This document shows positions 1 to 64,000 of a DNA stretch of 64,000 nt, piece after piece. This DNA is from an uncultured Candidatus Saccharibacteria bacterium (GTDB lineage Bacteria > Patescibacteriota > Saccharimonadia > Saccharimonadales > Saccharimonadaceae): contig CALCYQ010000001.1 in assembly GCA_937906385.1 (NCBI GenBank), positions 81,632 to 145,631 of the forward strand, read 5' to 3'. Both the position numbers and the translations under genes were made by a program. The notes below the pieces were generated by a model. The model had not been told where the DNA came from, made no database searches, and saw only the letters and a program-made list of their open reading frames with translations. Position 1 is the stretch's first letter; each line of letters starts with the position of its first letter.

Positions 1-1
1 C

Positions 2-388
2 CGTTACTATAGCAAAAAGGACATCTTTACGGTCCATAACATTGTTTTTGTCATCGCAATTTTTATGTGTGGCTTTTTCATTATCGGCACCGTCAATGCT
101 ACCGCCCGCAACTGGACTTTGGAGCAAAAGCTCAAAGGCCGCCAACTCGAGCTGACTAAAATGAAAATCGAAGTCGACACGCTCAAACTCGAACAGGAAT
201 ATTACAAGACCGACGAATATCAAGAGCTTACTGCTCGCGCCAAAGCAGGGAAGATGTTGCCTGGCGAAACCATGGTAATTTTACCAGCAAATTCTGATGA
301 AGCTCTTGAAAAATATAATGAAACACCCGAAGAAATCCCAAGCTATCGCAGCAACTTCTCTGAATGGCTTGACTTTTTGTTCGGTTAA
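2..388 (+). CDS. FtsB/DivIC-like septum formation initiator, 5' end off-window
   Basis: Frame is open from base 2, with no stop upstream of the listed ATG at 65. One TM helix (IVFVIAIFMCGFFIIGTV) is followed by a coiled coil (LELTKMKIEVDTLKLEQEYYK). Size and layout match FtsB/DivIC. Confidence 0.5.
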   Translation, partial: RYYSKKDIFTVHNIVFVIAIFMCGFFIIGTVNATARNWTLEQKLKGRQLELTKMKIEVDTLKLEQEYYKTDEYQELTARAKAGKMLPGETMVILPANSDEALEKYNETPEEIPSYRSNFSEWLDFLFG

Positions 389-409
389 GCGTACAATACA
401 ACGTATCGT

Positions 410-486
410 CGCGGGGTAGAGCAGCCTGGTAGCTCGTCTGGCCCATAACCAGAAGGTCGTTGGTTCAAATCCAACCCCCGCCACCA
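410..486 (+). tRNA. Initiator tRNA-fMet (anticodon CAT), CCA encoded
   Basis: Hand-folded cloverleaf. Acceptor CGCGGGG/CCCCGCC has a C1xC72 mismatch and A11:U24 is present. Anticodon arm is TCTGG-CCCATAA-CCAGA and T arm is GTTGG-TTCAAAT-CCAAC. Layout is very close to E. coli tRNA-fMet. Confidence 0.9.
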
Positions 487-526
487 AGTTTTTATCTCGG
501 CCTAGCGGCCTTATTTTTTTTCCATC

Positions 527-552
527 AAAAATCCCCTCGCATGGAGGGGATT
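527..552 (-). terminator. Intrinsic terminator of the SLH-protein gene
   Basis: Stem atcccctc (531-538) pairs with gaggggat (544-551). On the minus strand it is followed by a T-run (complement of A-run 527-531), just downstream of the stop at 556. Confidence 0.6.
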
Positions 553-555
553 TCG

Positions 556-2772
556 TTAGTTATCTTGTGTCTTTTTAATTACATCTATAGCATCATTAAC
601 GCTACATGAGCCATCATAACGGCAGAGCATCGATATTAATTGCTCGCGCGTGCATTCCGCATCTGGCATAAATTTATTACCGCCCGCGCCATTTGTAATT
701 CCGGCACTCACTGCCCAGCGCACCGCATCGTAATACCAGGACTTATTCCCGTTATCTAAAGTTGGTTTGACATCAGAAAAGTCGCGCGTATCGTCCGGCG
801 CTTTCGGACGGCCATCCATACGCCAAAGCATGGTAATAAACTCAGCGCGCGTGATGCTTTTGTTTGGCATAAAAGTGCCGCCGCTATCCGCAGTACAGCC
901 TTTTGTTCCTTCGGTGATTTTTAGCGCTTCCGCCCATTTCACGGCCGGAGAATAATATGCGCCAGCCGGAACGTCGGTAAAGCAACTAACCTCGTTTTGG
1001 CTGTTTTGGGCGCCTGCGCCGTTTGGCGTATAAATGACGTTGCCGCTTTTGTCGGTAACGGTATTGCCAGCGCGGTTCTTATAACGCCATAAGAATGTCA
1101 CGGCTTGAGCGCGAGATGTAATTTGGCCTACGCCAAACAGTAATTGGTTGGCTTGCCCACCTTTAAGAGCGCCCGTGCTGGTGGCGTGAATTAATCCGCG
1201 ATTCACGGCCCAGTTTACGGCAGTGTAATAATATGCACTTTCCGATACGTCTTCAAAATACAATGTACGACTATCGGCCGACTTCATACTAGTGCTAACA
1301 CCGGCGGCTGAAACATTTCTTGAATCGTCGTCGATATATACACTCTCTTTGGTGCAAGCTCTGTTTTTTAGATAATCATCGCGACCACCAGGTAGGCTTC
1401 TATCTAGAGTCTTACACGAAACAATACTTTTGTTATTATCGCCATAAACTAAATCGTTTGCGCGGTATCCGCCATAGTTATACCAGTTCGCTTCCGATGT
1501 ATTCCCGGTAACCTTAAATGAGCCCTTTGTGGCGTTGTAATTATCTTTGTTGCTTTCCTGACTAATAAAGCGGTTTTGATGTTCAAAGAATATACCAAAC
1601 AAGCGGTTTCCGATTGCTTGGCTATTAATTATCTCCATACTTTCGTTGTCTGCCACGCCAGTTCCGATACCAAAACCGGAAGCGCCGCTACTCTTCGTCG
1701 GATCGGAAAGTCCTTTGCCGCATCCTTGCGCTTTGCTACGGTTGATGACGGAGTTAATTGGCGCGTCGACGCCAAAACCGGTGCCATCGGTATTCATGAC
1801 AGTAATATTATTCCAGTCGGTATTTTCGAATAAGTTGTACATGAAGCCTTTGCCAGCCGAAGTATAATTTGTGCCGATTGCTTTTTCGCCGTTTATTATA
1901 AAATCTTGGTAGCGATTATTCTTCAGATAATCTTTGACGGTAAAATTCGAGGCACTCCAGCCATTAAAGAAGAACATATCTGGCGCTGCCGACGCCGTAT
2001 AATTAGCATCCGTGAATGGTTTCAGGGTGGTGTTATAGCCGCCCTCAGAGGTATCGTGGCCTTTTATAAACATATTATCTTGCGGTTTAATAATATGCTG
2101 TTCTTTCTTGTAGTTTTCAGGATGATTCGTATCATTCCTATTTAGAAATTTTTGCTTCGTTGCATCGTTGCCCGTAGCAAGAACAGTCTGATAATATTCG
2201 GCCCGTTCTTTTTCGGTCAGCATATTATTGTGGCCATTAATAAAATAAAATGTGCCAGAAGGAAGGGTTATTTCACCACCTCTTTGACCATAATTAGTAG
2301 AACAGTTAATTGCGTGTTGTAAAACGTAAGTGTTATAAAGCATCGCGGTTTGGGCCTGATAATAGGCATCGCTGCCGTTGGATTTGTTATAGCCGTCTGT
2401 CGCCATGTTGCCATCGTCGCTAATGAGGTATAAGTCTACGTTATTCGATTCGCAGTCTTCGCGGACTGCGCCCACTTCGCCAAGATATGATTTGCGCGAA
2501 TCTTTTATTTGCGGATAATACGTTTTACCATCGCCTAATGAGCTCGAGCCACTCACGAATTCAGAATAGGTTATTGCCGGAAGCGGAACTTTTTTGCTGT
2601 AATTATTAGTAGATCTATAAATATAACTACCGCCCGCTGCCGTAACGCTCTGGTTGAACTTCGATTGTGTCACCAAAACTAAACCGCCAGCAATTAAAGC
2701 ATTTAAGGCCAAAATACATATTATTTGAGAAAGGCTAATTGTTTTTCTAATCTTCATATTTTTTCCTCTCAC
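556..2772 (-). CDS. Secreted parallel beta-helix protein with three C-terminal SLH (S-layer homology) repeats
   Basis: N-terminal signal anchor. Central G/N/T-rich beta-helix-like repeats (NITVMNTDGTGFGVD.., GASGFGIGTGVADNESMEIINS..). Three SLH-type repeats (AYYYTAVNWAVNRGL.., AYYSPAVKWAEALKI..FMPNKSITRAEFITMLWR, WYYDAVRWAVSAGI..FMPDAECTREQLISMLCR). Confidence 0.75.
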   Translation of the reverse strand: MRGKNMKIRKTISLSQIICILALNALIAGGLVLVTQSKFNQSVTAAGGSYIYRSTNNYSKKVPLPAITYSEFVSGSSSLGDGKTYYPQIKDSRKSYLGEVGAVREDCESNNVDLYLISDDGNMATDGYNKSNGSDAYYQAQTAMLYNTYVLQHAINCSTNYGQRGGEITLPSGTFYFINGHNNMLTEKERAEYYQTVLATGNDATKQKFLNRNDTNHPENYKKEQHIIKPQDNMFIKGHDTSEGGYNTTLKPFTDANYTASAAPDMFFFNGWSASNFTVKDYLKNNRYQDFIINGEKAIGTNYTSAGKGFMYNLFENTDWNNITVMNTDGTGFGVDAPINSVINRSKAQGCGKGLSDPTKSSGASGFGIGTGVADNESMEIINSQAIGNRLFGIFFEHQNRFISQESNKDNYNATKGSFKVTGNTSEANWYNYGGYRANDLVYGDNNKSIVSCKTLDRSLPGGRDDYLKNRACTKESVYIDDDSRNVSAAGVSTSMKSADSRTLYFEDVSESAYYYTAVNWAVNRGLIHATSTGALKGGQANQLLFGVGQITSRAQAVTFLWRYKNRAGNTVTDKSGNVIYTPNGAGAQNSQNEVSCFTDVPAGAYYSPAVKWAEALKITEGTKGCTADSGGTFMPNKSITRAEFITMLWRMDGRPKAPDDTRDFSDVKPTLDNGNKSWYYDAVRWAVSAGITNGAGGNKFMPDAECTREQLISMLCRYDGSCSVNDAIDVIKKTQDN

Positions 2773-3251
2773 ATTATCTTAAAGGCTATAAAGCTAATGG
2801 CGAATATAAATAAAGCACCGATAAAGAAATACAACGCGCCCGTTCCTCTCAGGCTCTTGTCGGCCTCCGTCTCCGCTAGTACATTGCGGGATTTTTCTAG
2901 TTCGATTTGCTGATCCTCTTTTTGAGATACTAATTCCGTTTGGGCAAAGTAATTATCGCTCATGCCTTCCGAGTGATATATTTCTAATTGCTTGCTATAC
3001 ATTGGCGCAAGCTCATCTTTAATAGACGTAATCTCCTTATCTAAATCGGCAATTGAACGTCCATTCTCGTCGCGCACTTCGCTAGTGAATTGTACGAAAA
3101 TGCCAGCCACAATTAGTGCAATCGCGAGCGTAACGCCGCCAAATAATATCAATTTCCGTTTTGGCGAATGTGTTTTTTCACGTGCCGGCTCTGATGGCTG
3201 TAGCCTATCCCGATAGACTGTTGGCCTCATAGATATATTATTATCTTGCAT
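2769..3251 (-). CDS. Hypothetical bitopic membrane protein with coiled coil
   Basis: TM helices near residue 40 and at the C-terminus flank a charged helical segment. The stop overlaps the downstream gene start by 4 nt, which implies operon coupling. No family recognised. Confidence 0.45.
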   Translation of the reverse strand: MQDNNISMRPTVYRDRLQPSEPAREKTHSPKRKLILFGGVTLAIALIVAGIFVQFTSEVRDENGRSIADLDKEITSIKDELAPMYSKQLEIYHSEGMSDNYFAQTELVSQKEDQQIELEKSRNVLAETEADKSLRGTGALYFFIGALFIFAISFIAFKIM

Positions 3252-3259
3252 AGCCCTCC

Positions 3260-3781
3260 TTATACTGGCTGAGTTAACATGCTTGTTTTGCCCGGTTTTA
3301 CTATTTCACTAGCAGGGCGTTCCGGATCGTCGGTTGCGTTACCGCCACTAGGCGTTGACGGCGTTGATGTTGTCGTTGGCGTAACGGTTATATCCGTGTC
3401 CACCTCGCTAGGCGTGTCGCCTGGCAATACAAAGTTAATAATTGCGGGGAATATCACCAATGCCAATAGTCCAATAACAATTTCCCACAGACGCTTCTTG
3501 GCTTTTTCAATTTTTGAGACATCATCGCGCGCCGTTAAAACGGTGTAGCCACAGATAATGATGCCAATCGTACCAGCTACTAACAGCCCGCCAGCTAAAA
3601 CGCCAAGAAATACATTTACGACTCCCCAAATATTGCTTTCGTCCATATCTTTGCAGTCGCCAACATTGATTAAATTCGTACAGTTGTCGGCATAGCTAGC
3701 TTTTGGCACTAAGCTAAGCATGATGGCACTACAAACTAACACCAATATAGCAATCAGTATAGCGGAGCTCCTTTTGTGCAT
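3260..3781 (-). CDS. T4SS-type (VirB2/TrbC-like) pilin family protein with Thr/Pro-rich tail
   Basis: Signal peptide ends ..SYA. Two TM helices are separated by a short charged loop (GVLAGGLLVAGTIGIIICGYTVLTARDDVSKIEKAKKRLWEIVIGLLALVIF), the hallmark layout of the Gram-positive/CPR T4SS pilin family. C-terminal TPTTTSTPSTPS linker. Confidence 0.5.
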   Translation of the reverse strand: MHKRSSAILIAILVLVCSAIMLSLVPKASYADNCTNLINVGDCKDMDESNIWGVVNVFLGVLAGGLLVAGTIGIIICGYTVLTARDDVSKIEKAKKRLWEIVIGLLALVIFPAIINFVLPGDTPSEVDTDITVTPTTTSTPSTPSGGNATDDPERPASEIVKPGKTSMLTQPV

Positions 3782-3782
3782 T

Positions 3783-5147
3783 TTACATCCTTTCGCAGGC
3801 CGTGCGCACTAGCTCGCTCCAATCATTTGCGAGATGTGGCATCCGGGCCAAATCATACACGGTGAGATCTAGCATTAAAGCCATAGCGAGCTCTTGTGCG
3901 AGTAAACCGGCGTGCGGCGCCATAATCGTTGCGCCGAGCAGTTTTCCGCCTTTCTTTGTGCAAATCAACTTAATGAAGCCGCGGTCTTCGTCGGTAATAT
4001 TCGATTTTTGCACCACATCAAGCGGCAGCACAAGCTTCGAAATTTTGCGGTCCGCGCGGATGCAATCGTCTTCCGTCACACCTACTTTGGCCACTTCTGG
4101 CACAATGTTAGTCATCCGAATCACGCCGCGGTAATCTACCACCGCTTTGCTGCGCCCGATGATATGCGACACCGCTACGCGCGCATCGATGAGCGCCTTC
4201 TCGGTAGAGCTATGCCCGCCTACGACGTCACCAGCCGCATAGATATGCTTCTGCGAGGTCTTCATCGTGTCGTCAACTTGAATGCCATTGCGCGTAAATT
4301 TGACGCCGGCATTTTCGAGGCCGAGGTCGATATTTGGCGCGCTGCCGGTGCAGAGCAAAACTTGATCCACGCGCACTGATTTTTCTTGGCCACCACGGAG
4401 GAAAATCACGCGTTTGGCCACGCTGTCTTTTTCGAGCGCAATCACGCGCGACTGCGTCAAAACTTTGATGCCTTGCTTGTTAAAAACGTCATCCAAAACT
4501 TGGCCAACTTCTTCATCTTCGCGTGGCAGTAAGCGACCAGCGATATCGGCAATAATTACTTCTGTGCCGAGCGTGGCAAAGAATTGCGCCAGTTCACAGC
4601 CGGTTGGTCCAGCGCCCACGATGAAAATCGTCTTTGGCGGGCGAATCATCTCAAGCACGTTTTCTGGGAGCCAAAAATCAAAATCTTCCGGAATCGTGAT
4701 ACCCGTATCGAGCATGCTCGCGCCGGTTGCCAGCAAGATGTTTTTTGCCTTGATGGTCTTTTGTTCACCAACGCTAATTCCGTGCGCCGAAAGCAAACGG
4801 CCGAGTCCATGAATGCAATCGATGCCAGCTTCTTCGAAATCTTTTTTACTGTTGGCATGCGCGCGTTTCATCGCGACATTCTTCCAGTTATTTAGCGTTG
4901 GGTAGTTATAACGCAAACTTGCGCTCGACAAGCCAAATTTAGCGCCTTCCGTCGCAGCCCGGAATAGTTGGGTGGCATGGAATAACGCGCCCAAAGGCAC
5001 GTTTGTGTAATTCAGGCTCGAGCCGCCCCACTTCTGCGATTCGATTAAGGCGACCTTGAGTCCTGATTTCGCAGCGATTAACGCCGCTTCGCCTCCGGCA
5101 TCTCCGCTGCCAAGGATAGCCAGATCATAATCAAAACGTTTCTTCAT
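3783..5147 (-). CDS. Dihydrolipoyl dehydrogenase-like flavoprotein (class I pyridine nucleotide-disulfide oxidoreductase fold) lacking the redox-active CxxxxC
   Basis: FAD GxGxxG motif (DLAILGSGDAGG), NAD GxGxxG motif (IVGAGPTGCE), AAGD motif and a C-terminal dimerisation domain with His/Glu. The canonical GGTCLNVGCIP reads GGSSLNYTNVP here. Confidence 0.8.
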   Translation of the reverse strand: MKKRFDYDLAILGSGDAGGEAALIAAKSGLKVALIESQKWGGSSLNYTNVPLGALFHATQLFRAATEGAKFGLSSASLRYNYPTLNNWKNVAMKRAHANSKKDFEEAGIDCIHGLGRLLSAHGISVGEQKTIKAKNILLATGASMLDTGITIPEDFDFWLPENVLEMIRPPKTIFIVGAGPTGCELAQFFATLGTEVIIADIAGRLLPREDEEVGQVLDDVFNKQGIKVLTQSRVIALEKDSVAKRVIFLRGGQEKSVRVDQVLLCTGSAPNIDLGLENAGVKFTRNGIQVDDTMKTSQKHIYAAGDVVGGHSSTEKALIDARVAVSHIIGRSKAVVDYRGVIRMTNIVPEVAKVGVTEDDCIRADRKISKLVLPLDVVQKSNITDEDRGFIKLICTKKGGKLLGATIMAPHAGLLAQELAMALMLDLTVYDLARMPHLANDWSELVRTACERM

Positions 5148-5148
5148 C

Positions 5149-5409
5149 TTATATTATTTTATCATGATTCCGATAAGCAAAAGCGACATCCTCATTCAAT
5201 CGCTCGAGCTCTGCGATAATCACTTCGCGTAGGTCGTCTTCGGTCACAAGATCTTTGTCAGCAATCCATTTATCGGTGACTTTTGCTACGCGTTCGGCCA
5301 TTTGTTCGGCCCAGCCTTCTGGTTGACGGACGCCCTTCGCATAGCGCAAAACGCTCTGCTTAACACCATCATGTGAATATTCATAAGTAATCTTTTTGCG
5401 CCGCGCCAT
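5149..5409 (-). CDS. Small ATP-cone-like domain protein
   Basis: 86 aa. The pattern ..VKQSVLRYAKG..MAERVAKVTDKW..VTEDDLREVIIAELERLNEDVAFAYRNH resembles the ATP-cone consensus ending in AyaYr. Confidence 0.35.
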   Translation of the reverse strand: MARRKKITYEYSHDGVKQSVLRYAKGVRQPEGWAEQMAERVAKVTDKWIADKDLVTEDDLREVIIAELERLNEDVAFAYRNHDKII

Positions 5410-6096
5410 TTAGAGTCCCCAATAGGTTAGGATGAATGCGGCTAGTACGGCAAAGCCGGTTCCAGATATAATACGCACAAATGCCTTGTTGCGAATGCGC
5501 CAGCGCTGAATTTCGGCCACGTTACGTCCAGTTTTGATGCGCAGCTTTAGTGTCACCATCGGAATCGCAACCACTGCTAAATATACGCCCAGCGCGATAA
5601 ACGGTTGCGTGGTTGTAACGAGGCAGTTTGCCACTACGGCATAAATCGCAATCGTTAGCGGCAATTCTACAAATGCGCTTAACATCCCTAGCGAGAACGC
5701 CTCAATATTGTCGCTCGTGCCGTTCGCCCGTCGCGTAATGTAACGCGTCAAGCTCTTTGGCAGCCAAGTCTGCGTCGTCTGTCGGCCGCGACGATAATAT
5801 AACAGCCACATCACTACTGCCGACGCGAGCAAGATGCCAGAAATAACGAACACCGCCTCGCGCGCAACTGCGCCTTTAAAGAGGCGCTCAATCAAGAAAG
5901 CACCCGCACAGGCGGCCAAAAAACTAATTGTCAGTGCGCCCCAGATGTAACTCTTTGCTAAATAGCGCGTTTTGCGGCGACGATGCCGCCCCATACTAGA
6001 ATGGTATAGCAAAACAAGACCACCCAGACTTAGTTGCAGGGAAGCTTGAACTATACCGGCCAAAGCGATTGTCGCAATACTCAGTAAATCGCTCAT
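5410..6096 (-). CDS. Polytopic membrane protein (about 6 TM), family not recognised
   Basis: Hydrophobic helices throughout with Arg-rich loops. The start abuts the upstream gene. Confidence 0.5.
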   Translation of the reverse strand: MSDLLSIATIALAGIVQASLQLSLGGLVLLYHSSMGRHRRRKTRYLAKSYIWGALTISFLAACAGAFLIERLFKGAVAREAVFVISGILLASAVVMWLLYYRRGRQTTQTWLPKSLTRYITRRANGTSDNIEAFSLGMLSAFVELPLTIAIYAVVANCLVTTTQPFIALGVYLAVVAIPMVTLKLRIKTGRNVAEIQRWRIRNKAFVRIISGTGFAVLAAFILTYWGL

Positions 6097-6172
6097 GTTT
6101 TAAGTGTAGCACGCTTGGGCAATTATTGCACTTACGCTTGTTGGTTTTCTAGTTGACTGTCAGGCTAGGGGA

Positions 6173-7618
6173 ATGAAACGATTTTTATTGCTAGTTTCGG
6201 TAATTATTACTGCGTTCGTTGGCGCTCCGGTTTTTGCGGCCGACGCGCCGCCGATTTATATTTCGGCCTTTAATGCCGGCTTTAAGGATGATTTTTCCGC
6301 GCAAAATTACGATTTTATTGAGCTGGCGCATACTGGCGAGGGCGATGTTCCGCTCGCCGGTCTTGAGCTGCGTTATTTTAATAGCTCGGGCAAGCTTGCC
6401 GGCACGCTCAGCTTTTCAGATTATTGGTCGCTTGCGGCCGATCGGGTAGTTTTCGGCTTCAAAAATAGCCCGCAATTTGCCGATTTTGCCGACACTCCTT
6501 ATCAATATTACTTTTCCAGTAGCGGCATGGCGGCGACGGCTGGCATGCTCCAGCTTTGGCAAGACGAAGAGAAGCTCGACGAAGTTTGTTGGGGGAAGCT
6601 CGAATGTGATTTGAATGTGTCCAAATTTTCCACCGCCGCCGCAACAAATTTTAGCTACCTACGCCAGTCTGATGGCACTTTCGCGCCAGAAATATATCGC
6701 CCAGAGATTAATCCCGAGGCGATTATTGATGCTGCTCCGCCCGAAATTCCGTCGCACTGCGGCGATATTGTAGTCACCGAAATCTATAGTTATTATGCCG
6801 ATTCAGCCGACGAGCAGTTCATTGAGCTATATAACCCTACCGAGGAGACTATCACACTCGACCTCTGTAAAATTCGCTACAAAACCGACTCATTTACACT
6901 TAGTGGCGAGCTTGATTCGAAGCAGTATTTCGCCTTCAAAGATTCCACACTATCGCTTACAAAGAATCCTTCCACCTTCAACACGGTCAACATTCAAGAT
7001 ACTTCCGGTGATATATTCATCGATTTCGTTTATCCTCACGGTCAGAAAAAGGGCACGTCGTACGCCGTTTTTAATCTCGGCGCGGCTGATGAAACTTGGC
7101 TGCAAACCTACATGCCTACTCCGGGCGCAGAGAATAGTTATCAACAATTTCAAACTTGCCCAGAAGACAAAATCATCAATCCCGAGACCGGCAACTGTAT
7201 CAAAAGCCAAGAAACGGTCGGCGCCACGATTTGCCCAGAGGGGAAGTACTTAAACCCACTCACTGGCCGTTGTAAGAAAATCGAGGTCGCCACCACAAAA
7301 ATCTGCAAAGATGGCTATTATCTTAATATTTTGACCGGTCGCTGCAATAAGATTAAAACCACAACTGAAGCCTCCGCTTGTAAAGATGGTTACGAGCGCA
7401 ATCCTGACACCGGCCGCTGTCGCAAAGTTCGCACCAACACTGCTCAAGAATATCCCGTCGCGCCTTCGTCCGACGAAGAATACGACAGTCCGCAAATTTT
7501 CACCGCCGGCATCGTTATTGCAGTTCTTATCGTCGGCGGCGCAGCTTTCGCTATCTTCCAGTTCCGCAAAGAGATAAAAACCGCTATACTTAAGATATGT
7601 CGACGAAAAGAGTCTTAG
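6173..7618 (+). CDS. Secreted lamin-tail-domain (LTD) protein with four Cys-pair repeats and a C-terminal TM anchor
   Basis: Signal peptide. Two LTD-like segments (ISAFNAG..NYDFIELAHTG.., VVTEIYSYYADSADEQFIELYNPTEETITL). Four repeats of C-x(3)-Y/I-x-N-P-x-T-G-x-C-x-K. C-terminal TM helix (IVIAVLIVGGAAFAIF). Confidence 0.65.
   Translation: MKRFLLLVSVIITAFVGAPVFAADAPPIYISAFNAGFKDDFSAQNYDFIELAHTGEGDVPLAGLELRYFNSSGKLAGTLSFSDYWSLAADRVVFGFKNSPQFADFADTPYQYYFSSSGMAATAGMLQLWQDEEKLDEVCWGKLECDLNVSKFSTAAATNFSYLRQSDGTFAPEIYRPEINPEAIIDAAPPEIPSHCGDIVVTEIYSYYADSADEQFIELYNPTEETITLDLCKIRYKTDSFTLSGELDSKQYFAFKDSTLSLTKNPSTFNTVNIQDTSGDIFIDFVYPHGQKKGTSYAVFNLGAADETWLQTYMPTPGAENSYQQFQTCPEDKIINPETGNCIKSQETVGATICPEGKYLNPLTGRCKKIEVATTKICKDGYYLNILTGRCNKIKTTTEASACKDGYERNPDTGRCRKVRTNTAQEYPVAPSSDEEYDSPQIFTAGIVIAVLIVGGAAFAIFQFRKEIKTAILKICRRKES
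7157..7426 (+). repeat. Four tandem ~72-nt coding repeats (24-aa Cys-pair module)
   Basis: CPEDKIINPETGNCIK / CPEGKYLNPLTGRCKK / CKDGYYLNILTGRCNK / CKDGYERNPDTGRCRK. Confidence 0.7.
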
Positions 7619-8091
7619 GTATCGATCCGGGCACCGGCATTTGCGGCTTTGGCGTGGTGCAATATGTCACGCATAAGCAGCCGCGCATGGTTACGGCCGG
7701 CGTGATTACTACGCCTGCACATACGCCCGTGGAAGATCGCCTACTGGACATTTATGAATCTCTAAACCAGATTATCGACGAGACGCATCCCGACGAAGTT
7801 TCCATCGAAAAACTCTATTTCAACCAAAATATCACCACTGGTATCACCGTCGCTGAAGCGCGTGGCGTCTGTATTTTAGTCGCCCGTCAGCATAATCTGC
7901 CAATTGCCGAATATACGCCACTCCAAATCAAACAAACTCTTACCGGCTACGGTCGCGCCAATAAAAAACAGATGCAGGAAGCCGTGCGCGAATATCTGCG
8001 CATGCAAGAGGTTGTGAAGCCAGACGACGCCGCTGACGCGCTCGCAGCCGCCATCACCCACGCTCTCATGACGCGCCTAGCCTATCAATAG
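7597..8091 (+). CDS. ruvC: Crossover junction endodeoxyribonuclease RuvC
   Basis: VLGIDPGTGICGFGVV N-terminal motif, catalytic acidic residues, 164 aa. Overlaps the previous gene by 22 nt. Confidence 0.9.
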   Translation: MSTKRVLGIDPGTGICGFGVVQYVTHKQPRMVTAGVITTPAHTPVEDRLLDIYESLNQIIDETHPDEVSIEKLYFNQNITTGITVAEARGVCILVARQHNLPIAEYTPLQIKQTLTGYGRANKKQMQEAVREYLRMQEVVKPDDAADALAAAITHALMTRLAYQ

Positions 8092-8100
8092 CGCTTATTC

Positions 8101-8129
8101 TTGACAAAAAAGCAAATCTGTGATAAAAT
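8101..8129 (+). promoter_or_regulatory. Sigma70-type promoter for the SleB-like gene
   Basis: TTGACA (8101-8106), 17-nt spacer, TGaTAAAAT (-10 at 8124-8129). Confidence 0.5.
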
Positions 8130-8217
8130 AATAAGATGCGAGCGTTTTTAAGGCTCGCGATCTTTAAGAGAGTACGCATAAATAGTTCCAAAAGTATTAA
8201 GGAGGGGATTATACCTT

Positions 8218-9051
8218 ATGGAAAATTATGTCAGAAAATGTACGATGTTTGCTGTCGCTTGGCTAATTATCGGCATTATCATCTGCCTAAGCGGCTATTT
8301 TCGCGGCAACAAGCTCGTGGCAGCAGCTGACAATCTTGATTCGACGCAACCCGAACTCACTACGGAGAACGTAGCTGCCAGCATCATCCGTCTAGCGGCG
8401 AAAGATGTAACTACAACATTACCGGACGAAGGACGTCCGACTCACGCCAACGCGGTCGAGCCGCCCACCATGGTAACCATCGACAGTTCCACCAAAGTCG
8501 TCGACTTTCCCGGCGAGTCTACAAAGATGGCTCAGTCAAAAGAAGCGGTTTCTGAGAAATCCGAACCGGACGCAGTCGCCGAAGAAATTGTTGAAACCAC
8601 TATTGTCGAAATGCCCGCCTACGGGGTAGAGCCTGAAGTGATGGCTGCGGTCGCAATCGGTAAAGGCCGTTATGCATCAATCACCTTGACTGACGAACAA
8701 AACGAGCTGATGGCCCGCCTTATCTACCACGAATGTCGTGGCATAGGTGGCGCCGCAGTCGCCGAAACGGTTTTTAATCGCATGCTAAGCGGCGAATTCC
8801 CGAACACAATCGAGGACGTAATCTATATGAAAAACGCGTTCTCGCCCTCGGGAATTCTCTGGACGGCCAAAATCGACGAGCCGGATGCGCTGGAGCGTTG
8901 TCGCGAGATTCCGCGAGAGGTGTTAAATTCGGACACCTATCTGCTTCCGTCAACCGACTACTGCTATTTCCATGCCGGCCATGCCACGTTGCAAGGCGAT
9001 TATGAATACGGCGGAAATGTTTTCTACGCCGACTATGCTGCTCATCACTAA
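8218..9051 (+). CDS. Cell wall hydrolase, SleB/Hydrolase_2 family, membrane anchored
   Basis: SD AAGGAGGGG at 8201-8209. N-terminal TM helix. C-terminal LMARLIYHECRGIGGAAVAETVFNRMLSGEFPNTIEDVIY..AFSP matches the SleB-type hydrolase core. Confidence 0.7.
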   Translation: MENYVRKCTMFAVAWLIIGIIICLSGYFRGNKLVAAADNLDSTQPELTTENVAASIIRLAAKDVTTTLPDEGRPTHANAVEPPTMVTIDSSTKVVDFPGESTKMAQSKEAVSEKSEPDAVAEEIVETTIVEMPAYGVEPEVMAAVAIGKGRYASITLTDEQNELMARLIYHECRGIGGAAVAETVFNRMLSGEFPNTIEDVIYMKNAFSPSGILWTAKIDEPDALERCREIPREVLNSDTYLLPSTDYCYFHAGHATLQGDYEYGGNVFYADYAAHH

Positions 9052-9059
9052 GAAAGATA

Positions 9060-9085
9060 CCCGCCACTAATGGCGGGCCTTTTTT
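9060..9085 (+). terminator. Intrinsic terminator
   Basis: cccgcca/tggcggg stem, ctaa loop, then a T6 run. Confidence 0.7.
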
Positions 9086-9111
9086 CATGCGTCAGATGAT
9101 ATAATAAAGCC

Positions 9112-9690
9112 ATGATTGCACACGTCCGTGGCCAAGTGGCCGAAAAATTTGCCAACTCTGTCATTATTGACGTCCAAGGTGTCGGCTACGAGGTGACTCT
9201 TACGGCCATCGATTTCGACACGCTTAGTCTTGAAGATACCGTCAAGCTTTACACTTATCACCACATTCGCGAGCAGGCCGAAGAATTATTCGGCTTCACT
9301 AGCCTCGCCGCCAAAAAACTCTTTGAACTTTTAATTTCCGTGCAGGGTATTGGCCCAAAGGCCGCCATGGCCATCCTGAGCCTCGCGCCAGTCGAAGAAG
9401 TGCGTAACGCCATCGCGAACGCCGACGCGGGCTACGTTTCCAAAGCCGCCGGTGTGGGCAAAAAATCCGCCGAGCGCGTGATTGTTGACTTGCGCGACAA
9501 AGTCGGCTTGCCAACTTATTATGGCCGCAAAACTGAGCCAGAGCGAGGCGCCATCCCAATGAACGACGAAGCGCTCGATGCGCTGATGGCCCTCGGATTT
9601 ACGCTCGTCGACGCCACAAAGGCCCTGGAAGGCGTCAATAATCAACTTTCGGTCGAGGAACGCATTAGAGAAGCTCTCAAGAGTCGCTAG
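9112..9690 (+). CDS. ruvA: Holliday junction DNA helicase subunit RuvA
   Basis: MIAHVRGQV..VIIDVQGVGYEV start, HhH motifs (GIGPKAAMAIL, GVGKKSAERV), C-terminal domain III. Leaderless geometry: TATAAT 9100-9105, ATG 9112. Confidence 0.9.
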   Translation: MIAHVRGQVAEKFANSVIIDVQGVGYEVTLTAIDFDTLSLEDTVKLYTYHHIREQAEELFGFTSLAAKKLFELLISVQGIGPKAAMAILSLAPVEEVRNAIANADAGYVSKAAGVGKKSAERVIVDLRDKVGLPTYYGRKTEPERGAIPMNDEALDALMALGFTLVDATKALEGVNNQLSVEERIREALKSR

Positions 9691-9709
9691 GGGTAGAAAA
9701 AGTTTATGC

Positions 9710-9738
9710 TTGTCTTAGACAGCATTCTTTGCTAAAAT
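9710..9738 (+). promoter_or_regulatory. Sigma70-type promoter of an orphan small transcript
   Basis: TTGTCT (9710-9715), 17 nt, TGcTAAAAT (-10 at 9733-9738). Confidence 0.5.
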
Positions 9739-9744
9739 CTTAAT

Positions 9745-9923
9745 CACTGTGTTCGGATCCGCATATCGGATTTTGGGGAAAATGTCGTAAGAACACAGGT
9801 CATTACTAAGCAGGAGAACACCATGAAAAAGCGTACTCGCAAGGGGACGCTCCGAGTGGATACACTTCGGTGGAATGAATACATCGAAATGTAAGCAAAA
9901 ATCCCGATTTCTCGGGATTTTTT
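9745..9923 (+). ncRNA. Candidate small structured transcript (nested hairpins plus 23-codon ORF plus terminator)
   Basis: Outer stem ctgtgttc (9747-9754) pairs with gaacacag (9791-9798). Inner hairpin ggatccg-catat-cggattt. The transcript ends at terminator atcccga/tcgggat (9901-9918) plus T5. No listed ORF explains the region. Confidence 0.4.
9823..9894 (+). CDS. Possible 23-aa small protein or leader peptide (MKKRTRKGTLRVDTLRWNEYIEM)
   Basis: AGGAGA at 9812-9817 lies 5 nt upstream of the ATG. The stop lies 3 nt before the terminator A-run. Not recognised as any ribosomal or other known small protein. Confidence 0.3.
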   Translation: MKKRTRKGTLRVDTLRWNEYIEM

Positions 9924-9937
9924 GATGCTCTTGCGAA

Positions 9938-10681
9938 TTACTCCTCGGATTCTTCTTCGGTTTCGAGCGGGCCGGTCTTTTCGCCAACCTTTTCAAGCTC
10001 CGCATCGAGCTTGTCGGAGATGCGTTTCATCACGTCGTCGAACGAACCCTCGGAAATATCAATCGCCTCGCCGTTAATATAAATCGCTGGCGTCGCGTTG
10101 ACTTTATCTACATTGCGGCCAATGCCGTAATCAAAATTCACTTTTTTCTCAATGTTGCCGTCGCTCATGTCGCCACGGAATTTCATCTCGTCGCCTTCCG
10201 GTGCGACTTCCTTAAATAATCGCGCGAAAATATCCGTGCGCGTGTTGCCGGAAGCCTCAATCCAATCGTTGCGGTTGCTATATAGCGTCTCGAGCATTTC
10301 CCAGTAATAGCCCTGGAAACCGGCGCTTTCGCAAGCCGCCGCTGCTGCGCGGGCGTTTTGGTGGCCGTTAATCGGGAAGTTGCGGAATACAAATGCGACG
10401 CGGTCGCCATATTGCGTGTAGAGCTTGGTCATGCGTGGCATCATCGTCGCGCAGCCCGGGCATTGCACATCGGCGTATTCCACGACGATTACTTTCGAGT
10501 CGGCCTTGCCGCGCACATGCTCGTCGATGCCGCCGTTATCTTCGTTGCCGTTAATAATTTCTGCGGAATTATATTTGCTATAGTCTGTGGTTGAGTCAGA
10601 AGATCTGAGTGTGGACCAGGCTACTAATCCACCAAAACAGGCCACGATGAAAACGATAGCCACTACTGTAAACTTATTCAT
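9938..10681 (-). CDS. DsbA-family thiol:disulfide oxidoreductase, membrane anchored
   Basis: N-terminal TM helix and thioredoxin fold with a CPGC active site (VVEYADVQCPGCATMMP). Confidence 0.8.
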   Translation of the reverse strand: MNKFTVVAIVFIVACFGGLVAWSTLRSSDSTTDYSKYNSAEIINGNEDNGGIDEHVRGKADSKVIVVEYADVQCPGCATMMPRMTKLYTQYGDRVAFVFRNFPINGHQNARAAAAACESAGFQGYYWEMLETLYSNRNDWIEASGNTRTDIFARLFKEVAPEGDEMKFRGDMSDGNIEKKVNFDYGIGRNVDKVNATPAIYINGEAIDISEGSFDDVMKRISDKLDAELEKVGEKTGPLETEEESEE

Positions 10682-10695
10682 GCTAAAATTATAGC

Positions 10696-11340
10696 ATGAC
10701 GAAGAACTTCTTTCAGAAGCTCATGACCAAGATGGTGGTGGCTCTTGATCCGAAGCTTGAAAAATATCGCCCACCGAAAAAGGTGAAACCTTTTCGGCCG
10801 GAAACCGAACAAGAACTTGTGGCCGTCCTAAAACGCACGCCCAAAGATGTCTTGCCAGATGATAAACGTAATCTCATTGCTGGTGCGATGTCTTTTGATA
10901 AAATTCCCGTTTCTAGTGTAATGGTGCCGAAAAAAGACATGATGTTCCTGCACGAAGGCGATTTTCTTGGCCCGCTATTGCTCGATAAGCTCTACAAAAC
11001 CGGTGCTGATTGTTTCCCAGTACTCGGCGCAGACAAGCAAGTCTGCGGCCTTGTCTATACGGATGAAATCGATCCGCTCAAAATCGAGGAAGACCAGCCG
11101 ATTGATAAATTCATTCAGCGCAAGGTGGCTTTTGTGCGCGGCGATTATTCGCTCGAAATGGTCATATCCACGTTTCTACGTATGCATACGGATTATTGCA
11201 TCGTCCTCGACAAGGAAATGGAAATTCAAGGCTGCCTCACGCTCGGCGACGTCACGACGCTGCTATTTAATCGCGAAATTACCGACTCTTTCGACTCTGA
11301 CGCCAGTCCATTTGCGGTCGCACACCGCACCCAAAAATAA
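10696..11340 (+). CDS. CBS-pair domain protein (CorC/TlyC-like core without membrane domain)
   Basis: Motifs ..IAGAMSFDKIPVSSVMVPKKDMMFL.. and a second CBS-like segment. Leaderless geometry: TGcTAAAAT 10681-10689, ATG 10696. Confidence 0.55.
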   Translation: MTKNFFQKLMTKMVVALDPKLEKYRPPKKVKPFRPETEQELVAVLKRTPKDVLPDDKRNLIAGAMSFDKIPVSSVMVPKKDMMFLHEGDFLGPLLLDKLYKTGADCFPVLGADKQVCGLVYTDEIDPLKIEEDQPIDKFIQRKVAFVRGDYSLEMVISTFLRMHTDYCIVLDKEMEIQGCLTLGDVTTLLFNREITDSFDSDASPFAVAHRTQK

Positions 11341-11363
11341 TCCGCTTATGCTAAAATAAAGAT

Positions 11364-12311
11364 ATGATGTGGGCCATCTTTCCGATTTTTGCATCGATTT
11401 TCTACTGCGTAGGCAGCTACATTCAAAATTATTTGACCGACACCGCCTTGCCAAAAAAGCGTGCCGGCTCGCTTGCAGTGATGCATATCATCAGCTTTGC
11501 GGTGTCGCTGCTGATTTTGTTCGCAGTTTTCGGCCGTGCCGTCATGGTGATTCCGCTCGACCACGCGCTCGGCTTGATTTTAGCCGGCATAATCAACGTA
11601 ATTGGCGCTGTTTATTATTACAAGGCCATTCAAAAAGGTGACAACATCGATATTGTGGTGTTTGGCCAAGTGGCGCCACTTATTTCCATCGGCCTCGGCG
11701 TATTCTTGCTCGGCGAAATTATTACCGTCAATCAGGCGCTCGGTTTTCTGTTCATGATTGGCGCATCAGCGCTCGTAGTTTTTGGTAATCAAACCAAAAG
11801 CGAAAAGCAAAAGCCAAACTTCGGCGTCGCCATTATTACAATTATTTATTGTTTCTTCTCAGTTTTGTCGGACATCGTTTATGCGATGTTTATTTCCGAA
11901 GGTCCGGCTACTATTATTAGCTTCGCGCAGGGCTTTTTCTATTTCCAGCTTGGCTCGCTGCTAGCGGCTTTGCTTGGTTTTATTATGTTTCCAACTTGGC
12001 GTCATGCCGTCCGCACCACCTTCTTTACGGGCAAAAAACACAAATTACATTTTGCAGCTGAACTTGCCGACAATTTAATGCTTCTTGGCGGGGAAATCCT
12101 CTATAAATTTGGCCTCGTCATTGCGCCAGTCGTATCGCTAGTGTCGCCAATTGGTCGCGTCGCCAGCTTGTTCTCCAACTTTATTATCACGTTGTGTTTT
12201 GGTCGCGTCTTCCCGAAGTTTATCCGCGCCAAACGTTTTACCAGGCGTATGATTCTCAATTATATCGTTGCCGCCATCTTGATTGTGGTCGGTATCGTCA
12301 TGATGAATTAG
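11364..12311 (+). CDS. EamA/DMT-superfamily transporter
   Basis: About 10 TM helices in two similar halves, 315 aa. Leaderless geometry: TAAAAT 11352-11357. Confidence 0.55.
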   Translation: MMWAIFPIFASIFYCVGSYIQNYLTDTALPKKRAGSLAVMHIISFAVSLLILFAVFGRAVMVIPLDHALGLILAGIINVIGAVYYYKAIQKGDNIDIVVFGQVAPLISIGLGVFLLGEIITVNQALGFLFMIGASALVVFGNQTKSEKQKPNFGVAIITIIYCFFSVLSDIVYAMFISEGPATIISFAQGFFYFQLGSLLAALLGFIMFPTWRHAVRTTFFTGKKHKLHFAAELADNLMLLGGEILYKFGLVIAPVVSLVSPIGRVASLFSNFIITLCFGRVFPKFIRAKRFTRRMILNYIVAAILIVVGIVMMN

Positions 12312-12352
12312 CACTCTTGACCCCACGACTGCTAAACGCTATACTATAATGC

Positions 12353-13249
12353 ATGAGTAAAAGAGACTATTATGAAGTTCTCGGCGTCAAAAAAGACGCA
12401 TCTGATGATGAGATTAAAAAGGCTTTTCGTAAGCTTGCAATCAAATATCATCCGGACAAAAATCCGGGCAACAAGGAAGCTGAAGAGAAGTTCAAGGAAG
12501 CCAATGAAGCCTATTCGGTTTTGAGCGACAAGACCAAGCGCCAGCGCTACGACCAATTCGGTCATGCCGGCGTAGGTAGCAGTGCGGCGGGTGGCCCTGG
12601 CGGCAATCCGTTTGGCGGCGGCTTCGATTTCAACGGTCAATCTTTCAATTTCGATTTTGGTGGCGCTGGCTTTGGTGGCCTCGACGATATTCTTGGCGCA
12701 ATGTTTGGTGGCGGTTTCCGCGGCGTGCGCCGTGGTCGTGATTTGCGCACCTCGGTCACGATTGATTTTAAAGAAGCAATTTTTGGTACCACTAAAAACA
12801 TCTCCGTTGACGGTGAAAGTATTAAGCTTAAAATCCCAGCCGGCATTTGGGACGGCCAGCAGATTCGTTTAAGCGGCAAAGGCGGTCCGGCGCCAGAGGG
12901 TGGCCAACGTGGCGATCTTTATGTTGAAGTCCGCGTGCGCGCTCACAAGACCCTCACGCGCGAAGGTGACCTTATTCTTTCGGAGGTTACAATTCCGATG
13001 GTTGACGCCGTGCTCGGCACGGAGGTTGACGTTGAAACCGTAGATGGCGTCGTCACGATGAAAGTCCCTGCCGGCACTCAGCCAGGCACAAACTTCAAGC
13101 TTTCCGGCCATGGCGCGCCAACCCTCCGCAACTCCGAGCGCGGCCCGCATATCGTCACGGTGAATGTAGAAATTCCGCGCAATCTCAGTCGCAAACAAAA
13201 GGAAATCATCGAGGAATTCGCCCGCACCAAGCGCGGCATCTTCGGCTAA
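12353..13249 (+). CDS. J-domain co-chaperone, class II (DnaJ/CbpA-like, no zinc-finger domain)
   Basis: J domain with HPD ([17 protein letters not shown]), G/F-rich linker, two C-terminal beta domains. The protein contains no Cys at all, so the CxxCxGxG repeats are absent. Confidence 0.85.
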
Positions 13250-13279
13250 AATTTCTCATCGTGCTATAGTTTAAATAGT

Positions 13280-13897
13280 ATGAATGAGCATAGTGCATCG
13301 CCGACTTTAGAGCAAAGCCAACAACAACTAGAATATCCCCCAGTCAAGGAAGAGAAACCCGGTTATCACATCAAAAAGGGCGCCCTAATTGCGGCGGCGA
13401 TTTTTGCCATCGTTGGTATCTGTCTCTATTTTGTTTTCAATACGCAAATAGGCGGCGGTATCGACAGAAATAAATATTCCGCCCAAACGCGTGCTAAATA
13501 TACCGGTATCCCACAATGTGCGTCTGGCGAAGGCGGCACTTGTACTATCACTTACGAATATGAAGTCGACGGCAAAACCTATACTAAAACTTTTTATAAT
13601 CTCGATGGCTATGATTTGCTGAATTCGAACGACGCCAAGATTTATTACAACCCAAATGATCCAAACGATGCTTCTTTAGCACCAAATACCCTCAATCCGG
13701 ACAATGCCATCAAAAACTATTATGGCGGCCAATTTAAATCCATCGGAATCGCGCTAATCGGTTTTGGCGTTTTGTTGCTCATTGACGCTTTTGTCGGCTA
13801 CTACATTGACACTTTCCACAAGAATATTAATAAAAAGCTGCAAGAAGCCGCCGACAAATCCGTCGAATCGAAAAAAGGCCAAAATGGAACAGCGTGA
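13280..13897 (+). CDS. DUF3592-like membrane protein
   Basis: TM helix, small beta domain (TITYEYEVDGKTYTKTFYNL..IYYNPNDPNDA), then TM helices, as in DUF3592. Confidence 0.45.
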   Translation: MNEHSASPTLEQSQQQLEYPPVKEEKPGYHIKKGALIAAAIFAIVGICLYFVFNTQIGGGIDRNKYSAQTRAKYTGIPQCASGEGGTCTITYEYEVDGKTYTKTFYNLDGYDLLNSNDAKIYYNPNDPNDASLAPNTLNPDNAIKNYYGGQFKSIGIALIGFGVLLLIDAFVGYYIDTFHKNINKKLQEAADKSVESKKGQNGTA

Positions 13898-14405
13898 TTT
13901 ATTCGACAAAAATCGTCAGCCGCTCGGCAAAACCATTACGGCCGGCGAGCGCATTCCGCCAGATAGTTACATCGTTGTCGTGATGATTATTATCCAGAAT
14001 TCGCAGGGCGATTTTCTGATTCAAAAACGCGCCAAAAACAAATCTTTCGGGAATATGTATGGCCTAACTGGCGGCCATCCTAAAGCTGGCGAGACTAGCC
14101 CAGAAGGCGCCGCTACTGAACTTACCGAAGAGCTCGGCATCAAAATTGCACCAGAAAAACTGAAACTAATTTGCGCGCGTCGTATCGATGCAGAACGCGT
14201 TTTTTCGGACATTTATTATCTTCAAATTGACGTCGCGCTAGATGGGCTCAAACTCCAGCCCGAAGAAGTCGATTCCGCCTATTGGTTTAATCTTTATCGC
14301 ATTCGCGAGGAATATAACGAAGGGCATTTCGTGCCGCCGCACTACGAAGAACTTACGAATGCCTTGCGTTACGGCGTTATTGATGTGAGCAAAGTTGCAA
14401 AATAA
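13884..14405 (+). CDS. NUDIX hydrolase
   Basis: Nudix box GGHPKAGETSPEGAATELTEELGI. Start moved to the in-frame ATG at 13884 (MEQRDLF), giving a 14-nt overlap with the upstream gene. Confidence 0.8.
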   Translation: MEQRDLFDKNRQPLGKTITAGERIPPDSYIVVVMIIIQNSQGDFLIQKRAKNKSFGNMYGLTGGHPKAGETSPEGAATELTEELGIKIAPEKLKLICARRIDAERVFSDIYYLQIDVALDGLKLQPEEVDSAYWFNLYRIREEYNEGHFVPPHYEELTNALRYGVIDVSKVAK

Positions 14406-14449
14406 CATACTATGGTATAATAAACATAAGCAAAACAAGGAAAACTAAT

Positions 14450-15211
14450 ATGGAAAATCAAACCGATTTTACTCAGGGCCAGCAACAAGGTCAAATGGGC
14501 CGCGAGCAACAAGCCTTCCAACAACAAGCACAGCAAGGTCAACAGCAACAACAGGGTCGCGGTCGCGGTGCGCTCGTGGCACTCGCAGTGATCGGCTTAC
14601 TCGTGGGCATCGGTGGCGCCGGTTTTGGCGTTTATGCGATGACGCAAAAAGATGCAAAGCCAGCCAATCTCGCCGTTAAAATCGAAAAATCCGACGGTAG
14701 CATCGTTGAGCTCGAAACGGACCAAATCAAGAAATCTGACGATGGTGCTACGATTACTATTTCCGACTCAATAGGCACATCCGAGAAATATATTTATCTT
14801 GATGGCTATGATCTCGGTCTCAAAATTCCGAGTGACACCAAGATGGACTACGTCCAGTACGAATATCGCCAATTCGCTGGTGGCCCGAACTATTCTTATC
14901 TCAGCATTGGCGGCGCTACTAAGAAGGAGGGCGCTCAAGCCGTCCCTAGCTTTGTCGCGCAAGGTGACGACACGGATAATAAGCCACTTGCTTTCATTGA
15001 AATCTGCCGCAACGGCGTTGATTATTCCGAAGACGGCGCAAATTGGGTTTGCGCGGGCGATCCCGTCTATTCCAACGATACAATTTCAATTTACTATGTC
15101 AGTCCACAGTCCGTTTCTTCAGTAGATAAGGACACAGCAGATTGGGAAGTAGAGACCGCGAACGCCATCAAAGAATGGGTTTCCAACAAAGACAACTACA
15201 TCGCTTTATAA
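14450..15211 (+). CDS. Hypothetical membrane-anchored protein with Gln-rich N-terminus
   Basis: Q-rich cytoplasmic head (QQQGQMGREQQAFQQQAQQGQQQQQ), one TM helix, extracytoplasmic domain. SD AAGGAAAA upstream. Confidence 0.5.
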   Translation: MENQTDFTQGQQQGQMGREQQAFQQQAQQGQQQQQGRGRGALVALAVIGLLVGIGGAGFGVYAMTQKDAKPANLAVKIEKSDGSIVELETDQIKKSDDGATITISDSIGTSEKYIYLDGYDLGLKIPSDTKMDYVQYEYRQFAGGPNYSYLSIGGATKKEGAQAVPSFVAQGDDTDNKPLAFIEICRNGVDYSEDGANWVCAGDPVYSNDTISIYYVSPQSVSSVDKDTADWEVETANAIKEWVSNKDNYIAL

Positions 15212-15222
15212 AATTACAAAAA

Positions 15223-15248
15223 TACCCCCGCTGAGGGGGTATTTTTTT
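15223..15248. terminator. Bidirectional intrinsic terminator
   Basis: taccccc/gggggta stem with gctga loop, A-run on the left and T7 on the right. Lies between convergent genes. Confidence 0.75.
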
Positions 15249-16248
15249 ATTCCAAACCTAAGTGTTTTTTCGCAAGGTCTGTCACGACGCGTCCGCGTGG
15301 CGTGCGCTGCAACATGCCAAGCTGAATCAAAAACGGCTCTAAATAATCTTCAATCGTCGAGGCTTCGTCGCCGGTTAGTGCTGCAATTGTATTTAGGCCG
15401 ACTGGTTTATCGCCGTATTTCTCAATCATCAATGTGAGCATGTTGCGGTCGGCCGGATCCAGGCCGAGCTCGTCAATCTCCAGCATGTCGAGCGCCTTTT
15501 TGGCGGTCGGCACATCTACGATACCATCACCATTCACGTCGGCGTAATCGCGCACACGCTTCAAAAGCCTGTTCGCGATGCGCGGCGTCAGGCGTGAGCG
15601 GGTGGCTAGCAACCTTGCGGCATCCGCGTCAATTTTAGTATCCAAAATCTTGGCCGAGCGCTCGATGATTTGCTGTATATCGCCATCGGCATAATACTCC
15701 AAGCGGTACGAATGACCAAAGCGATCGCGTAGCGGCCCAGCCAAATTGCCGGCTTGTGTGGTGGCGCCAATCAAAGTAAAGCGGGGAAGGTCGAGCTTCA
15801 CGCTGCGCGCGGCCGGTCCTTTACCAATCACGATATCAAGCTTGTAATCTTCCATCGCGGAGTAAAGAATCTCCTCCACGGCGCGGCGCAAACGATGAAT
15901 CTCGTCAATAAATAAAATGTCGCCATCGGTCAAGTTTGTCAGGATACTAGCAAGGTCGCCAGCTTTCTCAATCGACGGGGCAGAAGTAGCACGAAAATTT
16001 GCATTCATCTCGTGCGCAATCACGCCGGCCATAGTAGTCTTGCCAAGGCCTGGCGGACCATACAGAAGCACGTGATCCATTACATCGCCGCGTTTTTTCG
16101 CGGCATCAATCGCGAGCTTCAAATTAGTCTTCAAACGACGCTGGCCAATATATTCGTCAAAATTAGTCGGGCGCAGAGAAAACTCAACGGCACGTTCTTC
16201 GTTGTCGTCTTCGTGTAGACTGGTATCAATCACCCTCTCGATAGCCAT
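15247..16248 (-). CDS. ruvB: Holliday junction DNA helicase RuvB
   Basis: AAA+ Walker A (GPPGLGKTT), Walker B ([10 protein letters not shown]), RuvB C-terminal winged helix. Leaderless geometry on the minus strand: TGcTATAAT is the complement of 16255-16263, ATG at 16248. Confidence 0.95.
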
Positions 16249-16282
16249 ATCTGTATTATAGCACCTATGGTATAATAACTTA

Positions 16283-16349
16283 CAGAGGGATAGCTCTAGA
16301 AACTATCCCGATGGTTTGGATGAGTTAGCCTTTAGCTAACTCATTTTTT
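16283..16349 (+). ncRNA. sRNA unit 1 of a four-copy family (candidate antisense/antitoxin RNA)
   Basis: TGgTATAAT 16268-16276. Hairpin gggatag-CTCTAGAAA-ctatccc 16287-16309. Linker GATGGTTTGG. Terminator atgagttagc/gctaactcat plus T6 ending at 16349. The 5' end is predicted, not mapped. Confidence 0.55.
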
Positions 16350-16415
16350 CTAAACAAACCGGATACGGATTCGTAACTCCACTATCCACACTCGAATAGT
16401 AATCGTCACGTTCAT
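16350..16415 (-). CDS. Mini-ORF 1, 21 aa (MNVTITIRVWIVELRIRIRFV), candidate type I toxin-like peptide
   Basis: SD GAGGAAGG immediately upstream. The stop abuts the sRNA-1 terminator. Homologous to mini-ORFs 2 and 4, with synonymous codon differences. Confidence 0.45.
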   Translation of the reverse strand: MNVTITIRVWIVELRIRIRFV

Positions 16416-16587
16416 CCTTCCTCAGAGCGTCTAGTTATCTAGAATCCTGTTCATTGAAGCTCTGCGAGCTCAACAACAACTTCAATGCCAGCCCAAACCA
16501 TTAAGACACCATGCGGTGCGTTTCTGACTATATAGTCAATTACAAAACCGACAAGCATAAGTGCAATGGTTTTGGTATAATAGCATT

Positions 16588-16658
16588 AATGAGCGCAACT
16601 CTAGAAATTACGCTCGATGGTTTGGTTCGTCGCTATTTAATTAGCGACGAATTTTTTT
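16588..16658 (+). ncRNA. sRNA unit 2
   Basis: TGgTATAAT 16573-16581. Hairpin gagcgcaa-CTCTAGAAA-ttacgctc 16591-16615. Linker GATGGTTTGG. Terminator ttcgtcgcta/tagcgacgaa plus T7. Confidence 0.55.
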
Positions 16659-16721
16659 GAATTTCGGAAATCGAATTCCAAACTCCACACTGACGCCTAG
16701 GATAATTATCCGTACGCTCAT
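16641..16721 (-). CDS. Mini-ORF 2, 26 aa (MSVRIIILGVSVEFGIRFPKFKKIRR)
   Basis: SD GGAGGAA (complement of 16731-16737). The last 6 codons run through the sRNA-2 terminator hairpin. Confidence 0.45.
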   Translation of the reverse strand: MSVRIIILGVSVEFGIRFPKFKKIRR

Positions 16722-16898
16722 GTAAAGCACTTCCTCCGAGACCTCTAGCTATCTAGAATTACCGTTCAATGAAGCCTCAGCGAGCCGGGTTTCATTTGCG
16801 AATCGCAGGAACATTCAAACGGAGCAAACCTCAACCCCGAGCGAAAAGCTACCGTCAATCAATCGACAGCACAAGCATAAATACGATATAATATTATC

Positions 16899-16963
16899 AT
16901 TGAGAATAGCTCTAGAAACTATCCTCGGGTTGTTTTAGTTAGCCGTTACCGGCTAACTTTTTT
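16899..16963 (+). ncRNA. sRNA unit 3 (partner ORF deleted)
   Basis: TATAAT 16887-16892. Hairpin gagaatag-CTCTAGAAA-ctatcctc 16902-16926. Linker GGGTTGTTTT. Terminator agttagccg/cggctaact plus T5. Confidence 0.5.
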
Positions 16964-17031
16964 CGGCTTACGCACGAATCGAATTTCGGATTTCAACTAA
17001 GCATAAGTTCAAGATTTGGTATAATAACATT

Positions 17032-17102
17032 ATGGGCGCGTAACTAGGATTACGCCCAAAGTTTTGGTTTAAGTGACTCTCCTAACGGCGAGCCACTTTT
17101 TT
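17032..17102 (+). ncRNA. sRNA unit 4 (diverged copy)
   Basis: TGgTATAAT 17017-17025. Bulged hairpin gggcg(cg)taa-CTAGGA-ttacgccc 17034-17057. Linker AAAGTTTTGGTTTA. Imperfect terminator 17073-17096 plus T6. Confidence 0.5.
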
Positions 17103-17165
17103 ACGCTTCGTCACATCGATACTTAGCGTAACTCTCACGATCCACAACTTAATGCAGACACTCAA
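17082..17165 (-). CDS. Mini-ORF 4, 27 aa, TTG start (MSVCIKLWIVRVTLSIDVTKRKKVARR)
   Basis: SD GAAAGGAG with a 5-nt spacer to TTG. The 3' 21 nt lie inside the sRNA-4 terminator. Aligns with mini-ORF 2 (MSV.I....V.V...I...K.KK..RR). Confidence 0.4.
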   Translation of the reverse strand: MSVCIKLWIVRVTLSIDVTKRKKVARR

Positions 17166-17330
17166 ATCACTCCTTTCCCATGGACTCTAGCGAGGCCTAG
17201 TATGCTGTTTATTGAGTCCATGCGAGATGAACTTAATATTTGCGTAAGGGATAAACCAAGATTCCCGACTCAAAATAGCGTCAATAAAAATCGATTAAAA
17301 GCATAAGTTCAAGATTTTTCGCACAAACCC

Positions 17331-17564
17331 TATAAAAACAGATATAATAAAGGTGGAACTTACAATTTAACAATATATCGCGTTTTAGCTGACGCATTTT
17401 CGCGTTGCAAAAACTTTGATTGCAGCTCCCATAGGAGTCGGTCTTATAGTTTTTGCCTAAAACGCGAAATTGTAGGTTCCAGCCGGCGACTTGGGGGCTG
17501 CAATTTTTATTAAATTGCTGTGCCAAAAAATTATCAAACATAAGAGTAATTGGAACCTACGATT
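17331..17564 (+). promoter_or_regulatory. Promoter(s) and about 220-nt structured 5' leader of the Type III mod gene
   Basis: TTCAAG-17-TATAAA (17308-17336) and gaTATAAT (17343-17348). Helices: 17355-17366 with 17469-17480; 17379-17387 with 17458-17466; 17420-17430 with 17493-17503 followed by T5. Box GGAACCTAC is repeated at 17552-17560, directly before the ATG. Confidence 0.5.
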
Positions 17565-19478
17565 ATGAGCAGCCTCATTGAACTGCTACCAAAGGTAGTC
17601 AGTGAGGGGCGCAGAGAAGCAAATAGAATTTTGGACGGACTTTCTGCTGCGTCCCGTATTACTTTACAAACTAATGAACTTATTCAGCCGCACAAGGACC
17701 GCAGTCAGGCAGAAATCCTCAACGACGATATTGAATATGTTGACGATTGGAAGAATCGCCTAGTCTATGGCGATAATCTACTAGTCATGCAGGCACTTTT
17801 GGCTGGCGACCCGGCTTCGGGCCTACCTAGCATGCGCGGCAAAATTGACTTGATTTATATTGATCCGCCATATGATAGCAAGGCAGATTATCGTACGAAA
17901 ATAGAACTTCCGGGTGCGAATATTGACAGTAAACCGACCGTGCTTGAGCAGTTTGCTTACGCTGACACTTGGAGTGCGAACATTGATGGCGAAGACGTGA
18001 AGGGTACAGCTGCTTATTTAAAATATATGTATCCGCGGTTGGTAGTTATGAGAGAGCTCTTAAGTGAGCGGGGCAATATATGTGTTCATCTAGATTATCA
18101 TGTCGGCGCGTATATGCGCGTAATACTTGATGATATATTTGGTAAGGAAAATTTAAAAAATGAAATAATATGGGGCTATTCTGGCGGAGGAGTTTCAAAG
18201 AATAAATTTGCCCAGAAGCACGATACACTTTATTGTTACGCGAAAAGTAATGATTCGATTTTTAATGCTCAATATGCGCCATATTCTGAAAAATCCCAAG
18301 CTCTCATTAACTCAAGAGGAGGAACTAGTATTGATGGAAAAGAAAGAGATTTGGGCCGCGGAAAACATATGGAGGACTGGTGGGGCGATATACAATCACT
18401 TCAAACGTTTGATACGGAACGAGTTAATTATGGAACTCAGAAGCCAGAAAAACTATTGGAAAGAATAGAAAAGGCTTTTTCGAATAATGGCTCTATCGTC
18501 GCCGATTTCTTTGGCGGCTCCGGCACTACTGCTGCGGTAGCGGAAAAACTTGGCCGTAAATGGATTACTTCGGACATCGGCAAACCTGCCACTATGATTA
18601 TGCGCAAACGTTTCATCGATAACGACGCTGGTGAATTTCTATATCAATCCGTTGGCGATTATCAGCGCGAGCAAATGAGTACAAACTTTGGTACACGTTT
18701 CCGCGTTGGTGATTTAAATCAAATCGTCATTAACTTGTATGGTGCTGTTCCGTTCCGCGAAGAAGATAATCCGCGTCGCAACTTAGGCAAAATTCCGCGC
18801 ACGAAACGTCTCGTTTATGTCGCTTCGCCGTCGGAATTAGTTTCGGCAAATACCATCAAACGCGCGCTTGATGAAATGAATACTTTTCAGGGCGGATGGG
18901 ATAAAGTTGCATTGCTCGGCTGGAATTTCCGTAGCGACCTTGGCGCATATTTGGAAACGCTCGAAGAATACAAGAATGGTACGCTGACGATTGAAATTAT
19001 CCCGCCAGATCTTCTCGACCAATTGAAGAGCAAAACTACGTTTAAGAAACTTAGCGACCAAGTTGCGGTCGATCCAGACGGTACAATTCGTACACCAGTT
19101 CGCTTCTCATCACTCCAGTATCTCACCATTAAAGACCCAATCGTGAACGGCAACGAAATTACTGTAGAGCTAGATAACTATGTAATTTTATCTTCGGATT
19201 CTTTGCCACTCGATTCCAAGAATAAAGAAAAAATGAATGAAGTTATTGCGCGTGACCCGCTTGCACTAATTGAATATTGGTCTATCGATACCGACTTTGA
19301 CGGCAACGTCTTCCGCAGTACTTGGCAGGATTATCGCCAAAATACCGATAACGATAGTGACGCACTGCATGTCGTAAACAAAGTTACGCTCCCGCTTAAC
19401 AATACAACTGGCCTTATTGCTATCAGGGCAGTAGACGTCTTTGGCTTTGAAAGTGAAGTAATTGCAAGGATTGATTGA
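17565..19478 (+). CDS. mod: Type III restriction-modification DNA methyltransferase (Mod), N6-adenine/N4-cytosine beta class
   Basis: Motif [12 protein letters not shown] precedes motif [24 protein letters not shown]. About 640 aa and immediately followed by res. Start taken at ATG 17565 rather than TTG 17550. Confidence 0.9.
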
Positions 19479-19481
19479 TAT

Positions 19482-22382
19482 ATGGAAATTGACGAACAAA
19501 AACGCTACAAATATCCTCCACTAGCCTTTGCGAAGGCCGTAACTGAACGCGCCAAAGCAGCCTGGGAAGACGGCAGCTTTATGGAATCTGTCACACCAAC
19601 TACGCGCGCATTGTTAACTTACTGGTTCGACGATGCTTATGTAGATATGCGCGACCTGAACTTCCATATTGGGCAGCGTAATGCCATCATGAATATTATT
19701 TATATTCATGAAGTGCTCAAAAAAGATAAAGTTGTTGATGTTTATAATGAAATCGCTCCGCAGCTCCTATTGGAACGTGGCGGTACAAAGTTGAGTGAAC
19801 TTGGCGACGATATTTATTCCTTCCCAAAATACTGCGTAAAAATGGCAACCGGTACCGGTAAAACTTGGGTGCTTGAAGCCTTAATGATTTGGCAATACTT
19901 AAATGCCAAACATAACGAAGAAGGAAACTATACTAAGAATTTCCTCGTTGTTGCGCCTGGCTTAATCGTCTATGAACGTTTGCTCGATGCGTTCCTCGGC
20001 AAAATGAACGACGATGGCCAAACTCGCAATTTCGAAACGTGTGATATTAAGAAATTCGAGAATCTATTTTTGCCAGAAGAATACCGTAATGAATTTTACG
20101 GTTTTTTGCAGAGTAGCGTAGCCGCCAAAACCGAAATTGGTAGTAAAGTTACCGGTGATGGTTTAATTGCTATTACAAACTTTCATTTACTCATGGGGGC
20201 AGATGAGCAAGAAGACGAACCGGGCATTGACGACGGTTGGCGCTTGCCGGTTGCTCCGGGTATTACGGCGGGAAATAGCCTAGATTCGTTAGATAATTCG
20301 CTCCGCGGTAAAAAGGAGCTCGAATTCCTACACAATCTTCCGGACCTTATGATGATTAACGACGAGGCCCATCACATTCACGACAATATAAAGGGTGGTG
20401 AAAAGGAAGAAGTTGAATGGCAAAAATCTTTGCGCTACATCGCCGAAGGCAAAGCTAATCGTGCTATGCAGTTAGATTTTTCCGCCACGCCATACAACCA
20501 AAAGGGCAAAGAAAAAGTTTATTTTCCACACATTGTTGTAGATTTCGATTTAACTGACGCGATTCGTCGTGGTTTAGTGAAAACTTTGATGCTTTCCGAG
20601 CGTAAAGAATTAGCAACTGAGGCTCTAGTTTTTAAAGCTGTGCGCAATGATCGCGGCGAGGTGGTGGATTTGTCTGATGGTCAACGCCAAATGCTTCGCG
20701 CCGGTCTTTCGAAACTAGCAAAACTCGAAGAAGAGTTTAGGGATGTCGATTCGACCAAACGACCAAAGATGATGGTAGTTTGTGAAGATACAAACGTAGT
20801 ACCGTTAGTTGCAAATTTTCTAAAGCTCGAAGGTTTAAGTCAAGAAGAATTTATAGAAATTCACAGCAATAAGAAAGGCGAAGTTGGCGAAGAAGAGTGG
20901 AATAATCTTCGCAACAAATTATTCGCGCTCGATCGTCACGAGAACCCACGCGTGGTTATTTCTGTTTTAATGCTTCGCGAAGGTTTTGACGTTAATAATA
21001 TCTGCGTTATCGTTCCGCTACGTAGTACAACTTCCGGAATTCTTCTAGAACAAACAATCGGTCGCGGTCTGCGCTTGATGTGGCGTGGCAATAAAGAAAT
21101 CGACGAGCTCAAAAATGAGAACCGTCGCGCGATTATGGTCGAGCATAAGGCGGCAACTAATTATTTCGACGTCTTATCGATCGTAGAACATCCGGCATTT
21201 CGCGATTTCTACGACGAGTTAGTAAACGGCGGCTTAATGGGTGTCGAGGATGGCGATGAAGAACTTGGAGACGATGGTAGGAAAGTTAAAGGCGACTTAA
21301 TTCCAGTCGGATTAAAAGACGATTATATGGATTACGATTTTCGCCTTCCGTTAATTATTAATGAGGCGGAGTCTGTCATGAAAACTCCATCGTTAGATGT
21401 TACGAAATTGAAACCATTCGGGATGAGCTATGACGCGCTTATCAAAATGATTCCAGAACGCGAGCAGTGGATTGATCAAGAAGTACTCAGCGGTGTTAAT
21501 GCTGGCTATTTCGAGGTGACATCCGGAGTATTTCGCTCTACTAGCTATAACGATTATCTAAGCCGTATTACGAATCATATCGTCGAAAAACTAAATACCG
21601 CCGACAGTCTTGGCCGTAGCCGTAAGGCATTAGATTTTCCTATTCTGTCTATTAATAATGTTCAAATTGCCGCATTAATAGATAAATATATTCGCAAGCA
21701 ATTATTTGGGCGCGAAATTAATCCAGCCGAAGGGAAGAACTGGAAGGCATTATTAATTACGGAAGTAATGAATCATATTATTGGGCAAATAGCTTCCGCT
21801 ATCATCGCCTCGCAAGAAGAGGCGGAGAATGTGGGCGAGACGAATGTAGTCTTTACGCCATTCTCAAGCGTAAATAAAATCACTGTTCGCGAAAACTATA
21901 GCCTAGATTTAGCAAAGTGCATCTACGAAAAGTGTCCATTCCCGAGCAATAAGGGCCAATATGAGCGCGATTTTATGGAATTTTGCGACAAAGATGGCGA
22001 GGTGGACGCTCTGTGCAAAGTGATAGAAAACCGCCATACTTTTGCTCGTTTTCGCTACGTGCGCGAAGATGGTATGCCGGCAGAATATATTCCTGATTTT
22101 GTAGTGCGTATTGGTAGCGATAATTATCTAGTAGAGACTAAATCTCAAGATCAAATATCGCACCAAAACGTCATCCGCAAAAAACGCGCAGCACTTCGTT
22201 GGGTTGAAAGAATTAATGACTTACCGCTCGGTAAGCGTGAAGATATTACCTGGCATTACGTACTCCTCGGCGACGCCACATTTTATGAATGGAAACGTAA
22301 AAATATGACAATTCGCGAGTTGCTAGAGTTCGCCGAAATTCGTAACAACGATGAGTTAAACTTCACTGGAAAATTATTCTAA
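19482..22382 (+). CDS. res: Type III restriction enzyme Res subunit (SF2 helicase plus PD-(D/E)xK nuclease)
   Basis: Walker A MATGTGKTW, DEAH box (MMINDEAHH), helicase motif VI (QTIGRGLR), C-terminal nuclease motif YIPDF..LVETK. Confidence 0.9.
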   Translation: MEIDEQKRYKYPPLAFAKAVTERAKAAWEDGSFMESVTPTTRALLTYWFDDAYVDMRDLNFHIGQRNAIMNIIYIHEVLKKDKVVDVYNEIAPQLLLERGGTKLSELGDDIYSFPKYCVKMATGTGKTWVLEALMIWQYLNAKHNEEGNYTKNFLVVAPGLIVYERLLDAFLGKMNDDGQTRNFETCDIKKFENLFLPEEYRNEFYGFLQSSVAAKTEIGSKVTGDGLIAITNFHLLMGADEQEDEPGIDDGWRLPVAPGITAGNSLDSLDNSLRGKKELEFLHNLPDLMMINDEAHHIHDNIKGGEKEEVEWQKSLRYIAEGKANRAMQLDFSATPYNQKGKEKVYFPHIVVDFDLTDAIRRGLVKTLMLSERKELATEALVFKAVRNDRGEVVDLSDGQRQMLRAGLSKLAKLEEEFRDVDSTKRPKMMVVCEDTNVVPLVANFLKLEGLSQEEFIEIHSNKKGEVGEEEWNNLRNKLFALDRHENPRVVISVLMLREGFDVNNICVIVPLRSTTSGILLEQTIGRGLRLMWRGNKEIDELKNENRRAIMVEHKAATNYFDVLSIVEHPAFRDFYDELVNGGLMGVEDGDEELGDDGRKVKGDLIPVGLKDDYMDYDFRLPLIINEAESVMKTPSLDVTKLKPFGMSYDALIKMIPEREQWIDQEVLSGVNAGYFEVTSGVFRSTSYNDYLSRITNHIVEKLNTADSLGRSRKALDFPILSINNVQIAALIDKYIRKQLFGREINPAEGKNWKALLITEVMNHIIGQIASAIIASQEEAENVGETNVVFTPFSSVNKITVRENYSLDLAKCIYEKCPFPSNKGQYERDFMEFCDKDGEVDALCKVIENRHTFARFRYVREDGMPAEYIPDFVVRIGSDNYLVETKSQDQISHQNVIRKKRAALRWVERINDLPLGKREDITWHYVLLGDATFYEWKRKNMTIRELLEFAEIRNNDELNFTGKLF

Positions 22383-22417
22383 ACTACCGCCTAATCGATA
22401 TAGGCTAAAATATAACC

Positions 22418-22945
22418 ATGGACCCAAGTTTATTAGCATTTATATTGGCTATTCTAATCGCGGCGCCAGTTTTAGCGCTAATGATTCAGAAAAGTAGTTT
22501 TAAGGCCACCAACAATCAAAAAACTATCAAAAAATCGACCTATCACTATTTTGCAAAAAACTACATCATGACTCAGCGCGAGTCCGAATTCTTTAAGCAG
22601 CTCAACGAAATGCTCGGCAGTAAATGGTATATCATTCCGCAGGTTCATTTATCGGCATTGCTAAACCATAAAGTAAAAGGGCAAAACTGGAACGCCGCCT
22701 TCAAGCATATTAATGGCAAATCTGTTGATTACGTCTTACTTAGTAAGGAAAATATGAAGCCAGTTTGCGCTATCGAATTAGACGATTCTACGCACGACCG
22801 CACGGATCGTACGGAACGCGATGCAGAAGTTGAACGCATTTTTGCTTCTGCAAAAATCCCTCTTGCTCGTTTACGCAAGCCCGAAGAAATGTCTCGCCAG
22901 GAAATTGTGAATATTATAGCTGAAGCAATCAAAAGAGTTAAATAA
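22418..22945 (+). CDS. DUF2726-domain protein (restriction-endonuclease-like fold), membrane anchored
   Basis: N-terminal TM helix. ESEFFKQL..IIPQVHLSALL..KSVDYVLLSKENMKPVCAIELDDSTHD matches the DUF2726 core. Leaderless geometry: TAAAAT 22406-22411. Confidence 0.65.
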   Translation: MDPSLLAFILAILIAAPVLALMIQKSSFKATNNQKTIKKSTYHYFAKNYIMTQRESEFFKQLNEMLGSKWYIIPQVHLSALLNHKVKGQNWNAAFKHINGKSVDYVLLSKENMKPVCAIELDDSTHDRTDRTERDAEVERIFASAKIPLARLRKPEEMSRQEIVNIIAEAIKRVK

Positions 22946-22984
22946 TTTTTGACAAACCTCATCCACTAGTTGTACCATTGCATT

Positions 22985-23356
22985 ATGCAAGTAATACAAT
23001 TTAAATTCGATAACGAACGGCCAATCTATTTGCAGTTGGTCGAACAGCTTCGGGTGGCCATTGTATCTGGGGCGTATGCGGCGGGCAGTCGACTCCCGTC
23101 CGTACGCGAGCTTGCCGTGATGGCAAAAGTGAACCCCAATACCATGCAAAAGGCCCTGACCGAACTCGAATCAGACCGGCTGATTTTTACCGAACGCACA
23201 AACGGTAAATTCGTTACGAACGACCAGCGCTTGCTCGACAAAATTAAAACCGAGCTAGCAAGCGACCTGGTGCAAAAATACACCAGCGACATGGCCAAAA
23301 TTGGCATTACTTACGCGGATTCTATCAAATATCTAAAACAACTAGGAGGGCAGTAG
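22985..23356 (+). CDS. GntR-family (YtrA-subfamily) transcriptional regulator
   Basis: Winged-helix motif PIYLQLVEQLRVAIVSG..GSRLPSVRELAVMAKVNPNTMQKALTELE, short C-terminus. Start set at ATG 22985, behind TTGACA 22949-22954 and TGtACCAT. Confidence 0.8.
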   Translation: MQVIQFKFDNERPIYLQLVEQLRVAIVSGAYAAGSRLPSVRELAVMAKVNPNTMQKALTELESDRLIFTERTNGKFVTNDQRLLDKIKTELASDLVQKYTSDMAKIGITYADSIKYLKQLGGQ

Positions 23357-24067
23357 ATGGCAGCATTGCTTGAATGTAAACATCTATGCAAAAGCTTCGA
23401 CCGGCGTGTCGTGCTAGACGATGTCAATCTCAAAATTGACAAAGGCAAAATTATTGGCCTATTGGGCAAAAATGGTGCAGGGAAGTCGACATTAATCAAA
23501 CTTGTGAATGATTTATTGACGATAGATTCCGGCCAAATTCTCTTTAAAGGCAAACCGATTGGCGTAAATTCCAAGGCGCACATTTCGTATTTGCCAGAGC
23601 GCACTTATCTCGACAAAACGATGACCATTAAGCAGGCATTCAAAATGTTTAGTGAGTTTTATGCGGACTTCGACCTTGAACGCGCGCACGCTCTACTTGC
23701 GGATCTCGACCTCGACGAGGGTATGAAAATCGCCAAAATGAGCAAAGGTATGCAGGAAAAATTGCAGCTGATTCTCGTCATGTCGCGCGACGCAGATTTG
23801 TATATTTTAGACGAGCCGCTCGGCGGTGTCGATCCAGCCACGCGCGACCATATCCTCGACACAATTTTGTCCAACTTCAAAGAAGGTTCGAGCGTAATAA
23901 TTTCCACGCATCTCATTTCCGACGTGGAACGCATTTTGGACGACGTGATTTTTATCGACAAAGGCCAAATCGTTTTAACTGGTTCGGCTGACAAACTGCG
24001 CGCTAAACACAAAGCATCCATTAATGATATTTTTAGGAGTATGTTCTATGCTAAGAAAACTCATTAA
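23357..24067 (+). CDS. ABC transporter ATP-binding protein
   Basis: Walker A GKNGAGKST, signature MSKGMQEKL, Walker B LYILDEP. Confidence 0.9.
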   Translation: MAALLECKHLCKSFDRRVVLDDVNLKIDKGKIIGLLGKNGAGKSTLIKLVNDLLTIDSGQILFKGKPIGVNSKAHISYLPERTYLDKTMTIKQAFKMFSEFYADFDLERAHALLADLDLDEGMKIAKMSKGMQEKLQLILVMSRDADLYILDEPLGGVDPATRDHILDTILSNFKEGSSVIISTHLISDVERILDDVIFIDKGQIVLTGSADKLRAKHKASINDIFRSMFYAKKTH

Positions 24068-24827
24068 ATACGACCTCTTATGGATGAATCGTACACTTAT
24101 TATCTTTTATATCATTACGTTTGTCTTTGCGATTCTTATGCGTCTCGGCGAGAATCTTACCGATTCCGTCATTGGTAGTCTTCTGCGTCACATCTTGCCA
24201 GGTTTCGTAATTGGTGCCATGATTAACGTTATTATAAATGCCGCTATTCGTATTTGGGTGCGTTTCCGTCAAAATTGCTACAAAGATGAAGCATATCTCA
24301 CTCATACGCTGCCAATTACTCGCGCTCAACTTTATGATAGCAAGGTTATTGCTGCGCTCATTTCAACTGTCATTGCGGTTGCTGTTGTTATTACGTGTTT
24401 CTTTATTGCCTTCTGGAATAATGATATGTATGAATATTTTTGCTCTCTTGTTGAAAATGCTGATATGGGCTTCATCATTGGCGGCATTCTCGTTACGGCT
24501 TTGCTCGAAATAATTTACGTTATTGCGGTTGGTCTTTTCGGTCTAGTTGTCGGCCATCGTCGTAATAATAATCGAGTATTATATTCCGTCGTCATTGGCA
24601 TGATTCTTTACTTCACCTTACAAGCAATTCTGCTTGCCGTCATTTATTGCATCGGGTTCTTCGATGATGGCATCAAAGCTATGTTTGAGAGTAGCCCAGA
24701 AAATGCCATCAGCCTCGATAACTATCGCACGCTCATTGTTTCGGCTGATACTGCCTATCTTGTTCTTAATGTTTGCCTCTATGCGCTCGGTAAACATTAC
24801 TTCGAAAAAGGCGTCAACGTCGATTAA
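24048..24827 (+). CDS. ABC-2-type permease partner (about 6 TM)
   Basis: AGGAG at 24035-24039 lies 8 nt before ATG 24048. Polytopic membrane protein. Position matches ytrA-like GntR/ATPase/permease operons. Confidence 0.6.
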   Translation: MLRKLIKYDLLWMNRTLIIFYIITFVFAILMRLGENLTDSVIGSLLRHILPGFVIGAMINVIINAAIRIWVRFRQNCYKDEAYLTHTLPITRAQLYDSKVIAALISTVIAVAVVITCFFIAFWNNDMYEYFCSLVENADMGFIIGGILVTALLEIIYVIAVGLFGLVVGHRRNNNRVLYSVVIGMILYFTLQAILLAVIYCIGFFDDGIKAMFESSPENAISLDNYRTLIVSADTAYLVLNVCLYALGKHYFEKGVNVD

Positions 24828-24888
24828 CGATTTGCCACCCACTCCACTTAGCTGTTAAAATATATCTAACAACTAAGTGGAGTATTTA

Positions 24889-25437
24889 ATGTCTAAGAAT
24901 TTATCCGGCACCAAAACCGAAGCCAATTTGAACGCCGCTTTTTCTGGCGAATCTCAGGCTCGTGTCAAATACCAGTTCTTTGCCAGCAAAGCTAAGAAAG
25001 AGGGCTACGAGCAAATCGCTGAAATCTTCCAAGAGACCAGCGACAACGAAAAAGAGCATGCCAAAATGTGGTATAAGGCTCTTCATGAAGACAACTCCGT
25101 GCCTGATACTATTTCCAATTTGAAAGAGGCCATCGCCGGCGAGGAATACGAAGAGACTGAAATGTACGTTAAATTCGCCGCTGAAGCTCGCGAAGAAGGC
25201 TTCGAAGAAATCGCCAGGCTCTTTGAAGAAGTTGGCAAGATTGAAGCCGAGCATGAAAAGCGCTATCGCAAGCTCCTCGAAAATATCGAGAAGGGCATGG
25301 TCTTCAAGTCCGACGGTGTCACTGTCTGGAAATGTCGCAACTGTGGCTATATCCACATCGGCGAAAAGGCACCAGAGAAGTGCCCAGTCTGCTTCCATCC
25401 ACAGAGCTACTTTGAAATTCGCGCCGAGAATTATTAA
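24889..25437 (+). CDS. rbr: Rubrerythrin
   Basis: Ferritin-like diiron ExxH motifs (EKEHAKMW, AEHEKRY) plus a C-terminal rubredoxin-type CxxC..CPVC. Start at ATG 24889 after GGAG. Confidence 0.9.
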   Translation: MSKNLSGTKTEANLNAAFSGESQARVKYQFFASKAKKEGYEQIAEIFQETSDNEKEHAKMWYKALHEDNSVPDTISNLKEAIAGEEYEETEMYVKFAAEAREEGFEEIARLFEEVGKIEAEHEKRYRKLLENIEKGMVFKSDGVTVWKCRNCGYIHIGEKAPEKCPVCFHPQSYFEIRAENY

Positions 25438-25442
25438 TTATC

Positions 25443-26192
25443 ATGGCCGGTTTGTCTCAGTACAAGCGGCGCCGCGTCACGGCCGTCATTGTGGCGGCCG
25501 GACTTTTTGCTCTTTTCCTAATTTTCAATCCGGCCGCCTATCAATACATTTCGCCGGACGGTGGCGCCCTCATCGACAACGTCGCAAATGTCCAAAGCAA
25601 AGACCAAACCAAGCCCGACTCCATGAAGGCCTATGATGTTCTAAACGCCCTCGCCGTCCGCGCAAAAGACACCAGCCAAAAATACTATCGCAAGCAATTT
25701 TACGACAGCTGGGGCCTCACCGCTTCTGGCTGCAACACCCGCGAAGCCATCCTTACCCGCGATCTTACCGACAAAGTCATGAAGGGTTGCAAAGTGCAAT
25801 CCGGTACGTTGAGCGACCCGTATACTGGTAAAACTATCAACTTCGTGCGCGGAGAAGACACCTCCGGCGCCGTCCAAATCGATCATGTCGTCGCGCTCAG
25901 TAACGCTTGGGCCACTGGCGCTTACGCTTTTGATGCCGATACGCGTTATCAAATCAGCCAAGATCCACTCAATCTTCTCGCCGTAGACGGCCCAGCCAAT
26001 CAAGAAAAACTCGACCAAGATGCCTCCACCTGGTTACCCAGTAATCAAGCTTTCCGCTGCCAATACGTCGCCCGCCAAATCTCCGTTAAATATAAATATC
26101 AGCTTTGGGTGACGCCGGCCGAAAAAGTCGCCATGCAAAAAGTTCTCACTTTCTGCCCTAACGAGCCTACTGTAGGACTAGAAAATCCGTAA
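25443..26192 (+). CDS. Membrane-anchored/secreted HNH-type nuclease, DUF1524 family
   Basis: N-terminal TM helix. CNTREAIL.., VQIDHVVALSNAW, NLLAVDGPANQEK and WLP.. motifs are typical of the DUF1524 extracellular nuclease-like family. Confidence 0.65.
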   Translation: MAGLSQYKRRRVTAVIVAAGLFALFLIFNPAAYQYISPDGGALIDNVANVQSKDQTKPDSMKAYDVLNALAVRAKDTSQKYYRKQFYDSWGLTASGCNTREAILTRDLTDKVMKGCKVQSGTLSDPYTGKTINFVRGEDTSGAVQIDHVVALSNAWATGAYAFDADTRYQISQDPLNLLAVDGPANQEKLDQDASTWLPSNQAFRCQYVARQISVKYKYQLWVTPAEKVAMQKVLTFCPNEPTVGLENP

Positions 26193-27057
26193 CCTGGTAA
26201 TTGTCGCCGGACACTTCCGCCGCCGCCAGAATCGCCGCGCCGCCCCCATTTTTGGCAAGGTACATTTCCGCCGCAAAGCGCATTTTTTCGAGCTTTTTCT
26301 TATCAATCGCGTCTAGGCCACCGCCAGCGCGGCGGTATTTTACTTCCGTAAAACACAGCACACCATTAAACCGCGAAATTACATCGATTTCGCAATACTT
26401 ATTCTTCCAATTGCGCGCCACAATCTCGTGGCCCGATTCGCGTAGATAATCGCACACCGCGCTCTCGCCGCGGTCGCCCTTCTCACGTGTGCTACCCACG
26501 TAAGCCGCAATCGGTTTGAAACTTTTGCGGTGCTCCGGACACGGTCCCAACTTTTCTAGCGCCGCCTTGTGTGCTGCCGTGCCGTAGCCGACATGTTTTT
26601 CGAAACCATAGCCCGGATATTTCTCGGCCAATTTATACATATATTCATCCCGCGCCACCTTCGCCACAATCGAGGCCGCCGACACTTCCGGCACCAGTAA
26701 ATCTGCCTTCTTCAGCACCTGCACATGGCCGGCCAGCGGGGTATCGCGCAAAAAATTCATCGTGCCATCAATCACAATTTCATGAAATGGCACTTTTATT
26801 TGTTTCGCGGCCGCGCGCGCTGCTTTACAGAGCGCTTTCGAGAGACCAATCCGGTCTAATTCTTCAGCTGAAACCCAGCCCAAGCCCACCGCGGCCTTTT
26901 CGCGAATCACCGGCGCCAACGCTTCGCGCTTTTTCGGCGTCAATTTCTTTGAATCAGTTAATCCTTCAATCTGCGCATCGCCCAGCACGCACGCGCCCAC
27001 AACAAGAGGCCCCGCCCAGGGGCCTCTGCCAACTTCATCTATTCCTAAGATTGCCAA
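26167..27057 (-). CDS. rnhB: RNase HII fused to a YraN (UPF0102) endonuclease-like domain
   Basis: N-terminus ILGIDEVGRGPWAGPLVVGA (RNase HII). C-terminus GDRGESAVCDYLRESGHEIVARNW..CEIDVIS..LCFTEVKYR (YraN). Start placed at in-frame TTG 27057, 2 nt after the rplS stop; the listed ORF start at 27144 would overlap rplS by 86 nt. Confidence 0.8.
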   Translation of the reverse strand: MAILGIDEVGRGPWAGPLVVGACVLGDAQIEGLTDSKKLTPKKREALAPVIREKAAVGLGWVSAEELDRIGLSKALCKAARAAAKQIKVPFHEIVIDGTMNFLRDTPLAGHVQVLKKADLLVPEVSAASIVAKVARDEYMYKLAEKYPGYGFEKHVGYGTAAHKAALEKLGPCPEHRKSFKPIAAYVGSTREKGDRGESAVCDYLRESGHEIVARNWKNKYCEIDVISRFNGVLCFTEVKYRRAGGGLDAIDKKKLEKMRFAAEMYLAKNGGGAAILAAAEVSGDNYQVTDFLVLQ

Positions 27058-27058
27058 A

Positions 27059-27535
27059 TTAGGCTTCTGCCTTTTCTTCGGCGGCAGCTTCTTCGGCTGG
27101 GGCCTCTTCGGCTTCTTCCTCTTCTGGAAGCGCGTTGACGGCATGGCGATCGAAATCTTTTTGCGTCAAACGAGCGGACTTACCAGAGCGTTCGCGGAGG
27201 TAGCGCAAATTATTGCGACGAACCTTACCGCGGCGGACAATCTCAACTTTTTCTACGAGTGGGCTATGCATAAGGAAGCTCTTCTCCACGCCAACGCCAG
27301 AGGTGACCTTGCGGACAACGATGCGCTCAGTATGGGAATTTTTGCGGTCAACGCGAATCACGGTACCTTCAAAAACCTGAATACGGAACTTATCACCTTC
27401 CTTAATCTTTTGCGAAACACGCACGGTGTCGCCCGAACGCACGTCGATGACGGCTTTCTTCTTTTGGGCATCTCCCACCTTCTTCAATAACTCAAACGAC
27501 ATATTTTTACCTTTTATATTTAAAACTTGACTCAT
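27059..27535 (-). CDS. rplS: 50S ribosomal protein L19 with acidic Ala/Glu C-terminal tail
   Basis: Core GDTVRV..KIKEGDKFRIQVFEGTVI..VRKV..GVGVEK.F..HSP.VEK. Tail is EEEEAEEAPAEEAAAEEKAEA. The start could be the internal Met at 27502. Confidence 0.9.
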   Translation of the reverse strand: MSQVLNIKGKNMSFELLKKVGDAQKKKAVIDVRSGDTVRVSQKIKEGDKFRIQVFEGTVIRVDRKNSHTERIVVRKVTSGVGVEKSFLMHSPLVEKVEIVRRGKVRRNNLRYLRERSGKSARLTQKDFDRHAVNALPEEEEAEEAPAEEAAAEEKAEA

Positions 27536-27669
27536 TTTAGCATATTTTTGTCCCTTTGAAAAGGGGTATAAGGTTTAAAAACCGCGGATAAACTCAAAAA
27601 TTTCCCGCGATTACACCCGGTCATGTCTAAAATATAGCATAAGCGCGTTAAAAAGTCGAGGGAAGGGCG

Positions 27670-29280
27670 CTAAATTACGCGGCCAATTTCTTCAATTACC
27701 GTCTCGCCGCGCAGCGCCGCGAGAATACCTTTTTGTTCCAAAGTAATCAAACCTTCCGCCTTCGCGGTCTTCTCGATCTCGTTCGTATTTGCGTCAGCCA
27801 CATCGCCGCGGATGAACTTCTGAATCGGCTCCGTGACGGTCAATTGCTCCATAATTCCCATACGGCCAGAGAAACCAAACGGATATTCTTCGGACGGCAC
27901 CGCCTTGTAGAGTGTAATGTCATCCAAATTGAAATCATGCTTTACACCTTCGAGCGCCTTCTTGATGTAGCGCACGGTGGCATCGTCCGGTTTATACGGC
28001 TCCTTATTGTCTGCCAAGCGGCGCACCAAGCGCTGTGCAATCAAAAGGCGAATTGAGGACGAGAAAATCGGATTCACGCCGATGAGGTCAATCATACGCG
28101 AGAACGCTGCCGAAGTGGAGTTGGCGTGGAAGGACGACAACACCAAGTGGCCGGTAATCGAGGCCTGAATCGCCGTACGAGCGGTATCTTGGTCGCGAAT
28201 CTCACCCACCATCACGACGTCTGGGTCGAGACGCAAAACAGAACGCAAACCTTCCGCGAACGAGCCACCTTCGCCAGTCGCAATCGGAATCTGCGAAATG
28301 CCCGTGAGACCATACTCAATTGGATCCTCAAGGGTAATAATCTTGCGATCGGTCGTGTTCAAAGCATTAATAATCGAATACAGAGTGGTAGATTTACCAG
28401 AACCCGTCGGACCAACCATCAATAGAAGGCCACGCGGGTGGGAAATCATCTCGTCAATCGTGGCGCGTTCTTCCTTGGTAATGCCGAGCAGATCGAGGTT
28501 CAACAAACTTTCATCGAAGTTAAAGAGACGAAGCACAGCGTCTTGGCCATACATGGTTGGCACCATCTCGACACGGATGTTTAGTAGGTGCGTTGCGCCG
28601 TCGCGGGTGATGTCTTTCTGCATGTGGCCAGACTGCGGCTTGGTGCTCGCAATGGACACACTGGCGCGGGAGCTGAGCTCGCCCATGAAAATACGGTAGC
28701 GATCGCGGCTAATTTCGGCCACTGGGTGCAGAATACCATCCACGCGCATGCGGATGCGAATCGCGCTGCGCAAGTTCTCGATGTGAATATCCGATGCGCC
28801 GAGCTTATCTGCCTGGTCGAGCAAGTAGTCGAACACTTTTTCGGTCGAAACCGAATCCAAAGTCTGCGACACCGACGCCAGCGTCTCGCTATCGCCTTCT
28901 TTTGCGATTTCGATATCGTCATAATGCACTTGTTGTGGTGGATCATGGCGCAACATGAACACCTGGTAAGCAGAATTAGAAATCAAATAAAACTCAATGC
29001 GCAAACCCGCATCGTTGTACTCCTGCGTCATCTTTTCGATGGTGTGGCGCGGCGTCTGGCTGGTGACCATAAACTGATACGGTATGCCTTCCTCGCCTTT
29101 TTGGAGCGGAATGATAAATTCTTTGTGCATCTGGTCCTTTTCGAGGACGTTGCGCACCAGCGGGATATCTTTTTCGAAATCACGCGTATCGAGATAGATT
29201 AAGCCCAAAATCCGGGCGCGGCGAGCGGTCGCTTCCTCTTCATTCTGCCTACGCTTGTTCTGGACCTCATTCTCATTCAT
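27670..29280 (-). CDS. pilB: Type IV pilus assembly ATPase PilB (GspE family)
   Basis: Walker A GPTGSGKST, Asp box, Walker B, His box (SSFHANS), N-terminal T2SSE_N-like region. Confidence 0.85.
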   Translation of the reverse strand: MNENEVQNKRRQNEEEATARRARILGLIYLDTRDFEKDIPLVRNVLEKDQMHKEFIIPLQKGEEGIPYQFMVTSQTPRHTIEKMTQEYNDAGLRIEFYLISNSAYQVFMLRHDPPQQVHYDDIEIAKEGDSETLASVSQTLDSVSTEKVFDYLLDQADKLGASDIHIENLRSAIRIRMRVDGILHPVAEISRDRYRIFMGELSSRASVSIASTKPQSGHMQKDITRDGATHLLNIRVEMVPTMYGQDAVLRLFNFDESLLNLDLLGITKEERATIDEMISHPRGLLLMVGPTGSGKSTTLYSIINALNTTDRKIITLEDPIEYGLTGISQIPIATGEGGSFAEGLRSVLRLDPDVVMVGEIRDQDTARTAIQASITGHLVLSSFHANSTSAAFSRMIDLIGVNPIFSSSIRLLIAQRLVRRLADNKEPYKPDDATVRYIKKALEGVKHDFNLDDITLYKAVPSEEYPFGFSGRMGIMEQLTVTEPIQKFIRGDVADANTNEIEKTAKAEGLITLEQKGILAALRGETVIEEIGRVI

Positions 29281-29294
29281 AATTGTATTGTATC

Positions 29295-29819
29295 ATGAAA
29301 ACGCTCGTGGTTATTCTAGATAATATTCGCTCCACCTATAATGTGGGCGCGATTTTTCGTACTTGCGAAGGTCTCGGCGTAAATGAGGTGATTATCACCG
29401 GCTACACGCCATTTTATGACAAAGGCCTTCCACACGAGCAGGCCAAACTCCGTAAGCAAATCCACAAAACCGCCCTCGGCGCCGAAGATATCGTGCCGTG
29501 GCGCCGAATCAACAACTTAGAAGATGCCATCGCCGAGTGCCGCGCGAATAATCTGACCATCACCGCGCTCGAGCAGGGCGACGACTCGCTTAACCTCGCT
29601 GAGCCGCAAACACTTACTGAAGATACCGCCTTGATTTTGGGCGAGGAGGTGCACGGCATTCAGCCTGAGATTTTGCAAACTTGCGACCGCCTTCTCGAGA
29701 TCCCGATGTGCGGCCAAAAAGAATCCTTCAACGTTTCCGTTGCGGGCGCCATCGCCATCTGGGAACTTAGGAAGAATGACCTGAACGAAACAACATCACG
29801 TCTACGTAGGCAAAGATAA
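29295..29819 (+). CDS. SpoU/TrmH-family RNA 2'-O-methyltransferase
   Basis: LDNIRSTYNVGAIFRTCEGLGV, ..ALILGEEVHGI.., LEIPMCGQKESFNVSVAGAIAIWEL (SPOUT motifs 1-3). Confidence 0.8.
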   Translation: MKTLVVILDNIRSTYNVGAIFRTCEGLGVNEVIITGYTPFYDKGLPHEQAKLRKQIHKTALGAEDIVPWRRINNLEDAIAECRANNLTITALEQGDDSLNLAEPQTLTEDTALILGEEVHGIQPEILQTCDRLLEIPMCGQKESFNVSVAGAIAIWELRKNDLNETTSRLRRQR

Positions 29820-30225
29820 CACCTACCACCATTAGAATTCCGCGAATTCCTTCAATCCAGTTTGCTACGTCGCGCGCGGTATTGTCGAAGCTAAAGAGAT
29901 TTGCTAGTGGATCGGCCACGAGGACGGTCAAGAGCAGGGCAAACACAATCGCCTCAATCACGCGCAGTGCACCAAACAGGCCGCTTTTGCCGGCGCGAAT
30001 GTAAATTATTAGTGGCATCACAAATACAAAAAATATATAAAGTCCAAGCTGTGCCCACCACTCGTCAATCGCCGGAATCCATTGGTGGATGGCACCGGCA
30101 AATTGCAAGCCGAAGGCTTCGTAGACCGAAACGCCAGCAATCATCGCCAAAAACGGCACGCCCACATGATGGCGCACGAGCAAGAACAGTAACAATAATG
30201 CCGCGAGCACGACTGCTAAAATCAT
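29767..30225 (-). CDS. Hypothetical polytopic membrane protein
   Basis: Four or five TM helices. TGcTAAAAT-aggaggt-ATG upstream on the minus strand. Its 3' end overlaps the convergent trmH-like gene by 53 nt. Confidence 0.45.
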   Translation of the reverse strand: MILAVVLAALLLLFLLVRHHVGVPFLAMIAGVSVYEAFGLQFAGAIHQWIPAIDEWWAQLGLYIFFVFVMPLIIYIRAGKSGLFGALRVIEAIVFALLLTVLVADPLANLFSFDNTARDVANWIEGIRGILMVVGVIFAYVDVMLFRSGHSS

Positions 30226-30242
30226 ACCTCCTATTTTAGCAC

Positions 30243-30271
30243 AAAAAGGTAGTGCTTTTTACGGCACTACC
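30243..30271 (-). terminator. Intrinsic terminator after rimK
   Basis: ggtagtgc/gcactacc stem. On the minus strand it is followed by T5 (complement of 30243-30247). Confidence 0.6.
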
Positions 30272-30286
30272 TTCGGAATTTCTTTT

Positions 30287-31198
30287 TTAGGCGCCTACGC
30301 GGTCTTTGCGAATGGTGCGTTTGGCATTCATCTCAACGTATTCGATGATTTTACCGGCCACGTTGCGACCAGTCACGCGTTCGATGCCGAAGCCCGGGGA
30401 AGCGTTCACTTCGAGCACAAGTGGACCGCGACTCGAGCGCATAATGTCGACACCAGCCACCGAAAGGCCCATCATCTTGGCGGCTTTTACGGCTACCTTT
30501 TCTTCTTCGGCGGTCAATTTGATTGGCGTGCCGAGGCCGCCCTTATGTAAGTTGGAGCGGAAATCGTCGTCCAAGCTCTGGCGTTGCATGCTGGCAACCA
30601 CTTTGCTACCGACCACGAAAGCGCGGATATCGGTACCAGCCGATTCCTTGATGAATTCCTGCAAGAGAATGTTTGTGCCGCTGTCGTCATTCAGATAGAA
30701 GGCCTGCATAACAGACTTGGCGGCTTTCTTGGTTTCCGCCAAGACCACGCCATTGCCGTGAGTGCCGCTTGCGAGCTTAATAATCACTGGCATCTCGCCA
30801 AGTTGCGCTAATAACTCATCGATATCCGCGGTGTTGCGCGAAATCATGGTTTTTGGCACATCAATATCGTTCTTGGCCAAGAGTTGCATTGAGCGAAGTT
30901 TATCGCGGGCGCGCACAATCGCAAGCGACTTCGACAATACATATTCGCCCTGCATTTCGAGTTGGCGCACAATCGTGGTGCCATATTTAGTCATATTCGA
31001 AGAAATGCGTGGAATAATCGCGTCAAATTTCTCGAGCGGTTTACCCTTGTAATAAACGCGGTTGTCATGACGCTCAATCGAAATGTAACAGTTCTTGTAT
31101 TTAATTATCTTAACTTCGTGGCCACGCTTTTCCGCCTCTTCTTTTAGACGGCGAGTGGAATAGTTGGCATTTCCGTTAGAAAGGATTGCAATTTTCAT
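30287..31198 (-). CDS. rimK: RimK-family alpha-L-glutamate ligase (ATP-grasp)
   Basis: MKIAILS.., ATP-grasp motifs (PVIIKLASGTHGNGV, LLQEFI, GVDIM..GPLVLEVNASPG). Confidence 0.85.
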   Translation of the reverse strand: MKIAILSNGNANYSTRRLKEEAEKRGHEVKIIKYKNCYISIERHDNRVYYKGKPLEKFDAIIPRISSNMTKYGTTIVRQLEMQGEYVLSKSLAIVRARDKLRSMQLLAKNDIDVPKTMISRNTADIDELLAQLGEMPVIIKLASGTHGNGVVLAETKKAAKSVMQAFYLNDDSGTNILLQEFIKESAGTDIRAFVVGSKVVASMQRQSLDDDFRSNLHKGGLGTPIKLTAEEEKVAVKAAKMMGLSVAGVDIMRSSRGPLVLEVNASPGFGIERVTGRNVAGKIIEYVEMNAKRTIRKDRVGA

Positions 31199-31746
31199 TC
31201 CTCAGCTCCTTTTAGATAATACTTTTGATAAAATTCTTGTGGATTTTTGGCGAGCTTTTTGTTGAAAGCTGCCGTTTTGGTCTTTTCGAGTGTTGGGTAA
31301 ATCCCCTCATGTTGCGTGACGTCTACGATGAATTTACCGCTTAAGGTCCGACGGCCAATTAAGACTGGGTATGTATGCGATGACCGGTCGCAGAGCCCAA
31401 ATAGCACTTTAATGCGTCTTCCTTTGATTCGAATACTGATGTGAGTTCGGAATTTTAGAACGACGTCGCCCGAGGCACTTTTTACGTTGGCAACCGAATA
31501 GCGCGTCCGCGTAAGAGTGCGACCGGTATAATATGGCGAGCCTTCCCCAAAGAGCTTAAAATAGAGACGATTATCGCCGTCGATATGAATATCGCTGGCC
31601 CAGATAGCAGATCCGTCTGCTCCGGTATCAATCTTTGCTGGTACTCCCTGGATATTGCGGCCAATATCAATTCTAGTTTCGCGTCCAATAATATCTTTTT
31701 GTGACATAACCGAACTTCCTATTGCTAGCCTATTATACAATATCAA
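31195..31746 (-). CDS. Retropepsin-like protease (putative ATP-dependent zinc protease family, RimK partner)
   Basis: VPAKIDTGADGSAIWA aspartic-protease-like motif. 4-nt overlap with rimK. The start may be the internal Met at 31707. Confidence 0.6.
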   Translation of the reverse strand: MILYNRLAIGSSVMSQKDIIGRETRIDIGRNIQGVPAKIDTGADGSAIWASDIHIDGDNRLYFKLFGEGSPYYTGRTLTRTRYSVANVKSASGDVVLKFRTHISIRIKGRRIKVLFGLCDRSSHTYPVLIGRRTLSGKFIVDVTQHEGIYPTLEKTKTAAFNKKLAKNPQEFYQKYYLKGAEE

Positions 31747-31803
31747 AGCGTATATGTCAAAGAAAAACCTTTAAATAAGATGAAAGAATGTTATAATCAA
31801 GTT

Positions 31804-32403
31804 ATGAAGAAAGAGCTCAAAAAACTCAAACATGCTCGCAGTGCTATGTCGCACCCGGACATCGACCTCGAACCGGATGAGTATGTGGTGCTCCATATCA
31901 AGCGCGCCCAGGTTGGCGTGATTGGCATTTGGGCCACCGTGGGTATATTAATATTCGCACTTTGCATCGTGCTAATTGTTTTCTCACAAAACAACAATCT
32001 CGATCAAACCATGTTTAAGATTAACGATCAAGCGATGGGCTTTTTGCGTCTAGCAGTCTTTGCTGTCTTTGCGTTAATTATCTTTGGCGGTTTTGTAGCG
32101 GCCAGCATTTATAAGTCCAACCAACTCTATATCACTAACCATCGCGCCATCCAAAAATCCCGCACTTCGCTGTTTGCAAATTCTACGAATATCATCAAAT
32201 TGAGTCGTATTGAGGACGTCTCTTTCCGTCAAAAGACTCTCTTTGACCACATCTTTAGCATTGGCACCCTGCGTATGTCTACCGTTGGCGACGAGACCAC
32301 CTATACTTTCAACTGGCTCTCTACGCCACAAGATGAAGTGAATACCATCTCGCATTTGGTCTACGAAAATAAGCACGGCCATCCAAAAGAAGAGACCGAA
32401 TAA
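31804..32403 (+). CDS. Bacterial PH-domain (bPH_2/YdbT-like) membrane protein
   Basis: Two TM helices then LYITNHRAIQK..IIKLSRIEDVSFRQKTLFDHIFSIGTLRM. Start set at ATG 31804 behind TGtTATAAT (31789-31797). Confidence 0.6.
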   Translation: MKKELKKLKHARSAMSHPDIDLEPDEYVVLHIKRAQVGVIGIWATVGILIFALCIVLIVFSQNNNLDQTMFKINDQAMGFLRLAVFAVFALIIFGGFVAASIYKSNQLYITNHRAIQKSRTSLFANSTNIIKLSRIEDVSFRQKTLFDHIFSIGTLRMSTVGDETTYTFNWLSTPQDEVNTISHLVYENKHGHPKEETE

Positions 32404-32407
32404 AAAA

Positions 32408-32430
32408 ACTCCCCGAAAGGGGAGTTTTTT
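32408..32430. terminator. Bidirectional intrinsic terminator
   Basis: actcccc-gaaa-ggggagt flanked by A7 and T5. Confidence 0.8.
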
Positions 32431-32437
32431 GTTGGTT

Positions 32438-32830
32438 TTAATTTCTAGATGTTTTGACGTATTCGGCCTCTTTTTCCATCTTGGCGCGTAGCGTATAGGA
32501 TTTACACTTGCCATCTTCGCATTCGGACGATTCGTAAGTGTAATCACTATCTTCCTGCCATAACGTAAAACCGGATGGGTCCGTAAAGAGGTTCGGCTCA
32601 ATCCAGCGCAAAGTCTCGGCTTCTTCGATATTCTCCGGATAGGCGCCATTCTCGGCGTAATAACCTTCCTCAAGCGCATAATACATCGCATTGATAGCAG
32701 TTTTGCGCTGTTCGTCGCGCGCCATCGCCTCAGTGTTGACCTTTTGCAAGAAGAAGAGCACCACAAAAATCCCCACAAACACAATACACAAGATTAATTC
32801 CAGAACTGTAAAACCATTTTTCTTATTCAT
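32438..32830 (-). CDS. Type IV pilin (prepilin with class III signal)
   Basis: MNKKNG/FTVLELILCIVFVGIFVVLFF gives a G-F-T-x-x-E cleavage/methylation motif. 130 aa, with Cys pair near the C-terminus. Confidence 0.8.
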   Translation of the reverse strand: MNKKNGFTVLELILCIVFVGIFVVLFFLQKVNTEAMARDEQRKTAINAMYYALEEGYYAENGAYPENIEEAETLRWIEPNLFTDPSGFTLWQEDSDYTYESSECEDGKCKSYTLRAKMEKEAEYVKTSRN

Positions 32831-32867
32831 ATCCCAATTTTACCACAAAAAATAATTGCCCTTACAA

Positions 32868-32944
32868 TGGTAGCACCGACTGGGATCGAACCAGTGACCT
32901 TAGGCTTATGAGTCCTACGCTCTAACCAGCTGAGCTACGGTGCC
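32868..32944 (-). tRNA. tRNA with CAT anticodon (elongator Met or lysidine-modified Ile2), CCA encoded
   Basis: Reverse complement folds: acceptor GGCACCG/CGGTGCT (G1-U72), D arm GCTC..GAGC, anticodon arm TAGGA-CTCATAA-GCCTA, T arm ACTGG-TTCGATC-CCAGT. Confidence 0.85.
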
Positions 32945-33002
32945 ACTATTGCAAAAGCAATTACTCTTCAAAATATAGCATAAATCCCCCTATCGGGCAA
33001 GG

Positions 33003-35009
33003 CTACTTCTGCTTCTTGAATACTACCGCCGTGCGGCAAGGCAGATAGATTTCAAAGCCCAGTCCGCGCTTTTTGTCGTCTTGGGTGAAATATTCGTATT
33101 CTTCGCTAATTCGCCCCTGACCACCAAAATCTACTTCGTCAGTAGAGAAGATGGCTTTATATTTGCCTTCGCCAGTGATATGTGCTGGCAGCCAGAAATT
33201 CGTCTGCGATTGGCTTGGGTGGAAATTGAATGCGAAGAGTAGGCCGCTACGCTCGAACGCAATAATCTTCTTACGTTCATCGATCCAGAGATTTTCGGCA
33301 TCTTTTTGGCTGTCGAGCTTGTACTTTTTAGCGAGTTCAATCATGCCGTTGTCAAAATTATTCAGCCATTCATACTTCAAAAAGCCATTGTCGACCAGTG
33401 ACCACTGGCGGCGCGCGTAATGAAAATTCCAACCATTACCTTCGCGCGGGAAATCAATCCATTCTGGATGGCCAAATTCGTTGCCCATAAAATTCAGGTA
33501 GCCACCATAAGCCGTCGCTAGCGTAATAAACCGAATCATCTTGTGTAGCGCAATTGCGCGGTCGATGACGGGAGAGTGGAACGCTTTATCCATGCCAGTA
33601 TACATTTCGGCGTCGGCCAGCTGGAAAATAATCGTTTTGTCGCCCACTAGCGCTTGGTCGTGCGACTCGCTGTAACCAATGTTCTTTTCACCCGGACGGT
33701 GCGCCGTCAGCTCATACCACATCTTGCGCATGTCCCAGTTCTCGTCCTTGACCTTCAGCGTTTTAATCCAGAAATCCGGATCGCCCATCGCGAGGCGGTA
33801 ATCAAAGCCAATTCCGCCTTCGCTAACTGGCAGGCACATGCCTGGCATGCCACTCATTTCCTCGGCAATTGTGATGGCGTTTGGATTAATTCCATGAATT
33901 AGCTTGTTCGCGAGCATCAGGTAAGTGATAGCGTCGGTATTGGTTGTCACGTCAAAATACTGCTTGTAATTAGTGAAATCTACGCCCAGACCGTGATGGT
34001 GATAAATTATGCTCGTCACGCCATCGAAACGGAAGCCATCGAAGTGATATTCTTCCATCCAAAACTTTAGGTTCGACAGCAAGAAATGGATCACCTCGTG
34101 CTTGCCGTAATTAAATAGCTTCGTCCCCCAAGCTGGATGATTGCCGGCTTCGCCCGACATAAAGAACTGCGTGCGTGTGCCGTCAAACATATTGATGCCT
34201 TCGGAAGTGTTTGGCACGGCATGTGAATGCACGATGTCGAGCAAAACGCGTAGACCTGCTTTATGCGCCTTATTTACGAGATATTTCAAATCATCCGGTT
34301 CGCCGTACCAGCTCGATGCGGCAAAGAAATTCGATACTTGGTAGCCAAACGAGGCATAATATGGATGCTCTTGAATCGCCATCAACTGCACGGCGGTGTA
34401 GCCGTCTTTGACGATGCGCGGAATTACATTGTCGGCAAATTCGCGATAAGTGCCCACGCGACCTTCTTCTTGTGCCATGCCGACGTGCGCCTCATAAATC
34501 ATCAATTGTTCGGACTTTTTCGGCTTAAAATCTTTGTCGGTCCAACGGAAGGCTTTTTCTGGCGCCCAAATCTCGCCCACAAACCCACGCGTTTCTTTAT
34601 CTTGTACTACGCGCGTCATATAGAGCGGGATTCGGTCAAAGCTGCGCCCGTTGCGCGTCACTTGTACTTTAATCTTTTGCCCGTGCTTCAGCGCGTCACG
34701 GCCTTCAAGCTTGATCTCCCACGCGCCATTTTCGATGCGTATCATCGGATGGGAAGTGCGATTCCAGCCGTTAAAGTCGCCAATCAAATGCATCGCATCG
34801 GCGCCTGGCGCCCATTCGCGGTATACCCAGCCGGTCTTGGTACGCGAAAAGCCAAAAAACATGTAGCCGTTCGCAAAAGCTGACAAATCCGTCTTGTAAT
34901 CGAGCAGGGCAAAGCGCGTCTCGTTGAAATGCCACATTCGCAACATAATATCGTCCGCGTATTTTTCTAGCCAAGGATCCAGCTCGGTTATCTTGTATCG
35001 CATAAACAC
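33003..35009 (-). CDS. glgB: 1,4-alpha-glucan branching enzyme (GH13)
   Basis: GH13 conserved regions (VLLDIVHSH, GFRFDGVTS, IAEEMSG, YSESHD), N-terminal CBM48-like domain. Confidence 0.85.
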   Translation of the reverse strand: MFMRYKITELDPWLEKYADDIMLRMWHFNETRFALLDYKTDLSAFANGYMFFGFSRTKTGWVYREWAPGADAMHLIGDFNGWNRTSHPMIRIENGAWEIKLEGRDALKHGQKIKVQVTRNGRSFDRIPLYMTRVVQDKETRGFVGEIWAPEKAFRWTDKDFKPKKSEQLMIYEAHVGMAQEEGRVGTYREFADNVIPRIVKDGYTAVQLMAIQEHPYYASFGYQVSNFFAASSWYGEPDDLKYLVNKAHKAGLRVLLDIVHSHAVPNTSEGINMFDGTRTQFFMSGEAGNHPAWGTKLFNYGKHEVIHFLLSNLKFWMEEYHFDGFRFDGVTSIIYHHHGLGVDFTNYKQYFDVTTNTDAITYLMLANKLIHGINPNAITIAEEMSGMPGMCLPVSEGGIGFDYRLAMGDPDFWIKTLKVKDENWDMRKMWYELTAHRPGEKNIGYSESHDQALVGDKTIIFQLADAEMYTGMDKAFHSPVIDRAIALHKMIRFITLATAYGGYLNFMGNEFGHPEWIDFPREGNGWNFHYARRQWSLVDNGFLKYEWLNNFDNGMIELAKKYKLDSQKDAENLWIDERKKIIAFERSGLLFAFNFHPSQSQTNFWLPAHITGEGKYKAIFSTDEVDFGGQGRISEEYEYFTQDDKKRGLGFEIYLPCRTAVVFKKQK

Positions 35010-35051
35010 CCTAATTAAATCAACGTAGGTCGCTATCGGAAATACAGAAAA

Positions 35052-35140
35052 TGGCGGAAGGAGTGAGATTCGAACTCACGGTGGTTATTCGCCACGCCGG
35101 TTTTCAAGACCGGTGCCTTAAACCGCTCGGCCATCCTTCC
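35052..35140 (-). tRNA. tRNA-Ser (anticodon TGA), long variable arm, CCA encoded
   Basis: Reverse complement GGAAGGATGGCCGAGCGG...CCGGT-CTTGAAA-ACCGG...GAGTTCGAATCTC...CCTTCCGCCA. Confidence 0.9.
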
Positions 35141-35183
35141 ACTAGGGAAAATTATACCATAGAATGCTACAATATCTTTAGTT

Positions 35184-35621
35184 ATGAAGGTGAAAATTAT
35201 CAAGTTTTACGACGACGCAATCATTCCGCAATATCAGACCAAAGGTGCGGCGGGTTTTGACTTTTGCGCGCACATTTCTGAGCCAGTCACGCTGAAGCCG
35301 GGCGAAATTCAAGCTTTCGGCACTGGCGTGGGCGTGGAATTGCCGGCCGGTTACGAGTTGCAGATTCGCAGCCGCAGCGGCCTCGCATATAAGCACCATG
35401 TCTCATTACTTAACGGCATCGGCACGATTGATTCCGACTACCGCGGAGAGATGAGTGTTTTACTCAAAAATTCTGGCGACACAGATTTCGTGGTTGAGCC
35501 AGGCATGCGTATCGCGCAGGGTGTAGTCGCCAAATATACACACGTCGATTGGGAGGAAGTTTTAGAACTCACCGAGACCGACCGCTCTAAAGGCGGTTTT
35601 GGTTCTACTGGCCTCAAATAA
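35184..35621 (+). CDS. dut: dUTP diphosphatase
   Basis: Motifs GAAGFDF, RSRSGLA, GTIDSDYRGE, RIAQ, GGFGSTG. Confidence 0.9.
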   Translation: MKVKIIKFYDDAIIPQYQTKGAAGFDFCAHISEPVTLKPGEIQAFGTGVGVELPAGYELQIRSRSGLAYKHHVSLLNGIGTIDSDYRGEMSVLLKNSGDTDFVVEPGMRIAQGVVAKYTHVDWEEVLELTETDRSKGGFGSTGLK

Positions 35622-35687
35622 CCAGAAAATCCCCCTTTCGGGGGACCATCTTTCTATTATAGCACACTTTGGCTAAAAAGTCAATGA

Positions 35688-36389
35688 TTATTCCGCATTC
35701 GTGTGAACCGCGACGACGTCATCGAGATCATCAATTGCGTCGAGAATCTTTTCGACTTTCGCTGAAGTTTCTTCATCGGTCGGGACGGTATTGTTTGGCA
35801 CGTATTGCAACTCAGCCGAGTCGATTTCGATGCCAGCCTCAATTAATGCACCGCGTACTTTGGCGAGATTGCCAGCCACGGTATAAATCGTGGTGCCATC
35901 TTCTTCGTCAGCCACATCTTCGGCGCCAGCGTCAAGCGCGGCCATCATTAGCTCGTCGCCCTTTGCTTTCGTGAAAATCACGCCTTTACGCGTAAACTGG
36001 AACATCACCGAACCTGGATCAGCCATGCGACCACCGTTCTTTTCGAGCGTGTGGCGTACTTCTGGCATGGTGCGGTTCTTATTATCAGTCGCGACTTCAA
36101 TAATGATACCGACGCCACCTGGGCCGTAAGCTTCGTAGGTCTCTTCGATAAGGGCTGCGGCGCTTTTATCAGCTACGCGTGCAATTGCGCGCTCAATATT
36201 GGCCTTTGGCATGTTTGCCAGGCGTGCCTTCTCAAGTACCATCGCGAGGGAAGGGTTCATCGCGGGGTCGGTACCACTACGTGCCGCAATGGCAATTTGG
36301 TTCCCGATCTTTGTAAACAACGCACCGCGCTTCGCGTCTACGACGGCTTTCTGGCGCTTGGTGGTTGCCCATTTGCTGTGTCCGCTCAT
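35688..36389 (-). CDS. yebC: YebC/PmpR-family DNA-binding regulator
   Basis: MSGHSKWATTKRQKAVVDAKRGALFTK N-terminus and overall length. Confidence 0.9.
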   Translation of the reverse strand: MSGHSKWATTKRQKAVVDAKRGALFTKIGNQIAIAARSGTDPAMNPSLAMVLEKARLANMPKANIERAIARVADKSAAALIEETYEAYGPGGVGIIIEVATDNKNRTMPEVRHTLEKNGGRMADPGSVMFQFTRKGVIFTKAKGDELMMAALDAGAEDVADEEDGTTIYTVAGNLAKVRGALIEAGIEIDSAELQYVPNNTVPTDEETSAKVEKILDAIDDLDDVVAVHTNAE

Positions 36390-36548
36390 GATTGCTTCCT
36401 TGTAATTTAGTTAATTTATTATATCGTATCATTTTTTCCTCTATTTGACCACTACTAGCTAAAAAACATTGAAATTATGCTTTTAAGATGGCTTGGTTGA
36501 GAGTATTTTAAAATTCCAATTTAACAAAATTAAGGAGATCATCATCGC

Positions 36549-36914
36549 ATGCTATGCGTTAAAAAATTAAAATTCACACAAAAAGAGTTGCAAAAACTTA
36601 AAGAAGATTTTGACGGCTATTTATGGCTTGCGATTGATACTCACCGCAGCGCCATCGCCGCTGGCGACGAATATATGGCCGATTTGCGCGACATTTTGCT
36701 TTCTCGGCGCAGCCGCACCGAAGATATTGTGACCGCCGGTATCGATTTAAATACTGGCGAGCTCTACATCCCTTATGGCATTAATCGGCTCAATCCCGCC
36801 ATTCGTCACGGTGGCTTGTCCGACCAGATGGTGCACGATGTCGAAGATAAGATTCATTATTTCTTTGAAGATATTCCGGCCTATAAGGCACCGTCTGACC
36901 TTGCATATAACTAG
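36549..36914 (+). CDS. Hypothetical protein
   Basis: 121 aa, SD AAGGAGA upstream. No motif confidently recognised; possibly a CPR DUF. Confidence 0.4.
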   Translation: MLCVKKLKFTQKELQKLKEDFDGYLWLAIDTHRSAIAAGDEYMADLRDILLSRRSRTEDIVTAGIDLNTGELYIPYGINRLNPAIRHGGLSDQMVHDVEDKIHYFFEDIPAYKAPSDLAYN

Positions 36915-36965
36915 TTTTTCAGCGGTCAATCAGATATAATAAAGATATAACAAGGAGGTTCTTAA

Positions 36966-38024
36966 GTGGCTAAGAAAAGTCAGGAAGCGGTGGATCCAGC
37001 AGATAAAACCAAAAAAGCAAAAGGCACTGAACAAGATGATAGTAAAAAACAGGCGCTAAACTTAGCGCTCTCGCAGATTACGAAGCAATTCGGCGACGGC
37101 TCCATCATGAAACTTGGCGAACAGTCCAAGATTGATGTTGAGCTATTTTCGTCCGGCTCGTTGGCGCTCGATTTAGCGCTCGGCGGCGGCTATCCAAAGG
37201 GTCGCATTATCGAAATTTACGGCCCAGAATCATCTGGTAAAACTACGCTTGCTTTGCATGCAATTTCTGAGATTCAAAAGCAAGGCGGCCAAGCAGCCTT
37301 TATCGATGCCGAGCATGCACTCGATCCGGCCTACGCTCGCAAAATTGGCGTCGATACCGCCAATTTGTTGATTTCGCAGCCAGATAATGGCGAGCAGGCT
37401 CTCGAGATTTGCGAAACGCTCGTTCGTTCCGGCGCCGTTGACCTTATCGTGGTCGACTCCGTGGCCGCACTCGTGCCGCAAGCCGAAATCGACGGCGATA
37501 TGGGCGATGCGCAGATGGGTCTTCAGGCTCGCTTAATGTCTCAGGCTATGCGCAAACTCACCGGTGTCATTAGTAAGACCAAAGCTACTGTCATCTTCAT
37601 CAACCAGATTCGTATGAAGATTGGCGTCATGTTTGGCAACCCAGAAACTACCACCGGCGGCAACGCGCTTAAGTTCTATGCGTCCGTTCGCGTCGATATT
37701 CGTCGCATCGGTCAAATTAAAGACGGCGAGAATATTTCCGGCAACCGCACCAAGATTAAAGTAGTCAAGAACAAGATTGCCGCGCCATTCCGTACCGCCG
37801 AATTCGACATTATGTACAACGAAGGCATTTCCAGGACTGGCGACGTACTCGATCTTGGCGTTCAATATGGCATCGTTGAGAAATCTGGCGCCTTCTTCAA
37901 ATACAACGGTGAGACTATCGGCCAAGGCCGCGAAGCCGTCAAGCGTCTCTTCAAAGAGAAACCAGAATTAATGAACGAAATCGAAGTCAAGGTTCGCGAA
38001 GCCGCTAAAACCGACGAAGATTAA
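36966..38024 (+). CDS. recA: Recombinase RecA (GTG start)
   Basis: SD AAGGAGG 7 nt upstream. Walker [11 protein letters not shown]1/L2 loops, typical RecA core. Confidence 0.95.
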
Positions 38025-38752
38025 TGCTCGAAACGATTACGATTTTTGACGATGAACAGACTGCGCAGGGGCGGGCGCGGTCGCATCGCGTCACTGATAT
38101 TAAGCCGGCCGTCCGCGACCAAAATCGCGTCAATATTTATCTGGACGACAAGTTTTTTTGTTCGCTCGACATTTCGCAAGTTGTTGACTTGAAGCTAAAG
38201 ATCGGCAAAGAACTCACCGTCGACGAACGCACTGAGCTAAAGCGTGCCTCGGAATTTGGTAAGTTTTATCAGCGCGCGCTCGAATACGCCTTAATGCGTC
38301 CGCGTTCGCAAAAAGAAATTCGCGATTATTTGAATCGCAAGACGCTTAGTCGCAAAGTGTGCATCAAAAATCGCAAAACTGGCGAATATCAAACCCGCGA
38401 AAAACAAGGCTACGACAAATCACTCGTGCCGCTCGTGCTCGCACGCCTCGACGAGCGTGGCTATATCAATGATCGTCATTTCGCTGAGCTTTGGGTGGAA
38501 AATCGTAACGTTTCAAAGGGCACTAGTACCAAAAAACTCCGTAATGAATTGATGCAAAAAGGCATTTCTGCGCAGATTATCGACGAAGTGCTCGAGCAAG
38601 GTACGCGTAGCGACGCAGACGAACTGTGCAAAATCATCGCCCGCAAAGCCAACCGCTATCCGGACCAACAAAAACTCATTCAATATCTAGTGCGGCAAGG
38701 CTTTAATTATTCAGACGTCATCGACGCGCTGTCGTCGTCGGACGGATCATAA
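38024..38752 (+). CDS. recX: RecX regulatory protein
   Basis: Position directly after recA (ATG overlaps the TAA). Three-helix repeats with ..RALEYALMRPRSQKEIRDYL.. and ..ERGYINDRHFAELWVE... Confidence 0.75.
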   Translation: MLETITIFDDEQTAQGRARSHRVTDIKPAVRDQNRVNIYLDDKFFCSLDISQVVDLKLKIGKELTVDERTELKRASEFGKFYQRALEYALMRPRSQKEIRDYLNRKTLSRKVCIKNRKTGEYQTREKQGYDKSLVPLVLARLDERGYINDRHFAELWVENRNVSKGTSTKKLRNELMQKGISAQIIDEVLEQGTRSDADELCKIIARKANRYPDQQKLIQYLVRQGFNYSDVIDALSSSDGS

Positions 38753-39324
38753 GCCGGCTTGCGGAATGGATTTACGAAATCCGGCTTAAATTCCTCCTCT
38801 TCGGAGGCTTCTTTTTTCTTAACTTTAACTTCTTCGCTATCGTGTTTAATCGTGACTTTATAATCGTCAATTTCAATAATTTGCGAGCGATTAATCGTGA
38901 GTTGCGGATCATTAAACGAGGCGAACATCGGACGTTGCACGATCAGCTGGTAAACCATAAAGCTTTGGGAGTCGAAAGTATAATCAACGATTTTGCCGAT
39001 TTTTTTGCCATTTTGCGAGACAACCTTCAGGCCAATCAAATTGAAATTTAGTTTCATAACTTCGTCGAGGCGAATAATATCCTCGCGATTCACTAAGCGA
39101 TCAATCGAATCGATAATCAAGCCATTCGGACTTAATTCGCGCACGTCATCGGTTATCAAAATATCGCCAACTTCTGGGTCATTCAACATCGGTCCAGTTA
39201 GTGTGTAGGCAATTACGCGCAAATCCTCCGGGTCAATAATCGCCCGCTGCGTCATAGCGATTTGATCGCCTATATGTAGGCTCAAGATTGGGCTATTAAT
39301 CATTTTTGAGCCAATCACTAGCAT
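38707..39324 (-). CDS. Tandem PRC-barrel domain protein
   Basis: Two PRC-barrel-like segments (KMINSPILSLHIGDQIAMTQRAIIDPEDLRVIAYTL; LIGLKVVSQNGKKIGKIVDYTFDSQSFMVYQLIV). Start set at Met 39324 behind AAGGAG. Confidence 0.45.
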   Translation of the reverse strand: MLVIGSKMINSPILSLHIGDQIAMTQRAIIDPEDLRVIAYTLTGPMLNDPEVGDILITDDVRELSPNGLIIDSIDRLVNREDIIRLDEVMKLNFNLIGLKVVSQNGKKIGKIVDYTFDSQSFMVYQLIVQRPMFASFNDPQLTINRSQIIEIDDYKVTIKHDSEEVKVKKKEASEEEEFKPDFVNPFRKPAYDPSDDDSASMTSE

Positions 39325-39361
39325 TTTCTTTCCACTCCTTTTACTAGTATAATTGTACCAC

Positions 39362-40180
39362 ATGAAAAAGATCCTTGCGGTATCTGGCGGCATCGACTCT
39401 GTTGTGATGTTGCATATGTTCCGCGCCGACCAAGACGCGGTAGTTGCGCATTTTGATCACGGCATTCGGCCAAATTCGGCCGAGGATTGTCTTTTTGTGG
39501 CGCGTCTTGCGAAAGAATACGGGCTACCATTTTATAGCCAGCGCGCCGAGCTTGGCGCCGAGTGCTCTGAAGACACCGCTCGGGTGGCTCGCTACGCTTT
39601 TTTGCGTGATTTAGCGAAAAAACACGACGGCCAAATCTACACTGCCCATCATCGCGACGACGTTGTCGAGACGATGGCAATCAATATCCTCCGCGGCACC
39701 GGCTGGCGCGGTATCGCGCCATTTTGGGGGAAAGAAATCGCGCGGCCACTGATCGAAATGACTAAAGCGGATATTTGTCGCTATGCTACGGCACACGGCT
39801 TAAGTTTTCGCCAAGACCAAACCAACACCGAAGATGCCTATTTGCGCAACCGCGTTCGTCTCGCTTTAAGTCCGGCTGAACGGGAAGCGCTCTATGCGAT
39901 TTATCTCAAACAATTGCCGCTTCGCGACGAGATTGAGTTTATTCTTGGGCAGATTTCGCCAAGTAATCAATATTCGAAGGAACTCGTCGCTCAAGCCGGC
40001 ATTGAGATTTTGCGCCAAATTCTGCAAAACCATCAAATTTACCTGACGCGCCCGCAGCTCGACCGTGCGCTCGAGGCTATCCAGACTTTTACTCCCGGCA
40101 AACGTTTTTCGCTTGATAAAAATCATTTCCTAAATATCAAGCGTTATTACTTCCAAATTGAAGGCTCCGCCTCTGTTTAA
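39362..40180 (+). CDS. tilS: tRNA(Ile)-lysidine synthase
   Basis: PP-loop ILAVSGGIDSVVMLHM. About 270 aa short form. TATAAT 39348-39353 upstream. Confidence 0.8.
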   Translation: MKKILAVSGGIDSVVMLHMFRADQDAVVAHFDHGIRPNSAEDCLFVARLAKEYGLPFYSQRAELGAECSEDTARVARYAFLRDLAKKHDGQIYTAHHRDDVVETMAINILRGTGWRGIAPFWGKEIARPLIEMTKADICRYATAHGLSFRQDQTNTEDAYLRNRVRLALSPAEREALYAIYLKQLPLRDEIEFILGQISPSNQYSKELVAQAGIEILRQILQNHQIYLTRPQLDRALEAIQTFTPGKRFSLDKNHFLNIKRYYFQIEGSASV

Positions 40181-40218
40181 ATTGTCCAAACTTATCTGAT
40201 ATGCTAAAATAAAAGAGC

Positions 40219-41430
40219 ATGAAATTTCGCGAGACGAAAGATAATCTTCCGATCATTATTTTGGCTCTTACCATTATCTGTCTTGTTTTTGGTATCGTCT
40301 CGAAACAAACCGGCATTTTCGCGAGCGCGACTTCGAGCGACGGGGAAGGCGGCGCGGTCGTCTCATCTGAGCATTATATTACGATTTACGACGGCGATAA
40401 TAAAATCACCGTGCGTAGTAACGCTAATACTATTCGCGAGGCCCTCGAGCGCGCCGACGTCAAGGTCAGTGAGTCCGACACGGTCGAACCAGCGCTCGAT
40501 GAAACGATTAACGAAGAAAACTTCAATATCAACATTTACCGCGCACGCGAAGTGGTCGTACTTGATGGCCAAACCAAGAAATATATCAAAACCGCCGCGA
40601 CGGACCCTATTAAAGTTGCTGAAGCTGCCGGTGTCGAAATCCTTGAAGCCGATCTTGTTAAAGTCGAATCATTTAATAATTTGCTCGAAAGCGGCATGTC
40701 CGCCGCCTACCGCGTATATCATGCCAAAACTGTTAAATTGAATTTCTTTGGTAAAAATGTCGAGCTGCGCACCCAAGCCAAAACCGTGCGCGAGTTTTTG
40801 GCGGAGCGCGAAATAGATATGAATCCAGAAATCAACTGGATTTCCGTGCCAGAAAACACCAAAATTACCGACGGTATTGCGTTTAGTATTTTCCGCCAAG
40901 GCAAACAAACCGTCGTCGTTGACGAAGTTATTAAGTTTAATGAAAAAACGACTTACGATTTCTCGCTCGATTATGGCAAACGCGAAATTACCAAAGCTGG
41001 TCAAAACGGTTCGCGCACCGTTACTTATGAAATCGACATGAAAGATGGCAAAGAACTCTCGCGCAAAGTTATCTCTAGCATCGTCACTAAAGAACCGGTT
41101 ACGCAAGAAGTAAAAGTCGGCATGAATATTGACTTGCCGGCCGGCACGCACGAGGATTGGATGGCCGCCGTCGGCATTTCGCCGAGCGACTACGGCTACG
41201 TTAATTACATCATCACTCGCGAATCACATTGGAACCCGCTTTCGCGCAACGTTTCAAGCGGTGCCACCGGACTCTGTCAAGCACTCCCAGGTAGCAAGAT
41301 GGCCATCGCCGGCGCCGACTGGGAAACCAATCCGATTACGCAGTTGCGTTGGTGTAATGGCTACGCCGTTGGCCGTTATGGTAGCTGGCAAAAGGCTTAC
41401 GAATTCTGGATCAAGAACCATTGGTGGTAA
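40219..41430 (+). CDS. DUF348/G5-domain cell-wall hydrolase (RpfB/YabE-like architecture, lysozyme-like C-terminal domain)
   Basis: N-terminal TM helix, repeated DUF348-like units (..ITVRSNANTIREALERADVKV.., ..TQAKTVREFLAEREI..), G5-like segment (KAGQNGSRTVTYE), C-terminal YVNYIITRESHWNPLSRNVSSGATGLCQALPGSKM. Confidence 0.6.
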   Translation: MKFRETKDNLPIIILALTIICLVFGIVSKQTGIFASATSSDGEGGAVVSSEHYITIYDGDNKITVRSNANTIREALERADVKVSESDTVEPALDETINEENFNINIYRAREVVVLDGQTKKYIKTAATDPIKVAEAAGVEILEADLVKVESFNNLLESGMSAAYRVYHAKTVKLNFFGKNVELRTQAKTVREFLAEREIDMNPEINWISVPENTKITDGIAFSIFRQGKQTVVVDEVIKFNEKTTYDFSLDYGKREITKAGQNGSRTVTYEIDMKDGKELSRKVISSIVTKEPVTQEVKVGMNIDLPAGTHEDWMAAVGISPSDYGYVNYIITRESHWNPLSRNVSSGATGLCQALPGSKMAIAGADWETNPITQLRWCNGYAVGRYGSWQKAYEFWIKNHWW

Positions 41431-41433
41431 AAT

Positions 41434-42210
41434 ATGGCATTGCAGAACAGAAAATCTCTTGGTCAAAACTGGCTCAAAGATCGCGACACTCTCATCGATA
41501 TCGCCGACATGGCAAGCACGGGTGGTGTTTCGGAAGTGCTCGAAATCGGTCCAGGCCTTGGCACGCTCACCTCGGCGCTTTTTAAATTCTTTGATAAAGT
41601 CACTGCCGTTGAGCTCGACGACCGGCTCGCTGCGAACCTGCCAAAGTCTTTCCCGGGTAAAAATCTTGAAGTTATCCATGGCGATGTCCTCGACCTCGAC
41701 CTAGATTCGCTCGGTCTGCCCGAAAAATATGTCGTAGCGGGGAATATCCCATACTACATCACCTCGCCAATTATCCAAAAATTCCTTCACGCCGAGCATC
41801 GTCCAGAAAAAATCGTACTTCTCATGCAAAAAGAAGTTGCCGAGCGTCTTGCCGCCCAGCCTGGCGACTATTCTATTCTCGGTCTTTCGGCACAAATCTA
41901 TGCTAAGGTCACACTTGGTCAAGTTGTAAAGCGCGAATTTTTCACCCCGCCGCCAAAAGTCGACAGCCAAGTCGTCATGCTCGAGCCGCTTGGTGTGCCA
42001 CTTGCATCGGAATCCACCATGTCACTCGTCAAACTCGGCTTTATTGCACCTCGTAAAAAACTTCTTTCCAACCTTATGGTTGGCCTACAACTACCAAAAG
42101 AGGAAATTCGATCTTATTTCGCTACGCTCAATCTTTCCGAGAATGCGCGCCCAGCCGATTTGTCTATTGACAATTGGTGCGCCCTTGAAAAACTGATTCA
42201 TAAGCATTAA
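41434..42210 (+). CDS. rsmA: 16S rRNA (adenine1518/1519-N6)-dimethyltransferase
   Basis: KSLGQNWL, SAM motif LEIGPGLGTLT, GNIPYYITSPI. Confidence 0.9.
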   Translation: MALQNRKSLGQNWLKDRDTLIDIADMASTGGVSEVLEIGPGLGTLTSALFKFFDKVTAVELDDRLAANLPKSFPGKNLEVIHGDVLDLDLDSLGLPEKYVVAGNIPYYITSPIIQKFLHAEHRPEKIVLLMQKEVAERLAAQPGDYSILGLSAQIYAKVTLGQVVKREFFTPPPKVDSQVVMLEPLGVPLASESTMSLVKLGFIAPRKKLLSNLMVGLQLPKEEIRSYFATLNLSENARPADLSIDNWCALEKLIHKH

Positions 42211-42254
42211 AATAAGCTTAAGCTATATCGATATAATACAAGGGAGAATTTTTA

Positions 42255-43142
42255 ATGGACGGAACCGCACAACCTACGGGTTCGAATAAACCACAATTAG
42301 ATATGGATGCAATCAATGCAGCCGTAAATGCATCTGCGGGCAACGATCCGAATCTCCAGAATACTTTTGATGTGAACGACATCAGTCTCGACGACACTCC
42401 TACTACTGCCGCCGAGCTCGAGCAACAGATGAAGAAAAATCCAGAAATGAGCCTTGCCGGCTCCGTTATTGATAATTCCGTCTCCACTGAGGATGCCGTT
42501 AAAGCTCCGCAAGTTAAGCTTGCTGCCGATGTAGCTACTACCACCCCTCAAGACCCTTCAATTATCGCCGATAAGCCAGAAGATGAGCCTACTACTGCAA
42601 TTAACGACGAGGATGTGTCCGCGGCGGATACTCCCGCACCTGTGAGCGACGCCACTGCTCCAGCTGCTCCAGCCGAAGAGTCGAAGGCGGAAGCTTCCTT
42701 CGTTGGCGGTGATCTAGAAGATGAAAAATCTGCCGAAGATGACGCGGCCGAAGAGCCAAAGGAAGACACTACTACCTTGAACTATGCCGATCCAGTCGAC
42801 AATTTCGAAAAAGAAGATGCTGCTCCAGCCGAAGATAAGGAAAAAGCTCCTGCTGAAGAACCTACTTCTACTAATGAAGCTAATCCGGCCGAAGCACCAG
42901 CCGACGATTCCGCCGTTCCAACTCCTGCCGCTGCTCCAGAAGAACCAAAGAAAAAAGACAAGAAAAAATCTAAAGACGCCACGCCGAGCGACATGCCATC
43001 AAACGGTGTCTTGCCGAAAGAAAAAGTCAGCCCATTTGCAGAAGGTGGCCTGTTCCGCAGCAACGGCTTCATCGCCTTTGCGGTCATTCTTGGCGTTCTC
43101 GTTATTCTTGGCGTTGTGATTGCGATTGCGATTTTTAGCTAG
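42255..43142 (+). CDS. Acidic Ala/Pro/Glu-rich low-complexity protein with C-terminal TM anchor
   Basis: SD GGGAGA upstream. Disordered composition. Terminal helix FIAFAVILGVLVILGVVIAIAIF. Confidence 0.5.
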   Translation: MDGTAQPTGSNKPQLDMDAINAAVNASAGNDPNLQNTFDVNDISLDDTPTTAAELEQQMKKNPEMSLAGSVIDNSVSTEDAVKAPQVKLAADVATTTPQDPSIIADKPEDEPTTAINDEDVSAADTPAPVSDATAPAAPAEESKAEASFVGGDLEDEKSAEDDAAEEPKEDTTTLNYADPVDNFEKEDAAPAEDKEKAPAEEPTSTNEANPAEAPADDSAVPTPAAAPEEPKKKDKKKSKDATPSDMPSNGVLPKEKVSPFAEGGLFRSNGFIAFAVILGVLVILGVVIAIAIFS

Positions 43143-43179
43143 TTCGCCTTTATCTGTAAAAGATGTTAAAATATGATTC

Positions 43180-44589
43180 ATGAAAGAATCATATATCACT
43201 ACAGCTATCCCATATGTCAACGGTAATCCGCACCTCGGACATGTGATGGACTATCTTCTTGCGGACACGCTGCGCCGATATATGATGTCGAAGGGCGCTA
43301 AAGTTCGCTTCCAGGTCGGCACCGATGAGCATGGTAATAAGATTTATAAAAAAGCCGCCGAGGCCGGTATTGACACGCAAGAATTTGTCGACCAAAATGC
43401 CGCCCAGTTCGAGAAATTTATTCAATCGCTCGGCGTAGAATATACCGATTTTATTCGCACGACCAATCCGGACCATGAACGCCGCTGCCAAGAAATTTGG
43501 AAGCGGCTCGGCGACCATATTTACAAAGACAAATATGAGGGCTGGTATTGCGAAGGTTGCGAAAACTTCGTCACCGACACTGAGCACGACGAAAATGACG
43601 GCATTTGCCCAGACCACAAAAAGCCATATATTAAGCTCAGCGAGGAGAACTATTATCTCCGCATTGCTGATTTTAAGGATGAGATTCGCGCTAAAATCGA
43701 ATCCGACGAAATGAAAATTACGCCGGCCTTCCGCAAGAAAGAGTTTCTCAACTTGCTCAAAAATATGCCAGACGTTTCTATTTCGCGTCCAAAGAGCCAA
43801 GTGGCTTGGGGCATCCCGGTGCCGGGCGACGAAGAGCAGGTCATGTATGTCTGGATCGATGCGCTCGCAAATTACATTACCGTGCTCGGCTATCCGGATA
43901 ATGACATTTCTGCCTATTGGCCAGCCAATACGCAGATTGTTGGCAAAGACATCCTGCGCTTTCATGCTGGTATTTGGCCGGCTATCCTGCTTGGTCTCGG
44001 CTTGCCGCTGCCAAAGAATCTGCTCGCGCATGGTTTTATTACCGTAAACGGCGAGAAGATGTCTAAGTCTATCGGCAACGTGGTTGATCCGATTGAGATT
44101 CTCAACAAGCATGGTCTCGTGCCGCTGCGTTATTACTTCTTACGCCACGCCTCGACCACTGATGATTCCGACTTTACTTGGGACAAGTACGAAGCCGCCT
44201 ATAACGAGCTTGCCAACGACCTTGGCAACCTTGTCCAACGCCTCGCTACGCTTTGCAAGAAGAATGGCATCTCTGGTCGCTCAGTTATTCGTCGTGACGA
44301 ACCGGAATTTGACGCCAAGATGGAAGCTTACGAATTTAATTTTGCCTTTGATCTGCTCTGGAAGCAAATCGGCGATTTAAACAAGCGCATCGATTCCGAA
44401 AAGCCGTGGGCGCTTGCCAAGACTGAGCCGGAAAAGGCCAAAGCGGTGCTTGAAAGTCTCGTGGACGAATTACTGACGATTAACGAACGTTTAGCGCTCT
44501 TTATTCCAGGCACCGCCACGCAGATTGCGGACATCTTTACGGCCACGGAAATTCTGCCACCGGCCACGCCGCTATTTCCAAAGAATTAA
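43180..44589 (+). CDS. metG: Methionyl-tRNA synthetase (short form)
   Basis: HIGH-type motif NGNPHLGH, KMSKS present, zinc knuckle CEGCENF..CPDH. Leaderless geometry: TGtTAAAAT 43164-43172. Confidence 0.95.
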   Translation: MKESYITTAIPYVNGNPHLGHVMDYLLADTLRRYMMSKGAKVRFQVGTDEHGNKIYKKAAEAGIDTQEFVDQNAAQFEKFIQSLGVEYTDFIRTTNPDHERRCQEIWKRLGDHIYKDKYEGWYCEGCENFVTDTEHDENDGICPDHKKPYIKLSEENYYLRIADFKDEIRAKIESDEMKITPAFRKKEFLNLLKNMPDVSISRPKSQVAWGIPVPGDEEQVMYVWIDALANYITVLGYPDNDISAYWPANTQIVGKDILRFHAGIWPAILLGLGLPLPKNLLAHGFITVNGEKMSKSIGNVVDPIEILNKHGLVPLRYYFLRHASTTDDSDFTWDKYEAAYNELANDLGNLVQRLATLCKKNGISGRSVIRRDEPEFDAKMEAYEFNFAFDLLWKQIGDLNKRIDSEKPWALAKTEPEKAKAVLESLVDELLTINERLALFIPGTATQIADIFTATEILPPATPLFPKN

Positions 44590-44592
44590 AAA

Positions 44593-44617
44593 AGTAGGCC
44601 TCTGGGCCTACTTTTTG
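44593..44617. terminator. Bidirectional intrinsic terminator
   Basis: agtaggcc-tctg-ggcctact flanked by A and T runs. Confidence 0.8.
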
Positions 44618-44621
44618 TTGG

Positions 44622-46529
44622 CTATTTCATCCAATATTGTTTGCCACTCAGAATGTCGTAGGTTAATAGCTCATAATCGTGCATTAATTCGGAATTTTTT
44701 AATTCGCGATCTTGCAGATAGTTTTTCGTCAAAATCGGCTCCGCTGCACAAACCTCGTCCACTAGATAATAAAGGGAAGACTTCTGCCAGTTTAGGATGT
44801 TTTGCATCGTATTTGCCATGCAGTTTGGCGTGGTGGTTGGTAATTTTTTCGTCGTAAAATTGGCGTCGTAGTTTGCATAGACAAAGTATGGCGTCACACG
44901 TGCCAAATCGCGCTCTTCTTTGACAGGGCTGTCGTTTAGCAAGTCAAATAAACCAGCCGAATGGTCGCCAAACCACAATACAACTACTTTTTTATCGAGC
45001 TGATCGAGCCCATCGATAAATTCGCCTAAGTATTCGTCGGAACTATGCAACATCTGGAAGTAAGACGGAATTTCCCAGGCTCGCGATTCGCGGTCGATCG
45101 TCGGTTCGAATTCGACTTCAAATTCATTTTTTTCGTAAATATCACCCCAATATGGTGTGTGGTTCTGCATCGTAATCAAGCCAACTACTTGATTGTCGTC
45201 GCTCTCTTGCAGGACCTTTAGTGTCTGCTGATAGGCGGAGCGGTCGTTGATGTAATCCGACTTGCCGTCATGCTCGGTATAATCCATCTCGAGCTCAGTA
45301 ATGAACGTGTCGAAGCCCTCGTTTTTGAGTGCGATATTGCGCTTGTACATACCGCCGTTAAATGGGTGAATTGCTGTCGTGGCATAATTGCGCGCTTTCA
45401 GCTCCTGTATGAGCGACGGAATTTCGCCAGTTTTTGGCAGCAGCGCTGTATATGGCACGGAATCAATCCAATAATTCGTCATGCTCGTAAACGCCTCGAA
45501 CTCGATATTCGCGGTGCCACCACCATAATCGAGCGAATACATGTAGCCGCTCGGATATTTTTGCATGATGCGGTGTAGATTTGGCGTTACGTCGCCGCTG
45601 TACTTGTAGAAGTCGCGGAAATTCACGCCCTGGAACGATACGTTCGGATCGTAAAATGATTCATTCAAAATAATTACTACGCTCACGTTTTCTTCGGCCG
45701 GATCTTTGCGCTTAGCATTTTCCGTTTCAGCAATGTCTACATATTCGGCTTTGAGCTCGGCAATTTTGCTCTCGCTATATTTATCCGGTTCGGCGATACG
45801 CAGCTTTTGCAAGTTGTACAAAAAGCCCAGCACAAAGCCATTATCGTTGTAATTGCGGTTTTGGTTCCAAGCCGTAAAATGCGTGCCGAGAAAAGTGTCT
45901 TCATAGCGGCTGCCATCGTTGTGGCGCACGAAATCTGTACTAAAGAAGAATGAGAGCGCTGCAATTGCTACAATCATCACGCGCGTGCCGAGCATGTTTC
46001 GCTTAGACCAGCTCGGACTTGGCGTTTCGTAATGGAGGCGCATTTTGCGCGCCAAAAACTTCTCGAATAGAATCGTCAAGGCGGCAATCATTACGCAAGC
46101 CACCACCATTCGCACAATCGACCAAACGTCAACGAATTTCGTCAACGTAGCTGCCTCGGATGCGAGCTGAAAATCTTCAGGTAGCAGCGGAAAACCGCGC
46201 GAGCGATATTTATTGATGTGAATATAAGTAATAATTACAATCAAAATCCATGAGCTACCTACAGCCACGCCTGGCCGGCCAGTAATCCCCCACAAAATTG
46301 CGACAATAAAGAAGAGCAGCAGCGCATTAAAGAAAAACGGCGCCGCATTCTTAAAAATAAAATCCCAAGTGCTTCCGAAATCGTTGATGAAATACCGGTA
46401 TTCCAAGAACCAGGTCAGCAAAATTGCCCCCACTATCAAAAATAGCAATGACGACAGCCAATATTTCTGACGCGCCGACAGTTTTGGCGATTTAATCTTG
46501 GATTTCGGCTGATTTTTTCGCTTCTTCAT
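44622..46529 (-). CDS. LTA synthase/phosphoglycerol-transferase family sulfatase-fold membrane protein
   Basis: Five N-terminal TM helices then a sulfatase-type domain (VVIILNESF.., ..GGTANIEFE.., ..WFGDHS..). Confidence 0.7.
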   Translation of the reverse strand: MKKRKNQPKSKIKSPKLSARQKYWLSSLLFLIVGAILLTWFLEYRYFINDFGSTWDFIFKNAAPFFFNALLLFFIVAILWGITGRPGVAVGSSWILIVIITYIHINKYRSRGFPLLPEDFQLASEAATLTKFVDVWSIVRMVVACVMIAALTILFEKFLARKMRLHYETPSPSWSKRNMLGTRVMIVAIAALSFFFSTDFVRHNDGSRYEDTFLGTHFTAWNQNRNYNDNGFVLGFLYNLQKLRIAEPDKYSESKIAELKAEYVDIAETENAKRKDPAEENVSVVIILNESFYDPNVSFQGVNFRDFYKYSGDVTPNLHRIMQKYPSGYMYSLDYGGGTANIEFEAFTSMTNYWIDSVPYTALLPKTGEIPSLIQELKARNYATTAIHPFNGGMYKRNIALKNEGFDTFITELEMDYTEHDGKSDYINDRSAYQQTLKVLQESDDNQVVGLITMQNHTPYWGDIYEKNEFEVEFEPTIDRESRAWEIPSYFQMLHSSDEYLGEFIDGLDQLDKKVVVLWFGDHSAGLFDLLNDSPVKEERDLARVTPYFVYANYDANFTTKKLPTTTPNCMANTMQNILNWQKSSLYYLVDEVCAAEPILTKNYLQDRELKNSELMHDYELLTYDILSGKQYWMK

Positions 46530-46605
46530 CCTTCAATTATAGCATGGCTTAACAGAGATTAAACTTATGCTTTGCTACGCGTGAATTGACTGTTAATGTG
46601 GGCGC

Positions 46606-46728
46606 ATGATTAAGTATCGCGAAATTAGCCGGAAGAAAATTCATATTTCTTTTTTGCCGCTCGGGCTTTGTGTCGGGTTTTTGGCAGGCGTTTTGTTATC
46701 TATGACTCTAGCCTGGTTTCTCGATTGA
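46606..46728 (+). CDS. N-terminal TM1 fragment of ComEC, ended by an in-frame TGA
   Basis: ATG 46606 gives MIKYREISRKKIHISFLPLGLCVGFLAGVLLSMTLAWFLD then TGA at 46726-46728. It is in the same frame as the ComEC body starting at 46735. Confidence 0.4.
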   Translation: MIKYREISRKKIHISFLPLGLCVGFLAGVLLSMTLAWFLD

Positions 46729-46734
46729 CCATGG

Positions 46735-48072
46735 TTGTTTGCCGCGCTCGCAGCTATTATTATCGCTGCCGTTCTGAAGGGAATTGGTCGGATTGCGTTT
46801 GCGTTAGCGGCCGGCGTGCTTTGCGGCATTTGCCGTTTTCCGTGGCAAAATGCCGATTTGCTCCAAGCGCAGTATTATTACGGTCAAAATGTCGTAATTT
46901 CCGGCACTGTGGCGACCGCACCGGAGACCAAAGAAAAAGACCTCCGAGTAGTGATTGAGGCCATATCTTTTAATTATAGCACAACCGCTTTAAAAAGTCA
47001 AGTTTATCTGATGATTCCAGCGAGTCAAACAGTGGTAATCGGGCGCTCAGATCGAATTACTGTTCGCGGTGGATTCCAGGAAGGTTTCGGCAATTACGCC
47101 GGCTTTCTATACCGCCCAGAGTTAATTTCAGTGCAGAAACCGCGCCCGCCAGATTGGTCGTGGCAAATTCGGGAGTGGTTCGGCGAAACTATCCATGCGC
47201 GGCTCGCTCGCGATGAGGCTGGGCTGGCTTTGGGTTACCTTTATGGCGACAAGGCCTCGCTTTCTGATGAACTAAATGAAGAGATTCGCACCGTCGGCTT
47301 ATCGCACCTTATCGTCACTTCCGGTTTTCATCTCGGCCTCATCGTGTCTTTTGCGCGTAAAGTTTTTGGCAAAATCTCGCGCCATTTTTCGCTTTTTGGC
47401 TCGTTCGTGTTAATCTTGGGCTTTATTGCCATTACAGGCTTCAGCGCCAGTATGGCGCGCGCCGGCATCATGTCGATGATTACGCTTTCTGCTTGGTTGG
47501 TTGGTCGCAAACTCCATCCTGCGCGCAGTATTTTCTACGCCGCAGCGATTATGGTTTTTGTGCGTCCGGATTTTCTCACAAATCTCGGCAGTTTACTTTC
47601 GTTTAGCGCATATAGTGGCATTATTTTTGTCGTCCCACTCCTCAATAAATATTTTTACGGCTCAGCTCCGGTTTCGAAAATCGCAGTCGCCTTTTTCCCG
47701 TCGATTGCCGCTCAGCTGATTTGCCTTCCGCTTAATATTTATTACTTCGGTCGCATTCCAATCACGGGGATTCTCGCCAGCATGATTATCTCTCCATTAA
47801 TTGCGCCGACTATGCTCTTAACGGTTTTGGCGGCTTTTTCGCCTTTCTGCGCTAGTGCTACGCAGTTATTTTTGAGCTTACATCTAAAAATAATCCATTT
47901 CTTTGCTGGCATTCCGTGGGGTTCCGTTGAGACTGACGCTGGAAACTTGCAAGCTTTCTTATTATATCTGCCCATCGTCGCCGTGTTACTGTACCTTTTT
48001 TGGTGCACCGGTCACCGCTATCGTCCACGATTCTCACCCCTAGAAAAATCGCCAGATTATGGTAAAATATAG
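46735..48072 (+). CDS. comEC: ComEC/Rec2 DNA internalisation channel (DUF4131 plus competence domain, no metallo-beta-lactamase domain)
   Basis: OB-like DUF4131 region (VVISGTVATAPE..RVVIEA), polytopic competence domain (GLSHLIVTSGFHLG.., ..SASMARAGIMS..). The listed start is a TTG just after an in-frame TGA. Confidence 0.75.
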   Translation: MFAALAAIIIAAVLKGIGRIAFALAAGVLCGICRFPWQNADLLQAQYYYGQNVVISGTVATAPETKEKDLRVVIEAISFNYSTTALKSQVYLMIPASQTVVIGRSDRITVRGGFQEGFGNYAGFLYRPELISVQKPRPPDWSWQIREWFGETIHARLARDEAGLALGYLYGDKASLSDELNEEIRTVGLSHLIVTSGFHLGLIVSFARKVFGKISRHFSLFGSFVLILGFIAITGFSASMARAGIMSMITLSAWLVGRKLHPARSIFYAAAIMVFVRPDFLTNLGSLLSFSAYSGIIFVVPLLNKYFYGSAPVSKIAVAFFPSIAAQLICLPLNIYYFGRIPITGILASMIISPLIAPTMLLTVLAAFSPFCASATQLFLSLHLKIIHFFAGIPWGSVETDAGNLQAFLLYLPIVAVLLYLFWCTGHRYRPRFSPLEKSPDYGKI

Positions 48073-48074
48073 AT

Positions 48075-48479
48075 ATGTTAATCCATTCCGAACAGGAAAT
48101 GCTTGATTTTGGTCAAAAATATGGCGAGACGCACCCGGCGCCTCTAGTTTTGGAGCTGATTGGCGACGTCGGTGCCGGCAAAACCACTTTCGTGCGCGGC
48201 CTCGCGCAGGGCATTGGCATCAAAGAATCTGTCACTTCGCCGTCCTTCACGATTTCTAAGGTCTATCAAGGCAAAGATGCGTTACTCGTGCATTACGATT
48301 TTTACCGTCTGGCCGATCCAGGCATTATGGAAGAGGATCTTGCCGAATCTATCTCCGACCCGCACGCCATCACGATAGTCGAGTGGGGCGAAAGCATTCA
48401 AAATATCTTGCCGAAAGATCGCAAAATCATCGAAATTAAATACATCGACGAAACCACAAGGGAGCTTATCGAAAAATGA
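48075..48479 (+). CDS. tsaE: tRNA t6A biosynthesis ATPase TsaE
   Basis: P-loop LIGDVGAGKTTFVRGLA, ..SPSFT.., HYDFYRL. Leaderless geometry: TGgTAAAAT 48060-48068. Confidence 0.85.
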   Translation: MLIHSEQEMLDFGQKYGETHPAPLVLELIGDVGAGKTTFVRGLAQGIGIKESVTSPSFTISKVYQGKDALLVHYDFYRLADPGIMEEDLAESISDPHAITIVEWGESIQNILPKDRKIIEIKYIDETTRELIEK

Positions 48480-48808
48480 AACTCTATCTCGATACCTCGA
48501 CGCCAAAGACTATCCTCAAACTCGACGGTCAGACTTACGAATGGGATTCTGGCCGCAATTTAGCGCGCGACTTGCTTAAATATATTCATGATCGCCTGCA
48601 AGAGCAGGGCGCTGATTGGCAAGATTTGACCGAAATAACTTTCATGTCTGGTCCGGGTAGCTTTACCGGCCTTCGCATCGGCGCAACTGTCGTAAATACC
48701 CTCGCGAGCGAGCTAAAAATTCCGCTCTATAACCATCGTGGCGAACGGGTCGAGCTCATTATGCCAGAATATGGCCGTGAAGCAAATATTTCTACTCCAA
48801 AGAAATAA
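48476..48808 (+). CDS. tsaB: TsaB/YeaZ-like protein, N-terminal half only (110 aa)
   Basis: MKLYLDTST.., GPGSFTGLRIGATVVNTLA. 4-nt overlap with tsaE. About half the usual length. Confidence 0.65.
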   Translation: MKLYLDTSTPKTILKLDGQTYEWDSGRNLARDLLKYIHDRLQEQGADWQDLTEITFMSGPGSFTGLRIGATVVNTLASELKIPLYNHRGERVELIMPEYGREANISTPKK

Positions 48809-48922
48809 TCTCTGTGCTAGAATAGATATAGGGGGATTTCAATTAATTATTAACTTTTGATAATCACTTTATATTCGCGTGTACGGCAGTTGTGCGCGCA
48901 GCATAAATGAGAGAGGGAGAGT

Positions 48923-50443
48923 ATGGAATTTCTAGTTCCAGTTATTATTGTGCTGATTGCAGGCGCAGGCGCTGGCGTTGGTGGTTTTTATATCTACAAC
49001 AAGCGCAATGAAAACGGTGGCAAAAACAAGGCTGACGAGCTTATTCGTAAGGCTAAGCACGAAGCTTCCGAGATTGTTTTGAGTGCCAAAAAAGAGGCCT
49101 CCGAAATCAACGATAAGGCCCTTCGCGAAGAGGCTGAACGTCGCAGGGAATGGAAAAAGACCGAGAACCGTCTCGCCGATCGTGAGACCTTGCTCGATAC
49201 TAAGCTTGACCAGATCGACAAAAAGTCTGAAAACTTGCGCAAGCAAGAGGGCGAAATCGAAGAGCTCAAAGATGAGGTCCGTGCTATTCGTACGAAAGCT
49301 CAGGAAAAGCTCGAAAAGATTGCTGGCCTCAGCAAGGCTGACGCTAAAGACAAGCTCATGGCGATGACTGAGCGCGACATTAAAGAAGACCTTAAGAACC
49401 TCATTATTAAAGAGCAAAAAGCCTACAACGATCATATCGACGATACGGCGGAAGCGATGCTCTTAACTGCTATGGAGCGCATGTCCTCTGAGGTTACGGC
49501 CGATCGTACCGTCACCAGCCTCAAGCTTCCAGATGACGATATGAAGGGCCGTATTATTGGTAAGGAAGGTCGCAACATCCAGGCTCTCCAGCACGCTACT
49601 GGTGTTGATGTGCTTGTTGATGATACTCCAGGCATGGTTGTCTTGAGCAGCTTCGATCCAATTCGCCGCCAAGTTGCCCGTTATGCGCTTGAGCGCCTCA
49701 TGAAAGATGGCCGCATTAACCCATCTAGTATCGAAGATGCTGTCGCTAAAGCCGAACGCGAAATCGAAAAAGAGGTCGTTCGCGCCGGCGAAGATGCCGC
49801 TCGCGAAGTTGGCGTCATCGGCATCCCATCCGAGATTTTGCATTTACTCGGCGAACTTAAATTCCGCACTAGCTATGGTCAAAACGTGCTCTTGCATTCT
49901 ATTGAAATGGCACACATCGCCGGCATGATTGCCGAAGAAATCGGTGCCGACGTCAACACTGCCAAGACCGCTACGCTTTTGCACGATATGGGCAAGGCCG
50001 TCACGCACAAAATTGAAGGCAAGCATGCCGAAATCGGCGCCGAACTTGCCAAGAAATTCGGCATGAAAGATGAAGTCGTCCACGCCATCGCTGCGCACCA
50101 TGACGACGTCGAACCAACCACGCCAGAAGCTATTATCGTTAAAATTGTAGACGCTATTTCCGCCGCTCGCCCCGGCGCCCGCAACATTTCCGCTGAAAAC
50201 TTTGCCGAGCGCATGAAAGCCCTCGAGAATGTTGCCACTAGCTTCCCAGGCATCGACAAGGCTTATGCCATCTCTGCCGGTCGCGAGATTCGCGTTATTG
50301 TTGAGCCGAAGCAGATTGATGATCTTTCCGCCCTTAAGCTTGCTCGCGACATTGCCGACAAAATTGAGGCCACCATGCAATATCCTGGCGTGATTAAAGT
50401 TAACGTGATTCGTGAGACTCGCGCTATCGAATACGCTAAATAA
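48923..50443 (+). CDS. rny: Ribonuclease Y
   Basis: N-terminal TM helix, long coiled coil, KH domain (IIGKEGRNIQAL), HD domain (LLHDMGK..HH). Confidence 0.95.
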   Translation: MEFLVPVIIVLIAGAGAGVGGFYIYNKRNENGGKNKADELIRKAKHEASEIVLSAKKEASEINDKALREEAERRREWKKTENRLADRETLLDTKLDQIDKKSENLRKQEGEIEELKDEVRAIRTKAQEKLEKIAGLSKADAKDKLMAMTERDIKEDLKNLIIKEQKAYNDHIDDTAEAMLLTAMERMSSEVTADRTVTSLKLPDDDMKGRIIGKEGRNIQALQHATGVDVLVDDTPGMVVLSSFDPIRRQVARYALERLMKDGRINPSSIEDAVAKAEREIEKEVVRAGEDAAREVGVIGIPSEILHLLGELKFRTSYGQNVLLHSIEMAHIAGMIAEEIGADVNTAKTATLLHDMGKAVTHKIEGKHAEIGAELAKKFGMKDEVVHAIAAHHDDVEPTTPEAIIVKIVDAISAARPGARNISAENFAERMKALENVATSFPGIDKAYAISAGREIRVIVEPKQIDDLSALKLARDIADKIEATMQYPGVIKVNVIRETRAIEYAK

Positions 50444-51237
50444 TGAAAATCTTCAAAAAGAAATTCAGCAAAAAAGCTAAAATCCAAATCGCGGTCGGTT
50501 CGGCCGTGATTTTGGCGCTTATTATCGCAATAATTGTCGATATTAATTTGCGCGGCCCACTCTATAACTTCGGCGTTTTCTTAGCTGACCGCGAACGCGT
50601 TAGCGAATTCATCTCTTCGGCGGGTATTTGGGCGCCAATCGTTTATATTTTGATGCAAATCGCTCAGACCGTGCTCGCGCCAATTCCGGGCGGGGTAGTC
50701 GGGCTCGTTGGCGGCTTCCTCTTTGGCTGGTGGGGTATCCTCTGGACGCTCATTGGCTCGACTATCGGCTACTGGATTGTGCTTTGGCTTTCGCGCCGGC
50801 TTGGCCGCCCATTCGTCGAAAAGGTCGTCTCGAAAGAATTGATGGCGAAATTTGACTATCTTGCCAATGATCGTGGCCCGCTCGTTTTCTTTTTGATTTT
50901 CCTTATTCCGGGCTTGCCAGACGATATCGTGATGTATATCGCTGGCTTGTCGCAAATTTCACTCCGCAAGCTGCTCGCGATGGCTACGGTCGGCCGTCTG
51001 CCTTCTATGATTGGTACTAATATGATTGGACACTCTGTTGGTAACGCAGATATTAGAAGCACAATCATCATTACGACTATCTGTGTGTTAATTTTGGTTT
51101 TTGTCGCTATGAAGCGCAACGCTATCATGAAATGGCTCGACCCAAAAAATCCTAAGGCTGATGAGGATATGGATCTTCCGCACGAAAAACTCGAAAAAGA
51201 AATCGAGAAACAAAAAAACGAAAAGAAATCAGCCTAA
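50443..51237 (+). CDS. TVP38/TMEM64 (DedA-related, VTT domain) membrane protein
   Basis: Polytopic, with ..PIPGGVVGLVGGFLFG.. and WLSRRLGRPFVEKV motifs. Confidence 0.6.
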   Translation: MKIFKKKFSKKAKIQIAVGSAVILALIIAIIVDINLRGPLYNFGVFLADRERVSEFISSAGIWAPIVYILMQIAQTVLAPIPGGVVGLVGGFLFGWWGILWTLIGSTIGYWIVLWLSRRLGRPFVEKVVSKELMAKFDYLANDRGPLVFFLIFLIPGLPDDIVMYIAGLSQISLRKLLAMATVGRLPSMIGTNMIGHSVGNADIRSTIIITTICVLILVFVAMKRNAIMKWLDPKNPKADEDMDLPHEKLEKEIEKQKNEKKSA

Positions 51238-51287
51238 TTTTATAGAATTTTATTCTGCTCGTGTCTAAAATATGGTAAAATTTAAGC

Positions 51288-52232
51288 ATGAGCGCTAACG
51301 ACGCAATTCCTACAGGTGAGGTGGGAAAAGAACAAGAGAACAAAAAGGGCGTTAATTTTGACTCCCCGAACATTACTCACGCATCTGCAGACGTTTCGGA
51401 ACCGGTTGTGGATGCTAAAGAAGAGGCTCGCAAGGCTGCCCAAAAGAAGGCCGAAACGGTCGCTATCGATGGAGTTCCGATCGACGAAAAGGATGTTAAG
51501 TATAAATCTGACGATATCGCGAAGGACGGAGGGAAGGATTACTTCGTTAATATCGATCAAAAAGAGGTGCAGCGCCTTGAGCGTCGTCGCCTAAAGAAGG
51601 TGCGCCATCAAGAGCATGTCGCTAAGGCGAAAGAAGACGCAAAAGCGCGCCGAAACAGCATTGACCGCCTTAAATATATTGCAAAATGGCCATTTGCAAA
51701 TGTCAAGCGCGGGACTATTACGTGTGCTATTGTCGCATTATTAATCTGTGGCGCTATTGCCGCTTTTATCATTTCTATTCAGCCAAAAGTTGCCCAAACT
51801 CCACCAAACGAGGTACAAGACTTCCTATTTGATGATGCCGACCACGCGAAGAGTATTAGTTCATTCCTAAGCCTTACTGCCGACTATAATCCTGACGATG
51901 TTAATTCCTATGCCGCTACTTGCCTAAAAATCGAAGAAGAAATCGCAAAGATTGATGAGTCTGACGTTGACACTCTCATTTCGTATAAGACGCAATATAC
52001 GGCATTTATTCTTAGAGGCAGCGACGATATTGAATCGGCGCTAAAGAATTTGGAAGGCTTAGAAGAAATTGCTGAGACCGATTATCAAAAATCGCTAATC
52101 TACAACATGTACATAATAATCGGTATGAAAAAGGGTGATGTGACTATGCAAAATACGTACAACGAAAAGATGCAAAAACTTAACCTTCCTAGCCAGGAGG
52201 AGATAGATGAAGAAATATATGCTCAAGAATAA
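51288..52232 (+). CDS. Hypothetical bitopic membrane protein, first gene of the pilin-like operon
   Basis: Lys/Glu-rich cytoplasmic half, one TM helix (ITCAIVALLICGAIAAFIISI), helical extracytoplasmic half. Leaderless geometry: TGgTAAAAT 51273-51281. Confidence 0.5.
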   Translation: MSANDAIPTGEVGKEQENKKGVNFDSPNITHASADVSEPVVDAKEEARKAAQKKAETVAIDGVPIDEKDVKYKSDDIAKDGGKDYFVNIDQKEVQRLERRRLKKVRHQEHVAKAKEDAKARRNSIDRLKYIAKWPFANVKRGTITCAIVALLICGAIAAFIISIQPKVAQTPPNEVQDFLFDDADHAKSISSFLSLTADYNPDDVNSYAATCLKIEEEIAKIDESDVDTLISYKTQYTAFILRGSDDIESALKNLEGLEEIAETDYQKSLIYNMYIIIGMKKGDVTMQNTYNEKMQKLNLPSQEEIDEEIYAQE

Positions 52233-55200
52233 AATATCAAATACAATATGCGCACTCTGCCTTTCCTTTTTCTGCGCACTAGTATTTATGGTCGGAAATA
52301 CTTACGCTGGCGCCTGGACTGGCGGCAACGTGGCGAGAGACTGTAGTGCTGTCATTAATTCATATGGCGTAGCCGGTATTGGGTATTCTCGCCTTGTCTA
52401 CACCACTGGCACGGGCGCTTGCGCCTGGTCTGGCCTAGGCTGGATCTACTTTGTATACGACAATAATTATACTGGCGATTTAACTATGGTGCCATCAAGT
52501 TCTGGCCAGGGTGGCTACACTACGGTTACGTCTGTTTGTACTAATGCCGAAGAAGGCGAAGGCGGCTTTTGGCATTATGGATATTTACAATGGAAATCGG
52601 GCATATCTGGTTCTTATAACGGTTATTCATATTCCATTAATGGCATGGCGGCAGTCGGTAATCCTGGGCACGGCTGGGGCGAGGACACTAACTATAAAAG
52701 CACAGAGCGTGATCGTTGGATTGACGGCGCAACGTATAACAATAACTGGGTGCCTGGGTATAGAGGAAGCGCCGTAAATGGAACGCACGTAATTTCTAAA
52801 AATGGAGTGCAGATTGCTCACTCAGTCGAGGGTGCCGACCAAGATTTCGTTTATCAGCGCTACTTAAAATTCCTAGAAAGGCACACGAACTACAGCAATA
52901 AATGGGACAATGGCTTAAGCGCATTCTGCGACAATAAAGATCACACGGATAGCTATCCTAAAACCGCTAATTACGATGCTGAAATCTCTGCATCCGTGGG
53001 TAGCCGTAGCGGCAACTATGTGGCCGTCAACTTAACTGCTAAAGTTAAGCGTCCATCCGGAGCCGATTTTTATGTAGTTAACGACTACTCGTTAAGAAAT
53101 AATTATAATTCTAGTGAAAATAATGGCACTACGGATATCAATGTAGGATACAGCACTGGCAATATCACGCAGACGGTCTGGGTGGAGGCTCCTGAAGACA
53201 CGAATACTAGAAGCGTTCAAGTCTGTGGCTACATTTATTATTATTCAACTATCACGAAAGCGAGCGAAAACGCCACGCCGTCAAAAAGTGGTTGGACCTA
53301 CAAGCAAGCTTGTACTACAGTAACTATTACTCCATCATCTGGACCAGAACAAAACTGCCCAGAAATGGGTATTACAAATACGCGTTACGTCGGTACGACT
53401 GATGCTTGGATGGAATTTAAGAACAATACCAGCACAAATACGCTCAAGCGCGGCAATACGTCTGGCACCTATTGGGCAAAGCCGGGCGACAACTTCCAAT
53501 TCTCTTATAAGATGTGTGGCGGTTCAGAATTTTCGCGCACATACTCAAATAAAGAACCCGCTAAAGGTTTTAGTGGCAGCGACATTAACCCGAAGTTTAA
53601 TATTTACGGCCAGAACGACGGCAGTAACGATGCCGCATATCTATTTGGCTTGTCAAGCAGTAATCCAAAAACCTATACCGCCGGCACAGACGTGAATATG
53701 TACAAGTCGGTCACTTCTCCGACGTCAGATAATTACAAATGTGAATATACTGACGGACAAAGACACGCGGCCGGCTACTATCAAGTGCCTGCCGAAAGTG
53801 GCAATAGCTGTCAATCGGCCGCTGTCGCAAAATATTCCGACGTTGGTGGCACCTTTGGTCAAAAAATGACCTTCCGCTATGTCAAAACTAAGCGTTATGA
53901 TGTCTATCATCCTCGTACGTGCGGTAACGCCAGGACTGGTTATTACGACTGCTCGTACTATACTTACGGCACGGAGCTAGACTCCTCTAGTGATCAAACC
54001 CTTACCGGTACTGTCAAAGTTCCGTACAACTATGCACTTGCGCCATACGTAAAGCATTCAAACAACAATGGCATCACCTACGCTGGCGCGTCTTTGAGCA
54101 CGCAAGCATATATCGCCACTATTCCGCGCGTGAATAAGCAAGTTCAAGACGGGGCATACGCCACAAGGACGAAAGAGACTAGGATTATTATTGCGTCATT
54201 TACCATGACGGGCAGCAGTTTGCCAATTAATAATGGCGTATCTAGCACCAGCGGCTCACTTAGCGCCAACACTGTATGTAGCGTAGCAAGCGACAGAAGC
54301 TACGGAAACTGTAAGTCGCTTCAAGATTCTAAAGCAGTTCTTAATCAAACGAACGACATGTTGAATGGGTCGTCAGATGAAGATAAGACCCTTACTAATG
54401 GCGGATCAAACGTGAACGGCGCCGTGTCGGCAGAAGTTCCATATGTAGTTCCTGGCACTAAATTCTGCGTAGCCGTAGGCGTTTCCCCGGCTGATAGCCA
54501 CAATACCGGCGACAACCGCCAAATTAACGATACGACTCAAAGTGCGGCACTTTCGAACAATGGCAGCGGTTATCGCGTCGGCCCGCCGGCTTGTGTTACT
54601 GTTGCAAAGAAGCCGACCTTCAGCGTCGAGTCCTCGCAGCTGGTAACTAATGGCAACGTTAAGACCTCAATAACGAATGCTAATAGTAATACGTATGGCT
54701 CTTGGTCAGAGTACGGCATAGTCGCAAATGGCTCTGTAACTGGCATGGCTTCTGGTGCAGCCTACGCTTACACTAGCCCATATTATGGTATTGGCAGCTT
54801 CAATATGAACAGCCGGTCTACTAACGCCGGTTTGAGCTCCGCATCGTCTGCATGTATCTATTCTCAGCAGACTTTCGGAAACAGCAGTTGTGCGCTCGGC
54901 TCGGCTACAATAATTAAAAATTCCGTCAATGCTAACGCGGTTCCTGAAAAGGTATATGATCTCTACCACATGACAAGCGCCGAGATGAACGAAGGCTATC
55001 AACTTAAATTCGGTATCCGTGATATCGCCAAAGCGACACGCTATTTTGGCCAAGGCAATAACCGTGTTAGCATTAGCGGCAAACAATACGTCAACTTCTA
55101 CGCCGGTGGTGAAAGCGCTTGTAAATACGATTCCGATCTCGGCCGCTACGTTGCGCCAGACCCGACTTCGTCTGCATATGCCTATGACGAAAATCATAAC

Positions 55201-55860
55201 CGCGTTTCTACGGTCTACTGTACGACTGACGGTAACAAATATATGAAGGTTGTCGGCGATGCCTACTATGGCGGTTCGTCCGGCATCGATTATGGTGGCT
55301 CGGGCACGTCTGACCTCGACCATACTTATGGTTCACCGCGCACTACCTATCGCAACCCGGTCTTCATCCTTGACGTTGAGGGCACGATTATTATCGACTC
55401 TGATATCCGTATTAATAACGGCGGAAGCGATAAATTCCAAGCTATCGATCAGCTGCCGACTATTATCATCTTCGCAAAGGATGTTATCATTAGCGATACT
55501 GTCACTCGTTTGGATGCCTGGATTATTGCCGGCTTAAAGAGTGGAAGCGGAGAAGTGAATACGTGCGGATATAGCCACACGGGGAAGTCGCTAATTAAGA
55601 CGGAAGACTTAACCTCTGACAAGTGTACCTCGGCGCTTACAATTAATGGCGCAGTTTATGCAAAGAAAATGATACTTAACCGCACGTTTGGTGGCGGCGG
55701 CCAAAGTGGCGATAATGCCGATACGATCAAGAGCCGCTTCGTTCAGCGCGGTGAGGTCTTCAATCTTCGTAGTGATATCTACTACTGGGCTTACTACCAG
55801 TCGCAACGTAATCGCATCTTGACAACTGTTTACTCGCGCGAGTTGCCGACGAGATACTAA
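52207..55860 (+). CDS. 1217-aa secreted protein, candidate pilus-associated adhesin
   Basis: SD AGGAGG 6 nt upstream. Signal peptide ..NTYAGA. G/S/T/N/Y-rich beta-type composition with many Cys. No recognised domain. Translationally linked to the flanking pilin-like genes. Confidence 0.6.
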   Translation: MKKYMLKNKISNTICALCLSFFCALVFMVGNTYAGAWTGGNVARDCSAVINSYGVAGIGYSRLVYTTGTGACAWSGLGWIYFVYDNNYTGDLTMVPSSSGQGGYTTVTSVCTNAEEGEGGFWHYGYLQWKSGISGSYNGYSYSINGMAAVGNPGHGWGEDTNYKSTERDRWIDGATYNNNWVPGYRGSAVNGTHVISKNGVQIAHSVEGADQDFVYQRYLKFLERHTNYSNKWDNGLSAFCDNKDHTDSYPKTANYDAEISASVGSRSGNYVAVNLTAKVKRPSGADFYVVNDYSLRNNYNSSENNGTTDINVGYSTGNITQTVWVEAPEDTNTRSVQVCGYIYYYSTITKASENATPSKSGWTYKQACTTVTITPSSGPEQNCPEMGITNTRYVGTTDAWMEFKNNTSTNTLKRGNTSGTYWAKPGDNFQFSYKMCGGSEFSRTYSNKEPAKGFSGSDINPKFNIYGQNDGSNDAAYLFGLSSSNPKTYTAGTDVNMYKSVTSPTSDNYKCEYTDGQRHAAGYYQVPAESGNSCQSAAVAKYSDVGGTFGQKMTFRYVKTKRYDVYHPRTCGNARTGYYDCSYYTYGTELDSSSDQTLTGTVKVPYNYALAPYVKHSNNNGITYAGASLSTQAYIATIPRVNKQVQDGAYATRTKETRIIIASFTMTGSSLPINNGVSSTSGSLSANTVCSVASDRSYGNCKSLQDSKAVLNQTNDMLNGSSDEDKTLTNGGSNVNGAVSAEVPYVVPGTKFCVAVGVSPADSHNTGDNRQINDTTQSAALSNNGSGYRVGPPACVTVAKKPTFSVESSQLVTNGNVKTSITNANSNTYGSWSEYGIVANGSVTGMASGAAYAYTSPYYGIGSFNMNSRSTNAGLSSASSACIYSQQTFGNSSCALGSATIIKNSVNANAVPEKVYDLYHMTSAEMNEGYQLKFGIRDIAKATRYFGQGNNRVSISGKQYVNFYAGGESACKYDSDLGRYVAPDPTSSAYAYDENHNRVSTVYCTTDGNKYMKVVGDAYYGGSSGIDYGGSGTSDLDHTYGSPRTTYRNPVFILDVEGTIIIDSDIRINNGGSDKFQAIDQLPTIIIFAKDVIISDTVTRLDAWIIAGLKSGSGEVNTCGYSHTGKSLIKTEDLTSDKCTSALTINGAVYAKKMILNRTFGGGGQSGDNADTIKSRFVQRGEVFNLRSDIYYWAYYQSQRNRILTTVYSRELPTRY

Positions 55861-55899
55861 AAACAAGCAAAAAACATAACGCTAATGTATAATAAAGAT

Positions 55900-56823
55900 A
55901 TGAAAATGGTGAGGCAAAGCAAAAAACAAGGTTTTACAGTTATAGAGGTAATGCTCGTGTTGGCTCTTACTGGCTTGCTATTTGTTGGTTTAGTCGCCGG
56001 TTTTAGCGGCAACTTGTCTCGCCAGCGTTATAAAGACGCCACTCAAGATCTTGCTTCCCAGCTTCGCCGCCTCTACTCGCTCGTAGCCGACACGCAAGTG
56101 CAGACTCGCGCGAATGACTCGGCTTGCTACGGCCTAAAGGACTCTAGCGGTAGTGTAGTAAATGGGCGTATAAATGCAAATCGCGGCCGCAGTGAATGTG
56201 TTGTTTATGGCGTGGCGGCTAGCATCTATAAAGATAGAATTGAAACTACTCAGATCCTAGGAAAAGATATCAAGGCTATCTCTTCGGCGATTGATACTAC
56301 TTCGTTGTCTGATTTAGATCTACTAATTGCCGCCGACGCAAATAATCTAGTCGCTATGAAAGAAAATGGCGTCGGGGCCAATTGTCGCATTCAACTTGCG
56401 GGTGATATGGAGAACTATACCTTAAAATGGGGTTCGAAACTTAAGAAACCAGGCGTTGCCGAAAAAGAAAAAGACGTTAAGGCGACAATTCTAATTTTCC
56501 GCTCGCCACGCGATGGTGGCATCCGCACCTATATTTGGGAAAATGTCGTGCATGATGGCGTAGGCAACCCTCTCAGCTACGAGGAATTTGCAAAGGGCAC
56601 TTACACTTGTTCGTCCAGCGCTGGCCTACTCAATAGTTATGGCATAAATAGCTATCTCAATAGTTTCGCAGAAAAAGAGCTAAAACTTTGCATTGAAGCC
56701 GGTGACGGCATGGCTTACGGCAATAGCCGTCGCATGGTTCGTATTAAAAAGGGTGGCCATAGCTCGTCGGCCGTCGAATTGGTTAATGCAGACTCGGATG
56801 ATCCGGAGGATAGATGCTTATGA
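55900..56823 (+). CDS. Prepilin-type (class III signal) minor pilin-like protein
   Basis: MKMVRQSKKQG/FTVIEVMLVLALTGLLF. Start set at ATG 55900, since the listed ATG 55885 lies inside the TGTATAAT -10 box (55886-55893). Confidence 0.7.
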   Translation: MKMVRQSKKQGFTVIEVMLVLALTGLLFVGLVAGFSGNLSRQRYKDATQDLASQLRRLYSLVADTQVQTRANDSACYGLKDSSGSVVNGRINANRGRSECVVYGVAASIYKDRIETTQILGKDIKAISSAIDTTSLSDLDLLIAADANNLVAMKENGVGANCRIQLAGDMENYTLKWGSKLKKPGVAEKEKDVKATILIFRSPRDGGIRTYIWENVVHDGVGNPLSYEEFAKGTYTCSSSAGLLNSYGINSYLNSFAEKELKLCIEAGDGMAYGNSRRMVRIKKGGHSSSAVELVNADSDDPEDRCL

Positions 56824-57614
56824 AAAAGATAAAACACGGCGACACGATTATTGAAGTTTGCATTTGTGTATCGATTTTTGCATTAGTCTGTATCTTTACG
56901 GTCGGCCTCATGAACAATGGCTTAAATACCGCTCAGCGCACGCTTGAGGTTACTATGGCGCGTACCGCCATTGACTCTCAGGCTGAATCTCTGCGCTTTA
57001 TCCACAACAATTACCTTTCCGAGCGCAACAGTAATAGCACGGCTCAGTTTAAGAAAATCTGGCAACGCATTAAAGATTACTCGCGCGACCCGAGCAAAAT
57101 AAAAACGAGCGAGTATGCCAGTGTTAGGTTTGACGTAAATAGTTATAACAACTGCGACGAGGTATATAGCGATCAGATTTCTTATTTTAGTGCTTTTGCG
57201 GTTAACCCACGCCTAATCTTGCCGGACCTTAACGCTTCCTATCGTGGTATTAGCTATACTGATGTTGGTAAAAACGGCATTATTGACAATATGATTATTA
57301 GTAACAAATCTGGCGTCGGCACTAACAAATTAAGAGCAGCTAGTCTCTACCCGCGTATAATTTATCAGACTGGTCGAGGATCAGGCGATACGGATGCGGA
57401 AAGCTTAAAAGGGGACAGTTCCAACTTATACCAATTTGTGAATGCAGTCGAAGGTGTTTGGGTAATTGCCGTCCACGAGAACGAGGATGATTTAAACCGC
57501 TCAGAATTCTTCGATTTTTATATTCGCACTTGTTGGATGTCGGTAGGAAATACTACTCCATCTACCATTACGACGATAGTTCGTCTATATAATCCGGAGA
57601 CGATTCAAGAATGA
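56820..57614 (+). CDS. Pilin-like protein with atypical G-D-T-I-I-E signal
   Basis: MKKIKHG/DTIIEVCICVSIFALVCIF. GGAGGA lies 9 nt upstream. ATGA overlap with the previous gene. Confidence 0.55.
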   Translation: MKKIKHGDTIIEVCICVSIFALVCIFTVGLMNNGLNTAQRTLEVTMARTAIDSQAESLRFIHNNYLSERNSNSTAQFKKIWQRIKDYSRDPSKIKTSEYASVRFDVNSYNNCDEVYSDQISYFSAFAVNPRLILPDLNASYRGISYTDVGKNGIIDNMIISNKSGVGTNKLRAASLYPRIIYQTGRGSGDTDAESLKGDSSNLYQFVNAVEGVWVIAVHENEDDLNRSEFFDFYIRTCWMSVGNTTPSTITTIVRLYNPETIQE

Positions 57615-58444
57615 AAAATAATATGCACAAAACACATAAAAAAGGCTTTACGATTATTGAGTTCACCTTGGCTATGGCCTTTATCGGCATTATTCTAGTT
57701 GCCGTTTGTTTGATTACGATTCAGATTACTAACATCTATCAAAAGGGACTTTCGCTTCGCGCTATAAATTCAGTCGGACGCGAAATTATGGATGATATGA
57801 CGAAGACGATTGGCGGCTCGGCTATTGTCCCGAATATTAACCCAGAGCCTGCTTTCAATAATATTACCGATTCGCAGATTAATACTGCGCGCGCTAAGTA
57901 TTTTGTCACTAATAATATCAGCTCGACACGTCAGGCTAGTGGCGTCTTTTGCACCGGTAGCTTTGATTATGTCTGGAATACCGCCGATACACTTAAAGGC
58001 GAGACTGGTGCGACTGCAATTAGGATTACTACAGATGAACGTATCTTTACGCCAAAGCTAGTTCGTATTCCAGATACTACTCGACAATTTTGTACGGCTG
58101 GCATTACTAGCATTAGCGGTGTTAGTGAAAGTAGCCTCGTGGAGCTTATTAATGACGATGAGTCAGATCTCGCGCTGTATGATCTCACAGTCTATCCGGC
58201 TATGCAAAGCTCATCTACGCGACATATTATTTATAGCATTAGTTTCATTATCGCCACGAAGAAGGGTGGTATTAATATCAATTCCAACGGTGATTTTTGT
58301 ACCGGCAAGCCGCGTCCTTACAATCCGGAAGCCGTTGGTAACGAATTCAATGATATGGACTTCAACTATTGCGCAGTAAACCGTTTCGACTTTGTCGCAC
58401 GGCAAACTGGTGAATCAAGTGAGGTAAGCGGATATGGTAACTAA
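57611..58444 (+). CDS. Prepilin-type minor pilin-like protein
   Basis: ..HKKG/FTIIEFTLAMAFIGIILVAV. ATGA overlap with the previous gene. Confidence 0.7.
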   Translation: MKNNMHKTHKKGFTIIEFTLAMAFIGIILVAVCLITIQITNIYQKGLSLRAINSVGREIMDDMTKTIGGSAIVPNINPEPAFNNITDSQINTARAKYFVTNNISSTRQASGVFCTGSFDYVWNTADTLKGETGATAIRITTDERIFTPKLVRIPDTTRQFCTAGITSISGVSESSLVELINDDESDLALYDLTVYPAMQSSSTRHIIYSISFIIATKKGGININSNGDFCTGKPRPYNPEAVGNEFNDMDFNYCAVNRFDFVARQTGESSEVSGYGN

Positions 58445-58454
58445 AGGGAGGAAT

Positions 58455-59846
58455 ATGAAAACCCAAACAAAAGACAGGGAAGGTGCTGCAGCAATTTATA
58501 TCGTCATCTTCACTACGATGCTGTTTAGCATCATCGCATTAAGCTTCGTGCGTATTATGGTCTCCGAAGCGAACCAAACTGTAAACTATAGCCTTTCTCA
58601 GTCGGCTTATAACTCCGCTCAGGCTGGTATCGAAGATGCAAAAATCGCATTGCTCAAATATCAGAACTGCGTCAGTACTGGCGACGCCATTAATAAGACG
58701 GAATGTGAAAACATTCGAAAATACATGACCGCCGGCGCCTCTGATACGGCGAATAATGATTGCGATGCTGTCGCGAAGGCTCTTGGTCGCGCAACTAGCG
58801 GCGAGACGATGATTTCCTCCACTACGTCTCATAACAGCCAAGTTGACGCCGCCAGCAAGGCTATCGATCAAGCCTACACTTGTGTGATGGTTCAAGTTGA
58901 CACTGACGACTATATCTCCAAACTCAACAGCAATAGCTATTCCAAATTCGTTCCTCTCCGCGCGGAAGATATTACTAAACTCGACAAAATCAAGATTCTT
59001 TGGTTTAGCCAAGACGATGCGCGTAAAATTTCCGACGGTGCTGGCTTTTCGGCCTATACCAGCAGAAGCACCACCGCTAGTAAGACAACTCGCGTTACGT
59101 CCGGCTTCGACACGTATTCTTATGGTACATTTTCTGGCACGAAACAATCCGCTCCGCCAGTTCTTCGTGTTGACTTAATTCAAACCGCAAAAAACTTCGG
59201 CATTAGCGAATTCTACACAGCAATGAGCGGTACTAGGACTAATCGTGGTACGCTAACGCTCCGCCCGTCCTCCAATTCTGGCGCCATTAATGATATCGGA
59301 AGTAGTGACACGGTCGGTTTTGCTGCTTCGGCTATGAAGGGCTACAACGTCCCGATGGATATCAAATGTAACGATCCTACCGGTACTTTCACTGCTAATG
59401 GTTATGCTTGTGCTACGACCATTAAGATCCCGGCACCAAACAATACTTACTCGAACACCCGTAGCGAAGGTAACACGCTTTTGCGCATAACTTTGCCATA
59501 CGGTGGCCCAGAAACTACCTTCCAAGTTGTCATGTATGACGCAAGCGGCAATATTATTCAATTCTCCGGCGTTCAGTCGATTGTTGATTCCACCGGTCGT
59601 GCGAATGACCTCTTCCGCCGCGTCGAGGCTCGCCTTGAGATGATTGATACCTACTTCCCGATGCCAGACGCTGCCCTTACGCTTTCTGGCGACGGCGACA
59701 CCGTGAAAAAGAACTTCTACGTCACGAAAGATTGTTTCTCGCAGACTGTCGAATCGTATGACCCATCTACGAATACATTTGTTATTAAACGCAAAACAGC
59801 TTCTGGTACAGACGATACGAAGTGCTACAACTATCACGAACTATAA
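58455..59846 (+). CDS. PilX-N/TadG-like pilus assembly protein
   Basis: REGAAAIYIVIFTTMLFSIIALSFVRIMVSEANQTVNYSLSQSAYNSAQAGIEDA resembles the PilX N-terminal module. Start at ATG 58455 after GGGAGG. Confidence 0.55.
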   Translation: MKTQTKDREGAAAIYIVIFTTMLFSIIALSFVRIMVSEANQTVNYSLSQSAYNSAQAGIEDAKIALLKYQNCVSTGDAINKTECENIRKYMTAGASDTANNDCDAVAKALGRATSGETMISSTTSHNSQVDAASKAIDQAYTCVMVQVDTDDYISKLNSNSYSKFVPLRAEDITKLDKIKILWFSQDDARKISDGAGFSAYTSRSTTASKTTRVTSGFDTYSYGTFSGTKQSAPPVLRVDLIQTAKNFGISEFYTAMSGTRTNRGTLTLRPSSNSGAINDIGSSDTVGFAASAMKGYNVPMDIKCNDPTGTFTANGYACATTIKIPAPNNTYSNTRSEGNTLLRITLPYGGPETTFQVVMYDASGNIIQFSGVQSIVDSTGRANDLFRRVEARLEMIDTYFPMPDAALTLSGDGDTVKKNFYVTKDCFSQTVESYDPSTNTFVIKRKTASGTDDTKCYNYHEL

Positions 59847-59854
59847 GTTAAATT

Positions 59855-59878
59855 CCAGCCCTTCGGGGCTGGTTTTTT
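59855..59878 (+). terminator. Intrinsic terminator of the pilin-like operon
   Basis: ccagccc-ttcg-gggctgg plus T6. Confidence 0.8.
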
Positions 59879-59912
59879 GTGCAAGAAAAAACGGCCACTC
59901 GGTCGTCATATA

Positions 59913-59999
59913 TGGTGCCCGCGACTGGAGTTGAACCAGCACGCCCGTGAAGGCACTAGCACCTGAAGCTAGCGCGTCTGCCAATTCCGCCACGCGGGC
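59913..59999 (-). tRNA. tRNA-Leu (anticodon CAG), CCA encoded
   Basis: Reverse complement GCCCGCGTGGCGGAATTGGCAGACGCG-CTAGC-TTCAGGT-GCTAG-long variable arm-..GGTTCAACTCC..CGCGGGCACCA. Confidence 0.9.
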
Positions 60000-60036
60000 A
60001 TGCCATTATTCTAGCATAAAATGATACAATAGGGGT

Positions 60037-60465
60037 ATGTCGTATTACTTTACCGATGGTAGCGCAAGTCCAAATCCTGGCCCGGGTGGCTATGCCGTGA
60101 TTCTCGATGGCGCTCCAGTTGCTTTAGGGCGGGAAAAAGATTCCACTAATATTCGTATGGAGGCGCAAGCTTTAATCGCGGCTTATAAACTCGCTCAGCC
60201 TGGCGACACTATCTATACTGACAGCGAATTTTGGGTGAATGTCGCCACGAGATGGGCTGCTGGCTGGCAGAGAAATGGCTGGAAGAAGAAAACTGGCGCA
60301 ATTAAGAATCTTGAACTAGTTCAAGAATTATATGAATTATATTGCGCGCACCCAGACATAAAACTCGAATGGACGCGTGGCCATGTTGGTACGGATGGCA
60401 ATGAAGCGGCGGACGAATGGGCAAATAAGGCCCGTGAAGGCGCTACGCTAGAAGGAGGAGCATGA
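60037..60465 (+). CDS. rnhA: Ribonuclease HI
   Basis: DGSASPNPGPGGYA, NIRMEAQALI, YTDSEF, GHVGTDGNEAADEWA (DEDD catalytic set). Leaderless geometry: TGaTACAAT 60022-60030. Confidence 0.85.
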   Translation: MSYYFTDGSASPNPGPGGYAVILDGAPVALGREKDSTNIRMEAQALIAAYKLAQPGDTIYTDSEFWVNVATRWAAGWQRNGWKKKTGAIKNLELVQELYELYCAHPDIKLEWTRGHVGTDGNEAADEWANKAREGATLEGGA

Positions 60466-61031
60466 AAAAATCCATCGTTAAAATGAAATTAAATAGTCGC
60501 GTAGATTTCGTCGATACGCTAGCAGAAATCGATTTTAAGTTTAGCGAGCCATACTGGCAACACGATCGTATTTTTGTGCCACGTGGTTTTAACCGCGAGA
60601 AATCTCAGCCACGCCTCTCGCTTCGCACTATTGTGAAAGACCCAAATAAAGATGCTATTTATGCACTCGTTTTGCGCCGCCACTTCGAGGACAAGAAGTT
60701 CGATGTCGTCAATTCGATTGTCGTTAAAGATTACACCGAAGCCGCGCATATCGTCTACCAGCTCGGCTACGAGCTTAAATACGAGGTTGCTCGCAAACGT
60801 GAAGAGTTAAGCATGGGCGACACTATTAAGATTTACATCGACAAAATCGACAATCTGCCAGGCTATTATGCCAAAATCGAATCCGACTTAAGCGATAACG
60901 ATGATACCCTTGAAGCTTACAATGATTTACTTGAAACCTTCAAGGTCCTAAATGTCAAAAATACCAAGCCGGTCGACCGCACCTATGGCGAGCTGTTAGA
61001 TTCTTCACTCCACGACACTGTTGCTGGATAA
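60462..61031 (+). CDS. CYTH-like (class IV adenylate cyclase/triphosphatase fold) protein
   Basis: The C-terminal pattern IKIYIDKIDNLPGYYAKIES resembles the CYTH v-lD-v-gLG-fvEIE strand. The N-terminal EIDFK-like strand is weak. Confidence 0.4.
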   Translation: MKKSIVKMKLNSRVDFVDTLAEIDFKFSEPYWQHDRIFVPRGFNREKSQPRLSLRTIVKDPNKDAIYALVLRRHFEDKKFDVVNSIVVKDYTEAAHIVYQLGYELKYEVARKREELSMGDTIKIYIDKIDNLPGYYAKIESDLSDNDDTLEAYNDLLETFKVLNVKNTKPVDRTYGELLDSSLHDTVAG

Positions 61032-61036
61032 CAAAA

Positions 61037-61061
61037 ATCCCACCAGTTAGGTGGGATTTTT
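61037..61061. terminator. Bidirectional intrinsic terminator
   Basis: atcccacc-agtta-ggtgggat flanked by A5 and T4. Confidence 0.75.
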
Positions 61062-61074
61062 AAAAGCTAGATTT

Positions 61075-61476
61075 TTATTTCTCAGCGGCCTTTTTGGTAG
61101 TAGTTTTCTTTGCGGCTGGCTTCTTTGCGGCGGTTTTAGTTGTAGTCTTTTTGGCCGGAGCTTTCTTTTCGGCAGCCGGCTTCGCAACCTTAGCGGCAGC
61201 CTTTGGCGTGGCTTTCTTCGTGGCGGCCATCTTGACGTTGTTTGCTTTTGCAAAAGCTACAAGTTTAGCTTTGCGGCGGCTTGCGGTATTCTTCTTCATT
61301 AAGCCTTTTTTAACGGCCTTGTCGTATTCAGATTGAACAGTAGCCATTTTTTCGGCAGTTGGGTTAGCGCGGAAATCTTTCAAAGCACCACGAATAACCT
61401 TTTTGATCGCTTGATTGTTGCTGCGACGTTTTTCTGCTTGGCGCGCAGCCTTCTTTGCGGATTTAATAATCGGCAT
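61075..61476 (-). CDS. rpsT: 30S ribosomal protein S20 with Lys/Ala/Thr-rich histone-H1-like C-terminal extension
   Basis: MPIIKSAKKAARQAEKRRSNN.. S20 core of about 85 aa, then ..KKATPKAAAKVAKPAAEKKAPAKKTTTKTAAKKPAAKKTTTKKAAEK. Confidence 0.9.
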   Translation of the reverse strand: MPIIKSAKKAARQAEKRRSNNQAIKKVIRGALKDFRANPTAEKMATVQSEYDKAVKKGLMKKNTASRRKAKLVAFAKANNVKMAATKKATPKAAAKVAKPAAEKKAPAKKTTTKTAAKKPAAKKTTTKKAAEK

Positions 61477-61636
61477 TTAAATACTTTTCCTTAAATTATA
61501 TTTTCAATTGAGTCATATTATATTCTAAAATTGGCTAAAAGTAAAGAGTAGAGATGAAAAGGGCTTGCATTTTAAAAAAGATTATGCTAAAGTGAATTCA
61601 TAAATAGGTCAAAAATAAACAGAAAACATAAAAAAT

Positions 61637-63874
61637 ATGGCAGATAAGAAAGCCGCTTCACAGGCCGCCGCAGTTCCAGCACCGGCACCTGCGCCGGTTA
61701 AAACTAGCGTAATTGATCAAGTCGCCGAAAAGATTCGCACGAGCGACAACGTTTTGGTTGCGCTCTCTAAAGATCCTTCCGTCGATGAGCTTTCGGCTGC
61801 CCTTGGTTTGACTTTTATTCTCGATAAGATGGGCAAGCATGCCACTGCTATTTTCTCTGGCGCTGTGCCAAATGCCATCGAATTCCTCGAGCCAGAAAAG
61901 ACCTTTGAAGTTAATACAAATAGCCTTCAAGATTTCATTATCGCCCTCGATAAAGAGAAGGCCGACCACCTCCGTTACAAGATTGAGGGCGACTTCGTTA
62001 AAGTTTTCATTACACCTTATCGCACTACTATTGAAGAAAGCGACCTTGAGTTTAGCCATGGCGACTTCAACGTCGATTTGATCATCTCTCTCAACGTCCA
62101 AAGCGCCGACGAACTCGATGGTGCTTTGAGCGAATATGGTCGAATTAAGCATGACGCAAGCTCAATCAACATTTCTGCACATGAGCCAGGGAAGTTTGGC
62201 GACATTGAATGGGGTAATCCAAAAGCCTCTTCTGTCTCGGAAATGATTGCCTTACTTACGGATCGCTTCGATAATACCGAAGAAAATATTGTCGACAAGA
62301 CCGTTGCTACCGCTTTAATGGCCGGCATCGTCGCCGCAACGAATCGCTTCTCAAACGAGCGTACCTCTGCTAACACGATGAGCGTCGCTAGCATGCTAAT
62401 GACGGCGGGCGCCGATCAACAGCTGATTTCCTCAAGTATCCCAGTAGATGTTATTGGTGGTCCAACTACGGACGTATCTGGCGAAGTCGAGATAGAGACC
62501 CCGGCACCAAAGGATACTCCAGCTCCAGCGGAAAAGCCAGTCGAACCGGCTCCAGCGTCAGAACCAGCTCCAGCTCCAGCTCCAGAGTCAGAACCTGAAA
62601 CCGAACAAATGTCCGGTGAAGTAGACATGGACGCCCTTGAAGCCGAATCCGCCCCTGCTGAATCGACCCCAACGTCAGAACCAGCTCCAGCTCCAGCCCC
62701 GACCCCAGCGCCCGAACCAATCCCAGCTCCAGCTCCAGCCCCGACCCCAGCACCAGTAAACGATGAATCTTCAATCGATTTACGTCACGGCGCAATAGAT
62801 TTCGACCCAGACGAGGAAGAAAAAGTCCAAGCCGCCGCGGACCCAGCCGCATCGGTTGTAGTCGCCCCAGACGTCTCGCCGGAAGATCAAAAGCCTGAAC
62901 GCGAAGGTCCAGTCGTCCCAGGTGCCGCTATGGATGCTGTCGAAGAGCCAGAAAATGAAGCTGAAGACGCCATCGATATTGCACTTCAACGTGCCGCCGC
63001 TGCAGCCGCCGCTCAACAGGCCGGCAATGGCGCGGCTCAAAATGATGTTCAAGCCGAGCTCGAGCGTATCGTAAATGGCGAAAATAATCCTAGCACGGTT
63101 GCCACTAATCAGGTCATGGAAGAGCTACGCCAAGCGTCCGAAGCTCCAGCGCCAGCTTCTTCTGTTAGCGGATTAAAGAATATTCAGCCAATTGGCGATG
63201 GCATCCATGCGCCAACTCCGCCACATGATTATGCCGCGATGATGTCCGCTGAGCTTGCCGCCGCAAACGCTCCGACCACCCAAGCGCCACAGATGCAACA
63301 AGTTCCGCAAATGCCACAAATGCAACAGATGCCACAGATGCAACAAGTCCCGCAAATGCCGCAAATGCAACAGATGCCACAGATGCAACAAGTTCCGCAA
63401 ATGCCACAGATGCCACAAGCGCCTGCCGCCGCCCAAGCTCCACAAATAGCCCAAGCGCCAGTGATGCAAGCTCCAGCGATGCCGATGCCAGAAGCTAATG
63501 CTGAATATGTTGCGCCATTGCCGATGCCAGACGCCAGTTCGATTTTACCGCCACCACCAGCACCGTTTGATCCGGCAAATGCGCCAGCTAGCGTAGCGGC
63601 CGCTCCGGCCGAGGCGCCTACCGCGCAGGCTTTCGCTGAGCAAATTCAAGCCGCTAATCCAGTAATGGCACCGCAAGCTCCACAAATGGCCCAAGCGCCA
63701 GCGATGCAAGCTCCAGCCATGCCAGCTCCAGTTGCTCAACCAATGACTCAAGCACCAGCTGCGCCACTCATGTCTGAGCCAGCCCCAGTTGGCTCCGGCT
63801 ATATGCAGAATCCTGTCATGCAAGACCAAGTCTATCCGGACGATCCGTCCGCCTTCCAAATTCCTGGAATGTAG
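61637..63874 (+). CDS. Degenerate DHH (NrnA-like) domain fused to about 480 aa of Pro/Ala/Gln-rich low-complexity sequence
   Basis: ASSVSEMI and AGIVAATNRF match NrnA blocks, but the catalytic motifs read SKDPSVDE and ISAH in place of H..DPD.. and DHH. The rest is PAPAP and PQMQQ repeats. Confidence 0.55.
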   Translation: MADKKAASQAAAVPAPAPAPVKTSVIDQVAEKIRTSDNVLVALSKDPSVDELSAALGLTFILDKMGKHATAIFSGAVPNAIEFLEPEKTFEVNTNSLQDFIIALDKEKADHLRYKIEGDFVKVFITPYRTTIEESDLEFSHGDFNVDLIISLNVQSADELDGALSEYGRIKHDASSINISAHEPGKFGDIEWGNPKASSVSEMIALLTDRFDNTEENIVDKTVATALMAGIVAATNRFSNERTSANTMSVASMLMTAGADQQLISSSIPVDVIGGPTTDVSGEVEIETPAPKDTPAPAEKPVEPAPASEPAPAPAPESEPETEQMSGEVDMDALEAESAPAESTPTSEPAPAPAPTPAPEPIPAPAPAPTPAPVNDESSIDLRHGAIDFDPDEEEKVQAAADPAASVVVAPDVSPEDQKPEREGPVVPGAAMDAVEEPENEAEDAIDIALQRAAAAAAAQQAGNGAAQNDVQAELERIVNGENNPSTVATNQVMEELRQASEAPAPASSVSGLKNIQPIGDGIHAPTPPHDYAAMMSAELAAANAPTTQAPQMQQVPQMPQMQQMPQMQQVPQMPQMQQMPQMQQVPQMPQMPQAPAAAQAPQIAQAPVMQAPAMPMPEANAEYVAPLPMPDASSILPPPPAPFDPANAPASVAAAPAEAPTAQAFAEQIQAANPVMAPQAPQMAQAPAMQAPAMPAPVAQPMTQAPAAPLMSEPAPVGSGYMQNPVMQDQVYPDDPSAFQIPGM
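63287..63421 (+). repeat. Tandem 45-nt coding repeat, about 3 copies (PQMQQVPQMPQMQQM)
   Basis: ccacagatgcaacaagttccgcaaatgccacaaatgcaacagatg is repeated at 63287, 63332 and 63377 with a few synonymous differences. Confidence 0.85.
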
Positions 63875-63907
63875 TCTCTTAGATTCGCATTGATGTAAAA
63901 TTAGAAT

Positions 63908-64000
63908 ATGCATAAAATCCTCAGTATTTTGTTGGCGATTGCTATCAGTTGCATTTTGGCTTGTCCGACAAGCGCCATTTCGCTCGATGCTGCGCAAATG
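63908..64000 (+). CDS. Start of a secreted/lipoprotein-like protein, 3' end off-window
   Basis: MHKILSILLAIAISCILACPTSA.. signal peptide with a possible lipobox (ILAC). Only 31 codons are visible. Confidence 0.35.
   Translation, partial: MHKILSILLAIAISCILACPTSAISLDAAQM

Follow-up and report, generated by a model that had tools for sequence, protein, structure and literature searches.

Restriction-modification (R-M) genes are known to be controlled by controller proteins, antisense RNAs, and phase variation. Saccharibacteria are episymbionts with tiny genomes, in which regulation is almost unstudied. A 64,000 nt stretch of Candidatus Saccharibacteria DNA (contig CALCYQ010000001.1, positions 81,632 to 145,631; referred to here as the window, with positions counted from its first letter) carries a Type III mod gene behind a leader in which one short box recurs in direct and complementary form. 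The question raised by this locus is whether the leader is a genuine RNA and whether its folding controls the genes behind it. The present analysis finds that it is a real, conserved RNA, which most likely decides whether the defence genes that follow are transcribed and translated.

The boxes and helices named in the original prediction (a, a′, a″, b, and d) are all present in the sequence at the positions reported, and the arms detected by a repeat finder (I3, I5, I6, I8, and I10) are the same ones, extended slightly. Hairpin h1, helix c, the inner hairpin, box a*, helix e, and hairpin f were absent from the earlier list. The first 155 nt of the RNA would be able to adopt two alternative folds. 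In fold 1, helices a:a′, b, h1, and c and the small apical hairpin would make up a closed three-way-junction domain. In fold 2 this domain would be opened and its 3′ half re-paired, with d (17418-31 with 17492-05), e, and a*:a′ forming one long hairpin that ends at the U-run, a putative intrinsic terminator.

Features of the leader and of the two genes behind it, with positions in the window.
Feature	Position	Strand	Remarks
AAGCATAAGTTCAAG motif upstream of the leader promoter	17299..17313	+	Common to neighbouring sRNA units
-10 box TATAAT, leader promoter	17343..17348	+	Invariant in 29/29 copies
Box a, 5′ strand of closing helix a	17355..17368	+	Earlier-listed as 17355-17366; pairs with 17467-17481
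Hinge, asymmetric 10-nt bulge between helices a and b	17369..17378	+	Sequence variable
b 5′ strand	17379..17389	+	17379-17387 pairs with 17458-17466
Hairpin h1 (GACGC-AUUUUC-GCGUU)	17391..17406	+	Branch of the three-way junction
c 5′ strand (GCAAAAACU)	17407..17415	+	Pairs with 17448-17456
d 5′ strand, apical loop of the domain	17418..17431	+	17420-17430 pairs with 17493-17503
Inner hairpin	17425-17429 with 17434-17438	+	Overlapped by the d 5′ strand
e 5′ strand (GUCGGU)	17437..17442	+	Pairs with 17482-17487 in the putative terminator fold
Box a* (CUUAUAGUUUUUG)	17443..17455	+	Overlaps the c 3′ strand; alternative partner of a′ in the putative terminator fold
c 3′ strand (17448-17456) and b 3′ strand (17457-17466)	17448..17466	+	
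Box a′ (AAAUUGUAGGUUCCA)	17467..17481	+	Hub able to pair with a, a*, or a″; earlier-listed as 17469-17480
e 3′ strand (GCCGGC)	17482..17487	+	Directly after a′
d 3′ strand (17492-17505) into U-run (17504-17508)	17492..17508	+	Putative intrinsic terminator
Hairpin f, d 3′ end and U-run (GCAAUUU) with AAAUUGC	17500..17518	+	Arms 17500-17506 and 17512-17518
Conserved AAACAUAAGAGUAAUU before a″	17536..17551	+	
Box a″ (GGAACCUACGAUU), copy of a	17552..17564	+	1 nt before AUG 17565; earlier-listed as 17552-17563
mod, Type III DNA methyltransferase	17565..19478	+	Pfam N6_N4_Mtase 8e-39; PADLOC MTase_III 2e-77
res, Type III restriction helicase-nuclease	19482..22382	+	Pfam ResIII; PADLOC REase_III 9e-29

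The covariance model, the structure of which took in the nested helices and left out helix d, covers 29 full-length leader copies from related Saccharibacteria genomes and from metagenomes, a sample amounting to approximately five independent lineages of closely related sequences. A DNA query was run against 201 genomes at the family level and the model against 151 genomes at each of the family and class levels, and convincing full-length genome matches were confined to the window's own genus (4 out of 6 genomes). The leader family as defined here is therefore narrow. The pattern GTAGGTTCCARCCG..GGGCT matched 107 metagenome stretches, and among the stretches read in the metagenome and viral scans together there were 21 true leaders, all of them metagenomic; all 10 pattern matches in viral contigs were chance matches in coding DNA, with no true copy.

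Among these copies the boxes and helices are kept, and covariation is seen in the nested helices (a, b, h1, and c) as well as in d, the crossing helix, in agreement with the original prediction. Of the cells in alignment A3, 96.3% are paired, and double changes are present in 18 pairs; none of 500 shuffles reaches the real value and slid controls attain 32-49%. Over the 29 sequences helix a is 97.8% paired, with compensatory changes in two pairs. Helix b changes from CGCG/CGCG to CACA/UGUG in diverged copies and has compensatory changes in four of its nine pairs, hairpin h1 covaries in 4/4 modelled pairs, and helix c carries a compensatory change (GCAGAAACU/AGUUUCUGC) in L067 and L089. Helix d is 100% paired in the 29 sequences, with six of its 11 pairs compensatory (8 out of 16 when extended). 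In all, compensatory changes are present in five helices. Hairpin f likewise has a compensatory GCAGUUU/AAACUGU in L059. A further pairing in the original prediction, of 17461-17469 with 17398-17406, did not survive the comparison, being lost in diverged copies. In the A2-type copies a hairpin replaces the hinge bulge between helices a and b.

The remaining pairings of fold 2 are conserved with little or no true covariation. Helix e has one compensatory change between types (G-C in class A, A-U in A2), seen by eye and giving weak support, and a*:a′ is 94.4% paired over the 29 sequences with one-sided changes only, compared with 37-50% for slid controls of the whole fold-2 structure. The core of box a′ (GUAGGUUCC) is invariant, and (A/G)CCG(G/A) at the e 3′ strand is conserved in all copies. 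The conservation of the apparently unpaired CUUAUAG is explained by the ability of a* to pair with a′. In addition, G-U pairs outnumber A-C mismatches by 95 to 14 (67 to 4 in reliably aligned rows), and the + strand RNA is therefore under selection.

Of the two promoters originally put forward, gaTATAAT holds, its TATAAT lying 6-7 nt from box a in 29/29 copies, and TTCAAG-17-TATAAA falls away, since it is not kept in relatives (CGCAAA, CTTAAA, etc. are found there). The transcript probably starts at approximately 17355, at box a, judging from this spacing. The AAGCATAAGTTCAAG motif occurs at least 12 times in the genome, and upstream of the leader it is retained only in the close class A subgroup.

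The computed fold is much more stable than chance would give. For 17350-17512 the minimum free energy is -60.5 kcal/mol, whereas shuffles give -38.0 +/- 3.8 (z = -6.0; 0 out of 200 as good), and for 17350-17600 z = -6.6. Folds 1 and 2 are of near-equal stability here (-58.9 and -56.4 kcal/mol), as they are in G149 (-60.1 and -59.9 kcal/mol) and L029 (-54.1 and -49.8 kcal/mol). The closed domain is favoured over the putative terminator fold by 0.2-4 kcal/mol in class A and by 8-15 kcal/mol in A2-type copies, in which a:a′ is also stronger than a″:a′. Fold 1 is the first to form during transcription and makes up 97% of the nested ensemble, so that fold 2 would be rare without a trigger. In the promoter-ORF interval, the stem directly before a U-run is helix d (11-14 bp), which abuts UUUUU 57 nt before the AUG. 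Class A copies have an unbroken U-run, and in the A2 type it is interrupted (UUUCGUUU). The original prediction also held that the helices cannot all form at once. This is not strictly true: the nested terminator fold (d, e, and a*:a′) excludes a, b, and c, but d alone could be added to these as a pseudoknot.

Box a″ (GGAACCUAC) is invariant in the 27/27 copies that have it, before different genes. It is the perfect complement of a′, and may be its partner in a start-codon sequestor. As isolated duplexes, a″:a′ is the stronger here (-21.4 versus -19.8 kcal/mol for a:a′), the full-leader conformers are computed at -83.0 kcal/mol with a:a′ and -80.2 kcal/mol with a″:a′, and in a transcript ending at the AUG the computation prefers a″:a′. 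Most class A copies keep a constant 39-40 nt between a″ and the point, 4 nt beyond the U-run, at which the model match ends. There is no Shine-Dalgarno (SD) sequence before the mod ATG, as was originally noted; SD-like 4-mers precede only 37-54% of long ORFs in the same genome, and their absence before mod is therefore not exceptional. An in-frame TTG within a″ (MEPTI...) was considered, and since its frame is broken in the A2-type copies and in L149, a″ is not coding. A pairing of AUAAG before a″ with the apical CUUAU shows one suggestive co-change, in L083, which is too weak to claim.

The leader is not specific to mod. With a″ and the ATG included, it heads four kinds of defence operon: two Type III Mod families, a DpdF/Cas3-like helicase, and a split Type IIG system. 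A role specific to timing mod before res during establishment is therefore unlikely. In genome G199 two copies stand before different operons; no base differs between them from the -10 box to the end of box a′, and only a few do beyond it. The G149 copy has neither a″ nor an ORF directly behind it, and keeps helix d through a compensatory change of its own. Orthologous mod genes in other Saccharibacteria have non-homologous leaders of similar layout, with a closing helix, a long-range helix with a U-run, and a box at the start codon. An HTH-XRE ORF takes the position of the leader only in two distant mod homologues from other phyla (L041 and L042).

Searches for a familiar regulator were negative. 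At the gathering threshold, Rfam 15, in which DUF3800 motifs, sRNA-Xcc1, riboswitches, and ribozymes are represented, reported only tRNAs in the window and 14 related loci, and at E <= 10 it gave two chance eukaryotic matches in 16200-17700, both outside the leader core; the original opinion that this is not a known riboswitch class is upheld, no Rfam family having matched. No paper describing such leaders was found in the literature. There is no conserved short ORF on either strand that could encode a leader peptide, the longest frames varying in length and frame among homologues, and no ORF for a C-protein regulator is conserved on the + strand in 16250-17564, before mod. No small-molecule pocket is conserved, the junction and bulge sequences being variable, and the conserved 'loop' bases (CGGUCUUAUAG and AGCCGG) belong to the alternative pairings e and a*:a′, which explains their conservation. 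No further copy of any box, as a trans partner would carry, is present in the 962-kb genome, and an exact-word search for other triple-box leaders in G000 returned only chance matches in coding DNA. Two other candidates were rejected: an antisense 86-aa ORF (17281-17541), which is not conserved, and the local hairpin CAGCC/GGCUG as a terminator, which is lost in the A2 type (by eye).

On balance, it is probable that the leader is a self-contained, cis-acting attenuator and start-codon sequestor. The RNA would start at box a from the conserved TATAAT. Fold 1 would leave the d 3′ strand unpaired, and RNA polymerase would then read on into mod-res; fold 2 would end transcription at the U-run before the start codon is reached. 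In read-through transcripts, a″, which abuts the AUG, would compete with a for the hub a′. If a″:a′ formed, the SD-less start codon would be buried, and if a:a′ held, it would be free. Promoter, switch, and translation start would thus be one cassette placed before different defence operons, probably keeping expression of these self-toxic genes low and conditional with no regulatory protein. The paired choices of terminator or anti-terminator and sequestor or anti-sequestor, as first suggested, gain from competing helices that covary and from folds that are nearly equal in stability; termination, its regulation, and sequestration are predictions.

The same conservation may be read in other ways. 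It is unlikely that the leader is a single compact pseudoknotted fold rather than a switch, with a, b, h1, and c present together with d (and e), the latter two joining the apical loop to the 3′ tail. Such an RNA could be a constitutive, leaky 'pseudoknot terminator', a 5′ stabiliser, or a stable sRNA or protein-binding scaffold in excess over the mRNA. Every helix covaries within the same sequences, and d, which as a duplex gains approximately -22 kcal/mol, would displace only the 5-bp inner hairpin (-5.7 kcal/mol). Between helix a and the remaining helices every copy has a flexible joint, either a 9-15 nt bulge or an additional hairpin, which would permit the fold-back of a pseudoknot, helix d is retained in G149 even in the absence of a″ or an ORF directly behind, and DUF3800-type motifs are also elaborate RNAs ending in terminators (PMC5737381). 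However, the linker from the end of a′ to the d 3′ strand is only 12 nt, and this fold leaves unexplained both the complementarity of a* and a′ and the fact that unrelated genes have an unvarying copy of a at their start codons.

Improbable, too, is countertranscript-driven attenuation of the pT181/pIP501 rep kind, in which a promoter on the minus strand of the spacer would yield an antisense RNA acting on the nascent 5′ half. By blocking fold 1 and forcing the terminator, this RNA would make expression high on arrival and falling as the antisense accumulates, which would supply both the missing trigger and a timing function. The logic of the leader (5′ box, pre-emptor, and terminator) fits that of these plasmid systems. 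A minus-strand TTGATA-17-TTTAAT is present, its -35 being the reverse complement of the + strand TATCAA at 17532-17537; the hexamers are retained in position among 14 close class A copies, and the RNA would be complementary to the leader from the d 3′ strand through a. Yet position 2 of the -10 is not the critical A, the promoter scan makes no call, hairpin f and the U-run already suffice to explain why TTTAAT is conserved, and the motif is missing from G149, from the G199-type, and from all A2-type copies; across the leader family no conserved antisense promoter was found, this one occurring only in the close class A subgroup. It is very improbable that the element works as DNA, with a, a′, and a″ as recombination or inversion sites, or the leader as a homology arm for cassette swapping, and with the RNA fold functionless. 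The joining of an identical leader, a″, and ATG to unrelated genes would suit this, as would the near-identical pair before different operons in G199 and the inverted repeats a and a′ around 98 bp, but the excess of G-U pairs over A-C mismatches means that only the + strand folds, and five helices have compensatory changes. Moreover, 29/29 copies point the same way with respect to the gene that follows, none being inverted, no recombinase gene is adjacent within the window, and no true copies were found in viral contigs.

If the leader does act as an attenuator and sequestor, a bistable leader RNA travelling with several defence operons would add an RNA-folding mechanism to R-M control. The leader is short (~210 nt) and self-contained, and its boxes are open to a design of mutants and compensatory mutants. 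More tentatively, and less probably than not, this leader may be one instance of a general, undescribed strategy in which R-M and other defence cassettes moving between hosts carry their own RNA-only unit (promoter, bistable attenuator, and sequestor) that does the job of a C protein. Were this true, the trigger could be a cell-state or infection signal, making defence expression conditional; candidates are nucleotide pools, through start-site choice at the 5′ box, and a factor of phage or host origin acting to open the 5′ domain.

Likeness to known systems is partial in each case. The DUF3800-associated motifs I-XI, drum, and skipping-rope are elaborate conserved RNAs of unknown function, and intrinsic terminators end DUF3800-I, drum, and skipping-rope (Weinberg et al., 2017; PMC5737381). 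Unlike these motifs, the leader is without any Rfam model match and is in every case a 5′ UTR joined directly to a start codon. DUF3800 genes flank the leader-bearing island in G149, G199, and L073; by tblastn they were found in L021, L022, and L073 only and not in the G000 genome, and a consistent DUF3800 neighbourhood was not found across the leader loci. Factor-dependent leaders (riboswitch platforms, T-box, PyrR, TRAP, and pyrG) share with this one a promoter-proximal hairpin and U-run before the ORF; they have an alternative fold that shares a terminator strand and a second layer at the start codon, as this leader would, and in Bacillus subtilis pyrG the extreme 5′ end of the transcript is the anti-terminating strand, as is predicted here. 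They control metabolic genes, whereas defence genes follow here, and the present leader has no aptamer pocket, specifier or T-box sequence, protein-binding repeats, or leader peptide; its putative terminator stem is long-range, and the apical loop of the competing domain supplies the 5′ strand.

The countertranscript attenuators of plasmid rep genes (pT181, pIP501, and pAMbeta1) also impose RNA-only control on a mobile, dosage-sensitive gene, with a 5′ box that pre-empts a terminator before the start codon, but the leader has no antisense promoter conserved family-wide. In the mRNA refolding of hok/sok-type toxin-antitoxin loci of type I (tac/fbi and ucb/dcb), repeated complementary boxes likewise set the 5′ end against the translation-start box for one partner, before genes that are self-toxic; here there is no sok-like antisense RNA, 3′ processing step, or overlapping reading frame, a putative terminator is included, and the downstream genes encode large enzymes. 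With R-M control by C proteins and antisense RNAs, the leader shares a presumed purpose, the limiting and timing of an R-M operon that moves between hosts, and differs in that it would achieve this with no regulator ORF, through cis RNA folding that acts on mod and res together.

The genome holding the window is 962 kb in size and 99 % complete, and related records bear the names Candidatus Saccharibacteria and Nanosyncoccaceae. The leader lies in a 1.3 kb gap without an ORF between ruvB and mod, and a DUF2726 gene comes after res. All of the boxes in the original prediction were found where they had been placed, and a repeat finder recovered the same ones. The expectation of a structured RNA was also borne out by folding, with 17350-17512 having an MFE of -60.5 kcal/mol, compared with -38.0 ± 3.8 for shuffled sequences (z = -6.0; z = -6.6 for the leader with the start of mod). 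The MFE structure is a long three-way-junction domain composed of a:a′, a 10-nt bulge, b:b′, h1, and helix c (GCAAAAACU/AGUUUUUGC), with a small hairpin at the apex. In addition, the end of the 3′ strand of d and the U-run pair with an A-run downstream (hairpin f), with one compensatory change (locus L059).

Features of the leader, its locus, and homologous loci. Positions are in the window unless a locus is named; L021 is from genome G199 and L022 from genome G149.
Feature	Position	Strand	Details
ruvB	15247-16248	minus	
AAGCATAAGTTCAAT	16553-16567, 16999-17013, 17299-17313		also in contigs C1, C4, C6, and C11 of the same genome
Box a	17355-17366		
Helix b	17379-17387/17458-17466		
Hairpin h1	17391-17406		
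Helix c	17407-17415/17448-17456		
Helix d	17420-17430/17493-17503		variants UUGCAGC/GCUGCAA, UCGCAGC/GCUGCGA, UUCCAGC/GCUGGAA, AUGUAGC/GCUACAU
Helix e	17437-17442/17482-17487		GUCGGU with GCCGGC
Box a*	17443-17455		CUUAUAGUUUUUG, pairs with a′
Box a′	17469-17480		
Candidate antisense promoter	17511-17539	minus	TTGATA-17-TTTAAT
Box a′′	17552-17563		
mod	17565-19478		N6_N4_Mtase; PADLOC MTase_III 2e-77
res	19482-22382		ResIII; REase_III
G199 leader copies	L021 3832-4003, 7328-7499		
Second G149 leader	L022 ~7910-8210	minus	own TTGACA/TATAAT promoter
HTH-XRE ORFs	L041 ~634-1000; L042 ~1310-1600		Patescibacteria MAG; Aminicenantes MAG
DUF3800 genes	L021 2836-3315, 13117-13188; L022 8720-9196, 921-1388; L073 7209-7676		

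When 201 genomes of the same family were searched at the DNA level, convincing copies were confined to the window's genus, in four of six genomes. Orthologous mod loci were fetched from 15 further Saccharibacteria assemblies, and stretches read from metagenome and viral pattern scans together gave 21 true leaders, all on metagenome contigs, with no true copy from the pattern scan of viral contigs. A covariance model (R1) brought the set to 29 full-length copies; when 151 genomes at family level and 151 at class level were searched with a covariance model, the leader turned up in the window's genus only. The leader family as defined here is narrow. TATAAT stands 6-7 nt upstream of box a in all copies, therefore the RNA should start at box a. 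The TATAAA that had been proposed as a promoter box is not conserved.

As the original prediction required, boxes and helices are conserved and covary among homologous leaders. In the 29-sequence alignment, pairing of the structure comprising a, b, h1, c, and the crossing helix d reaches 96.3 %, compared with 32-49 % in slid-partner controls, and two-sided changes occur at 18 pairs; the observed covariation was reached by none of 500 shuffles. Helix b changes from CGCG/CGCG to CACA/UGUG, and in helix c GCAAAAACU becomes GCAGAAACU with the opposite strand altered to match. The most telling structural support is helix d, which was absent from the model that aligned the sequences; it is 100 % paired, with compensatory changes at six of its 11 pairs. 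No conserved ORF was found in the leader on either strand across the homologues.

Comparison of the copies shows that the leader has two evolutionarily supported folds. Forcing helix d, nested, in a 156-nt transcript (17353-17508) gave a long hairpin in which d is lengthened to 14 bp and is joined by the short helix e and by a*:a′, a pairing missed in the original prediction. This hairpin ends at the U-run and, at -56.4 kcal/mol, is less stable than the closed domain at -58.9. The two folds are 0.2 kcal/mol apart in G149 and 4.3 apart in L029, and they differ by 8-15 in A2-type copies, which have an interrupted U-run. The alignment has a*:a′ paired at 94 % and the whole terminator fold at 92.6 %, compared with 37-50 % in slid controls. 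The conservation of CGGUCUUAUAG and AGCCGG, seemingly unpaired, is explained by both being strands of the terminator fold, and therefore reflects alternative pairing rather than a ligand pocket.

The invariant box a′′ (GGAACCUAC...) is perfectly complementary to a′ and stops 1-5 nt short of the start codon. Since a (5′ end), a* (apical), and a′′ (start codon) can each pair with a′, this box is a hub for three partners. In the window-type copies (class A), the a′′:a′ duplex has -21.4 to -23.5 kcal/mol and a:a′, the weaker one, -17.8 to -19.9; in A2-type copies a:a′ is the stronger of the two. The two conformers of the full leader are 2.8 kcal/mol apart, and a transcript stopping at the AUG favours a′′:a′. 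Where a′′ starts (17549-17567) there is a TTG in frame with the mod ATG that would add MEPTI; it is probably unused, because A2-type copies and L149 do not keep this frame intact. The sequence AAACATAAGAGTAAT, which is similar to AAGCATAAGTTCAAT, stands before a′′. With up to one mismatch, AAGCATAAGTTCAAT occurs 12 times in the 962 kb genome, compared with 0 for a reversed control, often followed by nTTTTT. Its copies are apparently mostly intergenic, at variable spacing from -10 boxes, start codons, or hairpins, and its reverse complement contains TTGAAC.

On balance, the leader is probably a cis-acting attenuator and translational sequestor. The closed 5′ domain would allow read-through with the AUG free, the hairpin of d, e, and a*:a′ would cause termination 57 nt upstream of the AUG, and a′′:a′ pairing would bury the AUG. 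Against this, the closed domain is the earliest to form and dominates the nested ensemble, and no trigger is evident. That helix d simply joins the closed domain as a pseudoknot is possible, but unlikely.

An antisense RNA across the leader from a minus-strand promoter could be the trigger for the attenuator, but this is unlikely. The candidate promoter is kept in 14 close relatives, although it is restricted to these and its -10 box lacks the key A at position 2. No further copy of any box was found in the 962 kb genome. An explanation of the boxes at the DNA level is contradicted by their constant orientation and by strand-specific wobble pairs; the excess of G-U pairs over A-C mismatches (95 versus 14) indicates that the plus-strand RNA is selected, rather than a DNA palindrome.

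The same leader, including a′′ and the ATG, heads two Type III Mod families (PADLOC MTase_III 03633 and 03634) that are accompanied by their own Res, as well as a DpdF/Cas3-like helicase of 1074 residues and a split Type IIG methylase-nuclease. From the -10 box to the end of a′ the G199 copies, 3.5 kb apart, have the same sequence, with few base differences beyond, yet they head different operons (the helicase and the split Type IIG system); they may have arisen by recent duplication, or cassettes may have been exchanged through recombination inside the leader. In G149 the leader has no a′′ and stands ahead of another, sequence-unrelated leader that is built to the same design. The closing helix of this second leader (GAGUCCUAAUC/GAUUAGGACUC) is followed by AGCCGG; it also has repeated GUCCUA/UAGGAC boxes and a local terminator, and the AUG of a 198-residue ORF is buried in a 13-bp hairpin. 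In G149 and G199, DUF3800 genes bracket the defence island, beside a tRNA gene; one DUF3800 gene matches PADLOC PDC-M04A.

Orthologous mod genes of other Saccharibacteria have leaders that are diverged or unrelated, with a similar layout. Class C leaders have a long-range helix before the U-run with a compensatory change. In class B leaders L032 and L034, an SD-preceded 10-codon uORF (MSLKNTVKHE*) in the last 40 nt ahead of the mod ATG (2501) overlaps the mod start codon; its AUG sits in a box, AACGAUGUC, complementary to an inner-helix strand of that leader. Mod homologues that are more distant, from other phyla, carry an HTH-XRE ORF in place of the leader, and in L041 and L042 a small, C-protein-like frame of this kind precedes the Type III mod homologue.

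The leader RNA is real and conserved, and it had not been catalogued before: Rfam has no family match, in agreement with the earlier failure to recognize a riboswitch class, and full-text literature searches aimed at such leaders and at sRNA-Xcc1 found no description. The DUF3800-associated motifs are elaborate RNAs, of which DUF3800-I, drum, and skipping-rope end in terminators (Weinberg 2017, PMC5737381). The leader is equally elaborate and shares the terminator ending with some of them; DUF3800 genes flank its island in three other loci, whereas the window's own genome has none. Among the closest systems in logic are plasmid countertranscript attenuators, hok-type mRNA refolding, and terminator/antiterminator leaders, above all those in which the transcript 5′ end is the anti-terminating strand. 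The leader would be an attenuator variant, of predicted regulatory output, attached to mobile defence operons.
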